The position numbers were made by a program, and so were the translations under genes. A stretch of DNA of 64,000 nucleotides, taken from the NCBI GenBank assembly GCA_964016885.1, contig OZ024740.1, positions 78,244,001-78,308,000 on the forward strand, given 5' to 3'. The DNA is from Eledone cirrhosa. Lineage: Eukaryota. Below the pieces are notes generated by a model. It did not search any database. It had not been told where the DNA came from and saw only the letters and a program-made list of their open reading frames with translations. Numbering within the stretch: position 1 is the stretch's first letter; each line of letters starts with the position of its first letter. Positions 1 through 64,000 of this stretch are shown piece after piece.

Positions 1-321
1 AAGGCAACATTAAATGAAGTTCCTGGTCCAGGAATCAAACCTACCACCTTATGATTGGGAGTACAACACTTTAACCACTGATATCTATCCCTCCTCTTTC
101 CTCTCCCTCCCCCTCTCTCTCTCTGTCTCATGTGCGCTAACATGCACATAACAGGTTTGGCCGGTCTATCTGTTAGTTTTCTTTCTATGTTCTGGTTTCT
201 AGGTTGAAACTTGGCTTTTGTGTTGGAAGGAAGTAAAACGGATCTGTGTCTGTTGCAGACATGTTTTCACTTCACACTTCACACAATGATTGTTGTGTTA
301 TTTAAAAACACAAAACCTCGT

Positions 322-392
<71 letters not shown>

Positions 393-626
393 CCTCCCCC
401 CGTCTCTCTCTCTCTCTCTCTCTCCCTCCCCCTGTCTCTCTCTCTCTCTCTCTCCCTCCCCCTGTCTCTCTCTCTCTCTCTCTCCCTCCCCCTGTCTCTC
501 TCTCTCTCTCTCCCTCCCTCTCTCTCTCTCTCTCTCCCTCCCTCCCTCTCTCTCTTTCTCCCTCCCTCCCTCTCTCTCTTTCTCCCTCCCTCCCTCCGTC
601 TCTCTCTGTCCTTTCTCCCTCCCTTA

Positions 627-715
<89 letters not shown>

Positions 716-729
716 CGTCTCTCTATCTC
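322..729. repeat. (CT)n polypyrimidine microsatellite with a 30-bp higher-order unit
   Basis: Direct reading. The many other (TA)n, (CA)n, (GGT)n and (CAC)n tracts are not listed individually. Confidence 0.95.
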
Positions 730-2029
730 CGGTCACAGCAATCTTCCTCAATTTAAGCCACATGCACTCACTCAGCTACTACTACTATTACCACCACCAC
801 TACTACTCTTGTTCCTGTTGTGCATTTGTCTCTATCCACACCCCCGTAAACATAGTCAATCTCACACATACGCGCGCGTTTGTAATCAACAGTAAACGGC
901 TGCTGCCACTACTACTACTACTACTGTTTTTGTGTGCGTATGTTCCTCACATGGCCATAATGCAGGGGGTGGGGGGGGCAATAATTGTAATATGGAAGTG
1001 GGTTAGTGAGAAATGTTTGGTTGGTTCAGTCGAAATAACAATGCCAATGTTACAATGATTATGATATTGTAGTGGTATTGTTTTGTGTGTGGAGAGGTTC
1101 CTATTTTTTATTTTAATACATTGAGGTTAATTTTCGCCCCCACCTTATATACGAACCAATGATAATGGTGGTGGCTCTTCTGCTATGTGGTCTCTTGGCT
1201 TGTTGGAAATAGCAACTAACTCTCTTGCTCAATTCTCATTCACTAAATTCATTAAATGTGAAACGCACGTTGGATAATGCCATCGTATATACACTGTCTG
1301 CTATATAAAAATAACCAGATGCTCATGGCTGGAATGCGCTTTAGTATGTATATATATAATATATATATATGTGTGTGTGTGTGTGTATATATTTAAAGTG
1401 AAATGACAGGAGGCCAAATATGTTAATTCCCTTAATTATTTATTACTGCAAACACTATACACATTTCAGTGGCTAGGTTGTCATGTGTAAATTGCGTAAT
1501 AGATGTATACCAACGGAATGATGGTAAACTATATATATATATAATACTACTGTAGTTTTTTAACTTGCAACTGACTGGCGTCTCATTCAGGCGGGAGTCT
1601 TGTATTCTTTGTCACTTAACACCTCGTGAAACTGGGATAAGCCCCGGCCTGGTGAGCCTGGCCATTCAAGAAAGGCTAACTTGTGCGTGTGTGAGAGAGA
1701 GTAATTACTCATAAAGCAAGAAAGACAGTCGATTATAGAAGTACGAAACATCAGAAGAGATATCCATTCACGTCATGGACCCATAAGTACTTATGGGGTG
1801 CTGTCGTAATTCAAACTTGACTGAGCAGACCACGCTTCAAGTCTGAACACAGCTGATCTCTACTGGGGAATGGTGAGAGTGAATGAGTTGACTAACGGTA
1901 CTGAACTGGGCTTTATTTACCGACATCGAAAACATGAAAAGATAAAGTTGACCTCGACGGGATTTGAACTCAGAGCGCAGATGACCGGTACTGTGTCTGA
2001 TGAAATCGATTTTCCCTCTCCCCCAAACT

Positions 2030-2262
2030 CCTGGCTTTGTATGCGATTTGGTGGGGCTATATATATTGGACACACTTCGGACCAAGTTCCTAGACTTCCG
2101 TACGGGTCTTTTCCGAGACGATGGTTTGGCCCTATCGAGCCACGAAAGCGATCAGACCCAGACACTTTCAGGAAAAAGACAATAACCACATTTAAAGAGT
2201 TAGGACTAAAAATTATACAGCAGGTACCACCAACCTGACTAGCGTCATCTACTTAGATGTCT
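2030..2262 (+). pseudogene. Decayed PLE RT fragment
   Basis: VCDLVGLYILDTL..GLFRDDGLAL, then after a frameshift DTFRKK..FKELGLKI..YLDV. Homologous to the RT core of the 59-kb ORF. Confidence 0.8.
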
Positions 2263-3253
2263 TATATTCTTTCGCATTCACGGTGAGCTAACATAACCAC
2301 GGAACACGTGTAAGAGTAATAACACGGTTTAACTCCATCTTAGTTCTTTTAACCACATTGTTTAATATGTGTCTGTGTGTGCGTACACCGGTTTTGTGTA
2401 ATTTTGTTTCTAGTTTGTTATGATAAATTCTTCCAATTCATGATTTTTCAAACGGAAAAAAGATCTTCCTCCAAAACAAAAATATCTGTCTACGTCCCTT
2501 TAATGAAAAAAAAACACTACAGTCAGGCTGACACTTCCCTTTCCTCTCCTCTTTCTTTATATTGGTATTTATCTTCCCTCCATCTTTCTTCGTATGTTTT
2601 CTTTTCGTCTCTCCCCTTTAAAACAATACCGTAGTTTTTAGAACACAAAACAGATTGATGCATAAGACGCGCCGCACCCTAAATTTGCAGGGAAAGTTGG
2701 GCAATTATAGTAGAATTGAAAAAGAATGTTTGTTCGGTGCTTAGGACGCGGGTAGATTTTCACATCAAATTTTGGGGCATAAACCCGAAAAATATTATGG
2801 TATAACAGTTAGCCTTTATTTTTACAACGTAATTCTCCTTTCCCTCATCTCATCTCTCTCATCTCATCTCTCTCATTTTCTTTATGCTTCTCCAACTTTT
2901 GCTTTCTTTTGTTCTTTTCATCTTTTAATCTCTCCCTCTCCCTCACACACACACACACATATATACACATATACACACACACATATATATATATACACAC
3001 ACACACACTGGAATGAATGGTATCGACCATAATGCACCGAAACAGTAATGGTTGACGGAGGAGATGAGACTGTCTGTCTTGCTCTTGTTTTCCCCCATTG
3101 TATCTGTCCTGCGCGCTCCATATTCTGAATATATATATAGTAATAAATAGAAAGACCAAATCCCGAAGAGGACTCAATAAGGATTATATATATATAAACC
3201 CGTGGACCAAATGTGTATTATTAGTACAGATTAAATTTTAAGTCTATACAGGG

Positions 3254-3325
3254 TCTTCTGAAACTGAGAAACTGACTTTCAGAAGATCGCTTATAGGGTG
3301 AAAGCAGAAATTATTTGCTTAAACT
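3254..3325 (+). ncRNA. Solo pLTR remnant with the same CAGAAGA hammerhead-like motif and a short inverted arm
   Basis: TTTCAGAAGATCGCTTATAGGGTGAAAGCAGAAATTATTTGCTTAAACT aligns to 61714-61762. 3254-3265 is the reverse complement of AGTTTCAGAAGA. Confidence 0.55.
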
Positions 3326-3617
3326 ACCACGTTACACAAATATGCTGTCCCCCCCCCCCCCCCCATATTTCTTAATGTCTCTCCAATTGTTACTACAGTA
3401 ACCCCTGCCCCTCACACTGGCTGGTCCCGTACCACTCAAATACTCCTAATTCACTCATGTCATCCCCCTCTTCACACTCAACCATTTACCCAATCCTTCT
3501 GCCCCCATTCAAGCACGCCTGCCCTCTGGAGTTTTGTTTGTATTTGTGGGATTTTCTTTTACTCTACAGTTGTTGATGTCCAAGTTTAAGCTGGACGTTA
3601 ATGAGCATTTGTACACA

Positions 3618-3775
3618 GGCGCATGGCTTAGTGGTTAGAACATTGGGCTTGCAATCGAAAGGTTGTGTGTTCAATTCTCAGAGCGGGTGATGTGTTGTTT
3701 CCTTCAGCAAAACACTACTTCAGGTTGCTCCAGTTTACTCAGCTGTAGAAATGAGATGATAGGACTGGGGTTCCC
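3618..3775 (+). mobile_element. tRNA-derived SINE family A, 3'-truncated
   Basis: A box TGGCTTAGTGG and B box GTTCAATTC. Matches the copies at 32.5, 35.2 and 51.6 kb. Confidence 0.8.
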
Positions 3776-4014
3776 TTTCATTAAATCACTCAAGACACCC
3801 CCAACGAGATACCCCTTGGAGGAGGCCAGCTAAACTTGCATCACACACACACACACACACTCTTTCGGCAGACCATAGTATGTGTGTTCCCTGTCTCAGA
3901 CCGTGTTCCATTCTTTGACCTGATTCTCTGTTGGATGTTGGCTGAAAGTTGAATGGAAGACTTTTTTTTACTGTTTTTTATAAGGAAACATTTTAAAAAT
4001 ATAGTACGGCTAAA

Positions 4015-4070
4015 TGAATGACGGGGCGTGGTCTTTCGCTCCGCCTTCTGCCATATAAGGCACTAAGTCT
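4015..4070 (+). promoter_or_regulatory. Candidate promoter/enhancer: GC box + CArG box
   Basis: TGACG, GGGGCGTGG (4023-4031) and CCATATAAGG (4051-4060, CC(A/T)6GG) clustered in non-repeat, CpG-containing sequence upstream of the ETS exons. Confidence 0.3.
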
Positions 4071-5375
4071 TCTCGGGGATGTTTTTGCATCTTTTTTTTT
4101 ATCATATTCTTTTAATGTTTCATTTCCTAGTCTGGAGGTCGAGAGATGAATGGAGGGGGCGTCACTTAGAGTAGTAAAATGGCAGTTCTTTGTTGTGCTT
4201 TTTTTTCAATATATATGTCAATGAACAAGTGGCTTTTTCTCTCTCTGTTTACTCCCCACTCTATCTTTTAATCTCTCACTACCTCTTTTTCTCTCTATTT
4301 ACTCCTCAGTCTAGCTTCTAATCTCTCCTTACCCCCCCTCTCTCTCTCCCTACCCCCCTCTCTCTCTCTCCCCACCCCCTCTCTCTCTCTCCCTACCCCC
4401 TCTCTCCCTCCCCCCTCACTCTCTCTCTCTCTACACACACTTCTCACTCTCTCTTCCTACCCTCTTTCTCTACACACTTATCACTCTCTCTTCCTACCCT
4501 CTTTCTCTACACTATCTTTTCATCTCTCACTAACCCTCTTTCTCACTCTACATACTTCTCACTCTATCTTTTCATACTCACTAACCCCCCCCTCTCTCTC
4601 TCTCTCTGTATTTACTCTATCTTTTCACACTCTTCTACTCTCTATCTGTCGGTCGTGGCGTTATAAGATTGACAACCACGTTGTTTTTTAAATCGCACCC
4701 AGTCAACTTATAAAAACTACCTTCATACTCGCCCCTCTCTCTCTCTCTTTCACTAACCTAGTTTTGACATTCAAAAAGTGTGTATGTATGTATGTATATA
4801 TATATATATGTATGTGTGTGTGCGCGCGCGCGCGCGCGCGCATTCACAATCGTATAATGTGTACATAATCCTAAAATTTGATTATACATACGTGCGCGCG
4901 CATATATATATATATATACGCACATACATATATATATATGAATGTGTGCGTGCGTATAATGATTATATAACACAAAACTGTCTCTAATATAATTGAATGG
5001 TTTTGTTATTAATTAAAGTGTGTTAGTGTGTGAGCGAACAAGATGCAAAGAAGCGAGTGTTCGATACTAAAAGTAGAGTTACTGAGTACTCTCGGGTCAC
5101 AAATAATCGTACCCCCACCTCCGCTTACTCCAACCTCCCAATTATTTAGGACGCGAGAGTATATTCGAAGTTGAAACTTCACAAGACGTTATTCCGAGTT
5201 TCCTATCTCAGTTGCACTTTTTGTTCGTCGGCTTGTCTCTAAAATGCTAAATAAAATATACTTGGAAAGAGTTGTAAATTAAATAAAGAATGTTTGTACT
5301 GATAAAGACATTATATTAGGTTAGTGCAATGTAGATTCGAGTTATATAATCTAATGGTGTGTTGGAGCAGTATAC

Positions 5376-5557
5376 CAGACATGTCAACTCACCCCGTTCG
5401 GCGGGAAGATTTCCTACTCACCACTTTGGAGTAGGTGAGATATGTCTTCTCTCTTGTGAAAATGGATATAGCTTTCATTATGTAAAATAACACCCATTTT
5501 CAGGGCACTTTCTTTCATAGTACTCCCGTTTTGGGTTTTTAGAGGTTGGTAGGTCTG
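5376..5557. mobile_element. MITE with CAGAC..GTCTG termini and a 6-bp TSD (GTATAC)
   Basis: TIR CAGACATGTCAAC / GTTGGTAGGTCTG. Second copy at 9031-9193. Confidence 0.7.
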
Positions 5558-6474
5558 GTATACTAAAGATTTCGCTAGATAATTACGGTCAATAGAGTTA
5601 CAGATTGGTGAAACAGTTTAATTATGCACTTTTACAGAAAGTGTAGCTCGCCTTAATCGAATTTCTATAAAGCGTTTTGTGATATGTATGGTTCGCTGCA
5701 AATTACTCACGTAATTTCATTCCTATTAATAGTAAGCAAATATCATTATCTTCAGGTGAATCTACGTTCATCGGGATTTCACATAATTACAAAAGCAGCC
5801 CTCCGCAGTTTTGGTTATTCAAAAGAAATACAATATCTATCTAGATCTAATATTTCAAAGCGTAATAGACTTTGAAATATTCTGTGGTAAAATCCGACAA
5901 TATATAGAACGGGTGTAATTAAATATAAGAACAAACAGATAACAAGTTATTTAATTCCATCTCCCTCTACTTTCCAACCAACCATCGATATTACAAAATC
6001 TCGTAAAAGCCATCGTTTTCTTCCTTTTTTTTTTCTTTCTTCTTGAAATAAAATAAATATATCAACTCTGCTTTTGCCTCCTTATATTACGATTTTCCCT
6101 CGTATTTTAACCGGTGACATCTCCAATGCCACTGATGTTGTCCAAGGGAAAAAACGAAGGCCGATACAGCTTGGCACCAGTGACCTCACAACTCATTTCT
6201 ACAGCTGGGTAAACTGGAACAACGTGAAATAAAATGGGCGCCTGGTTCGGGGAATCGAACTCACGATTGTGAATCCAACGTGCTAACTAACCACGAGGTC
6301 ACGAACGTTCGGTGACATTACAACAATTATATGTGCACACATATCTACCTGTATTTCTTTCTTTTCTTTTTCAAAGGGTAACCTAAATACCCACTATGTT
6401 GAGAGTTCTGTTTACAGCAGTAACATATCGGGTTCTATTCCGCTCAAAGCACTTCACCCCCCACCCTTTCCGTC

Positions 6475-6619
<145 letters not shown>

Positions 6620-7059
6620 ACAATATACAGACGTTTGCGTTTACCAACAAGAAAAAATACATTATGTATCATTACACTGAAATTATTCCCAGTACTACTC
6701 TGAGTTTCACTGTTTATGCAAGGTCTAACAACAGACAAACCACTAGGCCGACCCAGATCTTGGCTTGTAGATTATAGCAGAGGTCCCCAACAACCGGTCT
6801 GTGGATCATTTCTACCGACCCGCAAAGAAATAATTAACTTGTCTAAAATTATATAATAGATAAATTGAATATTGAACTTTAATTTAGAAAGATTTGTTTA
6901 AACATTCAATATTCATGTACTTTAATAAATTCTCTTTCTATCGAAATGCACTTAAATAACACATATGAGCAGCTACCACTCCATGGAAAGATTGTCCGAC
7001 ATGAAGCCGGTCCGTGGTATAAAAAAAAAGTTGAAGTCATGCAGTTGGACTGCTATTTT

Positions 7060-7565
7060 ATTTTACAAACAACGATGAAAGGCAAGATTTTAACTCAGAA
7101 CGTTACAAATAGCGACATCTATTACATTGATTTCTAATTTAGGCACAAGGCCGGCAATTTGTGGAAAGGCAAAAGTTGATACCTGTACATTACTGGTTCT
7201 TTATTTTGTTGACGTTAAAAAGATGAAAGGCAAAGTTGACCTCGGTGGGATTTTGAACACGATTTTTAATTTAGGCACATGGGCATCAATTGTGCAGAAA
7301 GGAAAGACGATTATATCGACCCCGGAATAATGAAACCCAAAGTTGGCCTCGGCGAGATTTGAACCCAGAACTCCCGATATGTATTGATTGATAATGGTTT
7401 CTGATTTAGGCACAAGGCCAACAATTTTAAAGAAGGAGTATGTTGATTTAGTCGACCCAGTACATTACTGGTACTTTATTTTATCGACCCCGTAAGGATG
7501 AAAGGCAAAGCTAATCTCGACGGGATTTGAACTCAGAACGTAAAGAGGTGAAACAAATGCCGATA
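7060..7565 (-). mobile_element. Head-to-tail stack of 3-4 degenerate SINE-B 3' fragments
   Basis: Repeated TTTAGGCACAAGG..ATGAAAGGCAAAG..GATTTGAAC blocks. Confidence 0.7.
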
Positions 7566-8005
7566 TCTATTGTATTGATAATAGTTATAGTTATTTTTAT
7601 TTTGTAGGAGGTTGTGGTGGTGTTTGTGGCAATATACAGTCGTTGAATAAAACCAGTTTTTTCCTGTTCTCATTGTCTCAGCGACTCTAGTAATGTTTGT
7701 GACACAAAAATCTCTCGTCTACACACACACACCCACACACACACACACACCCACACACACACACACACACACATACATTCTTTCTCTCTCAAACAAGTGT
7801 TTTCAATGCTTGTGACATTTCATTGAAATATTTTTTCAATCTTACGCTTGAGAAAGCGGCTTTGCCTTAGCCTGTCATTCATAAACCCAGATCATTTGCA
7901 TTACACCACTATCACCACCACCATTACTTAATGTGTGTGTGTGTCTGAGTTTGTGTGTATTGTATAGACGCAAACAACAATTTTTTTATAAAGAGGGCAC
8001 ACATC

Positions 8006-8058
<53 letters not shown>

Positions 8059-8633
8059 TATCATCATCATCATCATCATCACCATTTTACGTCCATTTTT
8101 CTACGCTAGCATGGGCTAGACGAGCTGTTCTGTTGTTCGCAATGCTAGGTGAGGTGACCATTCTTGCTCTTACAGGACTGATATATATACAGAGAGATGT
8201 ATACATAGTCTTATATATAACAGATTTTCTAGTTTGTTATATAATTCAATATTTCTGGACGTCCTATGTGTTTAACGTAGAACTATGATGTATGTATAGC
8301 GACGAATCTTTTATCAAATGTAGTCCTTGTGTCACTGTTGTAGCTTCGTGCATACACACACGTGTCTGCGTATATGTGTGAGGAACCTAAACGATATGAC
8401 ATTAAAAGATAGAAGGTAGAAAATTCCCAGTTGTATCAGTTTCGCTTATTCTGCAAAACTACTTAGAAAGGTCTGAATGAAATGTCACACTGCTTATTAC
8501 TATTTTCACTGAATCCAACAGGACTTGCTTACTACTTCATTGATGAATACATATGATTACGACAGGCAGTAAACGATGTGGCTCTCTATGTGGTCGCTTA
8601 ACACACTAGAAATAGCAGCTATTTCATTGATTT

Positions 8634-8687
<54 letters not shown>

Positions 8688-8962
8688 AATCAAAGTTGTA
8701 TTTAATTTGTTGGTAGTCCGACAAACATAAATGTTTATAACTAATTTAGAGCACTCAACAAGTTACTGGAGTAAATATTCCATGATATTAAATAAATGGA
8801 AACTATATTTATAAAACCATATTTATTATATTATATATATTTCAAGGGCAACCAAGACAACATTGGTGCGCTTTAATCAAATAAAATACAAAGTTTGTTT
8901 TATAAATAGAGACGTACGTACCCTTGAAAATTCTACCTTATCGGTTGGAAATTCACTGGATA

Positions 8963-9030
<68 letters not shown>

Positions 9031-9034
<4 letters not shown>

Positions 9035-9193
9035 CCTGTCAATTCTCCCCATCCGAGAGGGATCTTCCACCCACTTTGGGGTGGGTGAGAGATGTCTTCT
9101 CTTATGAAAACGGGTATAGTTTTATGTAAAATCGCTTGGGGGCACTTTTTTCATGTTATTTTCCGTTTGAGTTTTTAGAGGTTCGCAGGTCTG
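9031..9193. mobile_element. Second copy of the CAGAC MITE, in (TA)n
   Basis: Colinear homology with 5376-5557. Confidence 0.7.
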
Positions 9194-9335
9194 ATATATA
9201 TATATATATATATATATCAGTATCATAATCATCACTGTTTAACGTCTATTTTTCCGTGCTTGCATGGGCTATACGGGCAGTCCACATTATGAGAGAAATC
9301 CGGCCAGTTGGCCGCACCGTACCTTGCTCATAGCG

Positions 9336-9373
<38 letters not shown>

Positions 9374-9759
9374 GTGTGTGTTTGAGAGAGAGGGAGAGAG
9401 ATATGTAAAATCCCGACCGCGGCGTTATATCTCTATACCCACTCTGCATATCTATATATATATATGGTGTGTGTGTGTATATATATATATAATTACCACA
9501 GGCAGCTACTTCATTGCATTCATTAATGGATATATATATATGATCACTGTAGACAGTGAAAGGGGTGGTCCTGTATGTAGTTGTTTGACCTACTAGAAAT
9601 AGCGGGTAGATAATCTATCTAGGCCAGTAGTTCTTACACTGATAAATGGCTTGGCCCCTCCAAAATAGTATTATTTGTTGTTGCCCTCCCCATCGCTTTA
9701 TTAACGAATAGTCAATATAGATTTGTACAATCTAACATTATATTATAAAAGAATTAAGG

Positions 9760-9945
9760 GTGGTGGATTGGCAGTATCGGTAGAGGGTCGGGCGCCATGC
9801 TTTGACACATAGAGTTACGACCCTTGCCATTCTGAGTTCAAATCCCGCCAAGGTTAACTTTGTTTTTCATCCTTACGGGGTCGATAAAATAAAGTACCAG
9901 TAATGCACTGGGTAATTGCTGGCCTTGTGCCTAACGTAGAAACAA
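9760..9945 (+). mobile_element. tRNA-derived SINE family B (Nin/Deu-domain-like)
   Basis: TGGCAGTATCGG / GAGTTCAAATCC boxes and TTTCATCCTTACGGGGTCGATAAAATAAAGTACC. TSD ATTATATTATAAAAGAATTA. Confidence 0.85.
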
Positions 9946-9983
9946 TTATATTATAAAAGAATTATATAATTTTAGAAATTATA

Positions 9984-10083
9984 TATAGTGTTCCCCCAAA
10001 ATTGTATACATACTTTGATTACCTGTACAGGCAATATTTATTATAATGCTGTTGAAGCGTATATACATTTTTGGGACACCCTG
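9984..10083. mobile_element. Tc1/mariner-type MITE
   Basis: Right TIR TATACATTTTTGGGACACCCTG|TA and degenerate left TIR TAGTGTTCCCCCAAAATTGTATAC. Confidence 0.55.
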
Positions 10084-10889
10084 TATATTTTTTCTTTTAT
10101 TGTTTTATGTAATTTAACTGCGGACATCCTGGGATCACCTTAATTTAGTCGATCATATCGACTCTAGTATTGTATTTTTCTAGTTTGGTACTATTTTATC
10201 GATCTTTTTTGTTGGACCGCTAAGTTATGACATAACCATAGACACAAACGTAAACATAACACGGACTACTATCATTAGTAAGGTAACCAACCTTAAAGCT
10301 ATAGTAAGATCCTTGTCCAAGTTGCTGGAATTGCTCATAGTCGGTGGGACTGAATTTAGAAGGACGTAGTTACAAAGCGAACTCCTGACAACACATGCCT
10401 GCACCTATTTATTAAAAGAATTATCAAATACACCCAAATTTCATGTTTTCTTCTATTTATACAATTTTTATATCTTATATAATATAATTCCACCATCAAT
10501 GCATCACTTGATATTTATACAATGTTTATATCTTATATAATTCCACCATCAATGCATCACTTGATATTTATATATTTTTTATTCTATTTTTTGTAGAAAA
10601 TCCATACCAAAAACGGCAGCAGTTCGCCAAAGGTTTGTTCAATTTTGTCACTCCAATTCTCAATCTAGTTTGGTGGTGGTGGTGGTGGTAGTAGTGGTGG
10701 TGGTGGTAGTAGTGGTGGTAGTGGTGGTGGTGGTGGTGGTGGTGGTGGTAGTGGTAGTGATGGTGGTGGTAGTGGTGGTGATGACGATGGTATGCAGGAA
10801 GTATCCTCCAGTTGATAGTGCATATTATTAAATAGTGCAGCAAGCATGTGTAGTGGTGGTGGTGAAACTAATAAAGTGTCAAATAAACG

Positions 10890-10937
<48 letters not shown>

Positions 10938-11006
10938 TATATATATATATATTATTCAAAATGTTAACAAATGAAAAATATTCTCATAATCAAAACATGT
11001 ACTTTA

Positions 11007-11161
11007 TTGTTTTTTCAGTACATCCTCATCAGACAAAATATATGATATACCGCTATGGTCTTGATTATTCAATTCCAGTATTGCCAATACTGGAATTGAA
11101 TAATCAAGACCATAGCGGTATATCATATATTTTGTCTGATGAGGATGTACTGAAAAAACAA
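11007..11161. repeat. Perfect 155-bp palindrome (77-bp arms, 1-nt centre), same family as 62334-62605
   Basis: Arms read as exact reverse complements around C11084. CTGATGA is present on both strands. Confidence 0.9.
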
Positions 11162-11189
11162 CACAGTACCTTTGAAATACACACGCACG

Positions 11190-11279
<90 letters not shown>

Positions 11280-11789
11280 TGCACGCACGCACGCACACGC
11301 ACACACACGCGCACACACACCAGGGCAATGCTGCTGTCTGTTGATCTACTGTTTGTGTCTCCTCCAGTTAACTTAGTGATAATTTGGAAGTGTGGTGTGG
11401 ATGCTTGTGTGTTCTGTATTGGAGGGCGTGTGTGTATATTTTCATCGGTGAGCCTTAGCTTTATTTGTGTGTGGAACTATATGCATAATAACTATTGTGT
11501 GCGTAGTTTTTTTCATACTTTTATTGGCTTCAGTAATTATACTGGGGCGCCACCTTGATTTAGTTGATCATACTAATTCTAGAACTTATTTTATTGATCT
11601 GTTTGTCAAACTGCTAAGTTATGGGGGCACAAACATTTTATATATATATTATATTATTTATGTTCATACACGGACACAAAAGCACTACCTAAGGTTTCAA
11701 GGCACGATATTGACCAAAACTGTAAGAGGGATCAAAATTGTGACCTATCTTCACGAGATGTTATACACATATATATAAAGACAGACACA

Positions 11790-11976
11790 GATTAAATCAC
11801 TGCAACAATTACATAACACGAATACGCATGTTTCATTAGTGTGTTGAAATATGCCAATTGAATGGTTCACCATATTATGAAGCTATCATAATATGGCAAA
11901 TAAATAAGTTGGCGTATATTAGTAAGCTAATGAAACACTTGTATTCATGTTATGTAATTGTTGCAGTGATTAAATC
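11790..11976. repeat. Diverged fold-back/hairpin element
   Basis: ~50-bp outer arms (AATCACTGCAACAATTACATAACA / TGTTATGTAATTGTTGCAGTGATT) and inner arms CCATATTATGA/TCATAATATGG. Confidence 0.75.
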
Positions 11977-14900
11977 TAATTGCTTGACCATCAGGTTTAC
12001 ATATAATCAGTAACTTGCAACATCAATTCTCATCCCTCTCTCTACCTCTCTTCTTGAATTATGTTCTCTCTGTCTTGTCCTTTACCCTTCTCAGAACCCC
12101 CATGCATTTTAGTGGCTTCATTGCCTTGTCACCCGAAATCGAATATCCTAACCACTAAGCCGTGCTACAATACAAAATTGAAAGACGGGCAGAAGAAAAG
12201 AGCGTTTAGACGGACAATGAAAAAAAACCTATGTGATTGGTTATCTGTCACCCTTTCCCTCTGTACATTAATGGAAATTTTTTGTTGATATAATGTGTTT
12301 GCATTTCTTTTATTATTTTGGGAATTAAGAAACTCTGAGTTCAAAAACCTCCTTGGGATGCAGATTTCAAAAACCAAATCCGTTTTTCTCCAGGATGCAC
12401 TGTTTTGGAGCCATTCGGTGACATACACATATACATACTCTCATACATACTCTCTCATATATATAGTAAATAATGTGTGTGTCTCTGTTTGTGTTCATAT
12501 CCCATCACTTAGCAGTTTCACAATGAAGGGGTTGATAAAATAAATACTTGGGTTGATATGGTTGGCTTAATCAACATTCACAACATTCTAAAATGGACCC
12601 TCAATTCCAGGAACATTTTTTATAAACCCTATCTTCTAAATCTGAGGTGGTTTATTATTGAAAAATGGGGAAGCAATGTCATCCATTGCCTCCCTCTTGT
12701 CACCTGGTGATGGGGTTCGATTTTACAGCATGGTGGGGATAGGGTGAATTTTAACACGCCACCACCACTATGAAGGCCACTGTTCATTCCTTTATATTGT
12801 CATTTAAATGTTTGCTGGATGGATGTCCCCCCCTAACATAACTAGTGTACAGCATGGACTGGGTGCATTATTGTCATTTTAAATATGTTTTACATGCAGG
12901 CATGGGTTGGACAGGTTTCAGTTTTGTTCTTGCATACCATATATTGACATGGCTTTTACAGCTAAATGTCCTTTCTAATGACAACCACTTTATAGAGTGT
13001 GAGTGTGTGTGTATGTACAGGTATGATTTCCTTGTGTTTTGAACACTGCAATGCTAGTCTTACAGTGGTCTCATTCTATAATTTAACCCTTTTGATACTA
13101 AACCTACTGAAACTACCCCTGGTTCTATGATGCAAAACTGTTTTAAAGTATTTATATCTATCTAAAAAGCTTTCATCATAATTTTATGTGACAACCTTTA
13201 TGTACCAAACACCAGCTTAATAATGAGATGGTTAGTTATATTACTAAATTCCTCCAAAATGATTGGTGACAAAAGGGTTGATAAAAAGAATATTATGGAT
13301 TAAATGGGAGGAGGAAGAGCAATGCTGAAGACTTTTTCCAGAGGCTAATGTTTGTAACAGAGCCAACACTGGTAAATGTAGCTGAACTGGGCAGTAGCTT
13401 AACCCTTTCATTATATTTCTAATGAAAGATACACTGATTTTCAAATATTTTTTTAAGTAATCGAGGATTTGTAAGGATTTAGTAATATAACTAACTTTCT
13501 CTTATTAAGTTGGTATTTGGACATAGCTTAACAAAAGTTCTTACATAAAATTTAGATGATAGGTTTTTGCTATTTGAATACAAACAGTTTTATATCATAG
13601 AACCAGGGCAGTTTCACATGATTTGGTGTCAAAAGGGTGAATAGAAACATATAATAAAAAGTCAACATTACTCCTTTTATATAATAAGAATGAAAAGATA
13701 TGCCTTGGTAGAGTTATAGCATTCTGTTGTTGAGTAATCCACTGCCCTGGTAGGGACTTTATTTTATTGACCCCTAAAAGATGAGAGGTTAACTTTACCT
13801 TTCCTTTTTTCAGTGGGTGGTGAAGTGGCAGAGTTATTAGAATGTTAGATGAGACACCTTGCTGTATAGGTTCCAGCTCTTGGTGTTCTAGGTTCAAATC
13901 TCACTATAGCCTACTTAGTTAGCAAACTGAATCTGTCACCTGGTTTAACACAGTCATCTAATCTTTGCATGCCTTTAGAAAAGTTTCCTCTTTTCCTCGC
14001 TCCAGCTTCGGAGACCCTGAAAAGAGTCATAATTAATGCTCTCCCTCCCTGACTAAACAGCAAAAAGAAGTAAAACAAAAATCCTACTAAGTTTACTTCT
14101 CTGACAATTTAAGGCCGATCAAGAACCTATTATCAGCAGCATCTATTCCATCTAATTGATTTTTGTTTGTGGCTGAGCAATGTTCTACCGAGTCTAACAA
14201 AACATTAAAATAGTTTGCTTAACGGCTTAACGACTTGCTGTCCACTAATTTAACAACTGACCTTCAGGTTCTGTTTGATCATGTCGACATTCCGTAGATT
14301 TGAAGGCCATGATTTGATTCCAGTCAAGCTTCTGTTGATAAAGCCCATCTAACTTGTCTTTAAATGGTCCTAATCAATGGCTTAGTGGCTTTGGTAAATA
14401 TTGCTTTAAGATTCCTTGCCAACTCTTGTGTGTGTTTAAGCACTGCAAATATTGCATGTCTCTGTGTGGATGTGTCTTTGTTTGTGTGTGTGTGTCTGTC
14501 TGTTTCAATGTCTGTATGTATGTTTTGTTATGTGTGTGTCTATTTCACTGTTTGTTTGTATATATGTATGTTTTGTTATTTGTGTGTGTGTGTATGTGTA
14601 AGGTTCAACAAAGATATGTTATTGATTCTTACTGTGTAGTGATTGTATGCCACTGGTTGTGTATGGTTGCACATGTCTTTGTAAGAGGATATACTTGTGA
14701 AAGTATGCTTGTCTGTGAAGCAATATATATATGTATTGTTAGTATACTTCTGTGTGTGTGTGTATATGTTTGTAAATGACTGTGCTTATACAGTATGTGT
14801 TTGTGAAGTGATGTGTATATTTTTATGTATATGCATGCATGTATGTTTACATGGGTGGATGTATAGTGGTATGGGCATTTGTGTATCTTTAGGTAATGTA

Positions 14901-16417
14901 TAAGTATGGTATCAGTGTATGATATATAATTTAGATGTATAGGACACACACACTCACTCACACATGCACATATACTTAATCTCACACATACACACACACA
15001 CTGGCTCACATACACACAAACATACATACAAGAAACCAAACAAATATTTATACAAATACATGCTTAAAGACATACAAGACAAGTAGACACATTGATTGTA
15101 CAAAACATAAACACACACAGATAGGACATAAATACACACACCCATACTGATTATACAAAGGACGCGGGGCAGATGAACACATAAATGCACTCTTACACTC
15201 ATGGTCTTGGACTGTGAAGGCCAGGGACCCACCCCTCCTCCTAGATCAAATACGTTTAGAAAACAAAAAAAAAAACATATACATTTATCCACACACGCGT
15301 ACACACATTCATTCTAACTGGTATTCTATATTTGTTTTGTAAATGTATATGCATGTATAGTTTGTTGCTGTACTTATTTGCTGTTGTTAGAGGAAGAGAT
15401 TAGATCAATATTTATGATGATGATGATATATACATACATACATGTGTATATTATTCTGACAAACATACGTACCTGTAGGGTTCTATGCTCATGTATTAGA
15501 ATTGTTTCTTTTATCTTACCCATACACATACACTAATCATCTTCATTTGCATTACTTTTTCTCTGCTAGCAAGGGTTGCACAGGTCGCCACAGACCAGTC
15601 AGTAGAGCTACTGACCTCTCGTGTGTGTGTGTGGGGGGGGGGGGGGGGGGGGCTGAATCTTGCTAAGTGCATTTTATTGTGCCAGCAGCACTAGGGAGGT
15701 TATCGTGTCTTTGATACAGTTGAAGAGTCTTCCCTGCCCTTTTGATACAGTTGTAGAGCCTTCCCTGCCCATGACTGGATGCCCTTCCTGTCACCAACCA
15801 CTTTACAGAATGTTCTGGGTGCATCTATCATGTTGATCCCCAACACTAAGGGCTTGTTGTGTCTTTGATATAATGGAAGAGTCCTCTTGATGTCATTCAG
15901 TTCAATGACTTGAATACAATTTTATAGAAATCTTATAATGTATGCATGTGTGTGTGAAGGTGTATAGCTTTGTGGTTAGGGTGTTCGGCTTACAATTGTA
16001 AAGTTGTGAGTTTGATTCCTGGCAGCGCATTGTGTCCTTGAGTAAGACACTTTATTCCATTTTGCTCCAGTTCACTCAGCTGGCAAAATTAGATTATTAG
16101 ATCTCCTTAGCCAAGCTTATTTACTTGGTTGGATAGACTGGAATATAGAGGGATACAGGAAAATTAAGCACTGATTATTAGTTGAAAATTCACTCGATAT
16201 GAATATATATGTATTAACAGCTTGACATATTCCTACTTTACCAAACGAATTGTTTGGTAATAATAAATCATACTATATATACTTATGTAAAATAGTTGAC
16301 CCTACGCTTCAAACTATGCCATTCCCCAAAAAATGAAATTGGATTTTTCCATGTATTTCAACTCTAGTTCTTCATGGACAACAGATCAACATTTGTTAAT
16401 CAAGGTGTTATCCTTAA

Positions 16418-16610
16418 CCCTTTACCATTTACATTACTCTATATTTACTATTATATTTTCACAGTAATGGCTTTATTTTACATAATTATCTCACATAATA
16501 TTGAATCTATGATATTATTTATTTTGTGAACAATACCTTAACATTAGTATGAGCAGCTAGTTACAGCTGGTTTATACAGAAAGTGGTGAGAGAATTTAAA
16601 TGCTAAAGGA
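16418..16610. mobile_element. piggyBac-type (TTAA) MITE
   Basis: TTAA|CCCTTTACCATTTA ... TAAATGCTAAAGGA|TTAA, colinear with 45474-45681. Confidence 0.75.
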
Positions 16611-16928
16611 TTAATACATCTTATGATGAGGAAACTAATCTTATTATGTTATTATATTCTGATATACGCACACAGAAGTATTTATAAGAGCTATGCAAAC
16701 TTATTTATGTATTTTGGTTGTACAAAGTTTGTTTTGATACCTAGAAAAATTAGCATTATTGATATCGTATTTTATTGTTTTACTTCTAATCATTTAGGAT
16801 TCTGCTTATTGATATAGTATTTTATATTTAGTGGGAATTTTAGCTCCTGAAAAATACTACCCATACTATCCATCCCATAGATAACCTAAAAATCATCTTT
16901 AAAAAAATTCAGCTTTTACATGAATGTA

Positions 16929-16965
16929 TTTTCTGATGAAGGACTAGCGTCCGAAACGTTAAGAC
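16929..16965 (+). ncRNA. Minimal hammerhead-like motif (PLE type)
   Basis: CTGATGA-A-GGAC-TAGC-GTCC-GAAACGTT with palindromic stem III. A homologous copy lies on - at 39821-39852. Confidence 0.65.
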
Positions 16966-17149
16966 TCTTTTCCTGCTATATCAAACATAAAACTAATAAT
17001 ATATTTCTTCATTGTACTGTATCATTTGTTATTTCTGTTTCATTTTTGCATACATACACATATACACATATATATATATATATATCATTGCTAAAAAGGA
17101 AAATGGATCCTAAATGGTGGATGATAGGAAAAACAAACATTAAATGAGG

Positions 17150-17188
<39 letters not shown>

Positions 17189-17391
17189 GTGTAGGTAACA
17201 CAGTAAAAAGCTCCCAGTCTACAGTGTAAATGTGGTTGGTGTTAGGAAGGGCATCCAGCCGTAGGAAATCTGCCAGATAGTCCTATACGAATGAGACACG
17301 GTCACCTGACCAATCTTGCCTCAAGTGGGACAACTCCCGTCTAACGCACGCTAGCGTGCTAGATAGACGTTAAACGATGATGATATATATA

Positions 17392-17664
17392 TAGTGGAAC
17401 CTTGGTTCACAAACATAATTCGTTCCTGAAGGCCATTCGTCACTTGAAATATTTGTAGATCGAAACTATTTGTCACATACAAAATGTTGAGAGAGAGAAA
17501 CTGTGTGTGAAAGACAGATAGGTATCACCATAGTAACTAACTACACAGCAAGTGACACTTTCCCTGCAGGTACTCCCAGCTTGTGTGTTCATTACTCAAG
17601 ACACCGCTCATCGCCCATTACGTTTTATGTTTCAAAAGATTGTTTGTGAGCCAAGGTTCCACTG
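17392..17664. mobile_element. pogo/Tigger-type MITE
   Basis: TA|TAGTGGAACCTTGGTTCACAAACA ... TGTTTGTGAGCCAAGGTTCCACTG|TA. Confidence 0.8.
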
Positions 17665-17944
17665 TATATACGTGTATATATATACCCATGCTAGCGTTAA
17701 ACGATGATGATGATCATCATATATATATATGAAAGTATGTATACTGGTTGGCTGCTTAATACAAAGCTTGACCACTTCAGTGTACATGATGCTCAGAGAA
17801 AGACTTAGATAGATAGATAGATAAGTTGACTGATAGATAGATAACAGATTGATAGATAAGTAGAGAGATAGCTAGATAGGTAATTGTGATGTTTATTATG
17901 CTATGTCTACTAAAAATTCATGTCAATATATCCAACCATTGCAG

Positions 17945-18064
17945 ATTATTCCAACAACCACATCTTGCCATTAACGCCAGGAACCACCCAAAAAGTGTCC
18001 CAGGCTCTCTTTGCTAGTTTTAAAAGTTTTGAGAAGGAACAACAACGATTAAATATCCCACGTG
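17945..18064 (+). CDS. ets1/2: ETS1/ETS2/pointed-like transcription factor, first identified coding exon (MAPK site, start of PNT domain); upstream exon(s) not located
   Basis: cag|ATTATT...CGTG|gtaggt, 120 nt, phase 1/1. Encodes ILPLTPGTTQKVSQALFASFKSFEKEQQRLNIPR, matching the Ets1 T38 / Pointed-P2 PLTP region. Confidence 0.92.
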
Positions 18065-18270
18065 GTAGGTACTCCATGCTTCTTTCTTTCTTTCTTTCTT
18101 TATATAGTGGATGTTGTTGTTGTTGTTGTTCTTGTTGCTGTAAATGCATGTTTTGTGACTGGTTTTATCTGTGTTTGTATGAGTGTGCGTGTGTATATGT
18201 CTTATCTGTATGCAGGGTTTTTCATTTTTTGTTTATTTAATTAGTATAGCAAGTGTTTAGGTGTCTCTTA

Positions 18271-18301
<31 letters not shown>

Positions 18302-19069
18302 AATATATATACACACACACACAAAAATGAAATATATTATTTGTATATATAAATAAACAAAAAATGAAAAAGCCACATATATACATGGATACATGTATGT
18401 GTTGTGTGCGTGTGTGTATGTTTTTATCATACACTGATTTATTTGGACTAGTGTCGTTATAGTCACAACTTTTCAGCTGTTGTATTCTCTAGCCTTTTTC
18501 TGGTACCTGTTGCATTCATTAAGATTCTTGGAATTTTGAACTTAACCCTTTATTCAAACCTCTGGGGTATATTGTTCTTGTTCCATAGTCCATCTCCGAG
18601 ATATCCTCGTATTAGATAATTAGTTACTTGTGATGTCATAATGCCTGTCCTGATTAAACTACAGCATATATAGATACACTAGCAGGTAAACTAATGCACT
18701 TAACATTTAACCAATTATTATATTGACCATGTTGTTGTCCAGGCCAGCATGGAAAGTGGACATAAAAATGATGGTTTGGTTTCAAATTCCAAGAACATTA
18801 CCGAATGAATTTGAGAGCCACCTGAAGATGGCTGGAGGGTATAATAGCTGATATTGTGGTTGTAACTTTCCAAGATGAGGTTATATGTCGGAATAAATCA
18901 GTGTATAATACTGTCAGTTCCTCATCTCAGAATTACAGACAAAATCTTATATTTTTGTCTGTCTGTACAGGTGTATATGTCTGTTCACCTGTGTGTGCGT
19001 GTGTGTGTTGATGCCATTACTCTCTGATCCAGAATTCTTAACAACCAAGTACACTGATGTATTCTTTAG

Positions 19070-19270
19070 ATCCTGTACAGTGGAACAAAATCAATGTGAT
19101 GCAATGGTTGGAATGGGTCAGACAAGAATACGCCCTCAATGGCATTCGAACCGATCGTTTCAACATGTCGGGTAAAGAAATGTGCCAACTCGGTAAAGAT
19201 GCTTTTCTGGAAAGAGCGCCACCGTATGTGGGCGATATACTGTGGGAACACTTGGAAGTAATGAAAAGGG
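19070..19270 (+). CDS. ets1/2: ETS1/2/pointed exon: PNT (SAM) domain
   Basis: tag|ATCCT...AGGG|gtaaga, 201 nt. Encodes DPVQWNKINVMQWLEWVRQEYAL...MSGKEMCQLGKDAFLERAPPYVGDILWEHLEVM, a typical PNT domain. Confidence 0.95.
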
Positions 19271-20291
19271 GTAAGAATTCAACCTATTTTACTTCATCCA
19301 AGACATTATCCCTTAAATATTCAATAACCTAAATTTGATTCCATGTCTGGCTAATATCAGTAACTTCTAATACTAAACACTAATACTGTTAAATCTCTGT
19401 GAAATAAAAACCCAGGGGTCCCCAACCATTTTTTATTTTTATCCTGTTTAACTCATGGTAAGGTTTCAAAAGTCAATTTACCTCCGTCCTGTTTTGTTTA
19501 GTAAGGAGTAAGACACGTCATCTGACTCAACTTGCCTTAAATGGGACAACCTGTCAAACCCATGCTAGCGTGGAAAATGGGTGTTAAACAATGATAATAA
19601 TAATGATAATGATGATGATGATGATCACTACCATAATACTCAGCAACCAAAAAAAGGGAAAAATTTGAAATAATGCTTTTTAACATAATTTTAGGTTGAA
19701 ATAACAATAAAAGCACAAAACATTATTTCTCACAACTAATTGTGAACCGATACTGGTACAAGAACCATATTAATTTGTACTTATAAAGTATAAAATACAA
19801 ATCTTTAACTCCTAAATGGTAGAAAGAACACAAATTAATATTTTAATAAACAAAATAGAAATAGGCCAGCTAATTTCAAGTTTGCTTTTAATTATAATTG
19901 CATCCATAATCAGCAAATTTCCTTCAGGTTGAAAACCCTTGTCTTATTATAGTTTGAGGACCAACATCAAACCCTGTAGATCTCCTTTTACCATCTTTTT
20001 ATATGCTTCATGTTTGTTACTGATGTATGTCAATTTTTATATTGTCTCTGTGGTTGTTTTTTTTAAATTTAAACCTTAAGCTATTAATACTGTGTTTGTG
20101 TGTATGGCACCTTGGTCATGTGTGTTCTATTATAGCCTTGGGTTGACCAATACCTTGTGAGTGAAATTTAGATAAGAAACTGTTTGAAAACTTGTGTGTG
20201 TGTTTGTCTTGGTGTTGACACTGTTTCTTTGCGTACCTCAAAAAATTGCCCCACAATTTAACTGTTTGATGTGCAAGATTAGTTGAATGAT

Positions 20292-20437
20292 TACTACCAC
20301 AAAAAGACATCTGGTGATAGAGTACTGCCACAAGAGGACATCTGGTGATAGAGTACTGCCACAAGAGGACATCTAGCGATAGAGTACTGCCATAAAAGGA
20401 CATCTGGTGATAGAGTACTTCCATAAAAGGACATCTG
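20292..20437. repeat. 31-bp minisatellite, ~4.5 copies
   Basis: Unit GGACATCTGGTGATAGAGTACTGCCACAAGA. Confidence 0.9.
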
Positions 20438-21755
20438 CTATGTCAGCATGGAAAAGAAGCAGACATAAAAGCAATAATGATGATGATTCAATATTATACT
20501 CACATGAGCTCAAAGTCCTTGTTACTGCATGTGTACATGCAGTCACTCCTATATTTACTCGAACTCACACTCATAACCACTTCCTACAGATGTTCACAGA
20601 ATGTTTGTATATCAAGTATTTGTAAGGTTTGTACAAGAAACAATGGTACTGCGCCTGGCTTCCATCTAACCAACCAAGTTGATATAGATATAGCTTGAAG
20701 ACTTATATGTATAACCTTTTGTATATCACATCAACCTGCAGTCAATAATATGACATGTCATACTTTATGTCACCAGACGTTTTACAATGCATTAGTAGTT
20801 GCTTTTACTACTCTCTGGGTACCACAAGGTCAAGCTAGTCACATGTGGTAGATGGCACACATTGTGACACTTTATCACCCTACATCCCTCTCATCCATAC
20901 CTACTCTTTCTCTACTCTCCTCTTAATGTCTTATTCTGTGTCCTCATCTCTCATTCTTTCTTCCCTCAGTTCCTCAACTCCACCCTCCCTCTCTTTCCCC
21001 CTCCCCCTCTCTCAACATAGAAAAAGAGATCCTTTATCATCATGTCCTTATCAATAATACCTCAGTGAAGTACTAGAACTATTTTATCAAACACTTTCAT
21101 ATACTGCCTCTTCACACTCAGCCCATTGCCAGTAAATCACACACACAAACAGTTGCATGCATCCATGCAAATAAAAAGAAGAGAAAGAAGTATTTATTTT
21201 CAGATATTCAGCAATTGTAAGGGAAAGTAAGTCAATTATATCAACCCCAGTATTTAACTGTGGAGACACGTGACCTAGTGGTAAGGGTGTTGGACACAAT
21301 CATAATGTCGTGAGTTCAATTCCTGGACTCGATTGTGTGTTGTATTATAGTTTTCTCAACAAACTACCAAAACACACATCTATTTGTATATGCGCTACAA
21401 TTTATGTACATCATCATCATCATCATCATCATTTTACATCCGCTTTTCTCTGCTTGCAAGGGTGGAACGTTAGGTTGCTTAATTTTATGAGTTTACACAG
21501 GAAGTTGTAAAGGGGGGTTAATAACAAAGGGAGGTAATTAAGGTTGTTGATAAATTAAGGGTTGTTTTATTATTGTAGTAGTGTTATAGAGTATATAAAA
21601 TATTATTGGTTATATAATTATCTTTTAAACTTGTGTGGAGGGAGTTAAAAACATTTTAAAAATTATTTTATTACAACTAGATAGTTTTTACATAATTAGT
21701 ATATTTATATATAATATAAGGTATATATATATATATGTGTGAGAATGTATATATA

Positions 21756-22091
21756 TCATCATCGTTTCATTTTATGTCCACTTTTCCCTGCTTGCAAGGG
21801 TGGGACGAGAACTGATTCTGGCTTGATTTCTACAGCTGGATGCCCTTCCTAACACCAACCTCATTTACTGTGAGTGCTGGGTGCTTTTTTGCCGTGGCAC
21901 CTCCACGACCACTTTGCAGTGGAATGATAGGGACTCCAGTCCTTTCATCTCATTTCTACAGCTGAGTAAACTGGAGCAATGTGAAATAAAGTGTCTTGCT
22001 CAAGGAAACAACACATCACCCGGTCTGAGAATTGAACTCACAACCTTTTGATTGCAAGCCCAATGCTCTAACCACTAAGCCATGTGCCTCC
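21756..22091 (-). mobile_element. SINE family A, full length
   Basis: Reverse complement of 32498-32835, with a (GAT)n tail. Confidence 0.88.
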
Positions 22092-22328
22092 ATGTTATGT
22101 TTATCGCATATCTTGGTTGATATTTGATAACAGCTAAACTAATCATTGCAACTAAATTGACCAAATTTGTCCCCCAGCCCCACCCCTTCCTTCAGAAATG
22201 CTTCCACCGCCCCCGTATATATATATATATATATATTTATAATGTAACAATTATAAAATTAATCGTTCTGTCGGATTAAAGAAAAAATAATCCTTTAGAT
22301 ATACTTCTTTGCATTTTCACCTAAGCTT

Positions 22329-22361
<33 letters not shown>

Positions 22362-23410
22362 ATATAAGAGCTGTGATCGGTACTACAGCATGGCCTTGGC
22401 TGTGGTGGCAAAAAACAAACAAAATATATGTGCGTAATAACAGCCCCCCACACACACACTTAATCCGTACGCTACCCACACCATGCCTCTCCTCGCACCA
22501 GGAAGTGCGGAGATATCGGTTACATCACTTCAAGTGTGCTCTTAGTTAAAAGCAAGAATTCTTAGGAGTCACTAAGTAATTAGCATTGATAGCAGCACCA
22601 ACTACCATTATTTCATCAGTTATGTTGATTGATGATCGTCACATATATGGTTGCAGTGCACATTTAAGGCCTTTTGCCTTTTGTGAAACCCCCGTCTTGA
22701 ATGGAAATTAGGTTCGCCCCATTAATAATTCAGCAAAGCTATCATCATCAGTATCATCATCATCATCGTTATGCATCTGTTTTTCATGTTGGTATGAGTT
22801 TGATGGACTATCATGGGCAAACTACACCCAGTTTGGATTTCTGAATGCCATGCCTTATTTCAATATTACCTTGAATTTCTTAGTAGTGTGGTCTGCCTTA
22901 TGATGAGTCACACCCTATGTGGCCCACTGCTCAAAAAAGGTTGCTCATGCCTCGTCTAGAACTAGACAAGTCCTCGTGGTCTGAGACTAGATGAATCAGA
23001 AGTCCTCAATTCCTCAGCTGGAAGAAAGAGTCCTCTTTACTCTGCGTTGCCTCACTTTGTTTGTCGAATAATTTACTGGCGGTACTGAATATACCGTTGT
23101 GGCCACCAATGCTAGAGAAGAGAGGCTGTCTCATCTAAAGGCTGAAAAGGATAGGGGTAACATTCTATCTACAACTCTCTCTTTCTCTCTCCCATAATTT
23201 GTTTTTGTTTTCCACTCTTTAGTAGGGGTGGAGAGAATGTTGAGTGTCAGTAGGGCCTTCATGACTGGTGAGACAGTGAGGAACATATACTCAAACCAGT
23301 GACTTGGTCTGATTGCTTGCAACAAATCAGACTCCACTAAAGGCATCAATGGGCCAAATGGTTGCATTAAATTAAGTAATGGATTAAGTCTACCACCCTA
23401 GTAAATTATG

Positions 23411-23463
<53 letters not shown>

Positions 23464-24590
23464 TTATCATTAAAGCTAAAATATGAGTCTTGTTACTCTG
23501 GAGTTTTGCCTATTTGTCATCAGACAAGAACTACACCAAGTCACTTATCTACCACATACGGATATATATGAATATATATATATACAGCTTAAAATATTCC
23601 TATGAGACTTAGATGTTTATACATCATATACTGTGTCATTTGCTTTGTTATCTCTGTTCATACATAATTATCAAAATGCTGGGTGATTTGAAAATGTGGG
23701 AATCCCTGATGCAGAAAATAATTGCAACAACAATCAATAAATAAATTGTTTTCAGTCTTTATGGCTATTTTACACGATTTTCTATGCTATTATTTACAGT
23801 TATCTTCTGCATTTGGGATTCCCACATTGTCATGTGAATGTGTGTGTGTACGTGTGTATTTCTCCACACTGGTGGGTAGGCTTGTGATACATAACTATCT
23901 TTCACACTGTTCAAGTGTGTTGTCACTTACTGTAGACACCACCACCACCCATCTGACCAGTGTCCAGTGTGCATAATGAACACATTTTGTTAATCAGTTA
24001 GTACTAGTTATGTGTGGGGTGAGGGCTGTATGAAAACTTTACATCAGTCAACACCAGATGGAGCTGGGGGTTGTGTGCAACTTCCTATTTCTCTCACTTG
24101 TACTGGTGCAATGTTTCTTTTTTTTTTCTCTCTGAACTTCCAAAGTGCTTGGTGTACTTAATGAACTGGTTGACCCATCTAATATTAACCCCCACCATCA
24201 CCACCATCCCTGTACCAACACTCAACCTCCTGTCTATTCCATGTCCTTCTTTTGCCTTCTGGTTATACACACCAGTGGCTATGAAATAAAATGTCCTTTA
24301 ATACAATTTAATTTAAAAAAAAATTTTCTTGCAAATATATTCATAATTTCCCTCAGCAAAACGATATTTTGTTTCATTTAATGTCATTAAAATTAAGGTT
24401 GTGGCGATTGTCTGTAAAATATAGTAATTATATAGTAATAGGTTCTGTGGTGGGTTTTTTTTTTTTTTCTTTAATCCTATAAGAGTTCTATGACAAAATA
24501 AGTTTGAGAACGACTGGTGTAAATAAATGATATGATGTTAGAAATCAGTATATTTATATATAAATATATCTACTCTTGGGGCTCAAATAT

Positions 24591-24780
24591 TGTTTCTACT
24601 TTTGGCTCAAGGCCAGCAATTATCCCAGTGTATTACTGGTACTTTATTTTATCGACCCTTTAAGGATGAAAGGCAAAGTTGACCTCAGCGGGATTTGAAC
24701 TCAGAATGGCAAGGGCCGTAACTGTATTATGCATCAAAGCATGGCGTCCGACCCTCTACCGATACTGCCAACCCACCGCC
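24591..24780 (-). mobile_element. SINE family B
   Basis: Reverse complement of 9760-9945. Confidence 0.85.
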
Positions 24781-25230
24781 TCAAATAATGCCCCCTCCAC
24801 TGCTTATTAATTTTTCAGACCTCCCTCCTCGCTTTTATTCCACCTTCCCTCTGCTTATTAAATCTTGCTAATCTATCTCCATTAAAATTTTATTGTAAGT
24901 GGTAGCATTCCTACAACAATTAATTTTCTTTATACTTTAGCATTTAAATTAGCTGTATTTGGCCAGAATTTTCTCACCTCATTTTGTTCAAACTGGCTGT
25001 AACTGGCCGCTCACACTATTGTTTTCAAAATAAATAATATCAAAATCTCATAGATTCAATATTATGTGAGGTAAAGCCTTCACCATGAAAATATAATAGT
25101 ATATATACAGTAATGTAAATGCTAAAGAGTTAAAAAATATTATACATGCCAAAAATGTATATGACTAGAAATCCCATATGTTATAAAATAAATAAGATGG
25201 GTTGGCGTCTCATTATGTAAACTAAACAAT

Positions 25231-25412
25231 GGTAGATTGGCAGTATCAGTGGAGAGTCGGACGCCATGCTTTCCAGCATAGTTACGCCCCTCTATGGTCT
25301 GAGTTCAAATCACGCCGAGGTTAACTTTGCCTTTCATCCTTACGGGGTCGATAAAATAAAGTACCACTAATGCACTGGATAATTGCTGGCCTTGTGCCAA
25401 AAGTAAAAACAA
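25231..25412 (+). mobile_element. SINE family B
   Basis: Same boxes. TSD ATTATGTAAACTAAACAA. Confidence 0.85.
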
Positions 25413-25848
25413 TTATGTAAACTAAACAACTAATTCTGGATTTTTAAATCAATGAAGACAACCTAGAAAAATTACTGATTCCCACCGCCCTTATCCCCCC
25501 CCCCCCTATTATTTGGGACCCAAAAGTACTTCTTGTAAGGGAAAGAGGTGGTTAATTTTGAAATTTTGTAGTTGCTGTTTTGTTTCTATATTCTACAAAT
25601 CTCCAAGAGCTGCGATGAAGACTTTTTCCCTTTTTGTTGTTATTGTTCTTGTGTTTATTAGTAGAACTTAATTTGGTTGTTGCTTTTCACTAGTGACACA
25701 GTTTTGGTGTTTTTGTTTTGTTAGTTTGTATGTTTATTAGTTTATTCTATTTACTGGACACTTGGGATGGGCATGACATTAGCATTTCTAGACACACACT
25801 CTGAGACATCCATACTTCTATACACACACACTGAGATATTCATATATC

Positions 25849-25882
<34 letters not shown>

Positions 25883-25964
25883 CACTTCTACACACATGAA
25901 ATGTCACACAAGTGTAAGTATAAAATGTTAGCAATGATAGAAGTTTGATTTAGATATCTAATCA

Positions 25965-26245
25965 GGCTCTACTGAGGGCTACCTCAGTTTTAATGAAGCA
26001 AGGTAAATTCATTTAGTATGGGTTACCTCAACTTTAGGGCTACCTCACATTTAATGAAGCAAGATAAACTCACTGCTAGTCTGAGCAACACTTGGTGTGG
26101 GCTACCTCAGTTTAATGAAGCATGGTAAACTCGTTGCTTATCTGAGCAGTAGCTACTGCCGGTTGTTTTTATATACTGGAAAGGTGGGTAAAGAGATATT
26201 ACTGTTTAGTGTGGGCTACTTCAGTTTTAGTTGAGGTTGGTAAGA
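25965..26245. repeat. Degenerate ~60-bp tandem repeat
   Basis: Recurrent GGGCTACCTCAGTTTTAATGAAGCAAGGTAAA. Confidence 0.7.
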
Positions 26246-26338
26246 ATACATTTAAAACTGTATTTTATTAGATTTAATATGGATAATTATATATTTATAT
26301 TGTTTACTCTGTGTGTGTTCTCCATATCCACTGTTCAG

Positions 26339-26434
26339 GGGTTTGTCCACCTCATGGCCCTGGCAGACAGCATGAAGACATTGCCTCAGATGATGGCGCG
26401 GGGAAACAAGCTGGAACAGCAACTTCACCTTGCA
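26339..26434 (+). CDS. Candidate alternative (cassette) exon of the ETS gene
   Basis: ctgttcag|GGGTTT...TGCA|gtgagt, 96 nt, GC-rich within an AT-rich intron. Open in the phase-1 frame (GVCPPHGPGRQHEDIASDDGAGKQAGTATSPC). No homology support. Confidence 0.45.
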
Positions 26435-26909
26435 GTGAGTAGGGATGTGGTCTGGAGGCCAAGAGTGCCAGAACTCCCCATTGTCTGGGCATTACCCAGT
26501 TTGTGATGTCCTACCTATGGTTCTACATATTCTGTGGAGTGTGGTGGGCAAGAAATACATTTACTCAGTATTACATTTTGTGAGCTGTCAACCCTGGTTA
26601 TTGTGGAGCAAGCAATAGTACACACACGCACACCTTGAAAGGAAAACTAAGTTGAATGATGATGATGATACATACACAAATACATACATACATGCTTATA
26701 CATATATATATATATATATAGGCACACACATGCATAGTACACACATTGGCTGAGCTGGTTATAATATAATGAATATGTCCCTCTTCAGATTTGGGTGTGG
26801 AAGTGGGCAAAGCATGCTGGGTAGCAATTAAGTGAATTTTTGTTTTTGTTTTTTGTTTCCACCCCCACTATTGACTGGAATAGTGTAATTATATAGAAAG
26901 AGCCGCTAT

Positions 26910-26991
<82 letters not shown>

Positions 26992-27067
26992 TATATATAT
27001 ATATACACACACATATATATATATATACACACACACATATATATATATATACACACACATATATATA

Positions 27068-27165
<98 letters not shown>

Positions 27166-28307
27166 CACACACATATATATATATACACACACACATATAT
27201 ATATATATACACACACATATATATATGTGTGTGTATGTTTATGTGTCTGTTTTATGTAGTACCTTCAGCGAACTTTGTAGTGTGGTGGTAGTATTTTTAA
27301 TGCACAAATTTGATCTAGTTACCAATTATAGGACAGCCAGCCTTAAAACACTGCTAAATGTTGCCACCATGTTGCCATTATCTTCAGTTAGGGGAGAGGG
27401 AAGTAGGTCGGGTGGGAGGGGTTTAGAGGGGGAAGGGTAGAATAAATGCCTTGTGGAAAAAGGTGTAGGAGGGTGGTAGAAAAAGGGTGAGATAGATACC
27501 TTGTTTGTGTGGTTCTCCCTTCCTGAGGCATCATTTCAACCTTACTATATACAGTAAGCTTTCTACACCGCCACCCACGCCTTCTCTAGTCAACTTGTTG
27601 AAAGAGATTGTATAGTATTACTTTTAATAACATCTCATCCACACCGTATGTACATACTTGCATGCATGCATGCATACATACACACATACATACATACATA
27701 CATACATATGTACACATGTACATACATGTGTGTGTATATCTGTTTATGTCCCTAAACCCAGTGGTTTGAAAAAAAGATATCAATAAAATAAGTACTCAGA
27801 CTTTTAAAAAAAAAAAAGTATGCGTGGGGATGTTGAAATAATTGTCTAAGACCACCTCGAAGGCGGTGCTCCTGCATGGCCACTGTCTAATGACTGAATT
27901 CAGTAAAAGAATAAATAAGCACCCAGTCCCTCTTGTAAGTTGGTAGTGCTGGTGCCTCTATAAAACATAACCTAATACATCATAGATTGGTTGGCATTAG
28001 GATGAACATCCAACGTCATGACCAGGGCTTCCGAGAGAAATTTTGCAAGATGGTACAAGACCCCTTTGGGGCCCGAAGCAGGCAAAGATTTTTCGGAAAA
28101 TGGATGTTGCATGGTTACTGTGGGGCCCTCTTAGCCCTTGGGTCCCTGGAACAAAGTACCAGCTCCCCCCTCCCCCACATCTCATAGGCCTTGGTCATGA
28201 CCCATGTTGATTCTTTTACTTCATGGAACATAATTATTAGTAAACCCAGTGTCACTATTTCAATATTACCTCCTCTGTTTCAGTCTTTTGTCCTTGTACT
28301 CTCCTGA

Positions 28308-28482
28308 GTGCTGGATTTACCATTGTGCTTAGGTGTGCTTAAAGCACAGGGCTCTATTGCGGATGGGGAGGGGGGGGGGGGGCATTTTCCTGCCAGAAAA
28401 TTGTTTTACAATGAATATTTCAAAAGTAAGGGGCCTCATAACTTAACTAGCACAGGGCCTCATTTGTCCTAAATCCAGTACT
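28308..28482. mobile_element. hAT-like MITE (degenerate)
   Basis: AGTGCTGGATTTA ... TAAATCCAGTACT terminal inverted repeats. Confidence 0.5.
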
Positions 28483-28530
28483 AACTATCCCCTAACACTT
28501 TAGGTACTTGTGCCCATTATTACACAGTTA

Positions 28531-28703
28531 GGGGGAAAATTGGCAGTATCAGTAGAACGTCAGACACCATGCTTTGTTACATAGAGTTATGACCCTTTAC
28601 GTTCTGAGATAACTTTGCCTTTCTTCCTTACGAGGTCGATAAAATAAAGCACCAGGAATGCATTGGAGTAATTGCTGGCCTTGTGCCAAAAGTAAAAGCA
28701 ATT
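28531..28703 (+). mobile_element. SINE family B with internal deletion
   Basis: Homology to the family. TSD ATTATTACACAG. Confidence 0.75.
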
Positions 28704-29498
28704 ATTACACAGCATGTGTGGTGGATTGGCAGAATCATTAGAGCACCAGACAAAACAACATGCCTTATGGTATTTACTTAAAACGAGCCTTCATGTTCTT
28801 GCAGTGTATATATAGTTTGTTTGTATGTGTATATATTTATATATATATATATATATATGTATGTATATGATGTGTGGTAAATAAATATATGAATGATGAC
28901 ATCAGGTCTGAACTCAATGGAACCAAACTCCCACTGTCACAGCCTTATAATAGTAGGAGATAGGGAGAACCTTTATGTTCCATGGTCAAATCAGGCTACG
29001 GTCAACATTACTTTTCATCTTTACTGAGACAATGAAATTAAGTACCAGTCATATACTTGGGGAGTCAATTTAATCAAATTTTCCTTTTACCCTAAATTTC
29101 TAGCTTTGTGCTTATTTAACAAATTGATATTATTGTTATTGCTTTTGCTACTACTACTAATAATAATAATGGTTTCTGATTTCGGCACAATGACAGGAGA
29201 TTTTAGGGAAGAGCAAGGTTGATTATAGCAATTCCAGTACTTGACTGGTACTTTATTTTTATCGACCCTGCAAAGTTGATTTGAACTCAGAATGTAAAGA
29301 GCCAAAACAAATACTGCTAAGCAGTTGTCTGGCACTCTAACAACACTGCCAATTCACCATCCTTTTACAACTGCTGCTATTAATAATAGTAATAATAATA
29401 ATACTATCATCAAAATCATTATTATGATTAGGCTAAATATATTTGCTGGAAATTCCAGTATTTTTGTGAAAATATTTGCTCCCATTTTCTGTGGTCTG

Positions 29499-29530
<32 letters not shown>

Positions 29531-31094
29531 TAAATATATACATTTTTTAACCATTGTGATAACCACTCCTAATATTACCAGATCTAGCTCACTTCTGTAC
29601 TGTCTAGCTACTTTTACTGCTGCTTATTGTTACAAATTACTTGTAATAAGGATAGATGTACGACCAAGACGTAACCAATATTTACATACAACAAAGAATA
29701 TAAGTATGTATGCATTGATTTCTAAAGTAAGAAAAGAAAATTAGCTTGAGAAAAAAATTGTTAAAAACCATAATGCTGAAAAGAAGCAGGAAAAGGAAAA
29801 ATACAATTGGCAACCTTAGAATTTATAGCTGTATTGAACCTTGTTGCCATACAGACGGCATTTTTTAATACATTGACACGGAATGTGGACAGCTTCGGGA
29901 AACTTCAATGCAAAATAGAATCACTGAAGGATATTTAATTTCAAAGTTGTCTTTTTTTTTCTCATTCTCATTGGTGTAAGGCTTGTTGTTTTGAAAATTT
30001 TTATTGCACATCATCATCATCATCATCATCAGCGTTTAATGTCCATTTCCCACTCTAGCATGGGTTAGATGTTTTGTCCCATTGTGAGACAAATCAGATC
30101 AGGTGATCACGTTTTGCTCATACAGAACTGTTTCTGGTTACCTTTTTCATCATGTCACCAATACAACCACTTTAATACACACACACAGCTATATATCTAT
30201 CTATATATATATATAATTCTGTGTTGCATCATCAAATACTGACTGTTTGTGGATATCTCATTAGGACATAGTGCTGTCTCAAATTGTGTTGGTTTACAAG
30301 AGAATCTAACAACAGAGTTGAAACAATATTCGAACAACTGTAACTACGCCAGAAACCACATTTCACCCTTCACATTGGACATCCTTCACATTGGACATTC
30401 GACACATTTAGTCCATTCTATCATTAAGAGAGTGAAAGAAAAATGTGTGGAAGCTATTTTATTAATGGTTATACTACAGACTAAAGAATCACTAATTTCT
30501 CACAATTCAGTAAAATAATTCAGTATTTCTTGTGCCAATGAAGGGCACCAGTTGGTGACCAAAATATCTGAGAATCAAATCTTATTTTATTCAGGAGATA
30601 AAGTAAGGAGAAAAAGCAAATCTTAATTTGATAAAACATTTCAAACATTCTAAATTTATGAGAAATTTACTGCTGATTTTTATTCCTGGATAACAGACTA
30701 CAGGGTCTTTTAATCTTCCTGTGTGGACCCAAAACTTCTTCACTGTTGTGCATCAACAGATCTTAATTGTTCCAATTCAAAACTTTTAGGTAAAATTTCT
30801 TGTAACAGTATTTATTATTATTATTTTTTTTTTTTTTTTTTTTTTTAAATATAACTCCTGTCCAAAATCTGGAGATATGTTCGAGTTATAATTTTCGTGT
30901 TTTTTTTTTCAAGGAAAGTGATTATTATGGCTCCCTAATCTCCATTTACTTACAAGCTACTTTCTCACCTCACACTACACTACATTTGCCAGTTAACTCC
31001 CTTAATATTATCACTCTCCTACTTCTTCCTGATCTGGGTGAAAATCAGTTAGAAAGAAAGAAAGAAAAAAAAATCTGTTTTGTTCCCATTTCAG

Positions 31095-31193
31095 AAGCAA
31101 GCCAAGAAAGAGCCTTTCTCTGCAATGTGCCTCCAAACTTTAGTGAGCCTGTGTGCATGCCAGATATCAGCGACAACTATCTCCAACAGAATA
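31095..31193 (+). CDS. ets1/2: ETS1/2/pointed exon (linker/transactivation region)
   Basis: ttcag|AAGCA...AATA|gtgagt, 99 nt, phase 1/1. Encodes EASQERAFLCNVPPNFSEPVCMPDISDNYLQQN in frame with the neighbouring exons. Confidence 0.75.
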
Positions 31194-32158
31194 GTGAGTT
31201 ACTTCCCCTATCTATCCACTCTTTAGATAAGAAAACAATAAGTAGTTGTAAAGTCTTTTTTTTTTCATATAATTTTATTTATTTTCCTTAAAAATTTATT
31301 TTATTCTCATAATTTATTACTCTTAACAACATTTTAGCCTAAGTGAATAACTGATGTATGTGTGACTGCTAAACTTTCAGAAAACAACATCGTTTTAAAT
31401 AAATATAGGGCTAAATTCCAATCTCTGAAGAAACAAGTGATAATCTGTATCACCAACAATTAGTCAATAGGAGAGTTTCAAGAGCAGTTCATTCCACGAG
31501 GAGTGAAGAATTTAATATTTGAAGCTTTTGCTCTTCATTGAGGTTAAGGAAAATAGAAGTGGTGTTGTTAGTTGACTACAAGCAAGCAAGTAGCTCACAA
31601 CCACACTTTCTCTCTCTCTCTTTCTGACGAAGGACAAGGCATTCAAAACAGATGATTTACTCTTCACAACAAAATCTTCCTATTAAATAAATATAGATTA
31701 CTTCTCTGAAGCAGACAAATTTAAAGAGTCTCAAATTCACAATCCTTTGGATTTTTTAAAAAACCTTTCCTTCCATTGGTTTCCAAAATGTTTCTTTACA
31801 TTTATTTCTTGGTTTCCAATGTTGATCAGTACATTTTGACTTTTTGTTTGGTTTCTAAGCCCCCCAATCCACCCTACCTCCATTTTTGTTGCCCTCCATA
31901 CTAACAACACATTTCACAATGGAAATATTGTTGTTGTCATATTGTAGTTTTTATTTATATACTGTTATTATTGTTGTTGTTTTCCCTGCTTCCCTCGTTT
32001 GTTTCTATTTACTTTGCAGTGTTAATGCATGTTAGGTGTATCACATCGGAGCAGTCACATCTCTAGCTTACCAATTTCTTCCTTTCACACACAAACAATA
32101 CTTTCGAACACAATTCTTTATTTTCTTTTTCTTTTTTCCTTTTTTTTTTTTTTTGCAG

Positions 32159-32254
32159 ACTACCATAGTGACCTCTCCATGCCTCACCAGTTACACATGG
32201 CTAACAACAACAACAACAACAACAACAGTAATGGTCAGCCTTATATACCAGAAG
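32159..32254 (+). CDS. ets1/2: ETS1/2/pointed exon with poly-Asn tract
   Basis: Long poly-T tract then gcag|ACTAC...GAAG|gtcagt, 96 nt, phase 1/1. Encodes YHSDLSMPHQLHMA(N)8SNGQPYIPE. Confidence 0.72.
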
Positions 32255-32497
32255 GTCAGTAAATTTGTTTTATATCATTACCAACATTTTACATCTATTT
32301 TCGATGCTGGCATATGTTGGACAGGTTGTCATGGTCTGAGACTAGATGGGTTGGGGAATCAGGTCTTGCTCATATTTTCTCTTGTTGGCATAGTTTCTAA
32401 GGCTGGACACTCTTCTTATCACTAATCACTTTACAGTGTGTGTATGCATTTTATCATGGCATCTGCATTGCCACCTTACAGTGTAGATATATATATT

Positions 32498-32835
32498 GAG
32501 GCACATGGCTTAGTGTGGAAGCATTGGCCTTGCAATCGAAAGGTTGTGAGTTCAATTCTCAGACCGGGTGATGTGTTGTTTCCTTGAGCAAGACACTTTA
32601 TTTCACATTGCTCCAGTTTACTCAGCTGTAGAAATGAGATGATAGGGACGGGGTCCATATCATTCCACTGCAAAGTGGTCGTGGAGGTGCCACGGCAAAA
32701 AAGCACCCAGCACTCACTGTAAATGAGGTTGGTGTTAGGAAGGGCATCCAGCTGTAGAAATCAAGCTAAAATCAGTTCCCGTCCCACCCTTGCAAGCAGG
32801 GAAAAAGCGGACGTAAAATGAAATGATGATGATGA
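32498..32835 (+). mobile_element. SINE family A, full length
   Basis: tRNA head, CCTTGAGCAAGACACTTTA central block, GGAAGGGCATCCAGC, (GAT)n tail. Confidence 0.88.
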
Positions 32836-33694
32836 TTAATGGCTTAGTGAAAGGAAGAAAAACTGTTCCTTTGACCATTTTGGTGGTCTTTTGATGATAG
32901 TGGGAGGAAAGTAAGAAGTGACCCTTAGACTGGACAGTTGGCTCAAATGCTTGCAACTGAGTAGATTTTACTAATGTTATTCAAGAACTATTCAGTGGTT
33001 TTAATGTGGGTGACAAATAAATTTTACCCCTTAATAACAGAGATAATGCTTCTAGCAGGCTTCTACATAGGTTATGTCTACTAAATTTTACTCACAAGAT
33101 TTTGGTTAATATAATCCACATCATTGACCTTTCCATACTGACAAGAGTTGAACAACAGTGTTTTATAGCTGGATGCCCTTCCTGATAGCAACTCTTAGTT
33201 ACTATTATCACAGGCAGGAATATGGTATAGCTTTTCTAAAAGATTCAATACACACCTTGGTATTTTTGTCCTCTGTTGTGTTCCTGTATCATCATCATCA
33301 TTATTTATATCCATTTTCCACACTAGCATGGGTTAGATGAACATATTACACTGTATCAATTATATATCTATAATTGATACAGTTTAATAGAAATAATATT
33401 CAAATGAAATATATTTAGTTTCAGAAAATTAATAAATTCAGGGCTTTTCTTTGTTTGGGATCACAAAGACCTTATGAAATTTACTTTCTCAATTCACCCT
33501 GACTGTATTGTAATAGAAAACACTGCTTTTGTGAGTGTGTTTCTTTTGCTGTGTTAGTTTCTGAACAATAGCTTAACAAGAAGTTCTTACTTAAAATTAT
33601 AAAAGTACAGATATGGCTAAATGGTTAAGTAATGTATGCTTCACAACCACACGGTTTCAGTCCACTGTATTGTATGTTTGGCAGCTGTCTTCTA

Positions 33695-33696
<2 letters not shown>

Positions 33697-33733
<37 letters not shown>

Positions 33734-33900
33734 GTCTGTTTTGCACAGGTTGAACGGGTCCTTTCAGTACAATATCTCTCCACTTGCCGCATTTCTTCGT
33801 CATCGCCTCTGTGAGTCTCAGTGATTTGAGGTCAGCTCTCATCACATCTGCCCAGATCTTTCTTGGTCTATCTCTGCTGCGACTTCCATCCACTGGCATT
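33697..33900 (-). mobile_element. RTE-clade LINE 3' end with (GAT)n tail
   Basis: VDGSRSRDRPRKIWADVMRADLKSLRL..KWR, a typical RTE C-terminus, followed by a (GAT)n run. Confidence 0.7.
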
Positions 33901-34826
33901 AGCTTCAAATTGAATAATACCTTGTGAATAAATTTGTTAGACAGAAACTGTGCAGAAAACCATTGTGTTATGTATGTGTTTGAATGTCTCTGTATGCATC
34001 TTAACACTGTTTAACTTAGCTGTTTAGGTCTTGCATAAACATAGTCCCACAGCTTAGCAGTTTGATGAAGCTCAGCTGTATAACTTCCATAAATGAATAT
34101 AAAGTATGGGTTAGCATCAGGAAGGGCATCAAAGTATAGAATACTGCCTCAAAAATGTGTCCAACTCAGGTCAGCAAGAAAAAGAGATATAAAAACTGTG
34201 ATGAAAACAATATATTCTATTTTAAATATGAACACCTTAAAATTAGATACTTTCTATTGTAGAACCAAGGGTGGCCAATGAATGGATTTCCACTGTTTCT
34301 ATAGAAAGTTATTGATAGGTAACAAAATGGCAGGGTCACTAGAGTCATCATCATCATTTAACATCCATTTTCCATGCTTGCATGGGTCAGACAGGTCATA
34401 GACATCAAGAGACAAGTCTGCCCAGGATTGGCCATGCCGTACCTTGCTCTGACGGGACTGTAAATTTGGCCGGGGGTTTTAGAGCTGGATGCCCTTTCTT
34501 GCACCAACCACATTTACAGTGTCAGATTAAATACTTCAGACTTTAGGACTTTTGTGTCCTCTGAGTTCAAAACCCAAGAAGGTCAACTTTGCCTTTTACA
34601 TTCTTGGTATCAATAAATGAAGGTACCTTGTGACATTTGATCTCGCTTTGTGCATTCTGAGTTCTGCCAGGAGTTGTGACCAGCAGATAGTATCAGCAAT
34701 GGAAACAGTTTATTTGGTCCAATCTGATAATCAGCTTTTTCCCCTTTTTGGTAGAATGTTTTATTTGTGTATGTTTGTTTTATGTCAAGTATAAGATCTT
34801 AATGTGCTTACTATGTTCTTGTGTAG

Positions 34827-35039
34827 GAACTTACCAAATGTCTGACTCAATTCAGACAATGGCAGATATAAATGGTGAGACTGTGATTCCAGTGAACCAT
34901 CTGTATGAAGATAACTCTGATTATCATAACCTAGAGAATATGCAGCAGCAACATGCCAGCTTCTATGACCATCCTGAGTTCTACCCAATCCTTCAGGAAA
35001 ACAAGTACCGACCAATTCCAACGAAAAATATCTCTCGAG
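34827..35039 (+). CDS. ets1/2: ETS1/2/pointed exon
   Basis: gtgtag|GAACT...CGAG|gtaaag, 213 nt, phase 1/1. Encodes GTYQMSDSIQ...KYRPIPTKNISR. Confidence 0.8.
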
Positions 35040-35228
35040 GTAAAGCTCTATGTTGTTGTCTCTGTCTAGAAGTAGGTAGCTTTACATCAGAGGTTCTCAA
35101 ACTTGTGGGGTCACAGCCACATAACACCTTCGATGCCCCTTCCCTCCCACCCCCAACCCTATTTCTAGAGAGATCTACCAACACGCAAATTGTAAATAAT
35201 ATATAATAAATAATATAATATATACTAT

Positions 35229-35566
35229 GGAGGCACATGGCTTAGTGGTTAGAGCATTGGCTTTGCAATCGAAATGTTATGAGTTCAATTCTCAGGCCAG
35301 GTGATGTGTTGTTTCTTTGAGCAAGACACTTTATTTCGCATTGCTCCAGTTTACTCAGCTGTAGAAATGAGATGATAGGGCTGAGTCCCTATCACTCCAC
35401 TGTAAAGTGGACGTGTAGGCGCCACGGAAAAAAAGCACCCAGCGCTCACTGTAAATGAGGTTGGTGTTAGGAAGGGCATCCAGCTGTAGAAATCAAGCCA
35501 GAATCAGTTCCCATCCCACCCTTGCAAGCAGGGAAAAGCGGACGTAAAATGATGATGATGATGATG
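35229..35566 (+). mobile_element. SINE family A, full length
   Basis: Same architecture as 32498-32835. Confidence 0.88.
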
Positions 35567-36795
35567 AATAAATATTATATATTTTTTATTTTACTATATT
35601 TATGTATAATATGTATCATTTGATATTTAATATACTATTATATCATCTCTATCGCCCCCACCCTCACCATCTCCCTAGGCCCCAGCGCCCCCCTGGACCT
35701 TCTCAACGCTCCCACGGGTGGGTAGCTCCCACTTTGAGAACCTCTGCTGTATATCATCATTTTATGAACATTTTTCATGTTGGTGTCATTCTCCAAAATA
35801 AAACTGTTCAAATTCTTGATCATATGTGATATTTTGGAGTGGTTTCTAGGCTGAATGTTTTTCCTAACACCAACCACATTACGGAGCACAGTGCAGTGTG
35901 TTCAGTTTATCATAGCATTGGGGCTAGTGAGGTTGTCATATGCTCAGAAAGAAAGAGTGACGAGTCCTTTCTACCCTAAATTGACAGCCAATCACTTTGC
36001 AGCATGTGATGCATGCATTTTATCTTGGCACTAGCAACAGATGTTGTCATAGTTTGTCAAATACTTTACAGAGGTGACTGAGTACATTACATCTACAGGA
36101 TGTATAGATTATTTCAATATTCTTTGTACCTTGTTCTGATCTCAAATGTTATACAATTGTCATGGAAACAGTTTATGTATTGTGTGAGGTCATACTTCTT
36201 AAATAACTGAATATATACAATGTCCTTTCTTGAGCTGTGGCTTTCATTATTTTTCCTCAAGAATTATATATTATGTGTGTGTGTATATATAAGTATATGT
36301 GTGTGTGTGTCCCACCCTTGCAAGCAGGGAAAAGCGGACATAAAATGATGATGATGATGTGTGTGTGTATATATAACTGTCCTATATGAGCGAGACACGG
36401 TCACCCGGCCCAACTTACCTCTAAATGGGCAAACCCATTTAACCGTTGCTAGTGTGGAAAATGGATGTTAAAAGATGATGATGATCATTTCTTTATTGTT
36501 TTCTTTGTTTCTTTTGAAATGTCAAGCATTATATAGTGTGTTGTTGTTGTTTAATCCCATGTCATTTTTGATCAAGCAAACCTGTAATTAAAGAGATTTT
36601 AGTGATGACATAAGTATATCATCTTTATTCATGTGTATCTAGGACCACAATATCTAATGTGTCCTTCTCTTTTTAAGATTATCAAGTAAAATTTGAGGGA
36701 GATTTGCTTGCTATTTCTGACAAATCTAACTATTTCATGTTTCTGTATGTATGTATGTGACATTAATAATGTGCTCGTGTTGCCTTCTATTACAG

Positions 36796-37065
36796 CCCAA
36801 TATATCCATGAGGTAGCTGGTGACAACTACTACGACCACCAACCATACCAAACTGTACCAAGCATCAAGTCAGAATGTGCCTGGTCAACTCAAGAATATG
36901 GTCAGGACATTAGTGCCCAAGAAAGTTGGTCAATGAATAATGAAATGCGTACTAATTTACATTCTGCTAGTTTCCGGAGTCTACAGACATCGCCGAGTGA
37001 TAACACTAACACAGGTTCTGATGGAAAACCAGTTATCCAGGCAGCTGCCTTAGCTGGCTATTCAG
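36796..37065 (+). CDS. ets1/2: ETS1/2/pointed exon preceding the ETS domain
   Basis: tacag|CCCAA...TCAG|gtttgt, 270 nt. Ends KPVIQAAALAGYS, matching Ets1 KPVIPAAALAGYT. Confidence 0.9.
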
Positions 37066-38213
37066 GTTTGTAGTTCACTTCTTCCCTCTTTATTTTTGTA
37101 TCAAAACACCATACGTTTACATCTGCTTGCTATGCTGGTTGAATGAGTCACCATGTTGTTGTTGTTTTTATAGCTTACACCTGTGTAAGCCAACTTCCTA
37201 TGACGTTGCATATCATAGGAGGTATCAATGTGATAAGGGCCCTCAGTCATATCATGTCACTATTCTTTCTGTGTCAGGAGGTGAGATTTTGAACTCAAAA
37301 TACTTAGAGCCAATAAAGATACTGCATGACACTAACAATTCTGCTAACCTGCTGCCTTGGTTTGACATCTCATCTATCTACTCCAGGTGGATGAAGAGCA
37401 AAGTTGACCTAAACAGGATTTGAACTTATAGCATGTAGAGCTAAAACAAATATGATGAGGCATATAATTCAATGCTCTAGCCACCAGCACAAGTCATCAT
37501 GGTCCAAGCCAGTTCTTATTCACTGTTCCATTTTGGGATAGTTTGAATGTCTAGATACCCTTCATAATACCGATCAGTTTACAGAGTCTACTGGATTTGT
37601 TTTATTGTGATATCAGCACCAGCAAGATTGTCATACTCTCAATATGACTAAATTTTAAGAGAATTTCTTGTTCTTTAATACTAGGTCATTCTTTATTGGG
37701 CTAAATTATGATCAAAAGCTTTTCAGTAGTCCAGCCATGACCATATCATCTGTTTTCAGACAGTATTTCTTTGTCTAAATTAAGAAATGTGTCTTTCCTA
37801 TGTAAAATCTTAGGGTATGATTTGAGGGCCATTTGGCTGCTATTTTTAGCAGAGTGATAACCACATAGAGGCTCTTTCATTGCTTTTAAGTCCTCTTTTG
37901 CATGCTGGCTTGGGTTGGATAGAATGTTTTGAATCAATGTTTTACTGTTAGATGCCCTTCCTGGTGCCAACTGTTTTATAATACACAGTGATACAGTGTG
38001 ACTGATGTGAAAATGAATGAAGTTAGAATAAATTTAATTTTGGTGGTCCATGAAGATTTTCTCATGAATTTTGTGGACCATCTTCTGAAAAAAAGCTGTC
38101 AGTTGTTATTGTTATTTTTCTTGTTATTTGTATTGTCTAGACATTATTGCTTTTAAGAACCTTCTTCATTTTCCATCATTATTATATCTTCTATTCCAAC
38201 TTCTCTATTTCAG

Positions 38214-38557
38214 GGAGTGGTCCAATTCAACTTTGGCAATTCCTTCTTGAATTACTCACAGATAAATCTTGCCAGCACTTCATTAGTTGGACTGGCGATG
38301 GTTGGGAATTCAAATTATCTGATCCCGATGAGGTGGCACGAAGATGGGGCATACGCAAAAATAAACCCAAAATGAACTATGAAAAACTTAGCCGTGGTCT
38401 GCGGTATTACTATGATAAGAACATTATTCACAAGACTGCAGGCAAGCGCTATGTTTACCGTTTTGTCTGTGACCTTCAAGGATTACTTGGTTATTCCCCG
38501 GAAGAGCTTTTTGAAGCTTGCGATATCAAACCACAGAAGGACAAAGATGATGAGTAA
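38214..38557 (+). CDS. ets1/2: ETS1/2/pointed terminal exon: ETS DNA-binding domain and stop
   Basis: ttcag|GGAGT...TAA. Encodes [89 protein letters not shown], nearly identical to Ets1/Ets2/Pnt. Confidence 0.98.
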
Positions 38558-38890
38558 AAGGATCTATTAGGATTAAAATGTTGGGATTTTGAAGAATTTA
38601 AACAAAAAAAAATTTAATAAATACATAATAATGAAATAAAAATGAGAGAAAATGACTAAATTTTTGGAAAATTCTTTGAAAGATGAAACAAAGAAAGAAT
38701 TGTCGGAATGGAGTGATGCTCATTTTTTTTTTTATTTCATTTAAAACAAAAAAATTTCCTTTATATCTTTAAATCTTTTGAGCATATGGAACAAAGTTGG
38801 GTCTTGACCACATTTTCTAGTGGTTTATATGGCGGCTTAAAGGCTGAGCATATACAAATACATAAATGTAAAAGTAATATATTGTGTGTG

Positions 38891-38923
<33 letters not shown>

Positions 38924-39434
38924 GCTATCATGTATGTGTATGTAGGTGTACATACAACTTCCATACACATTTACTTATATATTGGCATATATGTATGTCT
39001 AAGGTTCCTGAGGCATGGCCCATCTCGTTTGCTTAATTGGCCTTATTACAACCAAGATATTCCCTTTTCCTGACTACTGCCACTCTTTGATAACAAACCT
39101 TGGTGTTTTTACTTGGACGTATCTTACCAATGCCTTTGTGCCTGATATCTTGTTGTCATGATGACAACGAGGCTGAACTAACTTAAAATTCTCCCATGTC
39201 ATTTTTTCACCGCTTCCTCAACTCTGAGTATTAGTCACAAGTGGGTGGGACTTTTACCAAAATGTGCAAAAGATTTTTTCAAAATGAATTGATGATTGGA
39301 TGGTGGCATTTTTTCTGTTGATTTGTTTTTTTTTTTAATATTTTTCTAAAATTTGTATTTTTTTTTTTGTTTACCAAAGTTAAAAATGAAATTAAAAAAA
39401 AAAAGAGAGCAATATAATAAAACTTTTGTGTGTG

Positions 39435-39476
<42 letters not shown>

Positions 39477-39740
39477 GTTTCAAGCCCTCTGTGTGCATGT
39501 ATGTGTGTGCTTGTGTGTGTATATGTATATATATATATATATATATAGTTTAATGATGATTCTATTCAGAATGGAAAGAACCAGAAATAAAGTAAGGTAC
39601 TTCATACATCAGGTAATAAGGATGTATTGAATTTTTGAAAAATGATTCTTACAGGACTAGTTCTGTTTCTTTTGTAACAAATTTATCTCAGATATCTGTT
39701 CAATATATATACATATGTATATATATATGTGTGTGTAGAA

Positions 39741-39852
39741 GGTAAACAGAAATCACAACACAATCGGTTCTATATATGGAATGAATATATTAGGTTAAAA
39801 CTTGAAATAGCAGGAAGAGGGTCTTAACGTTTCGGATGCTAGTCCTTCATCA
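39741..39852 (-). mobile_element. Second copy of the 16.9-kb hammerhead-bearing repeat
   Basis: Reverse complement TGATGAAGGACTAGCATCCGAAACGTTAAGACCCTCTTCCTGCTAT aligns with 16934 onward. Confidence 0.6.
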
Positions 39853-39982
39853 ATATATATATGTTATGGAAGATACAGTCAATGTAATTTACATAATATA
39901 ATGAATAGCTTACACTACTCTACTCCTTCATGTTGAGTACTCGTTCTTTCATTCATCATCACTAATGTATATATTCATACAC

Positions 39983-40024
<42 letters not shown>

Positions 40025-40028
<4 letters not shown>

Positions 40029-40380
40029 TAATAAAAATAATGAATAAAAACAAAGAAACAGTTCCTTATATTAAAAAATTCATCATTTTACGATCGTTTC
40101 TAGGATATATATGTGTGTGTTGGTATGTATATCATATAGATCTATGTAAAATTTTTACAAACTATCATAGGGAATATACATACCTACACATTATTTCTGA
40201 AGACAGCATATATATGTGTAGGTATGTATATTCCCTCTGATAGTTTGTAAAAATTTTACATAGATCTATATGATATACATACCAACACAAACATATATAT
40301 CCTAGAAACGATCGTAAAATGATGAATTTTTTAATATAAGGAACTGCTTCTTTGTTTTTATTCATCATTTTTATTAATTT
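40025..40380. repeat. Fold-back element, 167-bp arms, 22-nt loop
   Basis: 40025-40191 vs 40214-40380, about 4 mismatches. Confidence 0.92.
40189..40324 (+). ncRNA. Type-I hammerhead-like fold with ~100-nt stem II
   Basis: Stem I CATTATTT/AAATGATG, core CTGAAGA (40197-40203), long stem II, GAAAC-GATC-GTA with palindromic ACGATCGT. The base of stem II is mismatched. Confidence 0.55.
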
Positions 40381-41195
40381 ATCTTGACTCTGTTTTCCTG
40401 TGTTTTTCATCTAAAATAATTTTTGAATACATCTTCTCTTTTCATGATATTCGGATTACATTGAGTTCTTCATACGGATTGGACACTACCGTACATTTTG
40501 GTAGATTTATCTATATATATATATATATATACATATATGTATATATAGACATATATATATAGGTATATATAGACATATATATATAGGTATATATAGACAT
40601 ATACATGCATATATATATATGCTCACAAACTTCTTTGTAAGAATAAATGCTTTATGGTCTGGTTCTTAAACTTTATTGGTGACAAATAATTAACCAGATT
40701 GTTCAAGATGTTTATGCCTGTACATACATATATATATATATATGTGTGTGTGTGTACATACACATATGTATGTGTGTTTGTGTGTGTGTCAGTGTATTTG
40801 TATCAATTTCAGTTTATATTTGATATATGCACACCTGTACACTGTTGTTCGTTAACTGTCTCACCTGAGATAATTATACATATTGTTTAGTAGGGCATCT
40901 CTCTCTCTCTGAAATTTTTTTCATTAAAATAATTTCTATATTTTGTTCTTATTTTTATCTTTATTCCGTTTCATTGTTTTCATTTTTCTTTATTTCACTG
41001 ACCCTTCATTCTTTATATAAACATATATATATACACACACACATACATATATATATATAAATAATACATACATAAATATATATTATATATATATATATTT
41101 ACACACACATACACACACACACACATATATATATTGTTATATTCAATATTTCCATTTTCTGACTCCTTCATCCTTTCTTTCATGACCATGTTTCT

Positions 41196-41201
41196 AATAA
41201 A
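41196..41201 (+). terminator. Candidate distal poly(A) signal of the ETS gene
   Basis: AATAAA followed by CA and a T-rich tract. Other AATAAA hexamers occur earlier, so the 3' end is uncertain. Confidence 0.3.
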
Positions 41202-41338
41202 ATACACTGTTTTTAATTAAATAATGAAGAGTTTCACGAGATTTACTGAAATCATTGTTTCATTATCAAATTGATATTTGTAACATAACTTCATAAAATA
41301 TACTTATATCAAATATGTTGGAAGATTTTTATTTAGAT

Positions 41339-41443
41339 ATATTTTACTTTAGCAGTACAAATACTAAAATTGGAACAATGCAGAGAAGATTAGCATGGCC
41401 TCTACGCAAGGAGGATACACAAATTCATAAAGTGTTCCATATT
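41339..41443 (+). pseudogene. U6: U6 snRNA pseudogene
   Basis: ATACTAAAATTGGAACAATGCAGAGAAGATTAGCATGGCC..CGCAAGGA..CAAATTC..GTTCCATATT follows U6 end to end. ACAGAGA box mutated to GCAGAGA, CpG-type decay, no oligo-T terminator. Confidence 0.9.
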
Positions 41444-43121
41444 ACAAATTGTGGTGCCCTAGCATGGCTTCAGCCTGTCTGTCGGCTGGAACATGTAATA
41501 GAGAATAGGCTGCCTTTAAAATGGCTGGTTTCATTCCATAAAAACCAGAAGCAGTTTGAGGACGGGTGTATAAACAGATTTTATACATGTTGAATTGTTT
41601 TGCTAAATAAAAATATGTATAAGTATGTTGAGAACTACCATTTTTGTTCATGAGAAACTGATGTTTCATTATGATGAATAAAATAAGTTGCTACATTGCC
41701 ACAATCAGAAGATCATCATCATTGTTTAACGTCTATTTTCCACACTAGCATGGGTTAGATGAGTTGTCCCATTTGAGGCAAGTCAAGCCAGGTGACTGTC
41801 TTGCTCACACAGAACTATTTCTGGCTTGGTTTCTACAGATGGATGCCTTTTCTAACACCAACCACATTTACAGTGTGGGTTAGGTGCCTTTTATCGTGGC
41901 ACCAAAACGACCACTTTGCAGGGGGGGGGGGGTAAAGTGCAGGAGAAGGGTTGGGGTGATTAGGATGTGGGTGGCGTGTGGAAGGGGGAGTGAGGGTGTG
42001 GGTTAAGTGGTGCATACTATATGTATGCTTAAAGAAAATGTGTTGCAGTATTTAGTTACAGCCCTTTACATTCTTACTTCAAATCCTATAACGGTTGACT
42101 TAGCTTTTCATCCTTTCAGGGTCAGTAAAATACCATTCAGGAACTTGCATTCAGTTTTAACCCTTTTGATACCAAATTGCCTGAAATTGCTTTGGATTTA
42201 TGATGCAAAACTGTTCATATTAAAATATTTCTCCTTACATAAAAACTTTCCGTTATAATTTTATTTTGCAAGTTTTTTTGTTTTTTTTAGTAATGTTCTA
42301 AATATCAGCTTACTAATGAAAAACTTTTTGTATATATTTGTATATAAGCCAAGAAATTTGTGACAAAAAATTTGATGATAAAATGGAGGCAGCTTATATT
42401 CGAGGTCATTTACCAATTTTATATTTTACGTAAATGAAGTGCTAAAATATTTTCACTTTGGAGGTGGAACTTCTATTGTTTTTATGTTTTTAAATGAATA
42501 TAGCTTTCAAAATGTCAGAAATTGGTTAAAAAAACCCAAAAAAAAACATTGCATAATGGAACCATGAAACAAAAACTATACTCTAAATCAACCATGTCAA
42601 ACTGAGGGTCCTCCAAGGGTCACGTGTTGTTTGAGGGCCACACATGACAACTAATTGCCCACATTACAACTAATTTTTAATTTTATATTGCGAAGATAAA
42701 GCATGCTAGCGCTGTAAAAACATTTGTGCAAGCCGCAGGTGTGCTTGTAAAGGGTTCCGGGTCACATGTTTGACACTTAAAACATTTTAATTATCAAAAT
42801 ATTAAAACTTCATGAATATATTCTCCACTCAAAACTGTGTCATCTAAACATAATGTCTTTGGATTTTTAACCTATTTCTCAGATATTAAATAAGGGGTTG
42901 CCTTATATTTGAGTATATACAGTAATGGTATTATTAAATTACTCCTAATTTTTAGTTACTTTCAAAATTGATTGAAACACATGTATTTCATTAGAAATAT
43001 GGTAATGAAAGGATTAATCAACTATATACACTACCAAATGTCTGAAAACCCTTGTATCTGTGTTAGATATCAATGACTTTTTCTGACTCTTATCATAATG
43101 GAAATAAGAATATTGATAATA

Positions 43122-43260
43122 ATATTCATGTAAAAATAAGAAAACTCATCTCTAAAACAGCCAAATGCTGTCAAAGACAGCGATGGACAAAAATGCCTGA
43201 GAGGACTGAGACTGCATTTGGCTGTTCTAGAGATGAGTTTTCTCATTTTTATATGTATAT
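43122..43260. repeat. Hairpin element with ~50-bp arms
   Basis: AGAAAACTCATCTCTAAAACAGCCAAATGC vs GCATTTGGCTGTTCTAGAGATGAGTTTTCT. Confidence 0.75.
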
Positions 43261-44735
43261 AAATACACTCTTGCTTTGTCTCGATCAGAAACAACAGTTT
43301 TTCATTTAATAATAATATTGATTTTGATGGCATTTAGAAGGGTATCCAGATATGGAAATCATGCCTAATATGAAATGTCAGATCTAGATGCGGTTCCTGT
43401 CTAGTCACAGACTGTGGCAACACATCCAAACATGCTAGCATCGAAAACAGCTGTAAAATGATGATATTGACATTGTTTTCTAATGTAGGAAGATTGTTAA
43501 GCATTTTGGAAAGGAAGAACATGCAATTGTATTTAGCCATACTATTTTACTAGAATAGAAGAGTGAAATATAGTTGGCTTTGACAAGATTTCAAATCAGA
43601 ATGTAAAGAGCTAGAACAAATACTGCAAGACATTTTAACTGACACTCTAATAATTCTGCCAGTCCACCACCCTGGATATTAACTAATAATGGTTTCTTAT
43701 ATAGGCACAAGGCCTGCAATTTTGAGGGAGGGGAAAGTCGATTAAATCGACCCCAGTGCATTATTGGTACTTTATTATATCGACACCCCCCCATAAAGAT
43801 GAAAGGCAAAACTAACTGTTGCAGAATTTGAATTCAGAATGTAAAGGGCCATAACTCTATACCGCAAAAGCATAATAATAATGTGTTTTAAACATTATGA
43901 TCCAAATATTGAATATGATGACATCCACTTCATTAGCAATTAATTTTCATCCTTAATTTTGTCAGTATTTAATCACACTTAACAGGCATGGCTGTGTTCT
44001 GAAGAAGTTTGTATGGCATCTATGTGGTTTTCAGTTTGATTACACTTTCAGCAAAATTTGGCAAATGGAAACAATGCAGAAGCATGCTGAATATATCATT
44101 ATCATCATTTAATGTCTGCTATCTCTGCTTACAAGGGTAGGATGGGTCTGCATAGAACAAGTCAGTACCGAAACGAGGTTACTGACCTCCCAGACAGGGG
44201 GGGGGGGGGCTGTAGTTTGCTTACGTGCAGTCATGTGCACAGAAGACATGTCTTTTGACACAAGCTGAAGAGTCCTCCCAACCCCTTGTTTAGCAAGCTT
44301 TCTATGGCTGTATGTATGTTTGTATCTATATATTTTCTGCCAATGTATATTAGAAAAAAATATAAATGTAAACATCATTGAAAAATAATAAATAATACTA
44401 AGTAGCTTTTCAGACAAGTCCCTTCTTATGTTTGTTCTGTAATGAGTTACTGACACTTCCTTATTACTCTGATTATCATACATTCAGTGAACCAATGACC
44501 TGTAACCAACCACAGTATAGCTCTTCAATTGTGAAATAAAATATATAGGTTCAGGCATAGCTGTTTGGTTGAGGAGCATCAGATTTACAACCACAGGGTT
44601 GGGTTCAATACCACCATGGGGTACCCTCGGCAAGTGTCTTCTATATAGCATTGAGTTTACCAATGTCTTTTGAGTGAAATTTGTTGACAGAAAGTGCTGC
44701 AGTTGGTCATTTTGAATGCGTGTGAACACACACAC

Positions 44736-44772
<37 letters not shown>

Positions 44773-45219
44773 CTCCGTTTATGTTGGATAGCTTAACTAA
44801 TAGGTAGCTGAGTTTATGATCCAGTTATTCTGATTAGCAGACCATGATGACATAAGCTGGTCAAAGAAATATGTATTGTGTAATTGTGCAACATTAAAGG
44901 AAGATATTGGCCTTCTTATATTTTCATTGAAGTGTATATAGGGCAGAGAGAATTCTTCAGTCTTGCCAAGTACAAGGCAACCTTGAGTTTAATTCTATCT
45001 TACAACTTAGCAATTAAACAAACAAATATCAACAAAATAAGAGCCAGATTTTTTTTTAAATGTAAGTACTTGGCTCAATATGATCAACTAAATCCCTGAA
45101 AGCAAGACTGTGCTCCAGCATGGCCACAGTTTGTTGACTGAATCAAGTAAAATAACAATAGATTGCATATCATCAACATCATTTTTGCAGATGTAAAATT
45201 ACGATGGCGATGGCAAGTA

Positions 45220-45434
45220 CGAAGGGGTGCTGAAAAGTTCCTGGCTTTGGGTAAAAGAAAATACAGGAGTATCAATTAATTATGATTTTATTTAACATAT
45301 TCCCTCTCAGATTCACTTACTTATTGTAATGGTCCTTCAGTTTTCCTAAGCCTTGTAAAAAGAACTCGGAAGGTTGACCTCCAACCAGGCCTTGGTGATA
45401 CTCTTAAAGCCCGAAACTTTTCAGCACATCCTTG
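45220..45434. mobile_element. mariner-type MITE
   Basis: TA|CGAAGGGGTGCTGAAAAGTT ... AACTTTTCAGCACATCCTTG|TA. Confidence 0.75.
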
Positions 45435-45473
45435 TAGAGTTCTGTAGGTATGTAATGACTTCATTTGCTTTAA

Positions 45474-45681
45474 CCCTTTAGTATTTACATTACTCTATAT
45501 TTACTATTGTATTTTCATGGTAAAGGCATTATCTCACATAATATCGAATCTACGAGATTCTGATATTATTTATTTTGAGAACAATACCTTAACATCAGTA
45601 TGAGTGGCCAGTTACAGCTTGTTTGAACAGAAAGAGGTGAGAAAATTATGGCTTGTTATGACCAGTTTAAATGCTAAAGGG
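45474..45681. mobile_element. piggyBac-type (TTAA) MITE
   Basis: TTAA|CCCTTTAGTATTTA ... TAAATGCTAAAGGG|TTAA. Homologs at 16418-16610 and about 24930-25132. Confidence 0.8.
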
Positions 45682-45831
45682 TTAAATATGCATGTATAGT
45701 TGTTAGTAAGTAATTATTTAATTGCGCTAATTATTTCTATTCTCACCAACTCTGTTTTATGTTATATGTATTTATATGAAGCAAAGAGACACACACTTAT
45801 GTGAAATCCTAGAAAGTTCCTGCAATAGGTA

Positions 45832-45999
45832 CTGTATTTCCCGGCACCGAAGAGGCTTCGTCTTCGAGGACGCACCCTAATTTTGCCAAACTAAAACTTT
45901 TAAAAAAAAATAATAAACAATCTTCGGCCTCCAGGACACATAGTAGATCTGAGACTTATTTTAGGAAAAAAGTAGCGTCTTCGATGCCAGGAAATACGG
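45832..45999. mobile_element. pogo/Tigger-type MITE
   Basis: TA|CTGTATTTCCCGGCA ... TGCCAGGAAATACGG|TA. A diverged relative lies at 2629-2800. Confidence 0.8.
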
Positions 46000-46648
46000 T
46001 ATATTGTTTTTATCTTATTCATGACTATATTTCTAAAAGATTCTAAAAGATGCTGAACGTTCAAATACTAAAGAAGTTCACTTGGAAATCATTTTTTTTC
46101 CTTATTTGATCCCATTTCATGGCATCTTGGGCAAGTTTCATTTACAATAGCTACTGGTCAATCCATGCTATGTGATTGGAAACTAGATAGACAGAAACCG
46201 GAAACCTGTCTGATGGACTATATCTATATTTCAAAAGGCTAGCCTTGTCATACACTGTGTCTGAGAATTACATTGAGCATACACGTTTGTTTGATTTTCA
46301 GTCACTTACACGTTAATTTCATGAATAGGCTGTTCCATTAATCAAACAACTAGAATACTCATCATCAAAACCAACGTGGCTCCATTCTATATATAACGTC
46401 TAAAGGAAAAAACACACTTATGTGAAATTCTAGACAGTTGCTAGATACTTCCTCTGCAATAGAAACATCTATTAATTCTATAGGTATGTCGTTTTTATAC
46501 TATTCATGACTATATTACAAATGAACATATTGTCAAATATTTCTAATGAAATAAACTGACAGTTTGATTTTTTTTTTTAATAATCAAGAATTTGAAAATA
46601 TTTTCTAAAATATCTAGATATTTCACCATTAACCTGAGGTTGTGACCT

Positions 46649-49600
46649 ACAGATAGTATTGGCAATGGAAAGACTAATAAAAACATAGTTTCTTTGGTCT
46701 GATCAGCAGATAGTATTGGCAATGGAAAGACTAATAAAAACATAGTTTCCTTGGTCTGATCAGCAGATAGTATCTGCAATGGAAAGACCAATAAAAATAT
46801 AGTTTCCTTGGTCTGATCAGCAGATAGTATCTGCAAGGGAAAGACCAATAAAAGCATAGTTTCTTTGGTCTGATCAGCAGATAGTATCTGCAATGGAAAG
46901 ACCAATAAAAGCATAGTTTCTTTGGTCTGATCAGCAGATAGTATCTGCAATGGAAAGACCAATAAAAACATAGTTTCCTTGGTCTGATCAGCAGATAGTA
47001 TCTGCAATGGAAAGACCAATAAAAAATATAGTTTTTTTGGTCTGATCAGCAGATAGTATCTGCAATGGAAAGACCAATAAAAGCATAGTTTCTTTGGTCT
47101 GATCAGCAGATAGTATCTGCAATGGAAAGACCAATAAAAACATAGTTTCCTTGGTCTGATCAGCAGATAGTATCTGCAATGGAAAGACCAATAAAAGCAT
47201 AGTTTCTTTGGTCTGATCAGCAGATAGTATCTGCAATGGAAAGACCAATAAAAGCATAGTTTCTTTGGTCTGATCAGCAGATAGTATCTGCAATGGAAAG
47301 ACCAATAAAAATATAGTTTCCTTGGTCTGATCAGCAGATAGTATCTGCAATGGAAAGACCAATAAAAGCATAGTTTCTTTGGTCTGATCAGCAGATAGTA
47401 TCTGCAATGGAAAGACCAATAAAAATATAGTTTCTTTGGTCTGATCAGCAGATAGTATCTGCAATGGAAAGACCAATAAAAGCATAGTTTCTTTGGTCTG
47501 ATCAGCAGATAGTATCTGCAATGGAAAGACCAATAAAAGCATAGTTTCTTTGGTCTGATCAGCAGATAGTATCTGCAATGGAAAGACCAATAAAAGCATA
47601 GTTTCTTTGGTCTGATCAGCAGATAGTATCTGCAATGGAAAGACCAATAAAAAATATAGTTTCTTTGGTCTGATCAGCAGATAGTATCTGCAATGGAAAG
47701 ACCAATAAAAAATATAGTTTCTTTGGTCTGATCAGCAGATAGTATCTGCAATGGAAAGACCAATAAAAATATAGTTTCTTTGGTCTGATCAGCAGATAGT
47801 ATCTGCAATGGAAAGACCAATAAAAGCATAGTTTCTTTGGTCTGATCAGCAGATAGTATCTGCAATGGAAAGACCAATAAAAGCATAGTTTCTTTGGTCT
47901 GATCAGCAGATAGTATCTGCAATGGAAAGACCAATAAAAGCATAGTTTCTTTGGTCTGATCAGCAGATAGTATCTGCAATGGAAAGACCAATAAAAGCAT
48001 AGTTTCTTTGGTCTGATCAGCAGATAGTATCTGCAATGGAAAGACCAATAAAAGCATAGTTTCTTTGGTCTGATCAGCAGATAGTATCTGCAATGGAAAG
48101 ACCAATAAAAGCATAGTTTCTTTGGTCTGATCAGCAGATAGTATCTGCAATGGAAAGACCAATAAAAATATAGTTTCTTTGGTCTGATCAGCAGATAGTA
48201 TCTGCAATGGAAAGACCAATAAAAGCATAGTTTCTTTGGTCTGATCAGCAGATAGTATCTGCAATGGAAAGACCAATAAAAGCATAGTTTCTTTGGTCTG
48301 ATCAGCAGATAGTATCTGCAATGGAAAGACCAATAAAAATATAGTTTCTTTGGTCTGATCAGCAGATAGTATCTGCAATGGAAAGACCAATAAAAGCATA
48401 GTTTCTTTGGTCTGATCAGCAGATAGTATCTGCAATGGAAAGACCAATAAAAATATAGTTTCTTTGGTCTGATCAGCAGATAGTATCTGCAATGGAAAGA
48501 CCAATAAAACCATAGTTTCTTTGGTCTGATCAGCAGATAGTATCTGCAATGGAAAGACCAATAAAAATATAGTTTCTTTGGTCTGATCAGCAGATAGTAT
48601 CTGCAATGGAAAGACCAATAAAAGCATAGTTTCTTTGGTCTGATCAGCAGATAGTATCTGCAATGGAAAGACAAATAAAAGCATAGTTTCTTTGGTCTGA
48701 TCAGCAGATAGTATCTGCAATGGAAAGACCAATAAAAAAAATAGTTTCTTTGGTCTGATCAGCAGATAGTATCTGCAATGGAAAGACCAATAAAAGCATA
48801 GTTTCTTTGGTCTGATCAGCAGATAGTATCTGCAATGGAAAGACCAATAAAAATATAGTTTCTTTGGTCTGATCAGCAGATAGTATCTGCAATGGAAAGA
48901 CCAATAAAAGCATAGTTTCTTTGGTCTGATCAGCAGATAGTATCTGCAATGGAAAGACCAATAAAAATATAGTTTCTTTGGTCTGATCAGCAGATAGTAT
49001 CTGCAATGGAAAGACCAATAAAAGCATAGTTTCTTTGGTCTGATCAGCAGATAGTATCTGCAATGGAAAGACCAATAAAAATATAGTTTCTTTGGTCTGA
49101 TCAGCAGATAGTATCTGCAATGGAAAGACCAATAAAAGCATAGTTTCTTTGGTCTGATCAGCAGATAGTATCTGCAATGGAAAGACCAATAAAAGCATAG
49201 TTTCCTTGGTCTGATCAGCAGATAGTATCTGCAATGGAAAGACCAATAAAAGCATAGTTTCTTTGGTCTGATCAGCAGATAGTATCTGCAATGGAAAGAC
49301 CAATAAAAGCATAGTTTCTTTGGTCTGATCAGCAGATAGTATCTGCAATGGAAAGACCAATAAAAATATAGTTTCTTTGGTCTGATCAGCAGATAGTATC
49401 TGCAATGGAAAGACCAATAAAAGCATAGTTTCTTTGGTCTGATCAGCAGATAGTATCTGCAATGGAAAGACCAATAAAAGCATAGTTTCTTTGGTCTGAT
49501 CAGCAGATAGTATCTGCAATGGAAAGACCAATAAAAATATAGTTTCTTTGGTCTGATCAGCAGATAGTATCTGCAATGGAAAGACCAATAAAAGCATAGT

Positions 49601-50864
49601 TTCTTTGGTCTGATCAGCAGATAGTATCTGCAATGGAAAGACCAATAAAAATATAGTTTCTTTGGTCTGATCAGCAGATAGTATCTGCAATGGAAAGACC
49701 AATAAAAGCATAGTTTCTTTGGTCTGATCAGCAGATAGTATCTGCAATGGAAAGACCAATAAAAGCATAGTTTCTTTGGTCTGATCAGCAGATAGTATCT
49801 GCAATGGAAAGACCAATAAAAGCATAGTTTCTTTGGTCTGATCAGCAGATAGTATCTGCAATGGAAAGACCAATAAAAGCATAGTTTCTTTGGTCTGATC
49901 AGCAGATAGTATCTGCAATGGAAAGACCAATAAAAGCATAGTTTCTTTGGTCTGATCAGCAGATAGTATCTGCAATGGAAAGACCAATAAAAGCATAGTT
50001 TCTTTGGTCTGATCAGCAGATAGTATCTGCAATGGAAAGACCAATAAAAATATAGTTTCTTTGGTCTGATCAGCAGATAGTATCTGCAATGGAAAGACCA
50101 ATAAAAGCATAGTTTCTTTGGTCTGATCAGCAGATAGTATCTGCAATGGAAAGACCAATAAAAATATAGTTTCTTTGGTCTGATCAGCAGATAGTATCTG
50201 CAATGGAAAGACCAATAAAAGCATAGTTTCTTTGGTCTGATCAGCAGATAGTATCTGCAATGGAAAGACCAATAAAAGCATAGTTTCTTTGGTCTGATCA
50301 GCAGATAGTATCTGCAATGGAAAGACCAATAAAAGCATAGTTTCTTTGGTCTGATCAGCAGATAGTATCTGCAATGGAAAGACCAATAAAAGCATAGTTT
50401 CTTTGGTCTGATCAGCAGATAGTATCTGCAATGGAAAGACCAATAAAAATATAGTTTCTTTGGTCTGATCAGCAGATAGTATCTGCAATGGAAAGACCAA
50501 TAAAAGCATAGTTTCTTTGGTCTGATCAGCAGATAGTATCTGCAATGGAAAGACCAATAAAAATATAGTTTCTTTGGTCTGATCAGCAGATAGTATCTGC
50601 AATGGAAAGACCAATAAAAGCATAGTTTCTTTGGTCTGATCAGCAGATAGTATCTGCAATAGAAAGACCAATAAAAGCATAGTTTCTTTGGTCTGATCAG
50701 CAGATAGTATCTGCAATGGAAAGACCAATAAAAGCATAGTTTCTTTGGTCTGATCAGCAGATAGTATCTGCAATGGAAAGACCAATAAAAGCATAGTTTC
50801 TTTGGTCTGATCAGCAGATAGTATCTGCAATGGAAAGACCAATAAAAGCATAGTTTCTTTGGTC
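46649..50864. repeat. 57-bp satellite, about 74 copies
   Basis: Unit GGTCTGATCAGCAGATAGTATCTGCAATGGAAAGACCAATAAAAGCATAGTTTCTTT. AAGCAT/AAATAT/AAACAT variants, a few 58-bp units, degenerate edges. Confidence 0.98.
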
Positions 50865-51562
50865 CAATTTAACAATCTGCAAATAGTATCTGAAATGGAA
50901 AGACAAATGGAAACATACTTGGTCCAATCTGATAATTGGCTCTGTCCCTTCTTCTTTTTAATAGAAGGTGTAGGCGCTTTTGTGGCTGTGTTTAGGGTTC
51001 ATTCCCACTGCATGGCACTCATGGGTAAATGTCTTTAGCTATAGCCCCGAGGTGATTACTGCCTTGTAAGTGAAATGTGGTAGATGGGTGACTTTGTGGA
51101 AGCCTGTTGTGTGTGTTTGTCTATGCCTACTTTCATAACACTGTTAATAATAGGTTGTTGCATAAAATTATTATTGAAATGTTTATATGACAAGATTAAC
51201 TTTCGAAAGGAAGAAAAAATTTATATTTAGAGAATGGATATCTAATAGCAACTCTATATCATATTTTTAACAAAGTTCTGGAAATTTTGAACTTGCAGAC
51301 ATGTAAGCTGCAAACCACCGATGTCATTAATATCTAGTAACTATATCAGCTACTCCTACTTTATGGTCTAATAGTTAGGAAAGGTAGCTTAGCTGGTGTC
51401 TTATGTGTAATTATTCTAAATTTGCTGAAATAATAACCAACTAATGCTAATAATGGGGAAGAGAAAAAGAGAGTATTTACTTTAATATCTGCCTTAACCC
51501 TTCTCATGCCAAACCACACATGGTCCTATGATACAAATCTGTTTATTTTAATGTTTATATTT

Positions 51563-52010
51563 GAAGGCGCATGGCTTAGTGGTTAGAGCATTGGGCTTGC
51601 AATCGAAAGGTTGTGAGTTCAATTCACGGACCGGGTGATGTGTTGTTTCCTTGAGCAAGACACTTTATTTCCCATTGCTCCAGTTTACTTAACTGTAGAA
51701 ATGAGATAAAAGGACTGGGGTCCCTATCATTCCACTGCAAAGTGGTCGTGGAGGTGCCACGACAAAAAAGCACCCAGCCCACACTGTAAAGTGGACGTGT
51801 AGGCGCCACGGAAAAAAAGCACCCAGCACTCACCGTAAATAAGGTTGGTGTTAGGAAGGGCATCCAGCTGTAGAAATCAAGCCAGAATCAGTTCCTGTAT
51901 GAGCAAGACAAGGTCGGCCAACTGGACACTGCCCACAACAGGACAACCCATCTAACCCATGCTAGCCTGGAAGAACGGACGTAAAACGGTGATGATGATG
52001 ATGATGGTGA
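51563..52010 (+). mobile_element. SINE family A, longer variant with an internal ~48-bp duplication and a different tail
   Basis: Two tandem AAAGTGG..GCCACG..AAAAAGCACCCAG blocks. Tail CTAACCCATGCTAGC..(GAT)n. Confidence 0.85.
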
Positions 52011-52080
52011 TATTTATCTGAAAAGATTCCCTCATAATTCTATGCAAGAACATATGTTAAGTTCTAAACACTGTCTTAAT

Positions 52081-52590
52081 AATTGTTTCTGTTTTAGGCA
52101 CAAGGCCAGTAATCTGACGGGAAGGGAAAGTCAAATAAATTGACTCTTGTGCGTGACTGGTGGCAGTATCGGTAGAAGGTCGGACGCCATGCTTTCCAGC
52201 ATAATTACGTCCCTTTACGATCTGAGTTCAAATCCCGCCGAGGTTGACTTTGCCTTTCATCCTTACGGGGTCGATAAAATAAAGTACCAGTAATGCACTG
52301 GGTAATTGCTGGCCTTGTGCCTAAAGTAGAAACAATTATTTTATTAACCCCGGTAGATTGGCAGTATCGGTAGAGGGTCGGACACCATGCTTTCCAGCAT
52401 AGTTACGTCCCTTTACAGTCTGAGTTCAAATCCTGCTGAGGTTAACTTTGCCTTTCATCCTTACGGGTTCGATAAAATAAAGTACCAGTAATGCACTAGG
52501 TAATTGCTGGCCTTGTGCCTAAAGTAGAAACAATTATTTTATTAACCCCGTAAGGATGAAAAGCAAAGCTAACCTCGGCGGGATTTGAAA
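52081..52590. mobile_element. Nested SINE-B cluster: two + copies inside one - copy
   Basis: + copies at about 52161-52335 and 52352-52533. Host halves at 52081-52160 and 52534-52590. Confidence 0.75.
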
Positions 52591-53014
52591 TGTCTTAATA
52601 ATGAGAAGAGTAGTTATATTACTAAAACCCTCCATTTGATTGATTATTTTCAAAAATATTATAGGTAGTGCATTTCATTAGAATTATGGTAACGAGAGAT
52701 TCCCAATGTTGTGTTGAATACTAAATTGACCAAATTTCGAGTGAAATACTCTGCCTATGTGCTTCAATTAATTTTGAAAATAATCATTATTTTTGGAGAG
52801 AATTTACTAAAATAACTATTGTATATGTTGTTACTAAGCTAGTGATTGGAAAATAACTTCACAAAAAAGTAAAACTCAGAATTATAATGAAATGTTTTGA
52901 TTTCGACATGAACACTTTAATTCTTTTGATACCAAACTGCCCCTTGTTCTATAGTATAAAACTATTTTATGGTGTTCAAATTTATCAAAAACCTTCTATT
53001 ATAATTTTATATAA

Positions 53015-53201
53015 TTGTTTCTACTTTTGGCACAAGGCCAGCAATTTCCCAGTGCATTACTAGTGCTTTATTTCATCGACCCCGTAAGGATGAAAGGCAA
53101 AGTTAACCTCGGCGGGATTTGAACTCAGAATGGCAAGGGCCATAACTCTATACTGCAAAACATGGCGTCCGACCCTCTACCGATACTGCCAATTTACCGC
53201 C
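53015..53201 (-). mobile_element. SINE family B
   Basis: Family homology. TSD TTTTATATAAT. Confidence 0.85.
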
Positions 53202-53789
53202 CTTTTTATATAATAAGCTTTCAATTCTGTTCCAAACACGAGCCTAATAATGAAAAAAGTATATTACTAAATTCCTCCAATTCTTGAATATTTTCAAAAT
53301 TACCGTATATACTTGACCCCATTTACAATTGTTTTTGTTTTTTTTTATCACATACTTCTCAACTTATATACGAGTATACACAGTATCTTGTTAGTAAATT
53401 AAATATATATCATCATCTTACTTTCACTTTCCACATTGGCATATGTTAGATGGTTTCAGACCAAAACATTTGGATCGACCTGTCTTGTTCATATATTCCA
53501 TATTTGGCAAGGTTTCTATGACTGTGCTCTTCCTTATATTAACCTTCTTACATGGTGTACAGGGAGCATTGTTTTCATGGCACCAATGCTAACACTTCTT
53601 TGGGTGGACCAGGTGCATTTTATCGTGACACCAACACTATAGAGAGACGTTGTAGCATGCTCATCCAGAGAGAAGGGTTCTCTAAAACTCTATAGTTTCT
53701 GATCACCAAAATTGTAGCCTCCAGACATTCACTACATTTACATTTTGTATTGTAATATATTTGCTAGTCAGCTCAGTTCTGTGTCATCA

Positions 53790-54290
53790 CATTCATGAGG
53801 TCCAGTTTCATGGGGCCTTTCTTTACAACTTCCTCCCATGGATTCCAGCTACTTCAAGCACTCGGTACTTTTTAATACAACACTTGCTTTCTTAGCATAT
53901 TACATGACCATACCAATGCAATCATCTCTCTTGCACACTACATTCAATTCCCTTTATACCCAGTTTTTCTCTCCTCTCACTTGTGCTCCGTCCTTCACAT
54001 ACACTAAATATTACACATTCAGATAGCATACATGCTTCTTTCTTTTAACCACCATAGATCTTCTACACTGAGGGCCAACGTCTCGTTGCCATGCAACACA
54101 GCAATTCAAACACAAGTATCATAATTTGCCCTTCACTCTGAGAAAGAAGCCTTTTGTTGACAGCAGAAGTAACAGCTCTCTGAACTTTTTCAACCTTATT
54201 CTCACACTGGCTATGACGCTTTTGGTACACCTACCTCCACTGCTAATGAGGTCATGTAGATAATGAATGCTTTATACTATATCTGATGAC
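53790..54290 (-). mobile_element. Decayed RTE-like LINE fragment (post-RT region)
   Basis: Reverse-strand translation has YLHDLISSGG..KKFRELL..VKGKL..VLHGNETLAL, with stops and frameshifts. Confidence 0.65.
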
Positions 54291-54849
54291 CCTTCTGAAA
54301 ATTTAAGGGAGTTTATTTCAAGAGTGCCTTTACTGATATACTGACAAACAAAGGGCCAAGAGGACTCTTTCGCTGTACAAAGAGATCACGACTTCTCTAG
54401 TGCTGGTGCCACAATAAAATGCACTCTGCCGAGTGTGGTAATGTATGCAAGATTCGGTTAAAGGGAAGATTCTTTAGGAGCACCATGAGAAATGTTCCGT
54501 TCAATTTCTATTTCAGTAATGGATAGGTTTTAAGGGTGCCAAATAACTTTTGCTTTAGCTTTCACATCAGGTGTGGAGGTGCATGGCCTGATGATAAGGG
54601 TGTTGGACTTACGATCATATTGTGGTTTCTGGGCTGGGTTTTCATGCTGCTCCAGTATACTCAACTGATATGAGTACCAGCAACAGCTAGAGGTTCATCT
54701 CTGCTATGGACTGGCGTCCTGTTCAGGAGGCTGTCTTGTACTCTCAGTCGCTTCATGCCAGAAAAAGGCAGGAGTGACTCTCTGATCTCCTAGCTATGCA
54801 CTCTATCGAGTAAGGTTAATCCAAAGACCCTTCAAAGGAACCCCATTTT

Positions 54850-55140
54850 GGCCGCATGGCTGGAATGAAAATCAGTGCTGCGAAAACTAAGACACTCGTC
54901 CTCGCAAAGAAGCCTGCACCATGCATTCTATATGTGAATGGACTTCCACTGAAGCAGGTAGAAAAGTTCAAGTATCAATGGGCTGTGTTTACGAGTGATG
55001 GAAGGCAGGGGGCTGAATTAAGTGTAAGAATTGCAGGAGTTAGTGCAGTAATACGCCAGCTTCAACATTCAGTAATTAGAAGAAGGGACGTTGGCGTAAA
55101 ACCCAAACTCGCTAGTCAATTCGGTATTCGTCCAACCATT
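54850..55140 (+). mobile_element. RTE-like LINE RT fragment
   Basis: GMKISAAKTKTLV..LKQVEKFKY..FTSDG..RIA (RT thumb region). Confidence 0.7.
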
Positions 55141-55437
55141 ATATATATATATGTAATCTTACCTATTGAGTACGCTGAGATGCAACCGGTACTAGCAGGG
55201 AAACTTATGCTAGTCCAGTCGACTTATATATATTTATATATATATACATATATATATATAGAGAGAGGGGGGGGGGGGTAGAATCGAAGTCAGTGTTGCA
55301 GCATATTTACAAACTCTATTGGCATATTACAATTGTTTCCATATCGATCATCAAAATAACGAGGCCTGACTCATCAACACTTCCGCAAATATACGAGTTT
55401 ATATGAGCAAATACACCTGTAACTTTACACAAACAAA

Positions 55438-55477
<40 letters not shown>

Positions 55478-55483
<6 letters not shown>

Positions 55484-57473
55484 GTAATAAAATATAGAGA
55501 AAAATACTGCAGGTAGCACATGGATAACATGTAATAAAATGAGTCCCTCATCAGTGATTTGCCGACGATCATCGATATTTCATTGCATTAAAAATCATAT
55601 ACCTCACGTCGGTGCAATAATAACCAAAATAAGTTATTAGGACAATTGAAACGCGTAAAGCGAGTGAGACAGGAGAACAACACAGAGTATAGCTAACCGT
55701 AGGGGAAAGAAACAAGCTTCAAAATTATTCTGTTTAGCATAAGCTAGGTGAATATATGAGCTTTTAGAAAACAGACCTGACACGAACTCTGGCCATGTGA
55801 GAAGAGAGAAAAATAGCCTTCGTGGTGTACAGGATGAAATGAAGAGAAGAGAAACAGTGAGTGAGTGAAAGTGTGAGGAAGAGTTAACTGACATGACAGA
55901 GGGGGAGAAACAGAGAGACTGGGGGGAACAGTAAGAGAGAGAGAGAAAAAAACAGAATCGCAGTGGTAAATATATGTAATAAAATATAGAGAAAAATACT
56001 GCAGGTAGCACATGGATAACATGTAATAAAATGAGTCCCTCATCAGTGATTTGCCGACGATCATCGATATTTCATTGCATTAAAAATCATATACCTCACG
56101 TCGGTGCAATAATAACCAAAATAAGTTATTAGGACAATTGAAACGCGTAAAGCGAGTGAGACAGGAGAACAACACAGAGTATAGCTAACCGTAGGGGAAA
56201 GAAACAAGCTTCAAAATTATTCTGTTTAGCATAAGCTAGGTGAATATATGAGCTTTTAGAAAACAGACCTGACACGAACTCTGGCCATGTGAGAAGAGAG
56301 AAAAATAGCCTTCGTGGTGTACAGGATGAAATGAAGAGAAGAGAAACAGTGAGTGAGTGAAAGTGTGAGGAAGAGTTAACTGACATGACAGAGGGGGAGA
56401 AACAGAGAGACTGGGGGGAACAGTAAGAGAGAGAGAGAAAAAAACAGAATCGCAGTGGTAAATATATGTAATAAAATATAGAGAAAAATACTGCAGGTAG
56501 CACATGGATAACATGTAATAAAATGAGTCCCTCATCAGTGATTTGCCGACGATCATCGATATTTCATTGCATTAAAAATCATATACCTCACGTCGGTGCA
56601 ATAATAACCAAAATAAGTTATTAGGACAATTGAAACGCGTAAAGCGAGTGAGACAGGAGAACAACACAGAGTATAGCTAACCGTAGGGGAAAGAAACAAG
56701 CTTCAAAATTATTCTGTTTAGCATAAGCTAGGTGAATATATGAGCTTTTAGAAAACAGACCTGACACGAACTCTGGCCATGTGAGAAGAGAGAAAAATAG
56801 CCTTCGTGGTGTACAGGATGAAATGAAGAGAAGAGAAACAGTGAGTGAGTGAAAGTGTGAGGAAGAGTTAACTGACATGACAGAGGGGGAGAAACAGAGA
56901 GACTGGGGGGAACAGTAAGAGAGAGAGAGAAAAAAACAGAATCGCAGTGGTAAATATATGTAATAAAATATAGAGAAAAATACTGCAGGTAGCACATGGA
57001 TAACATGTAATAAAATGAGTCCCTCATCAGTGATTTGCCGACGATCATCGATATTTCATTGCATTAAAAATCATATACCTCACGTCGGTGCAATAATAAC
57101 CAAAATAAGTTATTAGGACAATTGAAACGCGTAAAGCGAGTGAGACAGGAGAACAACACAGAGTATAGCTAACCGTAGGGGAAAGAAACAAGCTTCAAAA
57201 TTATTCTGTTTAGCATAAGCTAGGTGAATATATGAGCTTTTAGAAAACAGACCTGACACGAACTCTGGCCATGTGAGAAGAGAGAAAAATAGCCTTCGTG
57301 GTGTACAGGATGAAATGAAGAGAAGAGAAACAGTGAGTGAGTGAAAGTGTGAGGAAGAGTTAACTGACATGACAGAGGGGGAGAAACAGAGAGACTGGGG
57401 GAGCAGTAAGAGAGAGAGAGAAAAAAACACAGAATCGCAGTGGTAAATATATGTAATAAAATATAGAGAAAAA

Positions 57474-57477
<4 letters not shown>
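55478..57477 (-). repeat. Tandem array of 4 x 492-bp units plus ~30 bp, flanked by (TA)n
   Basis: Identical ORF-track entries at 492-bp spacing. The last unit is slightly divergent. A diverged inverted homolog lies at about 58640-58840. Confidence 0.95.
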
Positions 57478-57514
<37 letters not shown>

Positions 57515-58834
57515 AAAAGAGAGAGAAAGAACGGTCTCCCGCACAGTTTCGTCGGGAATCGAATTCAAAACCTCAAGATCGTGAACCGAACACCCTAACC
57601 ACTAAGCAACACACATATAGATTCAGATGTTAACTTTTTTTTATTCATTTTATATTGATGTACAAAATTACCATCAACACTTTCCTGAGTGTAGTTTCTC
57701 ACAGCATTCATATAACATCTTTGTTGTTACAATACTCAGACACACATACACACTCACACACACAATCACACATACACACACTCACACACATATTCACTCA
57801 CTAATAACACACACATGCAAACACATATATTCACACACATCCCACACTAAGAATCACACATATACATACACTAACAAAACACACACACACATATATATAT
57901 ATACATGTTCACATACTTACACGCACACACATATTCACACATACACACACACATATATATGCATACATATTCATGCACTTAGATACACATATTCCCATGC
58001 AGCTGTATATATAAGACTACAGTTATGTCGTGTCTTTTATGAACAAATTGAAGCACAGATAAATACCAAACCTGTTAACTTGTGACACGACGACGGCCAC
58101 CACCTCCACCATCTCCACCAGCACCACCACCAGCACCACCAGCACCACCACCACCAGCACCAGCACTACCAACACCACCACTAGCAGCAGCACCACCACC
58201 ACCACCTCCACCACCACCAGGACAATGACGACGACCACAACCACCACCACCACCAACAACAACAATTTGTACAGTTTTTCTCACAAGACATACATTTCTG
58301 CTATTGGCTTTGTTCTACTTGTTGTCATGTTTTTTTTGTCCACAATAATAAATCCCCCCCCCCCCCGCCGCTCCCCGCCATCCTCTCTCACCCATTAATT
58401 TAACGTTTTGTGAAAAAACTTCCTTTTACAGGAACCTATTAAAAGAAAAATGTTTTATGTATATGTATATATATATATTGTTATGCTTTTTGGCTTGTGT
58501 GGTTCTCTTCTTGCTCACATTTCACACACATCGACACGGTCTGTACCTCTCTCGCTCATGAAATCCACCCAGATTATGCTGACGGACAACCATGTTGCTT
58601 GTTTATTATCCTATCTTCGGTTTGCTTTTATCCTTCTATGTTGTTTACTTGTCCCCTTCGCTTTACGCGAATTACTGGTCCCAATAACATGTTTTAGTTA
58701 TTGCTCGCACCAACCTGAGGTATCTGATTTTTAATGCGATGAAATACCAATGATGGTTGGAAAATCACTGACGAAGGACTATTTTTATCATATGTAACCC
58801 ATGTGCAAACCACGCAGTATTCTTCTTTCTTCTC

Positions 58835-58939
<105 letters not shown>

Positions 58940-59218
58940 TTATTAAAATAACAGATTAAAGTTTAAGCAAAGAATCGCTGCTTTCAACGGGATCTTCTGA
59001 AACTAACAAAGTCAATCAGTAAACGCAGACCTGGATATTTCAAAAAACGTTGCAACCGGAGGAAGACAGGAAGACGATACTTTGGTTCGTGGAAACGTTC
59101 GCTGGCAAAGAACGGGAAAGAACGAATAATACGTCATTAATAGGAGCGGTGAAAAACAATTACGCGCAAAGACAGAACCACGTTTATGGTATAAAAGAGG
59201 TCATAGACTAATGTTCTC

Positions 59219-60784
59219 TTCAACCCCTCTATTCGGCTTATTAACCCTACGAAGTCCGATTTAGGTAGACTTAGTAAAACGATTCTTGATAGAATTATAC
59301 CTGAAATTAGAAGTTTGGCCCCTCTTGCACTGTGGAACAATTCTTTCGCGGTGATTGATTGGTTCAACGGCATATGTAACAAGGAACATTGCCGCTTTAT
59401 CCAATTCGACATCAACAATTACTACTCCTCCATCACTTTACCACTTCTCCTTAGAGCTATCAATTTCGCTAAAACACTCACAGTGGTTAAAGATTTCGAA
59501 GTTGATGTCATCCTCAATGCCCGAAAGTCGGTGATTAATTTCGACGACTCTATTTGGATTAAAAAATCCAATAGTACCCCATTCGACGTGAGTATGGGTG
59601 CCAGTGACTCTGCGGAGGTTACTGATCTTATTGGCCTTTTCCTTCTTTTCTCTATCAAGGACGAATCTCCCAACGCGGGCGGTGGTTTGTACCGTGACGA
59701 TGGTCTTTTGACCATGACTAAGTGCGGACCTCGTGCTTGCGACAGGCTCAGAAAAGAACTCACAGCCTTCTTTAAAGGCTTCAACCTCTCTATACAGGTT
59801 GAAGCCAATCTCTCGGTCGTTAATTACCTCGACGTTACCCTCAATTTATTGAATGGGTTGTATTATCCGTATAGAAAACCGAATGATACGCTTAATTACA
59901 TAAGTAAGCATTCCAACCATCCTGCCAGCATAACCAAGAACCTGGTAAGAAACGTTTCGTTGAGGCTTTCCCATCTTTCCACCAACGAGCATATTTTCAA
60001 CGACCATTCCACTTATTTCAATGAAGCTCTTGCTCGAAGTGGATTTGTCGATAAGGTAGCATATACAGAGTACGAAAATAGACCTAGAAGTAATAGATCC
60101 CGTCGCATTTGTTGGTATAACCCACCATATAATATGGAGGTGGCCACACCTTTAGCTAAGATCTTTCTTTCCCTTATTACGAAGCATTTTCTCCCTACAC
60201 ATAAATATAGTAAAATTTTTAATAGAAATACTATTAAAATTTCTTATTCTACGACTCCTAACCTTGCACATAACATCACAGCTTCAAATTTAGCTAAACT
60301 ACCTAGCCGTAGGAACACGTGCAACCCAGTAGTTAGTACTAACTGTAATTGTAGGAATCGGGCTGATTGGCCCCTATCCGGGAAATGCCTCTCTAGTAAC
60401 ATTGTCTACAAATGTAAGGTTGTAACACCCACGTCCCGTAGGGCCTACATAGGGTTAACCGCCAATAGTTTCAAGCAGCGTCTTTACATGCATACCCATT
60501 CTTTTCGTTACCCTCTAAGAAGGAATATGACGTCACTTTCAGCTTATATCTGGAGTCTAAAAGACAACCACACCCAATATAAGTTACACTGGGAGATCCT
60601 AGCTAGGGCTAGATCGTATAACGGAAATAAAAGACCATGTGACCTCTGTGCCGCTGAGACCCGGGAAATACTCTACGCCACAGACCACATCTTAAACAAA
60701 AAATCTGAGGCAATTTCGGCTTGTAAACATAAATTGCACAAAACTTTCCTGTATTACAGCCCCACGTTATACCCTAACGGATAG
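59219..60784 (+). CDS. PLE reverse transcriptase / GIY-YIG endonuclease ORF (N-terminally truncated, no ATG)
   Basis: Motifs RLINPTKSDLGRLSK, FIQFDINNYYSSI, MGASDSAEV, LYRDDGL, NYLDVTL, YRKP, SNHP, WYNPPY, CNCR, IVYKC..YIGLT..FKQR, CDLC..E, LNKKSE. The frame stays open back to the pLTR junction. Confidence 0.92.
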   Translation, partial: FNPSIRLINPTKSDLGRLSKTILDRIIPEIRSLAPLALWNNSFAVIDWFNGICNKEHCRFIQFDINNYYSSITLPLLLRAINFAKTLTVVKDFEVDVILNARKSVINFDDSIWIKKSNSTPFDVSMGASDSAEVTDLIGLFLLFSIKDESPNAGGGLYRDDGLLTMTKCGPRACDRLRKELTAFFKGFNLSIQVEANLSVVNYLDVTLNLLNGLYYPYRKPNDTLNYISKHSNHPASITKNLVRNVSLRLSHLSTNEHIFNDHSTYFNEALARSGFVDKVAYTEYENRPRSNRSRRICWYNPPYNMEVATPLAKIFLSLITKHFLPTHKYSKIFNRNTIKISYSTTPNLAHNITASNLAKLPSRRNTCNPVVSTNCNCRNRADWPLSGKCLSSNIVYKCKVVTPTSRRAYIGLTANSFKQRLYMHTHSFRYPLRRNMTSLSAYIWSLKDNHTQYKLHWEILARARSYNGNKRPCDLCAAETREILYATDHILNKKSEAISACKHKLHKTFLYYSPTLYPNG

Positions 60785-61711
60785 TACGATCTATACGTGG
60801 ATATTTTACGTCTTGATGTGGGAGCTAAGTATATGTTTTGTTTATTCCTTTACTTATTTGCATAGGTAAGTATATATTACCCGTATGTTTTGTGAAGGTA
60901 CATATACCTTCTCGTACGTATATTTGATTGTTATGGCGTATAATTTTATATATTCCGGTACATATGGTTTGGCTATGTGTATACGGGAGTTTTGCGTCTG
61001 TGTGAGTATGCAGGTTCGTACGTATTGTGGGTGTGTGTATATGCGTACTTCATGTTTTAGTTGACTTACGTCTCCGAACATTCGTGTATTTATATGTGGG
61101 TATGTGTGTGCGCTTGTTATATACGTATTTATTTATTTATATACGTTTATATAATTATTTATTTATTTGTATACACGCATACACACACACACATATTTAT
61201 ATGGGCGTGGTTTTGTATACCTATGGTAAGTTTTTGCGTATGCTTGTGTATGTACGTATTTGTTTACGTGTATGTATTTATTTATTTCTATTACTTCTGT
61301 ATTGTATTTATTTACTTTGTTCTTAACTCTGTAGCGGAGATTCATTTGGTCTCCTAGTTAGAATTTTAGTCTACGACTTCTGCTATGCCATTTACGTGGT
61401 TGTGTCTTTGCGTGCTATTGTTCTCCACGCTCCACATATGACGTATTATCTTCGTTTTTTCGTTCATTGCCAGAGAACGTCTCTATGCACCACCTAAGAG
61501 AACATTAGTCTATGACCTCTTTTATACCATAAACGTGGTTCTGTCTTTGCGCGTAATTGTTTTTCACCGCTCCTATTTATGACGTATTATTCGTTCTTTC
61601 CCATTCTTTGCCAGCGAACGTTTCCACGAACCAAAGTATCGTCTTCCTGTCTTCCTCCGGTTGCAACGTTTTTTGAAATATCCAGCTCTGCGTTTACAGA
61701 TTGACTTTGTT

Positions 61712-61762
61712 AGTTTCAGAAGATCCCGTTAAGGGTGAAAGCAGCGATTCTTTGCTTAAACT
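61712..61762 (+). ncRNA. Hammerhead-ribozyme-like motif in the PLE pLTR (variant core CAGAAGA)
   Basis: Stem I AGTTT/AAACT, stem II CCC-GTTAA-GGG, GAAA, stem III AGCAG/TTGCT, predicted cleavage after 61757. Hammerheads in PLE pLTRs are established. Confidence 0.65.
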
Positions 61763-61869
61763 TTAATCTGTTATTTTAATAAGTATTTGCTCTATGGTAC
61801 TTATATATTTGATATATATTTATCCTTATCGAGCCCTCTTTGGATTTTAGTCTTCAAATTTATTATTAT

Positions 61870-61937
<68 letters not shown>

Positions 61938-61981
61938 GTTCACTAAAATATGTTACCAAACACTTATTCACATCGTAATTT

Positions 61982-62021
61982 GATTTACAATTGTTTCATC
62001 CTCGTGGGACTTATCAGAATC
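61982..62021 (-). ncRNA. Minimal type-I hammerhead-like motif (G8A)
   Basis: Reverse complement GATT-CTGATAA-GTCC-CACGA-GGAT-GAAA-CAATTG-TA-AATC. All three stems pair. Confidence 0.6.
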
Positions 62022-62176
62022 GATTAAAGTTTATTATAACAAATTACCGTATTTTGAGCTGATATAAATTTTTTCACCTACACCTTTCCAGTTTTTATAT
62101 TATCCACTCTACTACCCAAAGTATCGAGTACTCTGGTGCATTATGGTCCACCTGGTTCCTTACCACACTTCCTTCG

Positions 62177-62239
<63 letters not shown>

Positions 62240-62333
62240 ACCAGATTAATATGGTTCGTTGATTAATCAACGAATACAGTTTTACAATAGATTAGAAGCA
62301 CTCGACAGTAGATTTTCTTGGACTATTTAATAT

Positions 62334-62605
62334 TATTCAAAATGTTAATAAATGAAAAATATTCTCATAATCAAAATATATATTTTATTATACATATTTC
62401 AAAGGTACAATGGTGTTTAAGTACGTTTTCATCAGACTGCCAATACTGGAATTGAATAATCAAAACCGTAGCGGTATGTCACATATCAAATCTTATATTT
62501 TGTCTGATGAAAACGTACTTAAACACCATTGTACCTTTGAAATATGTATAATAAAATATATATTTTGATTATGAGAGTATTTTTCATTTATTAACATTTT
62601 GAATA
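62334..62605. repeat. Fold-back element, 104-bp arms, 64-nt spacer
   Basis: 62334-62437 vs 62502-62605, one mismatch seen. A diverged single-arm relative lies at about 8684-8870. Confidence 0.9.
62494..62560 (+). ncRNA. Type-I hammerhead-like motif inside a fold-back element
   Basis: TATATTTTGT-CTGATGA-AAACGTAC..GTACCTTT-GAAA-TATGTA-TA-ATAAAATATA, with a 10-bp stem I. Confidence 0.65.
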
Positions 62606-62660
62606 TAATATATATAACAGAAAAAAGAGAATCAGTGTTGCGACGAAAGGAATTTATTGG

Positions 62661-62754
62661 ACATATTACAAATGTTTCTCGGGCGACCAGCTCGAGGCAC
62701 GATCGATATGGTGATCACACCTGACTCTGATATCAACACGGTCATCAGATACGT
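62661..62754 (-). ncRNA. Hammerhead-like motif with extended stem II
   Basis: Reverse complement ACGTAT-CTGATGA-(~63 nt)-GAAA-CATTTG-TA-ATATGT. A decayed relative lies at about 55290-55396. Confidence 0.45.
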
Positions 62755-63098
62755 CTCGATTCTACGAAGTAGATTTTCCTATAGTCCTTTAATATCAAAT
62801 TTCTTTGTTAGTTGATTTAAATCCTGTTGTTGTCATTCCATGAGTGGTCAAGAAATTGTACACGCCACCGGTATTTCTAGCCACTCATGGTTGCCCACTT
62901 CTTGCTTCCTCTCGTGCTCCACCTATCAATCAAAATTTCTTCATGTATCAGAATTACTACTGTGGTGGGAAAGGGGCTGTAATCTTGAACGGCTGGCATC
63001 ACTTCGACGTCCTCAATGCCCCTAGGCGCCTTAGTCTACATCGGTCAGGTACACACCCGCAATTATGCTGTATGCGGCATTCATCATAAATAAATAAT

Positions 63099-63287
63099 TG
63101 TTTCTACTTTTTGGCACAAGGCCAGCAATTACCCAGTGCATTACTGGTACTTTATTTTATCGACCCCGTAAGGATGAAAGGCAAAGTTAACCTCGGCGGG
63201 ATTCGAACTCAGAATAGCAAGGACCGTAACTCTGTGCGTCAAAGCATAGCGTCCGACCCTCTACCGATACTGCCAATCCACCGCCCA
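63099..63287 (-). mobile_element. SINE family B
   Basis: Family homology. TSD TCATCATAAATAAATAAT (63081-63098 / 63288-63305). Confidence 0.88.
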
Positions 63288-63744
63288 TCATCATAAATAA
63301 ATAATGTTTTGAGGGAATTTAAAACAAACAAAAAAACATGGGAATATTTAGCGTAACATTAGTAGGACACAGCCTGAGGATACACTCCGCCATACATATT
63401 TCAAAAAGAAAAGGAAAAAGAAAAAGAAAGAACCTGTAGCAAGAACGTTTTTAAAAAGAAAGCTTTCAACAGCCATTCAAACGGAAGGGCTATATCAAGG
63501 TGTTTTCAACAAATAGACCCAATTCTACACTCACACACTGGACTCTTAACTTTTGTGCTTACTCTGGATAGAAATATATCAATTCCTCACTCATTGAGTG
63601 CTTAGTGACTGCCTCTTATAATTCGATAGACATCCGCTATAGTGCAGCTGCAACTTCTGTTATACCCATTATATATATATATATATATATATATAGTGAA
63701 AGAGTGAAAAAGAACATGGTCGGCTGTACAAAAAGGGTTTTATA

Positions 63745-63779
<35 letters not shown>

Positions 63780-64000
63780 GGCAAATATATATATATATTT
63801 ATATATACACAGTTCAAGAGTAACCAATCTTAAAGAGAGAGATGGAGATAGGAGAGGAGAAGAGAGCTTGGTGAATTAGTTAGAAACCAAAGCGTAAAGG
63901 CATGTGCTCAATGTGCAATATGCAGTGGAAGGCAGCTAGGTGGCTGGGTTCATGCAGAGGTTAGATGCACAGAGCTGGAAATATTCATTAGTTAAGCAAA

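What the first reader, a model, noticed from the sequence alone, without database searches (positions are those of the whole stretch)
10951..11180. Perfect 155-bp palindrome turning at the same sequence as its relative 51 kb away
This copy and 62334-62605 belong to one family. In both, the + arm starts at TGCCAATACTGGAATTGAATAATC, but the inverted arm is complete here (1-nt loop) and shorter at 62 kb (64-nt spacer). A fixed turning point implies a defined RNA/cDNA end followed by fold-back or template-switch synthesis. This is the same geometry as the inverted pLTR of the coding PLE. Stem II varies between copies (GTACTG/CAGTAC vs GTAC/GTAC) but still pairs. Inference: these MITE-looking hairpins are retro-transposed, ribozyme-bearing mini-PLEs rather than DNA transposons.
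Basis: partly seen in the sequence, partly recalled or inferred. Interest (0 to 1): 0.75.

Follow-up and report, generated by a model that had tools for sequence, protein, structure and literature searches.

The report
Head-to-head Penelope retrotransposon front ends
The palindrome is real and is two head-to-head copies of the front end of a common, protein-coding Penelope-type jumping gene, likely made when two reverse transcriptions both ran off the start of the element's RNA and their ends paired, so it is a known kind of insertion and likely a dead stub, not a new mini-element.

Summary
The 77+1+77 palindrome (11007-11161) and its relative at 62 kb are confirmed. Both are the pseudo-LTR (pLTR) of a coding Hydra-clade Penelope-like element; copies with pLTR, tail and a broken RT/GIY-YIG ORF exist elsewhere in the genome. 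It is not a MITE: 39 of 43 head-to-head pairs have one arm with a 95-nt tail and one without, none has two tails. The turning point is a strong hotspot, not a fixed point: 50 of 99 arms start within 17 nt of one base, and 20 of 34 arms reaching that base stop on it. It looks like the capped transcript start (an untemplated G precedes it in 36 of 100 copies; control 0 of 12). The window's exact centre occurs at 13 loci; among those fetched, both subfamilies have it. Simple fold-back cannot put the tail on the shorter arm; twin priming with pairing of the two cDNA ends likely explains the 1-nt loop. Neither arm at 11 kb keeps a whole hammerhead. Reads were inconclusive. The architecture is in print, and this scan noted twin-primed start-site palindromes before on other DNA of this genome.

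The parts
10951..11083 (-). Left arm: untailed pLTR copy, read from about transcript position +3 to the untailed 3' end; hammerhead first core half CTGATGA at 11026-11032; 25-nt deletion removes the 3' side of stem II, GAAA and the cleavage site
   Evidence: (L056)
11007..11161 (.). Perfect 155-bp palindrome, 77+1+77
11080..11088 (.). Junction nonamer ATTG-C-CAAT; central base 11084 is the 1-nt loop; same centre at 13 genomic loci
11082..11179 (+). Right arm: pLTR copy from +3; CTGATGA 11136-11142, stem II, GAAA 11174-11177; cut off before the cleavage site and the 3' strand of stem I; likely the tailed arm before its 3' part was lost (inferred)
10897..10950 (.). Left flank: (TA)n/(GT)n/(TA)n microsatellite target
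11180..11320 (.). Right flank: (CA)n-type microsatellite
62241..62437 (-). Relative, subfamily B: tailed arm starting 2 nt before CTGATGA (62429-62435); tail at about 62241-62331, then (TA)n
   Evidence: (L057)
62436..62609 (+). Relative, subfamily B: untailed arm starting at +1 (A62436; 2-nt microhomology AC with the other arm); whole minimal type I hammerhead motif 62493-62561, predicted cleavage after 62550
58941..61782 (+). Neighbouring coding PLE of a different Hydra-like family (525-residue open frame 59207-60781, inverted terminal arms 58986-59220 / 61496-61730); same geometry, not the source of the palindrome

Best explanation
The palindrome is a head-to-head pair of pLTR copies of a coding Hydra-clade Penelope-like element in a microsatellite, likely laid down when both cut target strands primed reverse transcription at the element's two internal start sites and both cDNAs ran off the capped 5' end of the RNA. 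Shown: family identity, two fixed 3' ends about 175 and 270 nt downstream of one base (+1), one tail per pair, a pile-up of 5' ends at +1, an untemplated G before +1. Inferred: +1 is the Pol II start (TCA+1CTG); because both priming sites lie upstream of the ORF's ATG (+328), priming on a pLTR-started mRNA gives short run-off cDNAs; the first nine bases (ACTGCCAAT) are quasi-palindromic, so two cDNA 3' ends can pair antiparallel around a central G-G mismatch, prime on each other and join the arms. Loss of the two wobble-paired end bases on both strands would give ATTG[G/C]CAAT, the window's perfect centre, the 1-nt loop being the resolved mismatch. Later deletions broke both hammerheads at 11 kb; the stub is likely inert.
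For: Family: 1169 exact hits of a 27-mer. L064 joins RT and GIY-YIG frames to this sequence at its 3' end, with a 1.43-kb inverted arm; L161-L163 show pLTR+tail running into the ORF; ATG at +328 in L163. Hydra motifs RW[RH], DKT, CxCx5C, CxxC-E in the natural frames. 3' ends of 99 arms: 63 untailed, 33 tailed, 3 other; 87 of 99 followed by TA runs. 43 pairs: 39 tailed+untailed, 0 doubly tailed; 5'-longer arm untailed in 19, tailed in 6, equal in 14. In L062, L120, L034, L098, L051 the tailed arm starts within about 30 nt of, or beyond, the other arm's 3' end. 5' ends: 20 of 34 arms reaching +1 stop there against 0.004 per base further downstream. Base before +1 in A/T flanks: G 36, T 30, A 18, C 16 of 100 listed (of 101, counted by hand); the template base is C in 24 of 24 read-through copies; control 0 G of 12, Fisher p 0.009. 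Centre variants at 33 loci: 13 perfect, 17 keeping one intact +1 end, 3 other; of 8 fetched asymmetric centres the intact +1 is on the tailed arm in 3 and the untailed arm in 5. Predicted duplex of two cDNA ends in this register, -5.2 kcal/mol. In vitro, an Anolis PLE cuts and extends both strands and starts RT at two internal sites that bound the tail (PMC11167929, parts 1-2 read).
Against: No RNA data: +1 as start site rests on sequence and the G only. 35 of 99 arms start downstream of +17 and 14 upstream of +1, so run-off is not the only route. Both arms were of one subfamily in 27 of 27 pairs, which fits one RNA or one strand copied twice as well as two RNAs from separate bursts. The 11 kb copy has lost its outer right end, so its own tail status is inferred. 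Its arms share three substitutions and a 12-nt deletion; the exact 33-mer spanning the deletion and one of the substitutions was found only at this locus, which allows later arm-to-arm correction or a secondary fold-back here. The predicted duplex is weak. The G control is small (n=12).
Confidence: 0.7

Rival explanations
1. Single-strand fold-back: one cDNA reaches the RNA 5' end, snaps back on a GGC triloop and copies itself.
For: The same register can form within one strand (3-bp stem, 3-nt loop; sequence). Arms are of one subfamily in 27 of 27 pairs. Tailed arm is the 5'-longer one in 6 of 39 pairs and equal in 14. PMC3846280 (passages) reads junction palindromes as self-priming. The window's arms share private changes.
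Against: A folded-back arm cannot hold sequence the first strand lacks, yet in 19 of 39 pairs the tail is on the 5'-shorter arm, and in 5 of 8 asymmetric centres the intact +1 is on the untailed arm. No such hairpin in the DNA fold of the cDNA end.
Confidence: 0.15
2. A self-propagating non-autonomous mini-PLE: short pLTR or palindromic stubs are transcribed from their internal promoter and re-copied in trans.
For: Short copies far outnumber long ones (85 of 99 arms start at or after +1). The Drosophila Penelope 3' pLTR can drive transcription (PMC2377424, passages). pLTRs can mobilise unrelated DNA in trans in a rotifer (PMC3846280, passages).
Against: Junctions differ from locus to locus; the perfect centre occurs in both subfamilies (3 A, 4 B of 7 fetched), so it forms anew. 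Stubs stop at the priming sites and lack the downstream sequence that the Anolis enzyme needs (PMC11167929). Short copies are expected directly from coding mRNA. Only 16 shared rare differences against 214 unshared in 39 pairs.
Confidence: 0.1
3. MITE (DNA transposon derivative with terminal inverted repeats and a TA target).
For: Short, inverted arms, fixed outer ends, TA flanks, over a thousand copies.
Against: Ends are asymmetric in 39 of 43 pairs; many arms have no partner; interior junctions vary; the sequence is the terminal repeat of an RT-coding element; untemplated G at the inner end.
Confidence: 0.02
4. Assembly artefact (a read folding back on itself).
For: No laid record spanned the centre with 31 letters on both sides.
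Against: Symmetry stops at private deletions and does not include the flanks; the same centre stands at 13 loci on several contigs; the one-sided tail is biological.
Confidence: 0.03

Closest known systems
Endonuclease-bearing Penelope-like elements with an inverted 5'-truncated pLTR and a one-sided tail (PMC8557442 passages and Fig. 2 legend; PMC3846280 passages)
   Same: Head-to-head inverted copy, tail at one end only, palindrome at the junction, Inr-like TCACT in the pLTR, microsatellite targets, no discernible TSD.
   Different: Tail is about 95 nt here against 30-40 nt in print; most insertions are pLTR-only; the junction is explained there by self-priming or left open.
Hydra clade of PLEs (PMC8557442 section 11; supplement lists Hydra-1_Obim, 2507 bp)
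   Same: RW[K/R], DKT, CxCx5C linker, C-terminal GIY-YIG, CxxC near the conserved E, hammerhead, (TA)n targets.
   Different: Unit is about 3.85 kb with a 1.4-kb 3' region against 'generally <3 kb'. Identity with Hydra-1_Obim was not tested; no tree was built.
Minimal type I hammerheads of PLE pLTRs (PMC4209133, part 1 read)
   Same: CUGAUGA / GAAA / UH core, 2-bp stem III with an AU-rich short loop, long stem II; that paper already reports dual min-HHRs 100-700 bp apart on opposite strands tied to truncated PLEs.
   Different: Stem I is 11 bp here against 4-5 bp; both copies at 11 kb are broken.
PAc (Poseidon of Anolis) in vitro (PMC11167929, parts 1-2 read)
   Same: Both target strands cut and extended, two internal RT start sites bounding the tail, AT-rich targets, hammerhead cleavage not needed.
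   Different: Different clade; its start sites lie inside the ORF, here upstream of the ATG; the parts read do not show how inverted copies are joined.
LINE-1 twin priming and cap-derived untemplated G (PMC4859970, PMC3287187, passages)
   Same: Two primers from one break; G at full-length 5' ends (about 33% of SVA insertions there, 36% here).
   Different: L1 inversions do not duplicate the 3' end; here both arms usually cover the same 170 nt.

Membership tests
EN+ Penelope-like element | Single ORF with PLE-type RT and GIY-YIG endonuclease linked to this repeat | tested here: met
   L064, L161-L163 carry both domains in broken frames between copies of the repeat; not in the window copy itself
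EN+ Penelope-like element | pLTR from partial tandems, tail equal to the sequence following the 5' pLTR | tested here: met
   L126, L128, L130: pLTR+tail continues into the 5' region and ORF; L162 has it at both ends
EN+ Penelope-like element | Inverted 5'-truncated copy with tail on one end only | tested here: met
   39 of 43 pairs
EN+ Penelope-like element | Hammerhead motif in the pLTR | tested here: met
   Of 118 arms picked for an intact core, 104 pair 10-11 of 11 stem I positions and 115 have UA at the cleavage site; met for the family and the 62 kb + arm, not for either 11 kb arm
EN+ Penelope-like element | Hammerhead structure supported by covariation | tested here: inconclusive
   91.4% cells paired, three G-U/A-U swaps between subfamilies, but 156 of 500 shuffles reach the covariation score; no hammerhead family among the 150 of 155 Rfam matches listed
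EN+ Penelope-like element | Self-cleavage and retrotransposition activity | not testable with these tools
   Needs RNA or in vitro assay
Hydra clade | RWK-type motif, DKT, CxCx5C linker, CxxC by the conserved E, no CCHH cysteine pair in GIY-YIG | tested here: met
   Motif scan of L161-L163: RWR/RWH, SDKT, CxCx5C (2 of 3), CNLCNLE, one Cys between VYK and YIG
Hydra clade | (TA)n insertion | tested here: met
   87 of 99 arms followed by a TA run
Hydra clade | Generally under 3 kb (a tendency in the paper, not a diagnostic) | tested here: not met
   Unit about 3.85 kb from L162 coordinates
Hydra clade | Placement in the RT phylogeny | not tested
   No reference proteins in hand; no tree built
MITE | Symmetric terminal inverted repeats | tested here: not met
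   0 of 43 pairs doubly tailed, 2 doubly untailed
MITE | Consistent target-site duplication | tested here: inconclusive
   Flanks printed are TA runs on both sides; a TA duplication cannot be told from the run
Non-LTR retrozyme / non-autonomous PLE derivative | Tandem units each with a whole type I hammerhead (bioRxiv 10.64898/2026.07.22.740005, part 1 read) | tested here: not met
   Copies are solo or head-to-head; 11 kb arms are broken
Non-LTR retrozyme / non-autonomous PLE derivative | Amplification of the short form from short sources | tested here: inconclusive
   No shared junction-plus-haplotype lineages seen in the sample; all copies not examined

The most novel reading that the evidence does not exclude
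These stubs are frozen Penelope transposition intermediates: twin-primed, cap-terminated run-off cDNAs whose 3' ends pair through a self-complementary first nine bases of the transcript, and the four ways of resolving that 9-bp heteroduplex are all readable in the genome (13 perfect, 17 one-sided, 3 mixed of 33). That would be a base-level mechanism for the inverted pLTR, directly testable in the existing in vitro PLE system.
Probability: 0.5. Interest if true: 0.6.

Novelty: new member of a known kind. Interest (0 to 1): 0.33.

Why it matters
As an object it is ordinary: one decayed insertion among more than a thousand, of an architecture described for PLEs, which pipelines can mislabel as a MITE or a microRNA hairpin. 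Its value is as evidence: how PLEs make inverted pLTRs is stated as open in PMC8557442 and PMC11167929, and this family gives counts (start-site pile-up, cap-like G, one tail per pair, centre variants) that favour twin priming with end pairing over self-priming and say which bases to change in an assay.

Tried and rejected
Rfam at E up to 5: no hammerhead among the 150 of 155 matches listed; the MIR2646 match (79 bits, cut-off 245) is just the hairpin. Pfam found nothing for the neighbouring PLE frame. Hammerhead cleavage site as turning point: rejected; 8 of 99 arms start in the 25 nt around it, the background rate. Cleavage site as a 3' end (which the 11 kb right arm resembles): only 4 exact genomic matches of that end followed by a TA/CA run, so a later deletion is preferred. 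General arm-to-arm correction: rejected, 214 unshared against 16 shared rare differences in 39 pairs. Neighbouring coding PLE as master: rejected; 39-47% protein identity to L064 and no DNA match of its pLTR. Reads: no RNA holder listed; contigs and RAD reads laid on both copies gave no record bridging a centre with 31 letters on both sides (one had 58 and 23 at the 62 kb junction), so neither support nor refutation. Literature: 'Penelope'+'twin priming' gave 3 papers, none on PLE mechanism by title or abstract start (listing only); the palindrome/self-priming/snap-back/strong-stop/octopus search gave 3, one relevant; subscription papers are not in the library, so absence from print is not shown. 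A direct protein comparison failed on frame and was not repeated.

Full report
Observation. The window reads like a microsatellite-rich animal genome; G000 has 3.0 Gb. An exact scan finds arms of 77 nt around one base, 11007-11161. BLAST links it to 62.3-62.6 kb and weakly to 8791-8848. At 62 kb the arms are 104 nt with 64 nt between.

Family. A 27-mer from the arm has 1169 exact matches. I took the first 100 listed (all on C1), dropped one locus with duplicate flanks (L094) and mapped 99 arms on a natural copy, L064. L064 holds RT and GIY-YIG frames, a 1.4-kb 3' region ending in this repeat, and a 1.43-kb inverted arm. The RT stretch has 40 scored copies at 90-100%. In L126, L128 and L130 the repeat lies upstream of the ORF and continues through a 95-nt tail into it; L162 has it at both ends, L163 has an inverted copy in front. 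So the repeat is the pLTR of a coding element. The natural frames, all broken, carry RW[RH], DKT, CxCx5C and CxxC-E, the Hydra features in PMC8557442 section 11. The coding PLE in the window is a relative at 39-47% protein identity with no DNA match in its pLTR.

Outer ends. 63 of 99 arms end at one site, 33 end 95 nt further, 3 elsewhere; 87 of 99 run into TA repeats. Of 43 adjacent head-to-head pairs, 39 have one tailed and one untailed arm, 2 are both untailed, 2 are irregular (one is the window copy), none is doubly tailed (long-armed pairs such as L063 and L064 fell outside the filter). This is the inverted pLTR with a one-sided tail described in PMC8557442 and PMC3846280 (passages) and excludes a MITE. 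No target duplication can be read in TA runs.

Inner ends. 50 of 99 arms start within 17 nt of one A (+1), 14 start upstream, 35 downstream (five alignments that ran 7 nt into TA flank were set back to +1). 20 of 34 arms that reach +1 stop on it, against 0.004 per base over the 110 nt further down. The context is TCA+1CTG, initiator-like (consensus recalled; PMC3846280 names TCACT in a rotifer pLTR). The base before +1 is C in 24 of 24 read-through copies, but G in 36 of 100 copies with A/T flanks (T 30, A 18, C 16, counted by hand), and in 0 of 12 arms that start elsewhere (p 0.009). Untemplated G at full-length 5' ends is attributed to copying of the cap (PMC3287187, PMC4859970 passages). 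Drosophila Penelope has an internal promoter in its pLTR (PMC2377424 passages). I infer that +1 is the capped start. In L163 the core lies at +69, the two 3' ends near +179 and +275, the ATG at +328: priming at those sites on a pLTR-started mRNA gives exactly these stubs, with no need for a mini-element. No RNA run was listed, so this step is untested.

The junction. A pattern for the palindrome's centre finds 33 loci: 13 with the window's perfect centre, 17 with one intact +1 end, 3 mixed. Of 7 perfect centres fetched, 3 are subfamily A and 4 subfamily B, so the centre forms repeatedly. Fold-back of one cDNA needs the tail on the arm that reaches furthest 5'. Instead the untailed arm is 5'-longer in 19 of 39 pairs, the tailed in 6, equal in 14; in five pairs the tailed arm barely overlaps the other; and the intact +1 lies on the untailed arm in 5 of 8 asymmetric centres. 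An Anolis PLE in vitro extends both cut strands and starts RT at two internal sites bounding the tail (PMC11167929 parts 1-2). Two cDNAs ending at +1 both end in ATTGGCAGT, which pairs with itself antiparallel around a G-G mismatch (predicted -5.2 kcal/mol). Keeping either strand gives the 17; losing the wobble ends on both gives the 13, with the mismatch as the 1-nt loop. This step is inference. Against it: arms were of one subfamily in 27 of 27 pairs, and the window's arms share three substitutions and a 12-nt deletion, an exact 33-mer over that deletion being found only here, so local correction or a secondary fold-back is possible for this copy, though arms in general drift apart independently. 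At 62 kb the + arm starts at +1 and joins the tailed arm through a 2-nt microhomology.

Hammerhead. The family motif fits a minimal type I hammerhead: 11-bp stem I, CUGAUGA, stem II with one C-C mismatch, GAAA, 2-bp stem III, UA cleavage site (compare PMC4209133 part 1, which already reports opposite-strand pairs from truncated PLEs). The 118 arms counted were picked for an intact core. Subfamilies differ by three G-U/A-U swaps and two distal pairs; covariation does not beat shuffles. The free fold of subfamily A prefers another hairpin. At 11 kb the left arm lacks GAAA and the right arm stops before the cleavage site, so neither can cleave as a whole motif; the 62 kb + arm is whole. The cleavage site is not a breakpoint hotspot.

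Reads. Asymmetric private deletions and recurrence at 13 loci make an assembly artefact unlikely.

Prior notes and verdict. My reading (PLE, start site, cap G) was filed; notes there reach twin-primed start-site palindromes on other DNA of this genome and call the host an octopus, which I did not test. They are unchecked and are not counted as support. Verdict: a known kind of PLE insertion, a likely inert stub; modest interest for the junction statistics.

Noticed in passing
window 58941-61782: Coding Hydra-like PLE of another family with inverted terminal arms; its pLTR has CAGAAGA (61717-61723) where the hammerhead core CUGANGA is expected, followed by a short stem and GAAA, a possible core variant
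   Followed up: partly
window 16933-16956 +: Compact hammerhead-like motif (CTGATGA, 4-bp stem II, GAAAC) of an unrelated repeat, probably another PLE end
   Followed up: no
window 8791-8848: Fragment about 77% like the 3' part of this pLTR, starting near GAAA; likely a sister family
   Followed up: partly
window 41344-41446 +: U6 snRNA match, 82.9 bits, with several changes; likely a retroposed pseudogene
   Followed up: no
window 46508-51000: 57-bp tandem array of about 75 copies with long open frames on the - strand
   Followed up: no
window 40023-40382: Another inverted repeat, 169-nt arms at 98%, 22 nt apart; possibly the same kind of stub from another family
   Followed up: no
window 22025-22082, 35232-35299, 51572-51627: tRNA-like heads in dispersed 160-290 nt repeats, likely SINEs
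   Followed up: no
L064 minus strand 2565-2650: A third, short inverted segment at the junction of the long insertion, suggesting more than one template switch
   Followed up: no
G000 matches: About a third of the G-preceded starts read TT-G rather than AT-G after the TA run, hinting at a second added base or a fixed annealing phase
   Followed up: no
L126/L161 and L128/L162 about 2400-2700 of the 3.5-kb loci: Asparagine-rich stretch between RT and endonuclease, like the N-rich inserts reported in rotifer PLEs (PMC3846280 passage)
   Followed up: no

What the first reader, a model, noticed from the sequence alone, without database searches (positions are those of the whole stretch)
55478..57477. 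492-bp tandem array as a candidate retrozyme (circular-RNA-derived) insertion
Seen: four near-identical non-coding units plus ~30 bp terminal redundancy inside (TA)n. Each minus-strand unit has CCGAC-GTGAGGT-..-GAAA-..-TC-GTCGG (55562-55612) followed by a second CTGATGAGGGAC. The diverged homolog at 58710-58760 reads CCAAC-CTGAGGT-ATC..GAT-GAAA-..-GTTGG, a compensatory G-C to A-T change in the putative stem I. Established: metazoan non-LTR retrozymes are tandem hammerhead-bearing units yielding circular RNAs, probably mobilised by PLEs. Inference: rolling-circle reverse transcription product. Both cores deviate from consensus.
Basis: partly seen in the sequence, partly recalled or inferred. 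Interest (0 to 1): 0.7.

Follow-up and report, generated by a model that had tools for sequence, protein, structure and literature searches.

The report
Scrambled hammerhead in tandem jumping repeat
This array is one insertion of a young, protein-free jumping repeat with thousands of copies, and each unit carries every catalytic letter of a hammerhead self-cutting RNA in a scrambled, kinked layout that is predicted to cut and is likely the ribozyme reported missing from Naiad jumping genes.

Summary
The array is real: four 492-493-bp units plus a 31-bp 5'-truncated fifth, between (TA)n tracts. It is one insertion of a dispersed non-coding superfamily (8,886 exact hits of an 18-mer) with Penelope-like hallmarks: fixed 3' end in (TA)n, 5' truncation, partial tandems, inverted arms with a shorter tail. 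Across subfamilies 18 of 22 pairs change on both sides. Read by eye, published octopus Naiad 3' ends have the same fold. Predicted cut: 55598|55597, then every 492 nt. Cutting and circles are untested. Three of the four units share a private variant, so the copy number here is not evidence for rolling circle. No intact helper was found. The scan had noted this fold before on other DNA of this and other genomes; I reached it before looking that up.

The parts
55478..57477 (-). Whole insertion of family A: four full units plus a 31-nt 5'-truncated fifth; element 3' end at 55478, 5' end at 57477, (TA)n on both sides
55478..56953 (-). Three identical 492-bp units sharing a private variant (2-nt deletion, substitution, 1-nt insertion); probably amplified locally from one unit
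56954..57446 (-). 493-bp unit with no substitution against the family A majority
57447..57477 (-).
55591..55603 (-). Block S: stem III 3' strand 55603-55600, U16.1 55599, H17 = A 55598, stem I strand 55597-55591. Predicted cut between 55598 and 55597; H17 also at 56090, 56582, 57074
55574..55582 (-). Block G: 11.1 (55582), GAAA (55581-55578), stem III 5' strand (55577-55574)
55547..55561 (-). Block C: stem I strand (55561-55555), CUGAUGA (55554-55548), 10.1 (55547)
55562..55612 (-).
   Evidence: rules from PMC8191799
55583..55617 (-). Helix Pb: 55617-55613 pairs with 55587-55583, the strand just before 11.1-GAAA; 3-nt UAA linker 55590-55588
55543..55643 (-). Outer helices of the junction beyond the one-pair stem II: Pa (GUCC upstream with GGAC after 10.1) and hairpin P2 (absent in family E)
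55478..55546 (-). 3' tail: small ACAUG/CAUGU hairpin and two U-rich/AUAU end sites, ending in (TA)n 120 nt after the predicted cut
58487..58840 (+). 5'-truncated copy of sister family B (unit about 527 bp); same fold at 58705-58775, H17 = C at 58724; 5' limit approximate

Best explanation
The array is one insertion of a non-coding repeat family, likely pasted into (TA)n by a Penelope-like enzyme, and each unit holds a complete hammerhead core in S-G-C order, with a predicted k-turn in stem III, that is predicted to cut its own RNA. Mechanism: read-through or tandem transcripts fold the ribozyme (inferred). The k-turn bends the stem III extension back so that it can reach the far ends of stem I and helix Pb, which the permuted order needs (inferred geometry). 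Cutting after AUA at 55598 and every 492 nt would release unit-length RNA that may re-ligate into a circle (untested). A Penelope-like RT/GIY-YIG enzyme nicks (TA)n, starts about 120 nt downstream of the cut site and copies across it, leaving a fixed 3' end and 5'-truncated partial tandems (pattern shown, enzyme inferred). The fold was probably inherited from Naiad 3' ends (read by eye). My odds: mobile non-autonomous PLE-type family 0.95; fold kept by selection 0.9; it cleaves 0.75; Naiad origin 0.7; circular template 0.5; present helper enzyme unknown.
For: Family: 8,886 exact 18-mer hits, control 0; 2,532 candidates for the unit, the 40 scored at 95-100% identity. In 82 position-sampled insertions 77 end in (TA)n at the 3' side and 57 at the 5' side. 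Short 3' ends are enriched in inverted arms: family F 7 of 17 versus 1 of 16, families A-C 4 of 10 versus 4 of 151, matching the PLE tail and inversion described in PMC8557442 section 6. Ribozyme: a six-order descriptor finds 5 hits in the window, all SGC (four units and homolog B); a 5-Mb Markov control gives no SGC hit (one GCS hit), and 0 of 4,000 unit-composition controls hit. In 214 frames picked by invariant letters only, all pairs of stems I, III, NC and 10.1-11.1 are 95-99.5% paired; H17 is A 161, C 49, U 3, G 1; 10.1-11.1 is G.U 97, A-U 78, U-A 25, G-C 4, other 10. Ungapped cross-family alignment A2 (22 rows): 93.8% of 484 cells paired, 18 of 22 pairs change on both sides, slid controls 26-47%. 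Core intact in 133 of 149 copies (the C block was part of the search pattern for many of these). The 3-nt S-to-G linker matches type SGC (PMC10085705). K-turn: 3b:3n is Watson-Crick in 6 of 214 and L3 is U in 207 of 214, in line with PMC8191799. Naiad_Ovul is flagged HHR_half_core and (TA)n-targeting, and its 3' end and that of Naiad_Obim read by eye as the same architecture; old family E here shares their stem III letters.
Against: No cleavage, circle or expression was shown. Stem II is one base pair opening into a 3- or 4-way junction, unlike the continuous stem II of tested SGC ribozymes; in Naiad_Ovul and Naiad_Obim the 10.1 and 11.1 positions read U and C and cannot pair. The fifth Pb pair holds in only 142 of 214 frames, and Pb is 84% paired in A2. 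Pair-type counts do not exceed the shuffles, and the subfamilies are related, so the changes are fewer events than cells. The isolated hairpin is not unusually stable (z -0.2 for A, -1.5 for B). No helper was found: all 55 Naiad protein matches are broken, longest open frame 236 aa, and none of 28 remnant regions keeps the fold as its own 3' end, yet family A is 95-100% identical. 5' ends show no pile-up at the cut (3 of 82 within 6 nt, about 2 expected). In Poseidon, hammerhead cutting was not needed for insertion in vitro (PMC11167929).
Confidence: 0.7

Rival explanations
1. Same element and active ribozyme, but no circle: the template is an uncleaved or partly cleaved linear tandem RNA, copied from an internal start site, and cutting only trims transcripts.
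For: Poseidon RT starts internally on uncleaved tandem RNA, and ribozyme mutants insert normally in vitro (PMC11167929, passages). Partial tandems are a general PLE feature (PMC8557442 section 6). 66 of 82 insertions cross fewer than two cut sites. This array's extra units look locally amplified.
Against: Insertion lengths fall off smoothly with no step at unit boundaries, up to 2.1 units beyond the first cut. Units at one locus share derived changes far more often than units at different loci (9 in 7,582 columns versus 9 in 330,524; 3 of the 9 come from this array), as a single monomer template would give. A linear-only cycle should shorten with each round of 5' truncation (inference).
Confidence: 0.35
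2. The fold is a hammerhead-derived, non-catalytic handle: a k-turn plus pseudoknots that binds a protein (RT or an L7Ae-family protein) and sets where copying starts.
For: Stem II is one pair and branches. 70 of 82 insertions read through the site. K-turns are known L7Ae-family binding sites (PMC8191799).
Against: All catalytic letters are kept across subfamilies whose stems are rewritten, and H17 avoids G (1 of 214) while N7 varies freely (U 149, C 52, G 11, A 2), the pattern expected from selection for cleavage.
Confidence: 0.15
3. One reading: a degenerate type I hammerhead at 55562-55612 plus a second partial core, in a classical non-LTR retrozyme.
For: The outer helix and GAAA exist and covary.
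Against: Its C3 pairs with its H17 in 139 of 149 copies, its A9 is never A, and its H17 is G in 100 of 149. No CGS (type I) hit at the unit; no Rfam hammerhead match.
Confidence: 0.02
4. Assembly artefact or locus-specific duplication.
For: Three units are identical and share a private variant in repeat-prone sequence that is absent from the other 24 family A loci aligned, so part of the copy number is probably local (about 0.6 for that narrower claim).
Against: The family is genome-wide and deeply covered in three public runs of one sample. Loose contig ends matching the private variant occur in those runs, weak support that the variant is real.
Confidence: 0.03

Closest known systems
Type-SGC hammerhead ribozymes (HRIMA-1 and variants; Eckert et al. 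2023, PMC10085705; read parts 1, 3, 4, 5 of 8 and passages)
   Same: Block order S-G-C, full core, stems I and III as pseudoknots, about 3-nt linker from stem I to the stem II side.
   Different: [quoted passage not shown] Here stem II is one pair opening into a junction (Pa, P2, Pb), the stem I-II interaction helix is replaced, stem III carries a k-turn, and the host is a high-copy animal retroelement.
Metazoan non-LTR retrozymes (Cervera and de la Pena 2020, PMC7229834, passages; Li et al. 2026, 10.64898/2026.07.22.740005, parts 1-2 of 5 and passages)
   Same: Non-coding, low-GC tandem units of a few hundred bp, one hammerhead per unit, dispersed, linked to PLEs.
   Different: Defined by a type I hammerhead and found with type I descriptors; this unit has none. 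Circles were shown for those families and are untested here.
Naiad Penelope-like elements (Craig et al. 2021, PMC8557442; sections 6 and 11, passages, supplement searches and part 24 of 59)
   Same: (TA)n targets, 5' truncation, partial tandems, inverted arms, tail. Naiad_Ovul is flagged HHR_half_core, and its 3' end and that of Naiad_Obim read by eye as the same fold.
   Different: This element has no RT/EN ORF. Naiads found in this genome are old fragments; stem letters differ from family A and are closest to old family E.
Non-autonomous Chlamys elements such as MRC1 (PMC8557442, passage)
   Same: [quoted passage not shown]
   Different: Green algal; no permuted hammerhead reported in the passages read.

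Membership tests
Non-LTR retrozyme | Tandem non-coding units of a few hundred bp, low GC, dispersed in the genome | tested here: met
   Units of 492-655 bp; GC 0.37 in 56001-58000; 8,886 hits; only low-complexity stop-to-stop frames of 111-144 aa (these were not searched against protein families).
Non-LTR retrozyme | Type I (CGS) hammerhead in every unit | tested here: not met
Non-LTR retrozyme | Self-cleavage and unit-length circular RNA | not testable with these tools
   Needs a bench assay or raw RNA reads.
Non-LTR retrozyme | Target-site duplication larger than 4 bp, when present | tested here: inconclusive
   Both flanks are (TA)n in most copies, so a duplication cannot be told.
Type-SGC hammerhead | Blocks in order S, G, C with all core letters and H17 not G | tested here: met
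   (133 of 149 intact).
Type-SGC hammerhead | Stems I and III with covariation | tested here: met
   Stem I 5 of 6 and stem III 4 of 5 pairs change on both sides.
Type-SGC hammerhead | Continuous stem II | tested here: inconclusive
   Only the 10.1-11.1 pair (204 of 214 paired, four pair types); beyond it the strands pair with upstream sequence (Pa, Pb).
Type-SGC hammerhead | HRIMA-1-type helix joining the far sides of stems I and II | tested here: not met
   The strand 5' of stem I is the k-turn NC helix, and the strand after CUGAnGA pairs upstream. So it works like SGC but is not an HRIMA-1 member.
Type-SGC hammerhead | Cleavage at the predicted site | not testable with these tools
   Bench assay needed.
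Standard k-turn | 3-nt bulge followed by tandem G:A and A:G between C and NC helices | tested here: met
   G2n 148, A1n 148, G1b 145, A2b 147 of 149 copies anchored on other columns; definition from PMC8191799.
Standard k-turn | 3b:3n not Watson-Crick and -1b:-1n favourable for folding | tested here: met
   3b:3n is Watson-Crick in 6 of 214; -1b:-1n is C:G in 195 and U:A in 12 of 214.
Standard k-turn | Kinked conformation in ions or with protein | not testable with these tools
   Needs FRET, probing or a structure.
Non-autonomous PLE (Naiad-derived) | (TA)n target, 5' truncation, partial tandems, inverted arm, tail | tested here: met
Non-autonomous PLE (Naiad-derived) | 3' end shared with an autonomous Naiad | tested here: inconclusive
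   Same architecture by eye in published Naiad_Ovul and Naiad_Obim, not computed; not found attached to any of 28 Naiad remnant regions in this genome.
Non-autonomous PLE (Naiad-derived) | Intact Naiad helper in the same genome | tested here: not met
   55 matches of 84 candidates, all broken; a distant Naiad lineage could have been missed.

The most novel reading that the evidence does not exclude
A class of animal retrozymes built on non-circularly permuted, k-turn-braced hammerheads: Naiad retrotransposons are not ribozyme-less but carry SGC (cephalopod, spider) or CSG (nematode) hammerheads that standard descriptors cannot see, and their non-coding offspring outlived them and now spread as RNA circles on another Penelope-like enzyme.
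Probability: 0.4. Interest if true: 0.85.

Novelty: new variant of a known kind. Interest (0 to 1): 0.7.

Why it matters
Non-circularly permuted hammerheads were reported from environmental sequence and one bacterial candidate (PMC10085705). I found no paper placing them in an animal genome or in Penelope-like elements (searches; the library lacks most subscription journals). If this one cuts, Naiads do carry a ribozyme, which bears on the argument that PLEs do without one (PMC8557442), and retrozyme surveys built on type I descriptors undercount. The k-turn offers a concrete answer to the geometric puzzle Eckert et al. raised about joining distal stem III to the stem I/II end. A 130-nt transcript tests it in a day.

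Tried and rejected
SECIS reading of the hairpin: rejected by inspection, because the bulge is on the 3' strand and the AA spacing does not fit (SECIS consensus recalled). Type II (GSC) reading with upstream GUCC as stem II: rejected, because AAUA follows it instead of GAAA. Neighbouring Hydra-like PLE (59207-60784) as parent: by eye its 3' region has no CUGAnGA core and no homology to the unit; it stays a possible helper, untested. GIY-YIG search: 150 of 10,597 candidates scored; 30 loci translated and 20 fetched wider were mostly C-terminal-EN, Neptune-type, several with CGS hammerheads; SGC hits in L204, L205 and L214 were short-family copies, not their UTRs; one loose SGC-order hit in L176 was not followed. 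Only 2 of 196 oriented loci with the fold had an RT/EN-like ORF within 3 kb upstream, neither Naiad-like. Naiad RT motif patterns gave 0 hits; a DKA pattern gave 8 remnants. A protein search with a remnant gave 1 hit among 141 candidates, not used. RNA: no RNA holder listed. The three runs laid are contigs of unknown kind from one sample; they skipped 55850-55959 and cannot show ends, level or array copy number. A double-sided covariation pattern over the whole genome could not be run; related families were reached by DNA searches instead. Rows dropped: 14 of 188 segments unassigned; duplicate loci and 1 edge case of 83; duplicate loci. Supplements of the bioRxiv preprint were not seen and may list further retrozyme types; Eckert's supplements were not read.

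Full report
Observation. The array is real: period 492, 4.1 copies, 99% matches at 55478-57477, with (TA)n on both sides. Three units are identical; the fourth differs by one substitution and two small indels; a 31-nt piece of a fifth follows. The window lies in a 3.0-Gb animal genome, probably an octopus (inferred from likeness to published octopus Naiads, not tested).

It is one insertion of a large family. The unit gave 2,532 candidates, the 40 scored at 95-100% identity. An 18-mer shared with the homolog near 58700 has 8,886 exact hits against 0 for the control. On the minus strand copies share one 3' end and start at many places, so the 'terminal redundancy' is a 5'-truncated unit. In 82 insertions taken by position (the first 100 pattern hits, chromosome C1), 77 end in (TA)n and 57 also start in it; unit lengths over all loci run from 492 to 655. 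Some copies carry an inverted arm with a shorter 3' end: family F 7 of 17 inverted versus 1 of 16 plain, families A-C 4 of 10 versus 4 of 151 (also visible in family D). These are the Penelope-like features listed in PMC8557442 section 6.

Folding pairs its 'C3' with its 'H17'. In 149 copies these two pair in 139 (C-G 83, G-C 43, U-G 13), its A9 is U in 147, and its H17 is G in 100. Rfam finds no hammerhead here.

Minus strand, unit 1: block S is stem III strand 55603-55600, U16.1 55599, H17 A 55598, stem I strand 55597-55591; after a UAA linker and the Pb strand comes block G (11.1 at 55582, GAAA 55581-55578, stem III strand 55577-55574); after a k-turn and its NC helix comes block C (stem I strand 55561-55555, CUGAUGA 55554-55548, 10.1 at 55547). 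Order S-G-C is the type SGC non-circular permutation of Eckert et al. (PMC10085705). A descriptor allowing all six orders finds five hits in the window, all SGC: the four units and homolog B. It finds no SGC hit in 5 Mb of Markov control (one GCS hit) and none in 4,000 unit-composition controls.

Covariation. Following relatives gave families B (1,776 candidates), D, E (965 candidates, copies about 80% alike) and F (1,992 candidates); candidate sets can overlap. Among close relatives 95.8% of 1,120 cells pair and 6 pairs change on both sides; stem I was fixed there by my search pattern. Seven subfamily majorities keep 145 of 147 stem pairs. In 214 frames chosen only by invariant letters, with no pairing required, each pair of stems I, III, NC and 10.1-11.1 is 95-99.5% paired; four Pb pairs are 93-98% paired and the fifth only 142 of 214. 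H17 is A 161, C 49, U 3, G 1, and N7 varies. The 10.1-11.1 pair is G.U 97, A-U 78, U-A 25, G-C 4, other 10. The ungapped 22-row cross-family alignment is 93.8% paired, 18 of 22 pairs change on both sides, and slid controls give 26-47%. Limits: rows are related, eight are family E, and the pair-type measures do not exceed the shuffles.

What differs from tested SGC ribozymes. Stem II is one pair; beyond it the strands pair with upstream sequence (Pa and Pb), with hairpin P2 between them except in family E. Stem III continues into a standard k-turn: 3-nt bulge, tandem G:A pairs, L3 U in 207 of 214, 3b:3n Watson-Crick in only 6 of 214, -1b:-1n C:G in 195, which fits the folding rules in PMC8191799 (part 1 of 5). 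I infer that the kink turns stem III back towards the far ends of stem I and Pb, a distance Eckert et al. flagged as hard to bridge. Some earlier notes call the core 'split'; in this genome the covarying 10.1-11.1 pair argues that it is closed by one pair, although in the two published octopus Naiads those positions cannot pair.

Origin and helper. Craig et al. report that Naiads lack canonical hammerheads, prefer (TA)n and are remnants in cephalopods; their supplement flags Naiad_Ovul and Naiad_Esco as HHR_half_core. By eye, the 3' ends of Naiad_Ovul and Naiad_Obim show the same Pa, P2, Pb, k-turn, stem III, stem I and core, and a 15-nt motif from them led to family E here. This was not computed. 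In this genome all 55 Naiad matches are broken, the eight first found are mostly about 65-85% alike in aligned stretches, and none of 28 regions keeps the fold as its own 3' end. Family A is very young, so its helper is an undetected Naiad or another PLE. The adjacent element (59207-60784) has a Hydra-type linker, is young (96-98%), ends in (TA)n and has two 3' ends, but by eye shares no core with the unit.

Circle or not. The predicted cut lies 120 nt upstream of the 3' end. 70 of 82 insertions run across it, 16 across two cuts, 1 across three; 3 start within 6 nt of a cut, about 2 expected from local density. So the template is not a cut linear monomer. A re-ligated circle fits, and so does an uncleaved tandem RNA with an internal start as shown for Poseidon (PMC11167929). 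Units at one locus share derived changes much more than units at different loci (9 in 7,582 columns versus 9 in 330,524), which favours one template per insertion but also fits later homogenisation. For this array, the 5'-most full unit equals the family majority while the other three share a private variant absent from 24 other loci. One circle would give identical units, so about two units were probably inserted and one was then amplified, or the assembly expanded it. Loose contig ends matching the variant exist in public runs of one sample; copy number could not be checked.

Earlier notes. The scan reached the SGC/Naiad reading many times on other DNA of this genome and in other genomes; my notes had it, before the look-up. 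No look-alike was indexed for this unit. A HERO lead from other genomes was not tested.

Verdict. A real, abundant non-autonomous Penelope-like repeat that works like a non-LTR retrozyme but fails its type I criterion. It carries a new variant of the SGC hammerhead. The fold is well supported; cutting, circles and the helper are open. Interest 0.7.

Noticed in passing
PMC8557442 supplement, Naiad consensus 3' ends: By eye, nematode Naiads (Naiad-2_Nbra, Naiad-3_Nbra, Hcon, Hpol, Asuum) end in clean type-CSG permuted hammerheads, and spider Naiad_Ptep reads as SGC without a clear stem II. The bivalve Naiad ends shown gave me no such core. Not computed.
   Followed up: partly
window 58945-61872 (+), ORF 59207-60784: 5'-truncated Hydra-like PLE (RT, CxCx5 linker, C-terminal GIY-YIG; no Pfam hit) with an inverted copy of its own 3' end at the 5' side; young family (2,236 candidates, 96-98%) with two 3' ends in (TA)n; no CUGAnGA core seen in its 3' region although Hydra elements are reported to have one.
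   Followed up: partly
window 16933 (+), 62435 (-) / 62504 (+), 11032 (-) / 11136 (+): CUGAnGA...GAAA motifs in canonical order that look like minimal type I hammerheads with palindromic stem III, two of them in inverted pairs; other PLE-end families.
   Followed up: no
window 46650-50864: 57-bp satellite, 73.9 copies, 97% matches.
   Followed up: no
window 41344-41446 (+) and 22025-22082 (-): U6 snRNA-like copy with mismatches (82.9 bits) and a partial tRNA-like match.
   Followed up: no
window 52161-52589, 53011-53202, 63095-63286: Several copies of a SINE-like repeat, one as a 198-bp tandem.
   Followed up: no
L225-L232 and L286-L335: Decayed Naiad remnants with the DKA motif in this genome, 55 matches, none intact.
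   Followed up: yes
L197 1275-4562, L198, L199: Long open frames (844-1,096 aa stop to stop) of C-terminal-EN Neptune-type PLEs, possible active helpers.
   Followed up: no
L044, L248, L275, L359: Further minor subfamilies of the SGC element with other stem letters, not searched further.
   Followed up: no
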